The notes under the pieces: generated by a model
Seen by the model: the letters and a program-made list of their open reading frames with translations, nothing else
Told to the model about the DNA's origin: nothing
Database searches by the model: none
Program-made: the position numbers and the translations under genes
NCBI GenBank assembly: GCA_964424315.1
Contig: CAYRIG010000001.1
Coordinates: 1 to 24,129 of the forward strand
Length of the DNA: 24,129 nt
Direction of reading: 5' to 3'
Origin: an uncultured Dehalococcoidia bacterium
GTDB lineage: Bacteria; Chloroflexota; Dehalococcoidia; Lucifugimonadales; OSU-TB39
Shown: piece after piece, positions 1 through 24,129 of the stretch
Numbering within the stretch: the stretch's first letter is position 1
Layout of the letters: each line of letters begins with the position of its first letter

Positions 1-327
1 AATTTCTACACCAAGCTTAAATTTCTTTGCTGGTTTACAAATAATTTTCCATTCAACAGGTGAAGTTTTTTCTACAAGTAAAATCTCTAATTTAGATTGA
101 GAAGCACCAGAGAATACCCCATATAGCCTAGCATTTATAACACGTGTGTCGTTAAAAACCAACAAATCATCTTTTTTAAGATATTCTTTTATGTCCCGAA
201 ATTTACGGTTTTCAAGTTTCTTAGATATTCTGTCTATAACCATGAGCCTAGAAGAGTGGCGTGGTTCAGCAGGCTGATTTGCTATCAGATTATCTGGTAA
301 AAAGTAATCAAAGTAATCTATATTCAT
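1..327 (-). CDS. queA: S-adenosylmethionine:tRNA ribosyltransferase-isomerase QueA, N-terminal part (runs off the left edge; missing from the ORF track)
   Basis: Manual translation from ATG at 327: MNIDYFDYFLPDNLIANQPAEPRHSSRLMVIDR...LLVFNDTRVINARLYG, matching the QueA N-terminal motifs (FDY.LP..LIA..P, SRLM, LVFNDTRVI.ARL). An in-frame stop just upstream fixes the start. Confidence 0.93.
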   Translation of the reverse strand, partial: MNIDYFDYFLPDNLIANQPAEPRHSSRLMVIDRISKKLENRKFRDIKEYLKKDDLLVFNDTRVINARLYGVFSGASQSKLEILLVEKTSPVEWKIICKPAKKFKLGVEI

Positions 328-360
328 TTGGCAATCTGTTTAAATAGGCGAATCAATAAT

Positions 361-1248
361 TTAAAGATTATTTCTTCTTTTAGCGGATTCAAGAGTGTTT
401 TTTAGAAGCATGGCTATAGTCATAGGACCGACACCTCCAGGAACAGGAGTAATTGCTGATGAAACGTCTTTAACGTTTTCGAAATCAACATCTCCTACCA
501 ACCTATATCCTGATTTGCGACTGTCATCTTGAATGCGGTTTGTACCTACATCAATCACAACTGCTCCTTTTTTGACCATATCTGCTTTAATAAAATTTTG
601 TTGTCCAACCGCAGCAATAAGTATATCTGCTTGACTAGTTATATGATGAAGATTTTGAGTCATACTATGGCACACTGTGACAGTAGCGTTTGCTCCTTTA
701 TTACGCTGCATCAATAATAACCCCAAGGGTTTTCCAACTATTTCGCTCCTTCCGCAAATTACCACATGCTTGCCTGAAATCTCTATACCACTTTTAACCA
801 ATATATGCTGCACTCCTGCAGGGGTAGCCGGAACAAATCTAGGTTGGCCTTTCACCAAAAGTCCTACATTATATGGATGCAATCCATCAACATCTTTGTC
901 TGGACTTATTACATTAATAATTTTTTCTTGATCAATGTGGTCTGGGAGAGGCAATTGCACCAATATTCCATCTACTTTGACATCTTTACTTAATTTAGCT
1001 ACATAATCTTCCAATTCTTTTTGGCTTGTGGATTCTGGGAGATAATAATCTAAAGCCTCCATCCCCACACCTGTTGCTGACCTTTTCTTGTTTCTAACAT
1101 AGACTTTAGAAGCCGAATCTTCTCCAACCAAAACTGCAGCTAGTCCTAGTGAAAATCCAGTGTTGGATTTTCTTATTAAATTTATTTCCGACGCTACAGA
1201 TTTTGTTAAGTCATCTGCAATAGCTTTACCATCAAGTACAATAGACAT
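361..1248 (-). CDS. folD: Bifunctional methylene-THF dehydrogenase / methenyl-THF cyclohydrolase FolD
   Basis: Motifs YVRNK, DGILVQLPLP, KDVDG, PATPAG, GRSEIVGKP, VIDVG, TPVPGGVGPMTIAML. Confidence 0.97.
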   Translation of the reverse strand: MSIVLDGKAIADDLTKSVASEINLIRKSNTGFSLGLAAVLVGEDSASKVYVRNKKRSATGVGMEALDYYLPESTSQKELEDYVAKLSKDVKVDGILVQLPLPDHIDQEKIINVISPDKDVDGLHPYNVGLLVKGQPRFVPATPAGVQHILVKSGIEISGKHVVICGRSEIVGKPLGLLLMQRNKGANATVTVCHSMTQNLHHITSQADILIAAVGQQNFIKADMVKKGAVVIDVGTNRIQDDSRKSGYRLVGDVDFENVKDVSSAITPVPGGVGPMTIAMLLKNTLESAKRRNNL

Positions 1249-1387
1249 TATTATTCCCTTAAGACACTATATATTACTAATATATTAAACTACACAATAC
1301 AAATAAATGTTCTTTATCTTGTATTAAAATATCAATATAATGGTTCAATATAAAACGTCTGTAAAAATTAATCGGAGAAATTAAACT

Positions 1388-2269
1388 GTGAGCAAGCTTT
1401 CAACTAATTTACAATCAGGAAAGTTCACCGTAACTTGTGAATTGAATCCCCCTAAAGGCATTAACTTAGAAAAACTCTTTAAAAAAGCCGATATGTTAAA
1501 AGAACGGGTGGTAGCAATTAATATTACCGATTCGGCAGGTTCTAATATGACGATGGCACCTATTGCGGTATCTCACCTTTTGAACCACCGCGGCATTGAA
1601 CCCATATTGCAAATTACAGGAAGAGATAGAAATAGAATAGCAATACAGGCAGATTTAATAGCAGCTAGCACACTTGGCATAACGAATGTTCTGACCATGA
1701 GCGGTGACCCTCCAAAACACGGAGACCACCCAGAAGCCAAACCTGTATTTGACTTAAACTCAACTCAAGTTCTAGATGCAATGAAAGCTATGCAGGCAGG
1801 AAAAGATCTTGGTGGAAATGCTCTTGAAAGTAATCCTGAATTCTTTCGAGGTGCCGTAGTAAATCCTGGTGCTAAAGACCTAGAAACTGAATTTGTCAAA
1901 ATGGAACAAAAGGTTGCAAGCGGAGCCCAATTTTTTCAGACACAAGCCATATTTGAGCCAGATGCGTTGGGAAAATTTATGGCGACTGCCAAAAATTTTA
2001 ATGTTCCAATTCTTGCCGGAATAATTGTTCTTAAATCTGCTAAGATGGCAAATTACCTCAATTCATATCTGCCCGGAATCTCTATACCGGAGAATATAAT
2101 TAAAAGCCTTGATTTAAGCGACAGAGACGCTATAAAAAAGGAAAGCATTTCAATCACGGCAAATATCATCAAAGAAATTCATGAAATGTGTGATGGCATA
2201 CACGTTATGGCGATAGGATGGGAAAACATGATCCCTAACATTCTTGATGAGTCAAATATAAGCAATTAA
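1388..2269 (+). CDS. metF: Methylenetetrahydrofolate reductase (MetF family)
   Basis: ELNPPKG, NITDS, RDRNRIAIQADL, GITNVLTMSGDPP, GAQFFQTQ, GIHVMAIG. GTG start with GGAG at 1374-1377. Confidence 0.93.
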   Translation: MSKLSTNLQSGKFTVTCELNPPKGINLEKLFKKADMLKERVVAINITDSAGSNMTMAPIAVSHLLNHRGIEPILQITGRDRNRIAIQADLIAASTLGITNVLTMSGDPPKHGDHPEAKPVFDLNSTQVLDAMKAMQAGKDLGGNALESNPEFFRGAVVNPGAKDLETEFVKMEQKVASGAQFFQTQAIFEPDALGKFMATAKNFNVPILAGIIVLKSAKMANYLNSYLPGISIPENIIKSLDLSDRDAIKKESISITANIIKEIHEMCDGIHVMAIGWENMIPNILDESNISN

Positions 2270-2295
2270 ACAACGGTTATATTACCCAAATTATT

Positions 2296-2667
2296 ATGCT
2301 AGTCACTGGCGTAGATGTAATTGAAATTGAACGCATAGGTAGGATTGCCGACCTATATAAGGATAGGTTTTTAAATAGAATCTATACATCTAGAGAATTG
2401 ATTTATTGTAATAATAGAATCAATCAACTTTCTACTCGATTCGCTGCCAAAGAAGCTGTCATGAAAGCGCTGGGAACAGGCACAACAGTTAATTGGAAAG
2501 ATATAGAAGTAACCAGAAACCCTGGGGAAGCACCACAGATTTTATTACACGGGAAAGCTAAAATTCATGCTTCCAAAAATAATATAAATAACCTCAGTGT
2601 ATCTCTTTCTCATTCAAGAGAATTTGCAATAGCTGTAGTAGTAGGAACGATAGATAATCAAAAATGA
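2296..2667 (+). CDS. acpS: Holo-[acyl-carrier-protein] synthase
   Basis: GVDVIEIERI, RFAAKEAVMKALGTG, SVSLSHS; adjacent to nnr (common synteny). Confidence 0.95.
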   Translation: MLVTGVDVIEIERIGRIADLYKDRFLNRIYTSRELIYCNNRINQLSTRFAAKEAVMKALGTGTTVNWKDIEVTRNPGEAPQILLHGKAKIHASKNNINNLSVSLSHSREFAIAVVVGTIDNQK

Positions 2668-4223
2668 AAATTGTTACTTCCGAAGAAATGAGAGATTTAG
2701 AAAATGCAGCATTCAAACAAGGCACATCTCAACACACATTGATGGAAAATGCTGGTTTAGGGATAGCTAGAAAAGCAAGAAACCTTTTGGGTAATCTAGC
2801 ACCTAACAACATTCTTGTTTTGGTAGGCTCTGGTAACAATGGAAGTGACGCATTAATCGCTGCTAAATATCTCAAAATGTGGGGTGCAGAAGTAACAATT
2901 TATTTATGCTCAAATAGAAAAGAGTCGTATCCGAACATGACACCCCTACAAAATCTGGGGGTTCAAATTAAAAATTATTTAAATGACTCACAGCTAAGTG
3001 ATTTGAAATTTGCGATTTATACATCTAACCTTCTTGTTGATGGAATTATGGGAACAGGCTTATCTAGATCAATTCAAGGAGACATTCTGCCCATATTTGA
3101 GTTAATCAAAAAAACCAATAATCAAAATCTTTACAGAATATCTGTTGACATCCCTTCAGGGCTTAATTCGGATACAGGAGACGCTGATGAACTAAGTATA
3201 AAGTCTGATTTAACCTTAACCTTTGGGTATCCTAAGCTTGGACTTTATTTAAATCAAGGATCCTCATTAACAGGCAAAGTTGAAGTTTTAGATATAGGAA
3301 TCCCAAAAAATATCATCCCGCAATCCAAAATCAATTTAATAACTAGGTCTTGGGCAAAAAATGTTATTCCAAATAGGCCTAAAAATGCACATAAGGGGAC
3401 TTTTGGTAAAACATTAATTATAGGCGGGTCCAAATTTTATACAGGAGCACCCTATCTATCTGCAATTGCCGCTGCTAGATCTGGGGTTGGATTAGTCACC
3501 CTCGCAGTAACAAGCGACGTTCAAAAATCCGTATCTTCGTTAACCCCGATTCCAACATATTTGCCTTTATCAGATCTTTCAAACGAAACAAGCCGGGATT
3601 ATAACATCGAAATGCTTTTAAATAACATCACCAAATATAAATCTGTTTTGATTGGGCCGGGTTTTGGAACAGCTGTTGAAACCCAAAGGTTTTTACAAGA
3701 CCTGTTAGAAAAAAAACCTAAACTTCCACCAGCAATATTGGATGCAGACGCAATTAATATGTTGAATAAAAACGATAACGAAGATTGGTGGTCTAATCTA
3801 CCTTCTGAAACAATTTTAACTCCGCACTTAGCAGAATTTTCTAGATTGACTAATTTATCCATTGATAAGATAAATTCGGACAAAATAAACATTGCCTCAA
3901 AAATTGCAAGCGAATCTAAAACCTTTATTATCCTTAAAGGAGCTAATACCATTGTAGCTACGCCTACAGGTACAATTTTCATCAGCCCGTTTGCAAATCC
4001 ATCTTTAGCTACAGCCGGTACAGGGGATGTTTTGGCAGGAATCATTGCTGGACTTTTGGCTCAAGGGCTTTCTCCTGAATCTGCTTCGATATTAGCTGTT
4101 TTTGTTCACGGGCAAGCCGGAAAATATGTAAATTGCCAATATGGAGATCAAGGAGCATTGGCAAGCGATCTACTAGAATATATCCCCAAATCTATAAAGC
4201 ATAGTAGCAGCCAAAATTCTTAA
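2664..4223 (+). CDS. nnr: Bifunctional NAD(P)H-hydrate epimerase/dehydratase (YjeF, NnrE-NnrD fusion)
   Basis: YjeF-N motifs LMENAG, GSGNNGSD, DIPSG; carbohydrate-kinase domain HKGTFGK, IGPG, DADA, LTPHLAEFSRL, LKGA, TAGTGDVLAG. ATGA-type overlap with acpS. Confidence 0.95.
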   Translation: MKIVTSEEMRDLENAAFKQGTSQHTLMENAGLGIARKARNLLGNLAPNNILVLVGSGNNGSDALIAAKYLKMWGAEVTIYLCSNRKESYPNMTPLQNLGVQIKNYLNDSQLSDLKFAIYTSNLLVDGIMGTGLSRSIQGDILPIFELIKKTNNQNLYRISVDIPSGLNSDTGDADELSIKSDLTLTFGYPKLGLYLNQGSSLTGKVEVLDIGIPKNIIPQSKINLITRSWAKNVIPNRPKNAHKGTFGKTLIIGGSKFYTGAPYLSAIAAARSGVGLVTLAVTSDVQKSVSSLTPIPTYLPLSDLSNETSRDYNIEMLLNNITKYKSVLIGPGFGTAVETQRFLQDLLEKKPKLPPAILDADAINMLNKNDNEDWWSNLPSETILTPHLAEFSRLTNLSIDKINSDKINIASKIASESKTFIILKGANTIVATPTGTIFISPFANPSLATAGTGDVLAGIIAGLLAQGLSPESASILAVFVHGQAGKYVNCQYGDQGALASDLLEYIPKSIKHSSSQNS

Positions 4224-4242
4224 GAAATATTGAGGAGCTAAC

Positions 4243-4968
4243 TTGGCACAATTAAAAGGCAGAGATAGGAGTCGATATGTCTCTAATATGTTTTCGGCAA
4301 TCGCCAAACGGTATGATTTACTCAATACAATAATTAGTGTGGGTCAGCATTGGATATGGAGAAGAAAAACAATATCTATAAGTACCGCTGATATCTCTGG
4401 CCGGGTACTAGATGTCGCTACTGGAACAGGAGACATGGCTATCCTTTTATCTAAAAACCCCAGATTTACTTCAATAATCGGGTTGGATTTCACTCCAGAA
4501 ATGATTTCGATAGCCCGAAAAAAATCAAAGCCAGTTAATAATAAATTGTCTTATCTAGTGGCTGATTCGCACAATCTACCTTTTCCACCATCAACTTTTA
4601 ATTTAGTTACGGTAGCTTTCGGCGTAAGAAATTTCATCGACATTGATAAAGCACTAAACGAAATAAAACAAGCACTTTGCAAAGGTGGGAAAATAACAAT
4701 ATTGGAAATTGTAAAAAACCCATCTGAATCACCCTTAACAAAATTGTTTGGTTATTATTTCAAAAATATTGTTCCTTTATTCGGTTTAATATTTGCTGGC
4801 AACAAGAGCGCCTACAAATATCTCCCTGAATCGGTCGGCAGTTTTATAACATGTGGTGAGATTGTACGGTTGATGAAAAAATCTGGTTTCAGCAATATAA
4901 CTACTCAAAGCATGTCATTTGGTTCTGTATCCATAATCTCAGGAGAAAAATGTGAAGAGCAATTTTAA
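4243..4968 (+). CDS. menG: UbiE/MenG-family demethylmenaquinone methyltransferase
   Basis: MFSAIAKRYDLLN, SAM motif VLDVATGTGD, VAFGVRN, AYKYLPESV. TTG start with GAGGAG at 4232-4237. Confidence 0.88.
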   Translation: MAQLKGRDRSRYVSNMFSAIAKRYDLLNTIISVGQHWIWRRKTISISTADISGRVLDVATGTGDMAILLSKNPRFTSIIGLDFTPEMISIARKKSKPVNNKLSYLVADSHNLPFPPSTFNLVTVAFGVRNFIDIDKALNEIKQALCKGGKITILEIVKNPSESPLTKLFGYYFKNIVPLFGLIFAGNKSAYKYLPESVGSFITCGEIVRLMKKSGFSNITTQSMSFGSVSIISGEKCEEQF

Positions 4969-4987
4969 ACATAAAATCTCCCAAAAA

Positions 4988-6082
4988 TCAATTTAAGTCT
5001 AAGCTCCTTATCTCCAATCTTGAAGCCGTTTCTTGTATGAATTCAACAACCTCTTTATGCAAAGGAATTCCATTAAGTAATCTGTCATTTTCATCTTTGA
5101 ATTCTGGCAACCCTGGATATAAAACTTCGTTAAACCCAGGGGCTGGTTTAGAATCCACCAATTTACCCAACATATCGTCCATATTTTTCTTAAATTCATT
5201 TAAATCAGTAAATGCAGATATGTCATAAGCAGCAAAAAGATGTTTGTTGGTGGCTTCATGACCTTCCAGCATACTAGGTATGCCTCCAGACATTAGAGAA
5301 CACATTATTTCATTTACTAAAGATAAGCCATATCCCTTGTGTGACCCTATTTCCCTAGTACCACCAAGTGGTAACAATGGAGGAATATCAATATGATCTT
5401 CTACTTTATATTCTTCCATTATAGGAACACCATTTTCGTCAGACACCCACCCAGGCATTAATTTTTTACCACTCCTTTGAGCTAACCTAACCTTATTTCC
5501 TGCAACCGAACATGTTGCAGCATCAAATAAGAATGTTGGCTTGTTATTTGTTGGGGCCGCCACTGCTATTGGATTTGTTCCTAATAAAGGCTCAGCAGAA
5601 AAAGTTGGAACAACCCTCAGGCCTCCGGTGGTCATGCACATCCCTAACATATCTTCTTTAGCGGCTATCAAAGCATGATGTCCTATCGCTCCCGAATGAC
5701 CTGCATTTCTCATTGTCACAATGCCAACACCTACCTTTTTGGCTTTTTGTATCGCTATCTTCATTGCCTTTGGTCCTAAAATTATGGCTAATCCAGTATC
5801 GGCATCTACAGTGGCAGTTGATGGCGACTCTTTTACAATTTTCCAATTTGCTCTTGGTTTAATTATTTGATCTTTATAATAACTAATATATTCTTTCAAC
5901 ATATTAGAAACACCATGGCTTTCTACCCCCCGCAAATCCGATTCGACTAACACTTCAGATGCAATAGTTGCATCTTCAATAGTCTCTCCCATCCTTTCAA
6001 ATATTTGTTTAACAGTTTCCCTTAAATCCTTATGGTCTACACGAACTTGGTCTTTAGTTGGTACTTTAAAACGTTCTAACAT
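4988..6082 (-). CDS. Ldh_2-family (type 2 malate/L-lactate/sulfolactate dehydrogenase-like) oxidoreductase; substrate unknown
   Basis: SDLRGVESHG, HSGAIG, GTNPIAVAAP, DAAT, HKGYGL, LYPG. Preferred start is ATG 6082 (MLERF, AGGAG upstream) rather than the ORF-track start at 6145. Confidence 0.88.
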   Translation of the reverse strand: MLERFKVPTKDQVRVDHKDLRETVKQIFERMGETIEDATIASEVLVESDLRGVESHGVSNMLKEYISYYKDQIIKPRANWKIVKESPSTATVDADTGLAIILGPKAMKIAIQKAKKVGVGIVTMRNAGHSGAIGHHALIAAKEDMLGMCMTTGGLRVVPTFSAEPLLGTNPIAVAAPTNNKPTFLFDAATCSVAGNKVRLAQRSGKKLMPGWVSDENGVPIMEEYKVEDHIDIPPLLPLGGTREIGSHKGYGLSLVNEIMCSLMSGGIPSMLEGHEATNKHLFAAYDISAFTDLNEFKKNMDDMLGKLVDSKPAPGFNEVLYPGLPEFKDENDRLLNGIPLHKEVVEFIQETASRLEIRSLDLN

Positions 6083-6199
6083 GAGTTTTCTCCTACAATG
6101 AATTTTTGAACTATAGATTTGCAGTAAATATAACTCCAGTTCCAATACAATATATTTATTTATATTTAAACTCTAGATATATACAAAAGAAATTCTTTA

Positions 6200-6228
6200 T
6201 TGAAATTTAGTATACAGAAGCCTAGGCT
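6200..6228 (+). promoter_or_regulatory. Candidate sigma70 promoter for the LPxTG protein gene
   Basis: TTGAAA (6200-6205), 17 bp, TAGGCT (6223-6228). Confidence 0.5.
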
Positions 6229-6318
6229 AAACCGCTGGCTTGTGGTAAATTATTACCTAATAGGACATGCATAAGCAGTTCAAAATGTCTCTCAACTACA
6301 GTAGTGTGGAGAAGCGAA

Positions 6319-7026
6319 ATGAAGAAATACATGATTTTTATTAAAACCTTTTTGCCTGTTATAGCAATAACATTAGCTATATTAGGAAGTAATTCTCAGG
6401 CGCATGCAGCGACAACAGCGCTAGATGCTACAATTGCATCTTTAAAATCTGAGGTTTCCCAGGCTTTAGCTCAAGCTAATCTGGCTAAGTCAGCCACGAC
6501 TTTAGCCGAGAAAAAGAGCTATGCGAATAAAGCTAATAGTATAATTACGGGCTCAGGTGGCGTACTTGAACTTGCATCTGCTGCAAGTGTACAGTCTCAA
6601 GGAGCGCTTGACTCTGCAACAGCTAATGAAGACGACGATGCGATTGCTTATACTACTACTATAAATACCGCAATTACAAACATATCTTCTTGGTCAGCTG
6701 TATCAAGTGATGCTGCTGGGCAAGCTGCTTCAGCAAGTTCATCTAGCCTAGCCGATATATACATTGGGCCAGGTGGTAACACATTAATCTCTGGTTTAGA
6801 AGCATCTTTAAATGGCTGGGGAAGCCATCCTGGGATAAGTCAAGCTGAATCAGCTAGTACAAGCCTATCAGGTGTTGATACTACTGTATCTATCCCTGCT
6901 GTAACACTGCCTTCGACTGGCGGACAATCTTTGGACATGGCAATAGTCCTTCTTGCATTATTTGGTCTCGTCTTTATAGGAACCGGGACTTCTGCCGTAT
7001 ACGCTTATTCAAAATCTAAATATTGA
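6319..7026 (+). CDS. Secreted Ala/Ser-rich protein with a C-terminal LPxTG-type sorting signal
   Basis: Signal peptide MKKYMIFIKTFLPVIAITLAILGSNSQAHA|A. C-terminus has LPSTG (6907-6921), a hydrophobic helix and a basic tail (KSKY). ATG 6319 follows GGAG at 6308-6311. Confidence 0.8.
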   Translation: MKKYMIFIKTFLPVIAITLAILGSNSQAHAATTALDATIASLKSEVSQALAQANLAKSATTLAEKKSYANKANSIITGSGGVLELASAASVQSQGALDSATANEDDDAIAYTTTINTAITNISSWSAVSSDAAGQAASASSSSLADIYIGPGGNTLISGLEASLNGWGSHPGISQAESASTSLSGVDTTVSIPAVTLPSTGGQSLDMAIVLLALFGLVFIGTGTSAVYAYSKSKY

Positions 7027-7032
7027 TATAGA

Positions 7033-7071
7033 AATAAACCTACCATCTTATAATAAGGCGGTAGGTTTATT
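7033..7071 (+). terminator. Intrinsic terminator-like hairpin after the LPxTG gene
   Basis: Perfect 12-bp inverted repeat AATAAACCTACC (7033-7044) / GGTAGGTTTATT (7060-7071), starting 6 nt after the stop codon. Confidence 0.7.
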
Positions 7072-7082
7072 ATAATCTACAT

Positions 7083-7277
7083 ATGGGTTTCAAAAGAATA
7101 AGCACTCATTTTTCTGACATTAATTCTAATATCTCCACGATTATTGAAAATAGCCTTCAAATTAATGATCAGCCTGTGATTGTTACATGTGATATTTGTG
7201 GATTCCAGTTTACTGACATGCATTGTAAACTTAAATGCACCAAATGTGGTTACATGCGTGACTGTAGCGATCCATAA
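7083..7277 (+). CDS. Small Cys-rich zinc-finger-like protein (64 aa)
   Basis: C-terminal CDICG...HCKLKCTKCGYMRDCSDP with two CxxCG knuckles plus two further Cys; same strand as the flanking genes. Confidence 0.75.
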   Translation: MGFKRISTHFSDINSNISTIIENSLQINDQPVIVTCDICGFQFTDMHCKLKCTKCGYMRDCSDP

Positions 7278-7294
7278 AAACAAGCGTCTTTCCT

Positions 7295-8074
7295 TTGCAA
7301 ATGGATAAAAGAAACTTATTTCGGTTTATATCAAATTCCTATTCATCCCCAATTAAAATCCTCCTGTATTTACGTTTTGGTTACATAGGATTTGCCATAT
7401 TTGTTTTATCTGGGTTTTACTCAAGCTGTATTTTTAATACAAAAAATGATAATGAAACTACATGGAATGAACTCCCAAGTGCTTTTGAAGTTTTATCCGC
7501 CTCTATCAATGAAATGGAGAATTTGAACTCATTCCATTTTAAGTCTACTGGCTCTATTTCAGCCACAGAAAATTTACTCTTAACTCAAATCCAAGGTGAA
7601 CTCATTAAACCTAATTATATGAACTTACAAATAAATGGTTCTTATTCTTCAGGACTAGTATTTAAAACAAGATTAATCTCACATGATGGCAAAGGTTTAA
7701 TTTTAAATCCGCTGAACAAAAAGTGGGAACCAGTTTCTGAAAACTTCAATCCAACAGGATTTTTTACTCCGCACAAAGGCATATCGAAAATCATGAGCGA
7801 ATTATACGATGTTCAGATTTCGTCCTCAGATAGTTCAGATAGTTATTATCAGTTAAATGGGATGTTGAATTCGGATTCATTAAATTACTTACTAGGAGAG
7901 ATTCCGCAACAATCACATATCAAAGTAGTATTATCAATAGGCAAGAATAATAAGTTACTATACCAAGCTAAACTGAACGGCAAATTTACGGAATCAAAAC
8001 CTAATAACGATTTGTTTATCGATATAACTAAACACAACCAACCAGTAAAGATAGAAATCCCCATCATTGAATGA
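7295..8074 (+). CDS. LppX/LprAFG-family (LprG-like) lipoprotein; exact start uncertain (TTG 7295, ATG 7301 or later)
   Basis: Hydrophobic segment ending in Cys45 (FYSSC). Segments MENLNSFHF, FNPTGFFTPHKGISKIM and C-terminal ITKHNQPVKIEIP resemble LprG/LppX as I recall them. 4-nt overlap with the MFS gene. Confidence 0.7.
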   Translation: MQMDKRNLFRFISNSYSSPIKILLYLRFGYIGFAIFVLSGFYSSCIFNTKNDNETTWNELPSAFEVLSASINEMENLNSFHFKSTGSISATENLLLTQIQGELIKPNYMNLQINGSYSSGLVFKTRLISHDGKGLILNPLNKKWEPVSENFNPTGFFTPHKGISKIMSELYDVQISSSDSSDSYYQLNGMLNSDSLNYLLGEIPQQSHIKVVLSIGKNNKLLYQAKLNGKFTESKPNNDLFIDITKHNQPVKIEIPIIE

Positions 8075-9510
8075 TTACAAATTTATTCTCTATAAATAAA
8101 ATTCGTTCAAAAATATCAACGTTTGGTGGATTATTTCCTGTATGTCTAGCTGTTTTTATAGCAGCTGACGACCAAACTGTTATTGCAACCATCTTTCCTC
8201 CCATAATGAAAGATTTGCAGATAAATATTTCAGATATCGACAAAGCTGCTTGGACCATAACAGGATATTTACTGGGATATATATGTATGATGCCTGTAGT
8301 CGGAAAATTATCCGATACATTTGGCCACAAACGTCTGCTTACTATCGTATTAATTGTTTTTGCCATAGGTTCTATGTTGGTTGGATTGAGTAACAATCTC
8401 GAATTTCTTGTTGCAAGTAGAATATTCCAGGCAATAGCCGCTGGCGCTACTATTCCACTAGCGATCAGTATCGCAAATACTTCATTACCAAAAAACCAAC
8501 ATCTTATTGCGTACGGGATTATAGCTGCCACTGCCGAAATTGGAGGTATTATAGGTCCTTTGTGGGGCGGAATAATAATAAATGTCCTGGACTGGCGATG
8601 GGTCTTTTGGTTAAACATACCTTTGATAATCTTGATTATTCCTATTATTTATAAGAATGTTAAACCCCATCACAAAAAAAATGAAAGTATTGACTATTCA
8701 GGTGCATTTTTTCTAACACTGGCATTAATATTTTTGACGTTATTGATTTCGAGATTACAAACCTTAAACTTAACAACTTATTTATGCAGCATATTTGCCG
8801 TATTAACTATCAGTGGCTTCATTCTTAGACAGATTATAGCTAAATATCCTTTAGTCCCCCATGAGTTGTTTTCTAAAGAATTCATTTTCGCGCATATGAC
8901 TCAATTCCTGGTTGGAATCGCACTAATAATAGGAATGGTAACTGTACCTCTTATGGCAAATACAATTTTTGAACTATCGCCCCTTCACTCAGGATTTTGG
9001 CTTTTAAGAATGACCTTAGGCGTAGCCATGGGAGCTTTAGCTGGAAGTATATTAGGCAACAAATATAGTAACCGATTTATAATTATTTCAGGATTGATTT
9101 TATCTTCACTAGGATATTGGTTCTTAGCAAACTGGAATCAAAATATATCAGAACCACTGTTAACTATACATTTATTTGTAACTGGAACAGGACTAGGATG
9201 CCTTATTGCACCGATAACTCATTCAGCTACTAATCAGGCTGGAGATTATAATCAAGGAATCGCAGCATCATTGATTAACACTACTAAATTTTTAGGGATG
9301 GCGTTAGGAATTTCTTCAATTTCAGTATGGGGAGCATATCGGTTTAAACAACTAAATTCTGATTTTACTTTATCTTTTTTAACTACTGATAGTACAGCTG
9401 TGAATCAACTAGTAACTAACGGGATGACTGTTTTAACTGAATTTTTTTTAATAGGCATGGTGGTATGTTTAATTGCAATGATACCAGCATTTTTATTAGG
9501 TCGGAATTAA
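8071..9510 (+). CDS. DHA2-type 14-TM MFS transporter, P55/Rv1410c-like
   Basis: WTITGYLLGYICMMPVVGKLSDTFG (motif A), GPLWGG, DWRWVFWLNIP, GYWFLANW, GIASA, SVWGAYRF. Confidence 0.88.
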   Translation: MITNLFSINKIRSKISTFGGLFPVCLAVFIAADDQTVIATIFPPIMKDLQINISDIDKAAWTITGYLLGYICMMPVVGKLSDTFGHKRLLTIVLIVFAIGSMLVGLSNNLEFLVASRIFQAIAAGATIPLAISIANTSLPKNQHLIAYGIIAATAEIGGIIGPLWGGIIINVLDWRWVFWLNIPLIILIIPIIYKNVKPHHKKNESIDYSGAFFLTLALIFLTLLISRLQTLNLTTYLCSIFAVLTISGFILRQIIAKYPLVPHELFSKEFIFAHMTQFLVGIALIIGMVTVPLMANTIFELSPLHSGFWLLRMTLGVAMGALAGSILGNKYSNRFIIISGLILSSLGYWFLANWNQNISEPLLTIHLFVTGTGLGCLIAPITHSATNQAGDYNQGIAASLINTTKFLGMALGISSISVWGAYRFKQLNSDFTLSFLTTDSTAVNQLVTNGMTVLTEFFLIGMVVCLIAMIPAFLLGRN

Positions 9511-9526
9511 GAATTTTATATTAAAA

Positions 9527-10315
9527 TCAGACTTTTCTATTGCTAGTAGTGTACCAAGGAAGACCATCAACGATTTCTTTTTTATAATCCGTAAATATAT
9601 TACCCCATCTAGATATCGCTATTTCCGCCACTTTTGCAAAAACCAGTCTTATCTCTTCCTCTGCACCTGGATGGGTACGCATTTCAATCACATGTCTGAT
9701 TGTACGCATATTTGCCGACCATCCGATATTTGTAGCCAAGCCCATTGGAGCCAATCTTCTAAAAGCAGAGGTTGCTTCCTTCTTAATTGTAAAACTTTTA
9801 TCTTCTTGATCTAGTTCAAACATATCTGCAAGTTCATTTTGCAGTTTACTTAACTCTTCCATCTTTGTCATATATATCTTCATTGCTTCATCATCTTCTT
9901 TTATGACTGTAGGAGCGTACCAATTAATGTCTGTAAGCCTAGCATAACGCAAACTTTCTTGAGACATTGCCGAACCTACCCGATGCCTTACCAATTCATG
10001 GGTAAAAACCCTGCTAACATCTGCAAAAAAGAAATTTGCTGTCACATGTTCAAATATTGACCCATCGCCTTTTTGAAGAGTGTTTTCTATATAATCGCTG
10101 TTAGTTTTGCGTACCCTGGTAACATTTGGATTTAATGTTGTTCCAAATGACCTATAACAACTCCTTCCATATATTTCTGTCAGTAATTCTGCAGATGATT
10201 CAGCATCTGAACTCCAATCAGGTACTCCCAAATGCTCCAACAATTGGTTAATGCCTTCTTGATTAGACTGTGTTTCTCCTAAGAGAAACACCTTCGGCTC
10301 GACTACTACACCCAT
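9527..10315 (-). CDS. thyX: FAD-dependent thymidylate synthase ThyX
   Basis: GRSCYRS, SIFEH, SRVFTHELVRHRVGSAMSQESLRY, NMRTIRH, AEEEIR. GAGGTG RBS upstream of ATG 10315. Confidence 0.93.
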   Translation of the reverse strand: MGVVVEPKVFLLGETQSNQEGINQLLEHLGVPDWSSDAESSAELLTEIYGRSCYRSFGTTLNPNVTRVRKTNSDYIENTLQKGDGSIFEHVTANFFFADVSRVFTHELVRHRVGSAMSQESLRYARLTDINWYAPTVIKEDDEAMKIYMTKMEELSKLQNELADMFELDQEDKSFTIKKEATSAFRRLAPMGLATNIGWSANMRTIRHVIEMRTHPGAEEEIRLVFAKVAEIAISRWGNIFTDYKKEIVDGLPWYTTSNRKV

Positions 10316-10417
10316 GAATTTTCACACCTCTATATACTCATTTCATAAATCAAAATTAATCATGTATATACCATACACAATTGCTTCAGACAGATTATAC
10401 ACTTGATTTGTTGAACG

Positions 10418-10446
10418 TTGACAGTATCACAAACAGGATATAGTCT
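10418..10446 (+). promoter_or_regulatory. Candidate sigma70 promoter for the SDR / GHL10-like pair
   Basis: TTGACA (10418-10423), 17 bp, TAGTCT (10441-10446). It also argues that the ORF-track TTG at 10418 is not the real start. Confidence 0.65.
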
Positions 10447-10498
10447 CAAAAAGCATATTCATCGAATTTATATAAAATCAAAAGTGCAGGAGTTAGAA

Positions 10499-11275
10499 AT
10501 GGATCTAGGTATACAAGGGAAAGTGGCATTTATCACCGGCGGCAGCAGGGGCTTGGGGAAAGCTGCTGCGATATCGCTTGCAAAAGAAGGAGCTAGGGTT
10601 GGTATTTGTAGTAGGGATGAAAATAGTGTTGCCGATACAATTGAAGAACTAAAAAGTTTAGGTTCACCGGCCCAAGGGTTTGTGGGGGATATTTCAGATT
10701 TATCTCAACTCAAAACTTTACATTCCAAAATTACTAGAGAACTAGGTGTAATAGAAATATTGGTCAATAATGTCGGTGGATCAAAGGCAAAAGGTGATTT
10801 CACCGGAACAACCCTTCAGGGTTTTCAAGCAACATTTGATTTGAATCTTTTTGGCTCATTCGAATTGATGAAACTCGTAACACCAAACATGATATCCAGA
10901 AAATGGGGTAGGGTGATTAATATAGCTTCGATTTGGGGAAGGGAATATGGTGGAAATATTTCCTATATGTCTGCTAAAGCTGCTTTAATTGCAGCCACTA
11001 AACATGCCGCAGTATCATTAGTACAGCATGGCATCCTCATTAACAGCGTAGCCCCTGGGTCAGTTGCCCATGCCCAGGGAAGCTGGGAAAAATTTCAAAA
11101 TGAGAATACTAAAGAAACTGTCGATGATTTTATAAAGAATAATCTGCCTATGGGGAAATTCGGATGGCCTGAGCCGGTTGGAGATCTAGTTGCATTTTTA
11201 TCATCTGACCGTATAGGGTTTATGGCAGGTTCTTGTATTGTAATTGACGGCGGTCAAAGTTACTCAATGTTATGA
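10499..11275 (+). CDS. Classical short-chain dehydrogenase/reductase (FabG-like SDR); substrate unknown
   Basis: TGGSRGLG, LVNNVG, catalytic YMSAK, INSVAPG, IVIDGG. Preferred start is ATG 10499 (MDLGIQGK) after AGGAG. Confidence 0.93.
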   Translation: MDLGIQGKVAFITGGSRGLGKAAAISLAKEGARVGICSRDENSVADTIEELKSLGSPAQGFVGDISDLSQLKTLHSKITRELGVIEILVNNVGGSKAKGDFTGTTLQGFQATFDLNLFGSFELMKLVTPNMISRKWGRVINIASIWGREYGGNISYMSAKAALIAATKHAAVSLVQHGILINSVAPGSVAHAQGSWEKFQNENTKETVDDFIKNNLPMGKFGWPEPVGDLVAFLSSDRIGFMAGSCIVIDGGQSYSML

Positions 11276-11311
11276 CCAATCAGTTTTATTAAACATACCA
11301 AGGAAATCTAT

Positions 11312-12781
11312 GTGAAACAACAACGGACAATCTATTTTAACGACGCCAGACATTACTATTTATTCGTGTTCGAGCCTCCAATGACATTAGAAGATGCATG
11401 CCGGCCTATAGACGAATGTTCAGGCACATCGATAGATACTTTCATTTACGGAGTAGCTAGAGCTGATGGTCTTTTTTATAATTCGAAAGCAGGAATGCAG
11501 TTCAAGCATGGCGAACATGGAACAGATTCACCTGGATTTAAGCAGGCTGCTTATTGGCGACTATGGAATAACCTACAAAGTTTAATTGATAGAGGCATAG
11601 ATCCATTATCAGTCCTTATAGATAAAGCCCATTCACAAAACATGGAGTTTTTCGCTAGCTTACGGCTAGGTGCTTACGGTGGAATCAACCCTGAATTCCT
11701 ACTGGAAAACGGGGGTGGCGGATTTTTGCACCGGGAGGTTAGAAACCATCAATCAAAGGTGTTAAAAGAACTTGCTGATGATTATCAAACTGACGGTTTG
11801 GAACTTGATTTTGCAGCCCCTCCTGCCGGAGACAGTTATTTATTGCCTGAAAATCATACACTTGAAGATAAAGGCATTATAACCGACTGGGTTTCAGAGA
11901 TATCTTCGATAGTTAAAAATCGTAATAAGCCAAAGGTTTTGGGTGCTAGAATTTACCCAACTGAAAGATTAAATTTATCTGCGGGCATCGATGTAAAAAA
12001 GATGATATCTGAAGGTTTATTAGATTATGTGACCCCAATGATATATGGATACAATATATTAGATTCTAACATGCCAATAGAATGGTTAATTGATTTAACT
12101 AAAAACTCTGATACTTCAGTTTATCCAATGCTCCAGCCAAGGTATCACGATAATGAAAATGACCTATATCAATTAGAATACGCAACCCCTGAGATGATGT
12201 ATGCGTCAGCAGCCAATTTTTATGATAAAGGTGCAGATGGACTCTATACCCATTCCCTGCAATGGCCCTTATCTGCGACAGAAACAAGGATTCTTTCAGG
12301 TATTGGCAATAAATCAGTGCTGAAAGAAAAAAATAAACATTATTTTATCAATAGAGCAACCGATATTATCTCCAAAGTGGATTATAAAACCCATCTTCCA
12401 ATCACTATTCCAATAGAAAAAATTGGCGCACCACATCCGCTAGAATTTTATATCTCTGACGACGTAGAAAACCTATCAGAAAGAATCACGGAGATTACAT
12501 TTAAAATCCGCATACATGATCTTGTCTCCGCAGACCAGATAAATCTCAATTTAAACGGGAAATCCATAATAAATGAAACCTGTAAAAGAAGTTACGGAGA
12601 TGTTAAACCATATAACCTGATGTGGCTAGAATTCACTCTGGAAAAAGTTCGCCCGTGTAAGGGAAAGAATATTCTTGAGATTATTCTAGTAGAAAGAGCG
12701 AAAGACCTTATAAGTCCTATCCGTATTGAGGACGTCGAAATAATTATTGAATATGGTTCATATCCAACAACTTCAGGTTAA
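11312..12781 (+). CDS. Uncharacterised TIM-barrel protein resembling glycoside-hydrolase-like family 10 (GHL10/DUF187), with a C-terminal beta-rich domain
   Basis: YFNDA, IDTFIY, MEFFASLR, DGLELDF, GLLDYV, GADGLY strand pattern; no signal peptide. Confidence 0.55.
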   Translation: MKQQRTIYFNDARHYYLFVFEPPMTLEDACRPIDECSGTSIDTFIYGVARADGLFYNSKAGMQFKHGEHGTDSPGFKQAAYWRLWNNLQSLIDRGIDPLSVLIDKAHSQNMEFFASLRLGAYGGINPEFLLENGGGGFLHREVRNHQSKVLKELADDYQTDGLELDFAAPPAGDSYLLPENHTLEDKGIITDWVSEISSIVKNRNKPKVLGARIYPTERLNLSAGIDVKKMISEGLLDYVTPMIYGYNILDSNMPIEWLIDLTKNSDTSVYPMLQPRYHDNENDLYQLEYATPEMMYASAANFYDKGADGLYTHSLQWPLSATETRILSGIGNKSVLKEKNKHYFINRATDIISKVDYKTHLPITIPIEKIGAPHPLEFYISDDVENLSERITEITFKIRIHDLVSADQINLNLNGKSIINETCKRSYGDVKPYNLMWLEFTLEKVRPCKGKNILEIILVERAKDLISPIRIEDVEIIIEYGSYPTTSG

Positions 12782-12784
12782 TTT

Positions 12785-13789
12785 TTATTGCGTAATGTCG
12801 GCTCTCAAATTGTTTGCCTTCAACAATTCAATGTTAACTATATTTTCAGGTGTTTTGCCAATCAAAACGTCTCCAACCTGACCTGCTGCTCGTTGTTCTA
12901 GTTCAAGTACAGCTTCCTGTGAAAAAAATGCAGTGTGAGGAGTCACTATAATATTTTCATTTTTGATTAACCTGTGATTTGTATCAGGTTTTATATCAAC
13001 CAAAACATCTACCCCTGCACCCGCAATAGTTTGCGAATTTATTGCTTCATGTAAAGCATCTTCATCAATCAATCCTCCTCGAGCGCAATTAATAAGAAAT
13101 GCATCATCCCTCATCATTCTAAATTGTTCATTGCCAAACATATTTGCAGTAGCAGGTATAAGAGGAGAATGTAAAGTGACAAAATGAGACTGCGCCAATA
13201 AATCGTCTAATTCAACTTTTTTAACTTCCAATTGATTCATAAAATTAGAGTCGATCATTGGGTCAAAAGATAAAACTTCCAGTCCAAACGCTTGTGCTTT
13301 TTTAGCTACCATCCTACCTATTCTCCCAAAACCAACAATTCCTAGCTTTTTGCCCCTTAACCTCATTATACGCATGCCCAATCCAGCATTTCCCCAACCT
13401 GATAATTTAGTATCATTATTATGCAAAACTATTTTTCTGTTCCATGCCAACAAAAGCCCCATTACATGGTCAGATACTTCGTCTACACAATAATCTGGTA
13501 CATATGTTACAATAATCCCTTGCTTCGTTGCTTCTCCCACATCAATGTTGTCAACTCCAACCCCGAACCTACCAATTACCTTACAATTTTTGGCTGAATT
13601 AACAACGTTATCTGTAACTTTGGCAAAACAAGTCAATATACCATCAACTTCTTTAGCTAGGTCTACTAAGGTATCTTCATTTCCATCAGGTGCAACTATC
13701 AACTCAATACCATATTTGGCCAATACTTTCTTCTCTGGTTCTACTGAAGGCCATACATAATCGGTAATAAGAACTTTTTTTGCCGACAT
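12785..13789 (-). CDS. D-isomer-specific 2-hydroxyacid dehydrogenase (CtBP/SerA-like)
   Basis: GRFGVGVDNID, GIVGFGRIG, TLHSPL, INCARG, VTPHTAFFS. ATG 13789 preferred (GAGGT RBS); GTG 13795 is an alternative. Confidence 0.9.
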   Translation of the reverse strand: MSAKKVLITDYVWPSVEPEKKVLAKYGIELIVAPDGNEDTLVDLAKEVDGILTCFAKVTDNVVNSAKNCKVIGRFGVGVDNIDVGEATKQGIIVTYVPDYCVDEVSDHVMGLLLAWNRKIVLHNNDTKLSGWGNAGLGMRIMRLRGKKLGIVGFGRIGRMVAKKAQAFGLEVLSFDPMIDSNFMNQLEVKKVELDDLLAQSHFVTLHSPLIPATANMFGNEQFRMMRDDAFLINCARGGLIDEDALHEAINSQTIAGAGVDVLVDIKPDTNHRLIKNENIIVTPHTAFFSQEAVLELEQRAAGQVGDVLIGKTPENIVNIELLKANNLRADITQ

Positions 13790-13817
13790 ATTCACACCTC
13801 TTTATTAATTATCATAC

Positions 13818-15431
13818 TTACATGACCATCGGATTAAATTGACACCCGTCTACAAATAAATCAAAGAAGTCTTCTGTAGTTTCAAGTTCAATATGTTCTA
13901 TATTCTTACATATTTCTTCTATTTGCGATCTCAATCTGCCCGAAAGCAGCATCTGGGTAGCCCCTTCAAGAGCTGTATTACCCACGCGATGTATATTTTC
14001 ATATCTTACATTGGCAATAAACCCAATCCTGACAGCATTTTCAACATCTATATAGTTCCCAAAACCGCCAGCAATATACATTGTCGGAATATCTTCGGCG
14101 GCTATCCCATATTCTCTTAAAACTATCTTTTGACCACAATAATTTGCAGATTTTGCCTGCGCTAATGCACTGATATCGCTTCTAGACAAAGAAAGATTAT
14201 ATTCGGGTGCAATAATAAATTCACTCAAACCATTTTCCAAGACTCCCAGGTAATTCATTTTGCCCGATTTTTTGAGTTCTGCTAGAAGATCTATCAATCC
14301 TGAACCGCAAATGCCTGTTGGTTTAACCTCAGATATTGTTTTATATTTGACTCTATCTCCCTCAAATTGAACGTGCTCTATTGCTCCATCATATGCAGGC
14401 ATCCCATATTGAATTTCACCACCTTCAAAAGCAGGGCCCGCAGGGCAAGAAGCAGCAATCATTCTATTTTTGTTCCCTACAACAACTTCTGTATTCGTTC
14501 CGACATCCACTAACATAGAAACCTGTTCGTTTTGACCCATGCCAACAGCAAGTAAATCAGCTGCCACATCTGAACCGACATGGCATCCTATTAAAGGCCC
14601 TCCATATACATTCGCTTCAGGAAACACTCGTAACCCAATTTGTTTAGCTTTTATATTTAACGCTGTGGTTGTAATTTTGTTTTGGTTAAATTCAATCTCA
14701 ACCTTTGATTTATATGGTTTTTCTCCTATGCTACTTACATCTAATCCAAAGAGAAGGTCTCTCATAGTCGCATTACCTACTACCACTATTTCATAAATAC
14801 ACCTTCTGTGGAATTTCAACTTTCTGCTCATCAACCCAATTTCAAAATTTATTGATGAAATCATCACTTTTTGTAATTCACCATTATATTCAGAGGTGTC
14901 GTATGAAATTCTATTCATTACATCGCTGCCCCCGAATTTTTGAGGGTTTTCAAAAGAAGTTATATATTTAATTTCCCCAGTTTCTAAATCCAATAAATTC
15001 ATGACCACTGTAGTGGTTCCAACGTCTATAGCTATTCCATAAATAAACCCTTTGAATTTATCTATTATTTTGCCATTGTAATAAACATTCTCTCCGCATC
15101 TTTGAGTTAAACTATCCAACTCTACTTCTCTTTTTACTGATTCAGTCAAAATTTTTGGCTGCCTGCGTAGTACATTAAACTCAACTTCAGCATTAGCATC
15201 GCCGATGGAGGCCTGACATGCTAAACGAAACCCTTCAGTCAGAAATGATTCTGCAGGCATAGGAGGGTTTAAAGAAGAGGCGCCCTTTTTAACCTCTACT
15301 ATACATTCATGACATTTCCCATTACGGCCACAGGAAGTTGGCACCCGCACATTTAAAATATCGGCATATTCAAATAAGGTTTTATTTGAAACAGATTCTA
15401 GTTTTTGATCGCTATAATTGACAGGAGCCAT
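13818..15431 (-). CDS. RACo/RamA-type ATP-dependent reductive activator of corrinoid proteins (N-terminal [2Fe-2S] plus ASKHA domain)
   Basis: CGRNGKCHEC...RLACQ ferredoxin motif; AIDVGTTT, DVGTNTE, SCPAGPAFEG, GICGSG, AGGFG, GNTALEGA. Confidence 0.92.
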   Translation of the reverse strand: MAPVNYSDQKLESVSNKTLFEYADILNVRVPTSCGRNGKCHECIVEVKKGASSLNPPMPAESFLTEGFRLACQASIGDANAEVEFNVLRRQPKILTESVKREVELDSLTQRCGENVYYNGKIIDKFKGFIYGIAIDVGTTTVVMNLLDLETGEIKYITSFENPQKFGGSDVMNRISYDTSEYNGELQKVMISSINFEIGLMSRKLKFHRRCIYEIVVVGNATMRDLLFGLDVSSIGEKPYKSKVEIEFNQNKITTTALNIKAKQIGLRVFPEANVYGGPLIGCHVGSDVAADLLAVGMGQNEQVSMLVDVGTNTEVVVGNKNRMIAASCPAGPAFEGGEIQYGMPAYDGAIEHVQFEGDRVKYKTISEVKPTGICGSGLIDLLAELKKSGKMNYLGVLENGLSEFIIAPEYNLSLSRSDISALAQAKSANYCGQKIVLREYGIAAEDIPTMYIAGGFGNYIDVENAVRIGFIANVRYENIHRVGNTALEGATQMLLSGRLRSQIEEICKNIEHIELETTEDFFDLFVDGCQFNPMVM

Positions 15432-15538
15432 TTGATTATCATTCCTTGTGAGTTTTAAATGTTAAATCAAACCACTTTTAAGCTTAAGATTTGACAAACT
15501 TTCTACACACTACGTAAGTCGAGGTTAGTATTAATTGA

Positions 15539-15784
15539 CTACACTTCCCAAGCATTACGATAATCTAACTTATCACTTCCTTTGCAAGGGAAAAGTGAAC
15601 CATCAGTGACGGATCTATCTTGATTCCTGCAACCAAATTTTGCAGTGCAATTATCGTCAGCATTTTTGTAAGGACATCGCCATTTAGAAACTTCTGTTAC
15701 ATTTAAAGCTATATTTTCATATATTGCTTCAAGCTTCTTTATGCTTTCGATATATCTATTCTTGTTTATTTTGCTAGAACTCAA
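15539..15784 (-). CDS. Small 4-Cys hypothetical protein (about 81 aa)
   Basis: C-x8-C-x5-C-x14-C (CPYKNADDNCTAKFGC...FPC). Probable start is TTG 15784, just after the corrinoid gene stop; the ORF-track start at 15847 overlaps that gene. Confidence 0.7.
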   Translation of the reverse strand: MSSSKINKNRYIESIKKLEAIYENIALNVTEVSKWRCPYKNADDNCTAKFGCRNQDRSVTDGSLFPCKGSDKLDYRNAWEV

Positions 15785-15807
15785 AGCTACATTTCCATTA
15801 GTTGAAA

Positions 15808-16539
15808 TTATTCTTGAATTGCTAAAGTTTTCGCAATTTCCACACAATCGATGGCATCTTTACCATAACCATCAGCACCCATATCATCGGCAAAGTCCTG
15901 AGTAACAGGAGCACCCCCTACCATAATCTTTACCTCTTCCCTCATCCCTTCATCTTCGAAAGCTTGTATGACTCTACCCATGTTGGGCATAGTGGTTGTA
16001 AGCAAAGCCGACATTCCCAATACTTTAGCTTCATGTTCTTGCACAGCATCGATAAATTCTTCTGGCTTTGTATCAACCCCTAAATCATGTACTACAAATC
16101 CAGCGCCCCTTAACATCATGATACACAAATTCTTCCCTATATCATGTAAGTCGCCTTTTACTGTACCCATAATCACAATACCTACAGGGGGTATATCTGA
16201 AGCTGAAAGAATTGGTTCTATATGTACCATTCCTGCTTTCATTGCTCTTGCAGAAATAAGAACCTCTGGCACAAAAATAATGTTGTCCCTAAATTTTATC
16301 CCTACAATAGCCATACCTGCTATTAAACCATCATCCATCACAGTATTAGCCGCAAATCCAGAGTTGAGAGCTTTTGAGGTTAATTGGTCAACAAGTTTAT
16401 CGTTACCTGTTATCAAAGCATATGCGATTTCCTGCATCAAGGGGTCTGTTTTCTCATACATTTCTTGGATGTGTTTTAATTCTGAAGGATTAGCAATGTG
16501 CTTCATCTCCTGCAACACACCCTCATTGACTATCGGCAT
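15808..16539 (-). CDS. Corrinoid (cobalamin-binding) methyl-carrier protein, MtbC/MttC-like (B12 cap plus B12-binding domains)
   Basis: Cap region FVPEVLISARAM; base-off/His-on motif GDLHDIGKNL; GMSALLTTTM, VGGAPVT, GADGYG. Confidence 0.95.
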   Translation of the reverse strand: MPIVNEGVLQEMKHIANPSELKHIQEMYEKTDPLMQEIAYALITGNDKLVDQLTSKALNSGFAANTVMDDGLIAGMAIVGIKFRDNIIFVPEVLISARAMKAGMVHIEPILSASDIPPVGIVIMGTVKGDLHDIGKNLCIMMLRGAGFVVHDLGVDTKPEEFIDAVQEHEAKVLGMSALLTTTMPNMGRVIQAFEDEGMREEVKIMVGGAPVTQDFADDMGADGYGKDAIDCVEIAKTLAIQE

Positions 16540-16578
16540 ATTTATACTCCAAACCTAAATCAAATTTTTCAAAATACC

Positions 16579-16584
16579 ATTATA
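16579..16584 (-). promoter_or_regulatory. Possible internal -10 box upstream of the corrinoid gene
   Basis: Perfect TATAAT on the minus strand about 40 nt before ATG 16539; no convincing -35. Confidence 0.3.
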
Positions 16585-16617
16585 CTCAACTATCGATAAA
16601 TAGTAACCTAAATGAAC

Positions 16618-17640
16618 TTATTGAAGTCTTCCATCTCTGTAGGCCTGTAGATAATTAACACAAAACTCATCCTTTCCTGTCAACATATCTATAGCCAAGC
16701 CCATTTTTTCAGAAGTTGTATCAATTTTATATACTTCTTCCAACTTTATTTGTATGGGATCTATCAAGCCTGCATTAATACCAGATTCTAGACCTAGGTA
16801 TATAAATGCCTGGTTAATTAATTTTCTCATTGGCATTCCAAATGAAACGTTGCTAAGACCCATACCTATATGTAACTGGCCCCCATATTCTTCCCTTATT
16901 TTTCTAACAGCATCAAAATAATGATTTCCGTATTCAGAATTGACTGAAATAGGAAATACAATTACATCTAAATAAATTTTATCCAACGAAAATCCTATTC
17001 GTGCCAATTCATCTAATATTTTTTTTGCATTTTCTATACGGTCATCTTCATCTTGGGGCATACCTGTTTCGCTAGTTGCCATTGCAATAACATTTGCTTT
17101 ATATGACAATGCCATCTCAAAAACTTCCGGGCGTTCAAAAGCCACTGAGTTAATTAGAGGAGAAACTCCATTATTTTTGTACGCTTTCAAACCAGCTTCG
17201 ATGATATCCGAGTTAGATGAATCTATACTGATTGGCACGGATGATGCTTTTTGCGCAACCTCAACAGTACGGGTCATGCATTTTTTCTGTATTTCTAAAT
17301 CATAATGTACTTCATCAACATTTATATCAACATAATCAGACCCCGCTTTAATTTGTTTATAAACAGCATTCTCAATATATTGTTCTCCTTCTAATTTCGC
17401 CTCTTCATCCTCCCCTATCAAATTAGTCATGGCTATTAGAAAATGCTTAATCTGTCCTTGTTGATATGGTTGGGTTTCTTTGAACCAATCAGGGACTTTC
17501 ATCAGGTTTTGGTCTCCAGATTTGTTTATGTAATTTACAGCCTCAAATCCGTCATCTGTCTTTACTATTCTTTTGCCATTCGAACGAAACACCCTCGTAG
17601 CATGGATGTTTTCACCTACAATTACAAATTTGTCGGGCAT
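16618..17640 (-). CDS. Methyltetrahydrofolate:corrinoid methyltransferase (AcsE / MetH pterin-binding domain family)
   Basis: IVGENI, AGSDYVDINVD, ISIDSS, LINSV, YLDVIVFPI, GLSNVSFGMP.RKLINQAF, LIDP; the conserved Asp/Asn pterin-binding positions are recognisable. Confidence 0.9.
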   Translation of the reverse strand: MPDKFVIVGENIHATRVFRSNGKRIVKTDDGFEAVNYINKSGDQNLMKVPDWFKETQPYQQGQIKHFLIAMTNLIGEDEEAKLEGEQYIENAVYKQIKAGSDYVDINVDEVHYDLEIQKKCMTRTVEVAQKASSVPISIDSSNSDIIEAGLKAYKNNGVSPLINSVAFERPEVFEMALSYKANVIAMATSETGMPQDEDDRIENAKKILDELARIGFSLDKIYLDVIVFPISVNSEYGNHYFDAVRKIREEYGGQLHIGMGLSNVSFGMPMRKLINQAFIYLGLESGINAGLIDPIQIKLEEVYKIDTTSEKMGLAIDMLTGKDEFCVNYLQAYRDGRLQ

Positions 17641-17685
17641 ATCACTAAAATTTCTCCGTTTATTTTATAGAAGGCTGGAGGCTTC

Positions 17686-18726
17686 TCAGCCTACCGAGTT
17701 TTCCTCAGTCCATTCTTTTACAGCCTTTGGTATTTCAAGCAAATTTTCTAACTTGGTGGCTAACGGTATCGCGCACTCAGGTGCTATAAGAGGAACTCCC
17801 GCATCCAAACACCTATACACTTCCTCTCTAACATCCTGTGGTCCTTTACTATATAAAGTAACCGGGTTATTAACATTACCAACAAGTTGTATTCGCCCAT
17901 CAACTATTTCCATCGCTTTAGCAGGGTCATTTCTAGAATCAAAATGAAAGGCAGCCATTTTATTTTGTGCTATATAATCCATCCTGTCCAAAGTATAACC
18001 ACAAATATGCAATATCAGAGGAACTTTTAACTCTTCTACAGCTTCTTGATGTATATCTAACAAAAACCTTTTATAATATTCTCCGCTTACTAAATCTCCT
18101 GTAGCATGGTCAGGGTATGTTAATACATCTGCTCCTGCGTCAATTTGCGCTTGACCAAATAATACAGATATCTCTTTTAATTTATCTAAGCACTTGATAG
18201 TCAATGCAGGATCATCAATTGACATAAGTAAAAAGGTTTCTACTCCAAAAACATGGTATGCCAAGGTCCACGGGCCCATAGTTTTACCAATAATTGCAAC
18301 CTCATCACCAAATTCTTGCTTTAGTATTTTTATTGAATCTATGATTGCCACATTATCTTGATGCTGTAAAAAATTATTTGGGATATTGATATCTTCAACA
18401 GATTTCCAAATAGGATTACTCATTCTCACAGTAGGCCAATTATCTTTCTGTTCCCATTGCATTTCACAACCCAATGCTGAAGATTCCTGAATAATAGTAA
18501 AATATGGAGCTATTGAATCAAACCCCAATTCTGTATACCCCGTAGAAGCTAATCTTGCATTAAGTTCAGGGTCTCTACAAGCATCTGGGAAAGGCGCATC
18601 GACTAAATCCATAAGCTCAACTGTTGCTACGTTCGTTGGATTTGAGACAGGAGTGCGATCAACCGGTAATCCATTAAGTGCATTCATAACTCTTTCTTTA
18701 GGCGTCATTTTTTCAATTGTAACCAT
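17686..18726 (-). CDS. MtaA/CmuA-family (UroD-fold) Zn-dependent corrinoid methyltransferase
   Basis: MTPKERV...DRTPV start, GPWTLA, ILHICG and APEC (putative His-x-Cys...Cys Zn ligands), VGNVNN; lacks the HemE RQAGR motif. ATG 18726 follows GGAGG. Confidence 0.88.
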   Translation of the reverse strand: MVTIEKMTPKERVMNALNGLPVDRTPVSNPTNVATVELMDLVDAPFPDACRDPELNARLASTGYTELGFDSIAPYFTIIQESSALGCEMQWEQKDNWPTVRMSNPIWKSVEDINIPNNFLQHQDNVAIIDSIKILKQEFGDEVAIIGKTMGPWTLAYHVFGVETFLLMSIDDPALTIKCLDKLKEISVLFGQAQIDAGADVLTYPDHATGDLVSGEYYKRFLLDIHQEAVEELKVPLILHICGYTLDRMDYIAQNKMAAFHFDSRNDPAKAMEIVDGRIQLVGNVNNPVTLYSKGPQDVREEVYRCLDAGVPLIAPECAIPLATKLENLLEIPKAVKEWTEENSVG

Positions 18727-18768
18727 TGATTTCCTCCACATTTTCTTTAGTTAATAAGCATAAGTTTT

Positions 18769-19443
18769 TCATTCTTGGGTGGAAAACCCTAGAGTATTTG
18801 TAGTCATTTGGCCCCTCATTGAGTCGGCATCCAACATATCTTGTGTTCCAGTTATATTTCGAGCATAAGGAAGAATAATGCGAATCAATTTATCTCTTCG
18901 ATATCCTCCAGGGAACATTACTTTAGTATTGTCTATTTTCTCCATATTTCCATATCTTACCAATCCCTGAATTGTTGCACGTTTACGCAATTCTGGGTTT
19001 TTAAATTCACCAGTTGTTGTCACTTCATAAATAGTTCTCCCGTTGTTATCGGAAGAATTTATAATCAAGGTTAAAGGAGAGCGAAGATCTTTAATGCTAA
19101 TCACACCATCTGGATGCTTGTGGTCAGCCGGCTTTTCTACGGCTAGTTTTATCAAAAATTTTACTGGACGCTCATATAATTCTCCATTAGGAAACTTGGC
19201 TTGGTTATTAGTATTGGGCACAGAAACCATTCCGCCCAAATTGATTAGCTGATCTCTTATTTCACTTATCCTGATTGAAACACCTGGAACCTTACTAAAT
19301 GTCCAAACAGTGTAAATACCGTTTTTTTCATATAAACCCACGCTGATATTATTAAAGTTAGGGTCAATGGATATTAGTTCCGAACAACTTCCAATCCTAT
19401 CTAAAACATCCTTGATATTTTCTTTATTAGCTAATTGATTCAT
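18769..19443 (-). CDS. Hypothetical protein (224 aa) with an internal two-fold repeat
   Basis: Long ORF embedded co-directionally in the operon with short gaps; no family recognised. Confidence 0.8.
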   Translation of the reverse strand: MNQLANKENIKDVLDRIGSCSELISIDPNFNNISVGLYEKNGIYTVWTFSKVPGVSIRISEIRDQLINLGGMVSVPNTNNQAKFPNGELYERPVKFLIKLAVEKPADHKHPDGVISIKDLRSPLTLIINSSDNNGRTIYEVTTTGEFKNPELRKRATIQGLVRYGNMEKIDNTKVMFPGGYRRDKLIRIILPYARNITGTQDMLDADSMRGQMTTNTLGFSTQE

Positions 19444-19463
19444 TTTATTGCCTTATTACTTAT

Positions 19464-20357
19464 TTATATTTTATCGCTTGAGTAATTTGAAACAACAGAT
19501 TTTATGGCAGAAATATGATCAGGTGTTGTGCCACAACATCCCCCAAATATATTTATTTTTATATCAATTAATTCTTTAACCTTATCAGCCATAAATTCAG
19601 GAGTTTCAGGGTAAATTATCCTACCATTAACAATTTTAGGAAACCCAGCATTACTGTGTATGACTAAAGGTCCGTCATCTACGGTTCTCATTATTTTCGC
19701 TATTTTAACCATGTTTTCTATACCATTTCCACAATTTGTTCCTACAGCATCTGCACCTTTTTTCCTAATTTCTTTAACCGCCTCTTCAGGAGTTACCCCC
19801 ATCATGGTAAAAAACCCCCTAGGACCTAAATCAAATGTCATTGTAGCCATTACCACTAAATTCGTGTTTCGTTTTGCAGATTCTACGGCCAAAAGAGTTT
19901 CTTCTAAAGAAGTCATGGTTTCTATTATTACTCCATCTGCTCCACCTTTCTCTAATGCCTGAATCTGTTCTGTAAATCCATCAAACATTTCCTGTTCACT
20001 CACAGGTCCTAAAGGTTGTAAGAATTCACCCGTAGGACCAACTGAACCGACAACAAATTTATCTCTAGGACATACACTCTTTGCATGTTGTGCCGCTTTC
20101 ATATTAATTTTTACCAAATCTTCTCTTAACCCATATTTAGCCAGCATGAAAGGATTACCGCCAAATGAATTTGTTAAAACTAAATCAGCTCCGCTTTTAA
20201 AATAATCATCTGCCATTTTGACAATCAAACCAGGATTGGTTAGGTTGAGCTCCTCAGGACATCCTCCCGGCTCCAATCCATTGCTCTGCAAATAAGTTCC
20301 TGTCGCACCGTCTGATAATAGATTGGAGCCACTTTCAATTTTTTTTAGCAAATCCAT
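19464..20357 (-). CDS. Stand-alone homocysteine S-methyltransferase domain protein (MetH N-terminal / Bmt-like)
   Basis: SDGATGT, GADLVLTNSFGG, GSVGPTG, IIETM, Zn ligands GTNC and GGCCGT. Preferred start is ATG 20357 (MDLLKK). Confidence 0.93.
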   Translation of the reverse strand: MDLLKKIESGSNLLSDGATGTYLQSNGLEPGGCPEELNLTNPGLIVKMADDYFKSGADLVLTNSFGGNPFMLAKYGLREDLVKINMKAAQHAKSVCPRDKFVVGSVGPTGEFLQPLGPVSEQEMFDGFTEQIQALEKGGADGVIIETMTSLEETLLAVESAKRNTNLVVMATMTFDLGPRGFFTMMGVTPEEAVKEIRKKGADAVGTNCGNGIENMVKIAKIMRTVDDGPLVIHSNAGFPKIVNGRIIYPETPEFMADKVKELIDIKINIFGGCCGTTPDHISAIKSVVSNYSSDKI

Positions 20358-20370
20358 TTCCAGTTTATCC

Positions 20371-20730
20371 TTAATATTCCATCCAATGGTCATAGGCACC
20401 AGGATCAGTTTTTCTTTTGCCTTCTCTGTCTAAATCCCTAATTCTTGCCACAAAGTCTTGTGGGAATTTCTCATTAAATCTATTAACCGTATCGTTCAAA
20501 ATATTGTTTATTTCCCCTTGTACAAAAAACGCTTCTCCCCAAATGAATCCGTTTAAATAATCGTCACTCCCATAACTATTTTCAAACATAGCGATAGCAT
20601 CAGCACCTTCTTGGAATCTATTATCTAATTGCCCAGATAATTTATCACCACCAAACACAACTTCTACTTGTAATGGGATTTCTTTCCAGTACAAAATACG
20701 AACACTGATATTTTCTACTTTATTGTTCAT
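20371..20730 (-). CDS. Small protein resembling the PF13769 'virulence factor' family
   Basis: ILYWKEIPLQV...LDNRFQEGADAIAM...SDDYL matches my recollection of the family pattern YW.DIP.QV...L..RF..A.D..AM....D.YL. ATG 20730 preferred. Confidence 0.7.
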   Translation of the reverse strand: MNNKVENISVRILYWKEIPLQVEVVFGGDKLSGQLDNRFQEGADAIAMFENSYGSDDYLNGFIWGEAFFVQGEINNILNDTVNRFNEKFPQDFVARIRDLDREGKRKTDPGAYDHWMEY

Positions 20731-20824
20731 TTTCTTTTCAAATTGATTCAGTACACTAATTACCAAAGATTAATCCACCTTAATCAACAATGTCTAAATA
20801 AAATAATGGCATTTAGTTAAAGGT

Positions 20825-20830
20825 ATTATA
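20825..20830 (-). promoter_or_regulatory. Possible -10 box for the methyltransferase operon
   Basis: Perfect TATAAT on the minus strand about 95 nt upstream of ATG 20730, back-to-back with the amidase promoter; -35 not evident. Confidence 0.3.
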
Positions 20831-20845
20831 CTATTTTTATATTTG

Positions 20846-20874
20846 TTGACCGTGATAAAAACCAATGTTAGACT
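20846..20874 (+). promoter_or_regulatory. Candidate sigma70 promoter for the amidase gene
   Basis: TTGACC (20846-20851), 17 bp, TAGACT (20869-20874), with an extended -10 TG. Confidence 0.65.
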
Positions 20875-20911
20875 CGAAATTGTTTGATTGTTTAATTTGG
20901 TAAGGTGAAAA

Positions 20912-22345
20912 ATGAACCCTAAAGAACTGGCCTTTAAACCCGCTTCAGCACTGCGGGATTTGATTTTGAAAAAAGAGATTTCCCCGGTTGAACTAACACA
21001 AGTTTATCTTGACCGAATAAATAATTTGGACCAAAATCTGAATTCTTTTATAACGACTATTCCAGAACAAGCTATTAAAGATGCTAAGTCAGCTGAAAAA
21101 GCTGTAATGGACAAAAGGATGCTTGGTCCTCTTCATGGCATTCCTATATCGATAAAAGACCTTGAATATACAAAGGACATAAAAACAACAATGGGTTCAT
21201 TGGTTTTTAAGAATAAGATTCCTGAATTCGATTCTATTGTGGTTGAAAGAATACGTCAATCTGGAGCTATAATTTTGGGAAAAACAAACACCCCAGAATT
21301 CGGACTTTTAGGATCCACAGAAAATAGATTGGGTGATTCCAAATGGCAAAATCATTGCAGAAATCCATGGAACACGGAAATGACATCTGGTGGTTCAAGT
21401 GGTGGTGCTGCTGCCGCTATATCATCTGGATTATGTGCTTTAGCCACAGGAAGTGACGGGGGAGGGTCAATAAGAATACCTGCTAGCTTTTGTGGTGTTT
21501 ACGGTATAAAACCAACCTTGGGAACGATTCCTAGGTACCCTGGTTTTCCTACTAAACCTATCGCTAACCAAACTAGTCAAGCCGGCCCCATAACTAGAAG
21601 CGTTAAAGATTCTATAATGTTGCTAAGTGTTCTTTCTGGACACGACGATAGGGACCCAATATCTCTTAAAAAACACCTCAATGAATTAACGGATTTAAAA
21701 GAGGCCAACTTTGATAAATTGCGAATTGGATGGATTGACCATTTCGGTTTTGGACAGATTGATGACGAAGTTACATCAATCTGCAAAAAAGCGGTCGAAT
21801 CACTACAACAAAAGGCAAATGTTGAATTAGTTAAAATCGACACAGGTGCTCCATTCGAAGCGTTTTGGACATTATTTAGCACAAATGTTTTCGCCTCATA
21901 TCACAAATTATATGAAAACAATAAATCTGAACTGGCTTGGTACACACAAAAATGTCTTGAATATGGATCTACAGTAACTGGAACTGATTACGCTCGTGCT
22001 GTAGGTGAAGTTGATATCATCAAGGCGAAATTCGCCTCCGCTTTTGAAAATTTTGATTTGATATTTACTCCAACAACTTCTGTTCCAGCATTCCCAATTG
22101 GCAACCCTCCTGAACAAATAAATGGCATTGAAGTAAATGAATTTTGGGGTGCATTTCCAAATACATTTCCTATAAATATGATAGGGAATCCTGCAGCCAG
22201 TATACCGTGTGGTTTTACTAAAAATAAACTCCCGGTAGGACTGCATATAATCGGCAAACCTAATGCTGAATCAACGATTCTATCGGCTTCTCTCAAATTA
22301 GAGTCCATTAATCCATGGATTCAGGAAATTCCTCCAGTTTCGTAA
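20912..22345 (+). CDS. Amidase-signature family enzyme (GatA-like fold; probably not GatA itself)
   Basis: Catalytic Lys in ISIKDL, GKTNTPEFG, SGGSSGGAAAA, GSDGGGSIRIPASFCG, PVGLHIIG; no gatC/gatB neighbours in the window. Confidence 0.92.
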   Translation: MNPKELAFKPASALRDLILKKEISPVELTQVYLDRINNLDQNLNSFITTIPEQAIKDAKSAEKAVMDKRMLGPLHGIPISIKDLEYTKDIKTTMGSLVFKNKIPEFDSIVVERIRQSGAIILGKTNTPEFGLLGSTENRLGDSKWQNHCRNPWNTEMTSGGSSGGAAAAISSGLCALATGSDGGGSIRIPASFCGVYGIKPTLGTIPRYPGFPTKPIANQTSQAGPITRSVKDSIMLLSVLSGHDDRDPISLKKHLNELTDLKEANFDKLRIGWIDHFGFGQIDDEVTSICKKAVESLQQKANVELVKIDTGAPFEAFWTLFSTNVFASYHKLYENNKSELAWYTQKCLEYGSTVTGTDYARAVGEVDIIKAKFASAFENFDLIFTPTTSVPAFPIGNPPEQINGIEVNEFWGAFPNTFPINMIGNPAASIPCGFTKNKLPVGLHIIGKPNAESTILSASLKLESINPWIQEIPPVS

Positions 22346-22366
22346 ATGCAGATCTTTACTAGAAAA

Positions 22367-23152
22367 TCAGTTCAGCACAATAAATTTATACACATGCCTT
22401 AGTTGGTTGTCAGAAAGTATAACGATTACCGCAGATAAAGCCAAAACGGTACCAAAAGGGATTGTTACTGAGCGTATATTTTTATCTATTATCATTTTAA
22501 TTACACTGAATACGGCACCAAGCATAATCGACAAATAAATTATTATTAAAGAATCTGGGAATCCAAAAAGTAATCCAGTAACCACTACCAATTTAATATC
22601 TCCTCCTCCAATAAACCCTGGATATGCATAATAAATCCCCGCTCCAAAAATCACCAAAACTATAGATGTAAAGCTTGTATTTATAATCGAACCCATATAT
22701 CCGTTCAGTCCTAAGAGCGTTCTTTCATAACCCATCACATTCCAAAAGGGGATTATAAATATCAAAATACAAATCAAAGGAAACGTTAGATGGTTTGGCA
22801 ACTTTCTGCTCTTGAAATCGATTACGGCCAAAAATAAAAAAACCACTATCCACAACAACTTGAATATGAAATCGAAGGTTAATCCATGTTGATAAAAAAG
22901 AGTAATCATGGATATCGCAACCGTCAATTCCAATAACAGTTGCGTCACACTTTTAATCCTTATGCTCCCTTTACTTCGGGTTAGCAAGAAAAGATTTCCA
23001 ATTATTGGCACTAAATAAAACTTCGGAAATCTAGATAAAAACCCTAGGTCAATAAATGTCTTTTTACCCTCAGTATCTGTATCCGGTAAAAACAAAAGAC
23101 TACATCTAAATAAAGTGGAACACACCAAAATGATTGCAAAAACTGTACCCAT
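22367..23152 (-). CDS. Prepilin peptidase (A24 family) with a degenerate N-terminal domain
   Basis: Catalytic Asp motifs AVIDFKSRKLPN and GGGDIKL; C-terminal IPFGTVL; multiple TM helices. ATG 23152 (or TTG 23155) follows GGAG. Confidence 0.85.
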   Translation of the reverse strand: MGTVFAIILVCSTLFRCSLLFLPDTDTEGKKTFIDLGFLSRFPKFYLVPIIGNLFLLTRSKGSIRIKSVTQLLLELTVAISMITLFYQHGLTFDFIFKLLWIVVFLFLAVIDFKSRKLPNHLTFPLICILIFIIPFWNVMGYERTLLGLNGYMGSIINTSFTSIVLVIFGAGIYYAYPGFIGGGDIKLVVVTGLLFGFPDSLIIIYLSIMLGAVFSVIKMIIDKNIRSVTIPFGTVLALSAVIVILSDNQLRHVYKFIVLN

Positions 23153-23317
23153 CAATTACTCCAATTAAATTTCCACCTATTATCTTAAATATATGACTCT
23201 AACATCTGCTACCAACAAATTAAACACATAATAACTAGAACAATTTTCTGCTTGCTTTTTAAAGCATAAAGTGGATTATTATGGCATAGTACAAACTATT
23301 AATATCAACGTGTTAAA

Positions 23318-24129
23318 ATGATAAAAAATCTATTCAAAATGGTTCTGTCATTAATATTAATGCTCTTTGCATCAACAATGCTTTTGGCTGGCTGTGAATC
23401 TTCTGAATCATCATTGGTTTTTTCTTCCCATCGTAATGGCAATTTAGATATATATTCAATAAATCCCACTACTTTAGAAGAAGTGAATTTGACCAATAGC
23501 AGATACGACGAATCTAAGCCCACAGTTGCAAAAAGCGGGAATGAAATCGTTTTCATAACAAAAGACGTAAATAGATACTCGATAGAAACCATGGCGATAT
23601 CTGGTGGACTTAGAACCCAATTAACTAAAAATTCTAATGACCTACCGCTGTTCAGCAACATTGAGTGGTCACCAAATTCTGATAGATTGTCGTTTATTCA
23701 ATCGATTACCTCTACTCCAGCAAAGTCCGGGTTATATATTGTTGAAACAAATGATAGTAATCCAATGAGATTAACTTCACTCAAGGTTCACACGGGTGGA
23801 AATTTTTCTAAAGATGGTTCAAGAGTAGTTTTCACAGTTGAAGATGCTTATCAACAAGGCACTTATGTGAGAAATCCAAATGGAGTAAACGAATATAGGC
23901 TAACGACAACAATCGACTCTAATCCAATGTGGTCGCCTGTTGCCAATAAAATCGCTTACGTTTCTGAAACCAACTATACATCAGATATTTACCTGATGGA
24001 TGATGATGGTTCAAATATAAAAAGGTTAACGAATGACTCATATATAAAAAGCAATATCTCCTGGTCACCAGATGGCAGGTATATCCTATTTGTTTCAAAA
24101 CATAGCTGTTGGGACCGTGTTGACCTTTT
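23318..24129 (+). CDS. TolB-like / PD40 beta-propeller lipoprotein, partial (runs off the right edge; missing from the ORF track)
   Basis: Manual translation MIKNLFKMVLSLILMLFASTMLLAGC (lipobox LAGC, Cys at 23393), then VFSSHRNGNLDIY, WSPNSDRLSF, WSPVANKIAY, DIYLMDDDGSNIKRLT, WSPDGRYILF; open to the window end. Confidence 0.9.
   Translation, partial: MIKNLFKMVLSLILMLFASTMLLAGCESSESSLVFSSHRNGNLDIYSINPTTLEEVNLTNSRYDESKPTVAKSGNEIVFITKDVNRYSIETMAISGGLRTQLTKNSNDLPLFSNIEWSPNSDRLSFIQSITSTPAKSGLYIVETNDSNPMRLTSLKVHTGGNFSKDGSRVVFTVEDAYQQGTYVRNPNGVNEYRLTTTIDSNPMWSPVANKIAYVSETNYTSDIYLMDDDGSNIKRLTNDSYIKSNISWSPDGRYILFVSKHSCWDRVDL

Follow-up and report, generated by a model that had tools for sequence, protein, structure and literature searches.

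The gene cluster and its conservation

The window analysed here, a stretch of 24,129 nucleotides, originates from a SAR202/Dehalococcoidia MAG of 1.93 Mb that is 83.7% complete. ORF calling placed nine co-directional ORFs on the minus strand between positions 12785 and 20766, with intergenic gaps of 20-107 nt. The nine-gene cluster is confirmed as real, the Pfam and NCBIfam profile searches by which families were assigned having returned the predicted families named in the original prediction. The first gene of the predicted operon, g1 (20371..20730), starts with ATG at 20730 or with an alternative TTG at 20766, and encodes a small PF13769 ('Virulence_fact') protein (Pfam, 43 bits). The divergent intergenic region between g1 and an amidase gene (20731..20911) presumably holds the operon promoter, with a TATAAT-like box near 20825; no riboswitch or other Rfam element was matched in this region. 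Downstream of g1 lie g2 (19464..20399), a stand-alone homocysteine (Hcy) S-methyltransferase of the MetH N-terminal type, similar to MtgE (PF02574, 218 bits); g3 (18769..19443), an orphan of 224 aa; g4 (17686..18741), predicted to be a zinc corrinoid methyltransferase with the URO-D fold from the MtaA/CmuA family (PF01208, TIGR01463); and g5 (16618..17640), a stand-alone pterin-binding methyl-THF:corrinoid methyltransferase similar to MeTr and MtgD (PF00809, 80 bits; NF005719, 202 bits). They are followed by g6 (15808..16539), a corrinoid carrier comprising a B12 cap and a Rossmann B12-binding domain (PF02607 and PF02310); g7 (15539..15784), which encodes a four-Cys protein of 81 aa without a Pfam or NCBIfam family; g8 (13818..15431), a predicted ATP-dependent reductive activase of the RACo/RamA type with Fer2, RACo_middle and RACo_C_ter domains; and g9 (12785..13795), a D-isomer-specific 2-hydroxyacid dehydrogenase of the short PGDH/glyoxylate-reductase-like type (PF02826 and PF00389), which falls under every NCBIfam equivalog cut-off. 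The window also includes metF (1388-2269) and folD (361-1248), 10 kb from the cluster.

To assess conservation, g3 was used as a search probe, which yielded 59 related loci for which the full 10 kb of flanking sequence was available, from genomes of Chloroflexota, Acidobacteriota and the Entotheonella type. Collinearity holds for 57 of these loci while their surroundings are unrelated, so the neighbourhood survey bears out the cluster across phyla, and its arrangement is far beyond chance. Apart from g3, whose presence in 59/59 loci follows by construction, g4 was found in 59 loci, g1 in 56, g6 and g7 in 52 each, g2 in 51, g5 in 31 and g9 in 17. The invariant core thus comprises g4, g3, g6 and g7, with variable Hcy (51/59) and pterin (31/59) modules, which reverses the original prediction that g3 and g4 were two extra genes inserted between the Hcy and pterin modules. 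Nor does the dehydrogenase g9 hold its place as a part of the cluster: found in less than a third of the loci and accompanied in the MAG by over 10 paralogues, it is probably a peripheral, loosely attached last gene. g1 adjoins g3 where g2 is missing. No transporter or substrate-processing gene is conserved alongside the cluster in the related loci.

Invariance of motifs was judged over 39-75 orthologues, depending on the gene. In the carrier g6, the His-on motif D-x-H-x-x-G (GDLHDIGKN) is invariant in 65-66 orthologues, as are 42% of all residues. g7 always follows g6 and is seen in each locus showing g6; its four Cys (C-x8-C-x5-C-x14-C) are invariant, and it also exhibits the motifs WRCPY and DYRxAW. 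Its AF2 model (pLDDT 80) contains a long N-terminal helix (8-35) followed by a four-Cys knot, for which a structure search gave no fold match. g1 and g7 would be accessory factors, and g7 may be a metal-binding helper for loading or reduction of the carrier, since it occupies the place taken in roseobacters by DUF1638 (PF07796), a protein required in the roseobacter system and without a match in the MAG. In g8, the cysteines of the N-terminal 2Fe-2S domain (C-x5-C-x2-C...C) and the ASKHA DVGTT motifs are conserved among orthologues; its score against the AcsV-like model (326 bits) is under the equivalog cut-off.

Each of g1-g8 occurs in one copy only in the MAG, which carries a single cap-type corrinoid protein, a single URO-D-family gene, a single RACo, one Hcy and one pterin module. 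With one corrinoid protein and one activase available, a shared carrier is the simplest reading, and g6 probably serves several methyltransferases, as originally proposed; the incompleteness of the MAG makes the absence of paralogues, and of MetH, provisional.

Methionine synthase modules and the distribution of MetH

The MetH model TIGR02082 is matched piecewise by three proteins of the cluster, at positions 8-316 by g2, 375-615 by g5 and 634-857 by g6, and 66 orthologues of g2 retain its zinc motifs, GTNCG and GGCCG, without exception. No full-length MetH was found in the MAG, and the MetH activation region (~900-1182) has no match there either; together with the domain composition of g8, this agrees with the proposal that RACo replaces the AdoMet activation domain. 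The MAG encodes two core-MetE-like proteins, so that the cluster is not necessarily its sole methionine synthase.

The distribution of MetH was compared among 51 core-bearing genomes, which are related and not phylogenetically independent. Full-length MetH is present in none of the 26 genomes with stand-alone g2 and g5, but in 19 of the remaining 25. Likewise, it is carried by 18 of the 24 core genomes without g5 (1198-1700 bits), and the only genome in which g5 and MetH occur together (G009) has no orthologue of g2; presence of g5 thus anticorrelates with full-length MetH in this set of non-independent genomes. This distribution indicates that the Hcy, pterin, corrinoid and RACo proteins act as a split MetH. 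We therefore regard g2, g5, g6 and g8 as a predicted split MetH that would substitute for the full-length enzyme in this organism, as the original prediction had it; the domains and the complementarity with MetH are observed, while the chemistry is deduced from the families.

Six core-bearing genomes have neither MetH nor a PF01717 (MetE-type) protein, and their PF00809 match is FolP-like only. As judged from gene content, the predicted path g4-g6-g2 is the sole recognisable route to methionine in these six genomes. A second paralogue of the Hcy methyltransferase is also present in them, and this enzyme might draw on a different donor.

The MtaA-type arm and its possible roles

g4 scores 249.7 bits against the MtaA/CmuA model TIGR01463 (cut-off 235.4) and 264 bits against NF004889 (cut-off 244), compared to merely 75 bits against hemE (cut-off 303). 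It aligns over its full length (residues 6-339) with the MtaA structure 4AY7 (E 1e-51), with its LHICG and APEC motifs aligned to the zinc ligands of MtaA, which form a His-Cys-Cys site. The H-x-C...C pattern is invariant in 75 orthologues, as are 44% of all residues, and no other protein of the cluster is as conserved as g4, with its 70-83% identity across 59/59 loci. In the UroD superfamily, the His-Cys-Cys zinc sphere marks S/Se-methyltransferases, while Cys is lost in O-demethylases (PMC10418091), which argues for an S- or Se-methyl substrate of g4. With both zinc Cys kept and invariant, g4 does not show the zinc site of an MT I of a corrinoid O-demethylase. Coenzyme M (CoM) is an improbable methyl acceptor as well: the MtaA and MtbA equivalog models are far under their cut-offs (233 vs 400 and 211 vs 600), and a search of the MAG for a ComA-type gene of CoM synthesis gave no match. 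The MtaA arm would have a function separate from the split MetH, probably linked to sulfur.

The protein proposed here as the partner of g4 is g3, encoded upstream of it in every locus (59/59). g3 has no match in Pfam, NCBIfam or among PDB sequences; it consists of two alpha/beta repeats followed by a disordered tail at the C-terminus, RGQMTTGTLGF, that does not vary, and its AF2 model (pLDDT 85.9) gave no fold match in a structure search. The stretch between g3 and g4 holds inserted, unrelated genes (DUF4268, DUF433, Fic, toxin-antitoxin-like) in many relatives.

We consider it fairly probable that the cluster encodes a modular corrinoid methyl-transfer hub, in which a split-MetH arm and an MtaA arm are built on the single B12 carrier g6. 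In such a hub g8, by analogy to its family, would reduce oxidised Co(II) to Co(I) with ATP and its own 2Fe-2S domain. In the first arm, g5 would transfer the methyl group of methyl-THF to Co(I)-g6, and g2 would pass it from methyl-Co(III)-g6 to zinc-activated homocysteine. In the second arm g4, together with g3, would work on the same carrier, as the single-copy genes suggest, and most likely loads Co(I)-g6 from a small S-methyl (or Se-methyl) compound; the methyl group could then be delivered to homocysteine, yielding methionine, or to THF via g5 acting in reverse.

The direction of the second arm could be the opposite, although we regard this as rather unlikely. Acting on the acceptor side like the methanogen MtaA, g4 would transfer the methyl group of g5-loaded methyl-Co(III)-g6 to a thiol, sulfide or selenide, so that folate methyls would reach two thiols and would end up in a methylthio metabolite or in a volatile formed for detoxification. 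The closest family of g4 is indeed that of methylcobamide:CoM methyltransferases, thiolates are activated by the His-Cys-Cys zinc site (PMC10418091), and g5 is available in the window as a possible donor module. However, g5 is missing from the cluster in 28/59 loci, and 24 genomes searched in full yielded no stand-alone pterin module, which would leave methionine, via reversed g2, as the sole donor for an acceptor-side g4 there. The missing ComA-type gene in the MAG is a further argument against this direction, and the six genomes without MetH, MetE and a pterin module are better explained by g4 on the donor side.

It is improbable that g4 serves as an entry point for methyl halides (like CmuA) or O-methyl compounds (like the MT I of O-demethylases), with the methyl group passed to THF via g5 and oxidised by MetF/FolD. 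TIGR01463 covers both MtaA and CmuA, the layout of a URO-D methyltransferase, corrinoid protein, pterin methyltransferase and activase matches that of O-demethylases and cmu, and metF and folD lie in the window; but they are 10 kb away and not kept with the cluster in distant loci, and g5 is missing in half of the loci. Moreover, CmuA is fused to a corrinoid domain while g4 and g6 are separate genes, a tblastn search of plasmids gave no match above 27% identity, and the Cys residues replaced in O-demethylases (PMC10418091) are present in the zinc sphere of g4.

Still less probable is a role of g3 and g4 without net methyl flux, as an element that the split synthase needs for its structure, protection or regulation, e.g. 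in holding the carrier or sensing thiols. The proportions of invariant residues in g4 and g6 do suggest tight protein-protein contacts, and no split MetH without g4 was seen among the same-order genomes sampled. Yet none of the catalytic zinc ligands of g4 varies, and the core is kept in 18 genomes with complete MetH and no g5, hence without a split synthase to support. Finally, the insertion of unrelated genes between g3 and g4 in many relatives might suggest two merely adjoining, unrelated systems without a common carrier, which is very improbable given the single cap-type corrinoid protein and single RACo of the MAG and the collinearity of 57/59 loci across phyla.

Relation to known corrinoid systems

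The family of Methanosarcina MtaA, MtbA, MtsA and MtpA, soluble methylcobamide:thiol methyltransferases, is also able to demethylate thioethers, as in the case of MtsA and MtpA. The present system resembles this group by the full-length alignment of g4 with 4AY7, the H-x-C...C ligands and a separate cap-type corrinoid protein, but it differs in its bacterial, presumably aerobic marine hosts, in that CoM synthesis was not found in the MAG, and in the coupling of g4 to homocysteine and folate modules and to g3, its proposed obligatory orphan partner.

Corrinoid O-demethylases and the chloromethane cmu pathway comprise four components: a URO-D-fold substrate methyltransferase, a corrinoid protein, a pterin methyltransferase and an activating enzyme. 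The same four-component logic (MT I, CP, MT II, AE) is recognisable here, but the zinc sphere is of the sulfur type, the methyltransferase is not fused in the manner of CmuA, a homocysteine module is added, and half of the loci dispense with the folate module.

The notion that the concept is unprecedented had to be abandoned, as both of its elements are already known: a split MetH served by a RamA-like activase, and a hub for methionine synthesis and demethylation. The former was described by Price et al. 2018 (PMC5764234) in Phaeobacter inhibens, whose cobalamin-dependent methionine synthase is split into three parts. Both systems have stand-alone PF02574, PF00809 and cap plus B12-binding proteins, an ATP-dependent ferredoxin-DUF4445/RACo-type activase replacing the AdoMet activation domain, and a genome without full-length MetH (PMC5764234). 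Unlike in that alphaproteobacterium, all parts lie here in one predicted operon, the host belongs to Chloroflexota, and the MtaA-type methyltransferase, the orphan 224-aa, the four-Cys and the PF13769 proteins are conserved.

The latter element is represented by MtgBCDE of Ruegeria pomeroyi, where methionine synthesis and catabolic demethylation draw on the same pair of a corrinoid protein and a pterin methyltransferase (Mausz et al. 2025, PMC12478193). RamA-type reactivation is common to both systems; a carrier serving the Hcy module (MtgE there) as well as the substrate-specific arm, the 'switchboard' idea, is probable for the present cluster. The substrate arm is different, as MtgB, which acts on glycine betaine, is a member of the MttB superfamily (PF06253), a family without a match in the MAG, while here it would be formed by a URO-D His-Cys-Cys enzyme and g3; moreover, it is this MtaA-type arm, not the pterin module, that is invariant in the present cluster.

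A proposed S/Se-methyl role based on the His-Cys-Cys site is also shared with type 1 mlp clusters, which are found in obligate anaerobes and have 2-3 Mlp paralogues and no Hcy/folate module (Kountz and Balskus 2023, PMC10418091). Membership in this type, defined by Mlp2 and Mlp3 without a folate methyltransferase, was rejected: the MAG has a single URO-D gene along with MetH-type modules, including g5.

A design of this general kind has thus been published before, whereas the SAR202-type version has not, and no paper describing the present gene composition was found in the literature. This version is a strongly conserved marine cluster, in which a B12 carrier would be common to a split methionine synthase and a methanogen-type zinc methyltransferase.

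Gene order and the invariant core of the cluster

The cluster comprises nine co-directional ORFs on the minus strand (12785-20766 in the ORF listing, with gaps of 20-107 nt), numbered here g1 to g9 from the 5' end of the cluster, and comparison with Pfam and NCBIfam profiles upheld all the family assignments made in the original prediction. g1 (20371-20730) belongs to PF13769; g2 (19464-20399) is a stand-alone homocysteine S-methyltransferase (PF02574, the Hcy module); g4 (17686-18741) exhibits the URO-D fold and matches the MtaA/CmuA profile TIGR01463 with a score of 249.7, above the cut-off of 235.4; g5 (16618-17640) is a pterin-binding, MeTr-like protein (PF00809); g6 (15808-16539) is a corrinoid protein composed of a cap and a B12-binding domain; g8 (13818-15431) is an activase of the RACo type, with Fer2, RACo_middle and RACo_C_ter domains; and g9 (12785-13795) is a D-2-hydroxyacid dehydrogenase. 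Neither g3 (18769-19443, 224 aa) nor g7 (15539-15784, 81 aa) belongs to a Pfam or NCBIfam family. The catalytic motifs are intact: g2 retains GTNCG and GGCCG, g6 retains D-x-H-x-x-G, and g8 retains the 2Fe-2S cysteines together with the ASKHA motifs; four Cys residues and the motifs WRCPY and DYRxAW are likewise retained in g7.

The g3 family forms 231 clusters at 50% identity among 1.84 billion proteins and is present in at least 501 species-level genomes, mostly of Dehalococcoidia, with some from Acidobacteriota and Entotheonella/Tectimicrobiota and one Aminicenantes MAG; its distant relatives sit on contigs too short for gene context. Homologues of g3 carry the names SAR202 or Dehalococcoidia; the closest locus (98% identity) comes from an uncultured Dehalococcoidia MAG, and gene tables reveal an identical gene order at six places with differing surroundings. 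The nine window proteins were compared by tblastn with 80 fetched loci, 59 of which have full 10-kb flanks; g3 was the probe, so its presence in every locus is by construction. The order is collinear in 57 of these 59 loci, across phyla, with every detected gene on one strand. g4 was detected in all 59 loci (median identity to the window protein 78%), followed by g1 in 56 (49%), g6 in 52 (72%), g7 in 52 (53%), g2 in 51 (53%), g8 in 34 (61%), g5 in 31 (54%) and g9 in 17 (60%); the median for g3 itself is 51%. Invariant residues account for a fraction of 0.44 of the window protein for g4 and 0.42 for g6, and for at most 0.23 in each other gene. From these locus counts and the residue invariance, g3, g4, g6 and g7 constitute the invariant core, and the variable parts are the Hcy and pterin modules. 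This reverses the original prediction, in which g3 and g4 had been regarded as extras inserted between those modules.

Unrelated genes (DUF4268, DUF433, Fic, MarR) separate g3 from g4 in about two thirds of the loci. Clustering of ORFs over the 80 loci returned only inserts of the DUF4268/DUF433 type and antisense artefacts, and no transporter or substrate-processing enzyme as a conserved extra neighbour. DUF4268 with one or two DUF433 genes recurs between g3 and g4 in L013, L014, L044 and about 33 of the 80 loci; such inserts are found in many Dehalococcoidia, sometimes also with Fic, MarR or toxin-antitoxin-like genes, and the window is without one.

Complementarity with full-length MetH

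The window belongs to a MAG of 1.93 Mb in 392 contigs, with a completeness of 83.7%, in which we found neither a separate full-length MetH, a question raised with the original prediction, nor any match to the MetH activation region. g1-g8 have no paralogues in it at E 1e-5 (g9 has more than ten), and g6 is its sole cap-type corrinoid protein. It also encodes two short proteins resembling the C-terminal half of MetE ('core methionine synthase'-like), of 339 aa (L005:1471-2490, minus strand, contig C50) and 359 aa (L006:1-1077, minus strand, contig C37). Both score below all NCBIfam equivalog cut-offs; they may be methionine synthases that work without folate, with a corrinoid or otherwise. The cluster is thus the only MetH-type system of the MAG but, given these two proteins, not provably its only methionine synthase.

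Since a sample of 201 Dehalococcoidia genomes included only 7 with g4, not enough for a contingency table at class level, the search for MetH (TIGR02082) and for orthologues of g2 and g5 was made in the genomes from which the fetched loci come. MetH is encoded in none of the five closed genomes that have g5 in the cluster and in all five of those whose cluster lacks it (1216-1696 bits), the latter having no g5 orthologue anywhere. Five high-quality genomes of a sister family have no MetH and possess stand-alone Hcy, pterin and corrinoid genes, the pterin gene often being located elsewhere in the genome. Among 35 further genomes, MetH is present in 13 of 19 without g5 and in 1 of 16 with it, and this sole g5-bearing genome with MetH (G009) has no g2 orthologue. 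Including the MAG of the window, MetH is found in none of the 26 genomes that have both g2 and g5 as stand-alone genes and in 19 of the 25 others, counts that are descriptive and not a statistical test, as the compared genomes are related to one another. On this pattern of gene content, g2, g5 and g6 (with g8) appear to stand in for MetH, and the g3-g4-g6-g7 core appears to be retained for a reason other than the replacement of MetH. The complementarity suggests an annotation rule by which stand-alone Hcy, pterin and corrinoid modules with RACo count as a methionine synthase; genomes carrying such a set would then not be called methionine auxotrophs.

In genomes of the same order without g4, the split MetH was never found; they encode MetH, or only a fused Hcy-methyltransferase protein of about 630 aa, or nothing. 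In three SAR202 relatives without the cluster (G099, G114 and G159), the Hcy-methyltransferase domain lies inside such an ORF, which may be of the bifunctional Hcy S-methyltransferase/MTHFR type, and no corrinoid modules were found.

The g4 methyltransferase and the proposed methyl transfer

g4 aligns over its full length, at E 1e-51, to 4AY7, the MtaA of Methanosarcina mazei, and its zinc ligands, H-x-C and C, are in register with those of 4AY7 and invariant in 75 orthologues. Such a His-Cys-Cys sphere marks the S- and Se-methyltransferases of the UroD superfamily, while the Cys is lost in O-demethylases (Kountz and Balskus, PMC10418091). A role of g4 as a methyl-THF methyltransferase is rejected on the retention of MetH in 18 of 24 genomes with g2, g4 and g6 but without g5. 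An O-demethylase is rejected by the zinc-ligand criterion, and HemE because g4 reaches only 75 bits on that model, whose cut-off is 303. g4 is the sole URO-D gene found in the MAG; hemE thus went undetected, and the classical haem branch is either absent or encoded in the unassembled 16%. A tblastn search of plasmids with g4, intended to reach the CmuA of pCMU01, returned no match exceeding 27% identity.

Six closed or near-closed genomes that carry the core in three locus architectures (those of L039, L042, L051, L059, L082 and L092) encode no MetH and no PF01717 protein at E 1e-10, and no methyl-folate:corrinoid methyltransferase was found in them; their single PF00809 hit (260-272 bits over the whole profile) is most likely FolP. 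Each has a second stand-alone Hcy-methyltransferase paralogue elsewhere, in an uninformative context; at L107, the second Hcy S-methyltransferase adjoins hemD and a DNA methylase. As judged from these gene inventories, g4-g6-g2 is the only recognisable methionine route in the six genomes, which favours g4 as the donor-side enzyme.

We propose that g8 would restore Co(I) on g6 by means of ATP and its 2Fe-2S centre, that g5 and g2 would carry out the MetH half-reactions on g6 as a free-standing carrier, and that g4, with g3, would exchange methyl groups between the same carrier, presumably shared by both arms, and a compound of sulfur (or selenium). The donor from which g4 loads g6 is most likely a thioether, and the methyl group would then end in methionine or, in clusters that include g5 like that of the window, in THF. 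Going further, and as a conjecture we rate as possible rather than likely, g3, g4, g6, g7 and g8 would strip S-methyl groups from methylated sulfur compounds (methylmercaptopropionate, dimethylsulfide or methanethiol, for example) and pass them via cobalamin directly to homocysteine, an undescribed folate-independent, B12-dependent methionine synthesis in aerobic marine and sponge-associated bacteria. If so, the core would be the only methionine route in the six genomes without MetH, MetE and the methyl-folate module, and in SAR202 it would represent an unrecognised deep-ocean sink for organosulfur methyl groups.

Among known systems, the type 1 mlp cluster is rejected because here there is a single URO-D gene and a folate module, and the cmu system because there is no CmuA fusion. 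Closer precedents are the three-part MetH of Phaeobacter, which has genetic proof and involves a RamA-like activase and DUF1638 (Price et al. 2018, PMC5764234), and MtgC and MtgD of Ruegeria, which take part in methionine synthesis with MtgE as well as in the demethylation of glycine betaine with MtgB (Mausz et al. 2025, PMC12478193). The principle of the methyl switchboard is thus already published, and the original reading is supported in part, as regards a split MetH on a corrinoid carrier. The present cluster differs from both systems in being a single predicted operon, in having the orphan partners g3 and g7 and PF13769, and in that its constant element is the substrate arm and not the folate arm; this arm is of the URO-D/MtaA type, in contrast to the MttB type of Ruegeria. 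Neither an MttB-superfamily protein nor the DUF1638 of the Phaeobacter system was found in the MAG. Our literature searches found no paper with this cluster composition and none on SAR202 and coenzyme M methyltransferase.

SAR202 bacteria are numerous in the dark ocean, and some sponge microbiomes are dominated by their relatives. Should the model be right, these organisms would depend for methionine on B12 and a disassembled synthase, whose B12 carrier would also be connected to a zinc methyltransferase of high conservation that probably acts on a methylated sulfur compound. B12 demand would thereby be tied to methionine synthesis and to the cycling of organosulfur methyl groups. The shared-carrier principle of roseobacters would then extend to a further phylum, in which the substrate arm is of another kind; what is new is the highly conserved, putatively S-type arm in abundant marine bacteria, the general principle having its precedents.

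Uncharacterised partners and genomic surroundings

The AF2 model of g3 is confident (pLDDT 85.9) and comprises two alpha/beta repeats, confirming an internal duplication; the C-terminal tail RGQMTTGTLGF is disordered in the model, yet invariant. Foldseek found nothing in the PDB below E 0.05 for this fold, AFDB clusters returned its own family only, and the best Z of the VIA wide search was 4.8. For g7, the model (pLDDT 80) shows a long helix that leads into a Cys-rich knot, and the fold search found no match. Sequence searches of the PDB with g1 and g3 gave no match, and Atlas feature searches with g1 and g7 recovered only their own families. g3 is always upstream of g4 and g7 always follows g6, the position occupied by DUF1638 in roseobacters, and it is these positions that suggest their roles. 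For PF13769, the literature search found no relevant paper, and the family name 'virulence factor' is probably misleading for g1. We offer g1, g3 and g7 as three conserved, uncharacterised candidate partners of corrinoid methyl transfer; g9 is probably peripheral.

A scan of the whole window against Rfam (E <= 1) gave zero matches, hence no SAM or cobalamin riboswitch, and zero contigs of three seawater metatranscriptomes (word share with the window 0.00) were placed on it. The flanking genes are unrelated to the cluster (amidase, prepilin peptidase, the 489-aa protein described below, SDR, ThyX and an MFS transporter, among others), and MTHFR and FolD (361-2269) lie about 10 kb from it. The window also encodes an Ldh_2-family dehydrogenase (4988-6145, minus strand), whose family takes in the sulfolactate dehydrogenase ComC; none of the Ldh_2, FolD and MTHFR genes is kept beside the cluster in distant relatives. 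The 489-aa protein (11312-12781, plus strand), which has only a faint match to GHL10, belongs to a family strongly expanded in this SAR202 genome, with more than 20 paralogues of 23-56% identity dispersed across the MAG.

Follow-up and report, generated by a model that had tools for sequence, protein, structure and literature searches.

An MtaA-like zinc methyltransferase in a split-MetH-type corrinoid operon of SAR202 bacteria, and its possible role as a methyl-sulfur port

The DNA analysed (the window) is a stretch of 24,129 nucleotides that forms the whole of contig C1 of an uncultured Dehalococcoidia MAG (1.93 Mb, 84% complete). It contains an operon of nine co-directional genes separated by short gaps, running from 20766 down to 12785. 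These are listed in the order in which they occur in the operon, followed by two genes of C1 metabolism that lie outside it.

20371..20766, minus strand: small PF13769 ('Virulence_fact') protein, at the head of the operon (PF13769, E 5.5e-11)
19464..20399, minus strand: stand-alone homocysteine S-methyltransferase of the MetH N-terminal/BHMT type (PF02574, 218.6 bits), with Cys223 and Cys288-Cys289
18769..19443, minus strand: 224-aa partner protein, restricted to SAR202/Dehalococcoidia
17686..18741, minus strand: zinc methyltransferase of URO-D fold and MtaA/CmuA subfamily (351 aa; PF01208, TIGR01463, PDB 4ay7, conserved triad), termed MtaA-like here
16618..17640, minus strand: methyl-THF:corrinoid (pterin-binding) methyltransferase (PF00809, 79.9 bits; NF005719, 201.9 bits)
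15808..16539, minus strand: corrinoid (B12-binding) carrier protein (PF02607 and PF02310), with D-x-H-x-x-G at residue 130
15539..15847, minus strand: small Cys-rich protein between the corrinoid and RACo genes, with no Pfam match
13818..15431, minus strand: ATP-dependent corrinoid reductive activase of the RACo/RamA type, with an N-terminal 2Fe-2S domain (PF14574, PF17651 and PF00111)
12785..13795, minus strand: D-2-hydroxyacid dehydrogenase (PGDH-like), the last co-directional gene (PF02826 and PF00389)
1388..2269, plus strand: metF (MTHFR; PF02219), outside the operon; the only full copy in the MAG
361..1248, minus strand: folD (PF02882 and PF00763), outside the operon; single copy in the MAG

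The operon contains the parts of a split MetH, i.e. a stand-alone corrinoid protein with the DxHxxG motif, separate pterin and homocysteine methyltransferases, and an activase. Each of these, and indeed every corrinoid-related part including RACo, is present in a single copy in the MAG, and the homocysteine methyltransferase is its only PF02574 gene. The corrinoid protein comprises a cap and a B12 domain, and is MtgC-like at 212 bits, which is below the cut-off of that model. Searches of the 84%-complete MAG found no MetH reactivation domain (PF02965), no gene of the MttB family (PF06253) and no DUF1638 (PF07796). Four short MetE-like matches to PF01717 are present, all below the equivalog cut-offs; these genes may provide an independent supply of methionine. 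The operon contains no transporter or catabolic gene that hints at a methyl donor. An Rfam search of the window revealed no B12 or SAM riboswitch, and scans for promoters and terminators gave nothing above shuffled controls.

The MtaA-like protein matches the URO-D family PF01208 over the whole of the model, with 223 bits. It scores above the cut-offs of both TIGR01463 (mtaA_cmuA; 249.7 bits, cut-off 235.4) and NF004889 (264.2 bits, cut-off 244), which bears out the initial annotation of this gene as an MtaA/CmuA-type zinc methyltransferase. The span of 17686 to 18726 proposed there begins correctly, but its end, 18726, corresponds to the second ATG (residue 6) of a reading frame that runs on to 18741. 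The protein falls short of the equivalog models for MtaA (NF040654; 232.6 bits against a cut-off of 400) and MtbA (NF041608; 210.7 bits against 600), and of the hemE model (TIGR01464; 75.3 bits against 303). On these scores it is classed as a URO-D protein of the MtaA/CmuA subfamily that is neither HemE nor an equivalog of MtaA or MtbA.

The closest relative in the PDB is MtaA of M. mazei (4ay7; E 1.2e-51). The segments LHICGYT (His245 and Cys247) and APECAI (Cys323) align with the H-x-C ... C zinc positions of 4ay7, and the triad is kept in at least 98% of 120 MtaA-like orthologs, so that the HIC and APEC motifs previously put forward as zinc ligands occupy the positions required. Among enzymes of the UroD superfamily, zinc bound by His-Cys-Cys distinguishes the S/Se methyltransferases, and in the O-demethylases the Cys ligands are replaced by carboxylates or lost (PMC10418091); CdmB has no zinc (PMC13222342). 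The MtaA-like protein differs from both the O-demethylase MT I and the CdmB ligand patterns in having the triad intact. We note that H-x-C is also present in CmuA, so the zinc motif does not by itself exclude halides. Of the substrates suggested at the outset (a methylated sulfur compound, a halide or an ether), sulfur is favoured by the His-Cys-Cys site and by the nearest solved relative, the thiol methyltransferase MtaA, while halide and ether are disfavoured. The accompanying caution, that the sequence does not disclose the substrate, still holds.

A search with the MtaA-like protein returned 4,044 homologs at E ≤0.001. The best 120 of these are 75-96% identical to it, the named ones coming from marine Chloroflexi/Dehalococcoidia MAGs, and the names of homolog clusters are confined to 'MtaA/CmuA family' labels. 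A quick maximum-likelihood tree was calculated from 91 full-length representatives at 50% identity, the query, five orthologs and E. coli HemE. In this tree, labelled solely by NCBIfam equivalog scores, the SAR202 sequences fall in a clade of 37 mostly uncultured bacterial sequences (SH-aLRT 99). Outside it lie the sequences that pass the equivalog models for MtaA (P0345 and P0351) and MtbA (P0316), together with the MtaC-like corrinoid-domain fusions P0318, P0324 and P0325. The lowest scores on the methanogen models belong to members of the clade. A profile of the clade scores 267 bits against MtaA (4ay7), compared with at most 64 bits against UroD chains, and has no match to O-demethylase or CdmB-type chains at E ≤0.01.

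A true uroporphyrinogen decarboxylase (HemE) would share the URO-D fold, and the MtaA-like gene is the sole PF01208 gene of the MAG. Against this stand the low TIGR01464 score, the weak match of the clade profile to UroD, the zinc triad and the location in a corrinoid operon. The RQAGR motif of HemE is absent from the translation, as had been pointed out initially. This identity was rejected, and we assign it a negligible probability.

The genomic contexts of relatives within the clade are donor-type cassettes. In one Chloroflexota cassette the URO-D gene accompanies RACo, a pterin methyltransferase, MTHFR, a corrinoid protein and CobW, and in another cluster (L028) a fused URO-D/B12 protein lies beside DUF1638, PF13769, a pterin methyltransferase and RACo. 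Nothing informative came from the neighbourhoods of P0242 and P0245, the nearest representatives that do not belong to the order.

Three conserved proteins of the operon are uncharacterised. The 224-aa protein has no match in Pfam even at E 10; it has 306 homologs, which include entries from 'SAR202 cluster bacterium', and all of the named ones are labelled hypothetical. An alignment-based AF2 model was obtained with a pLDDT of 86 (a single-sequence fold reached only 31), and this gave no fold match in Foldseek against the PDB (E ≥0.03), in VIA wide (best Z 4.9) or in the atlas (TM ≤0.34). The protein has a disordered tail with the invariant sequence RGQMTT.TLGF. Of the ten fetched relatives with an MtaA-like gene, nine have the PF13769 gene at the head of the operon. 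Given its occurrence in the cluster with the fused URO-D/B12 protein as well, it is a recurrent accessory of such corrinoid systems, whatever its Pfam name implies. The small Cys-rich protein is likewise kept, at 46-60% identity, in nine of the same ten relatives.

The order of genes is the same in marine metagenome contigs of 100-212 kb (L007-L010), and is kept in 10 of the 13 loci that were fetched from further families of this order. The 2-hydroxyacid dehydrogenase gene follows RACo in L007-L010 and in several of the fetched loci. The best conserved products are the MtaA-like enzyme (65-82% identity) and the corrinoid protein (69-88%). Five genomes have the MtaA-like gene duplicated in tandem, which would be expected of an enzyme on the substrate side. 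Insertions between the 224-aa and MtaA-like genes (genomes G221 and G263) were considered as candidate pathway genes and rejected; they encode GmrSD, DUF433 and DUF4268 proteins. In genomes of the class sampled outside the order only distant MtaA-like matches were found, with no more than 41% identity.

Co-inheritance was analysed in a census of 121 genomes of the order. An MtaA-like ortholog (64-98% identity) is present in 61 of them. The 224-aa partner accompanies it in 59 of these 61 and was found in no other genome searched. A stand-alone homocysteine methyltransferase ortholog (≥47% identity, in frames of ~300 aa) is present in 60 of the 61 and in two further genomes; the one carrier that lacks it is an 81%-complete MAG. 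The strongest signal from the context, which the initial annotation omitted, is thus that the MtaA-like gene is inherited together with the stand-alone homocysteine methyltransferase and the 224-aa protein. In genomes that lack the MtaA-like gene there is a MetH-like frame of full length (~1,180 aa) or else a YitJ-like one (~630 aa).

The linkage to the folate module is looser. In searches with a single protein query and a single Pfam model, the stand-alone pterin methyltransferase is present in 45 of the 61 carriers, and in none of the genomes without an MtaA-like gene. Nine of the other 16 carriers have a long MetH-like frame, and in seven of the 61 neither a stand-alone pterin methyltransferase nor MetH was detected with these queries. 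One of the seven (G238) is a single contig and 99% complete. In five of them the sole PF00809 match is a frame of ~300 aa scoring 233-260 bits (the methyltransferase of the window scores 80 bits), and these frames are DHPS-like to judge by their scores. The folate port is therefore an optional, dispensable part of the operon, and the linkage counts (59-60 of 61 compared with 45 of 61) define an invariant core comprising the MtaA-like enzyme, the 224-aa protein, the corrinoid protein and the homocysteine methyltransferase. In the seven genomes that lack the folate module the MtaA-like enzyme is the only visible means of charging the carrier on which the homocysteine methyltransferase draws.

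The closest parallel is with the split MetH/MtgBCDE hub of Phaeobacter inhibens and Ruegeria pomeroyi (PMC5764234, PMC12478193), where a single corrinoid protein is common to pterin, homocysteine and donor methyltransferases. The methionine synthase of Phaeobacter is split into three proteins and is reactivated by a RamA-like protein (PMC5764234), and the split MetH has MtgC and MtgD in common with the donor enzyme MtgB (PMC12478193). Both systems have an activase of the RamA/RACo type in place of the MetH reactivation domain, and in both most carriers have no classical MetH. They differ in the third port, which here is a zinc enzyme of the URO-D/MtaA type rather than an MttB-family MtgB (PF06253). 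Moreover, all the parts are collected in one operon here, DUF1638 was not found in the MAG, and there are additional conserved components (the 224-aa, PF13769 and small Cys-rich proteins). Lastly, the dispensable part is the folate module and not the donor enzyme.

The MtaA-like enzyme resembles Methanosarcina MtaA (4ay7/4ay8), MtbA, MtsA and MtpA in its fold, in the H-x-C ... C zinc site and in having a separate corrinoid partner. Unlike MtaA and MtbA it lies below the equivalog cut-offs and in a separate clade. In addition, comA was not found in the 84%-complete MAG, and the host is not a methanogen but a marine SAR202 bacterium (Chloroflexota). The type 1 mlp clusters of Kountz and Balskus (PMC10418091) similarly combine, in a setting other than methanogenesis, an MtaA-like His-Cys-Cys enzyme with a corrinoid protein and a RACE/Ram activase, and have been proposed to act in the metabolism of methyl-S or methyl-Se compounds (PMC10418091). 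Those clusters have two or three distinct Mlps (at least Mlp2 and Mlp3) with no THF or homocysteine modules, and occur in obligate anaerobes. Here by contrast there is one URO-D gene, i.e. one Mlp (two in some relatives), in an operon with the homocysteine methyltransferase and usually the pterin methyltransferase, both of which are present in the window.

The reading that we prefer, at about even probability, is that the MtaA-like protein is a donor-side enzyme, which would charge the shared corrinoid with methyl groups taken from a sulfur compound (a selenium compound being less likely) for the synthesis of methionine, and for exchange with folate where the folate module is present. Which way the methyl group moves, and from what class of compound, are both inferred. 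The methyl group of a small methylated sulfur compound would be transferred to the Co(I) form of the corrinoid protein by the MtaA-like enzyme, probably together with the 224-aa protein. Candidate donors are methanethiol, dimethylsulfide (DMS) and methylmercaptopropionate (MMPA), with a methyl-selenium compound less likely. From the corrinoid the methyl group would pass to homocysteine to give methionine, a reaction carried out by the stand-alone homocysteine methyltransferase. Where the pterin methyltransferase is present, as it is here, the carrier could also exchange methyl groups with tetrahydrofolate. That exchange would permit either the classical MetH reaction or drainage to C1 oxidation through MetF, FolD and Fhs. 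RACo would restore the Co(I) state after oxidation, i.e. repair Co(II).

Transfer from one thioether to another (X-S-CH3 to homocysteine) should be near thermoneutral, while transfer from a thioether to THF is opposite to the direction of the MetH reaction. This agrees with the linkage of the MtaA-like gene, which is tighter with the homocysteine methyltransferase gene than with that of the pterin enzyme. There is a precedent for an enzyme of the same type in MtpA/MtpC of M. acetivorans, which is reported to be a methylmercaptopropionate:cob(I)alamin system (10.1101/548461). In methanogen MtaA and MtbA the methyl group moves from the methyl-corrinoid to a thiol, which is opposite to the direction proposed here, so the direction cannot be read from homology. 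A more specific proposal, which we make tentatively, is that the MtaA-like and 224-aa proteins together could make up the donor side of a methionine synthase that depends on corrinoid but not on folate and acts on abundant marine methyl-sulfur compounds (methanethiol, DMS and MMPA), a 'methylthiol:homocysteine transmethylase'.

Transfer from methyl-corrinoid to a thiol in the closest characterised relatives, MtaA and MtbA, is an argument for an acceptor-side enzyme, also raised initially, which would take a methyl group from the corrinoid protein and transfer it to a thiol, sulfide or selenide for biosynthesis or detoxification. The corrinoid protein would be loaded from methyl-THF, or from methionine by the homocysteine methyltransferase, which is reversible. 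For ClMlp2, assays with selenide and sulfide were run in this direction (PMC10418091), and the operon in the window does contain a loader using methyl-THF. However, in the seven genomes where no folate module could be detected methionine would be the sole donor available, an arrangement with little physiological logic, and the tight co-inheritance with the homocysteine methyltransferase and not the pterin methyltransferase fits a donor role better. Furthermore, comA (PF02679; CoM biosynthesis, the only CoM route searched) was not found in the 84%-complete MAG. We regard an acceptor-side role as rather unlikely. If the compound handled were one of selenium, dimethylselenide or methylselenol could be demethylated to free selenide for selenoproteins, as has been proposed for the type 1 mlp clusters. 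The His-Cys-Cys site would suit selenium too, and SelD with an in-frame TGA is found in the MAG and in 105 of the 121 genomes of the order. But selD does not track the MtaA-like gene, being just as frequent where that gene is absent, and it was not found in the carriers G029, G064 and G088, which are 95-97% complete. The clusters for which such salvage was proposed have at least two Mlps and belong to anaerobes, without homocysteine or THF modules. Salvage of methyl-selenium is thus a very improbable function.

The initial annotation suggested a non-fused route like that of cmu, noting that the methyltransferase, corrinoid protein, THF methyltransferase, metF and folD are all in the window. 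In a pathway of this kind, or one like that of the O-demethylases, the methyl group of a halide or ether would pass mainly to THF and be oxidised by MetF and FolD. The general resemblance to CmuA/CmuB of Methylorubrum extorquens CM4 is real, comprising a URO-D-type methyltransferase, a corrinoid, a pterin methyltransferase and C1 oxidation by MetF and FolD. Both MtaA and CmuA fall under TIGR01463, the genes for the pterin methyltransferase and the corrinoid protein adjoin the MtaA-like gene, and metF, folD and fhs are all in the genome (fhs being outside the window). In the relative G294 an MTHFR gene is inserted within the operon, and the clade relative P0253 adjoins an MTHFR gene. Yet although all the equivalents are present in the window, metF and folD lie ~15 kb from the operon behind unrelated genes; they are single-copy and are probably housekeeping genes. 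In CM4 it is folD and purU that adjoin cmuA. The true CmuA of CM4 (encoded on pCMU01) is a 617-aa fusion with a corrinoid domain, compared with a 351-aa MtaA-like protein and a separate gene for the corrinoid protein, and the two enzymes are only 23% identical over 272 aa (41 bits). A tblastn search of plasmids with the MtaA-like protein at E 1e-5 did not find cmuA, and CmuA was reached only via the fused relative P0254. Cys ligands are lost from the O-demethylases of the MT I type and zinc is absent from CdmB (PMC10418091, PMC13222342), and neither type was matched by the clade profile. Finally, the THF module is missing from 16 of the 61 carriers, compared with one of 61 for the homocysteine methyltransferase. 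The cmu-like route therefore gains little from the analysis, and entry of methyl groups from a halide or ether appears improbable.

The new features of the system are a split-MetH/Mtg hub with a donor enzyme of the URO-D type, a lineage-specific partner of unmatched fold and a dispensable folate port. A search of the literature found no paper joining SAR202 with MtaA or with uroporphyrinogen decarboxylase. The analysis also suggests a role that can be tested for the three uncharacterised proteins of the operon (224-aa, PF13769 and small Cys-rich).

Few heterotrophs of the dark ocean are as abundant as the SAR202 bacteria. Of the 121 genomes sampled, roughly half have the operon, and most of these carriers have no classical MetH, so it is probably the B12-dependent methionine synthase of these organisms. 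If the MtaA-like port accepts methyl-sulfur compounds, methanethiol, DMS or MMPA would have a sink that has not been described before, and there would be a folate-independent route to methionine. The idea of several enzymes sharing one corrinoid hub would also be extended beyond the Proteobacteria with their MttB-type glycine betaine system. Should the folate-independent reading be true, the marine organosulfur cycle would be tied directly to the supply of methionine in SAR202, with the folate port as an add-on.

The protein encoded immediately upstream of the MtaA-like gene, of 224 aa, ends in a strongly conserved segment:

window 18769-19443, minus strand: gene for the 224-aa protein; C-terminal tail at residues ~201-224, RGQMTT.TLGF

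Among 60 homologs the tail shows little or no variation, although it is predicted to be disordered, with pLDDT <50 in the structure model. Conservation of such a floppy segment points to docking into a partner protein, of which the barrel of the MtaA-like enzyme is one possibility. The folded body is predicted to comprise two copies of a strand-strand-strand-helix unit, and comparison of the predicted structure found no match to a known fold.

The gene at the head of the SAR202 operon (window 20371-20766) encodes a PF13769 'Virulence factor' domain. The same domain (L028:3499-4411) is found in a fused URO-D/B12 cluster, where its neighbours are DUF1638, a pterin methyltransferase and RACo. The Pfam name looks misleading; judged by its gene neighbourhood, the protein behaves as a putative accessory of corrinoid methyltransferase systems.

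The operon is interrupted in two genomes, G221 and G263, that belong to separate families of the SAR202 order:

L041:8893-11842 (G221) and L042:9323-12458 (G263): inserted GmrSD-type restriction gene and DUF433

The insertion point is identical in both and separates the gene for the 224-aa protein from the MtaA-like gene; the segment in G263 additionally carries DUF4268.

Among relatives of the MtaA-like enzyme, the metagenomic representative P0258 (686 aa) has an N-terminal 3-dehydroquinate synthase (AroB, 339 bits) and a C-terminal MtaA-like domain that falls in the same clade as the SAR202 proteins, an unexpected fusion. In another relative, from Chloroflexota, the gene directly 3′ of the URO-D methyltransferase gene encodes a CobW-family GTPase, a putative metal chaperone (L027:9158-10066), and this position fits zinc loading of a URO-D-type methyltransferase.

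The source MAG also contains short MetE-like genes:

C50:3595-4563, C37:94-1041, C183 and C35 (L003-L006): four short MetE-like (PF01717) matches

Two are full-length (339 and 359 aa), and both fall under every methionine-synthase equivalog cut-off. One possibility is that they are corrinoid-dependent methionine synthases of the 'core' type, but they may equally have another function.

Elsewhere in the window there is a gene overlap that we liken to the mycobacterial LprG-P55 pairing, here in a Chloroflexota genome:

window 7295-9510, plus strand: LppX/LprAFG-family lipoprotein gene overlapping an MFS transporter gene

The MAG also encodes SelD:

C16:4596-5519 (L043): selD (TIGR00476, 370 bits)

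This gene contains one in-frame TGA, which is, on sequence grounds, the signature of a selenocysteine-containing SelD. Since a single in-frame TGA recurs in selD in nearly all genomes of the SAR202 order (105/121), the use of selenocysteine appears to be widespread throughout the order as a general trait.
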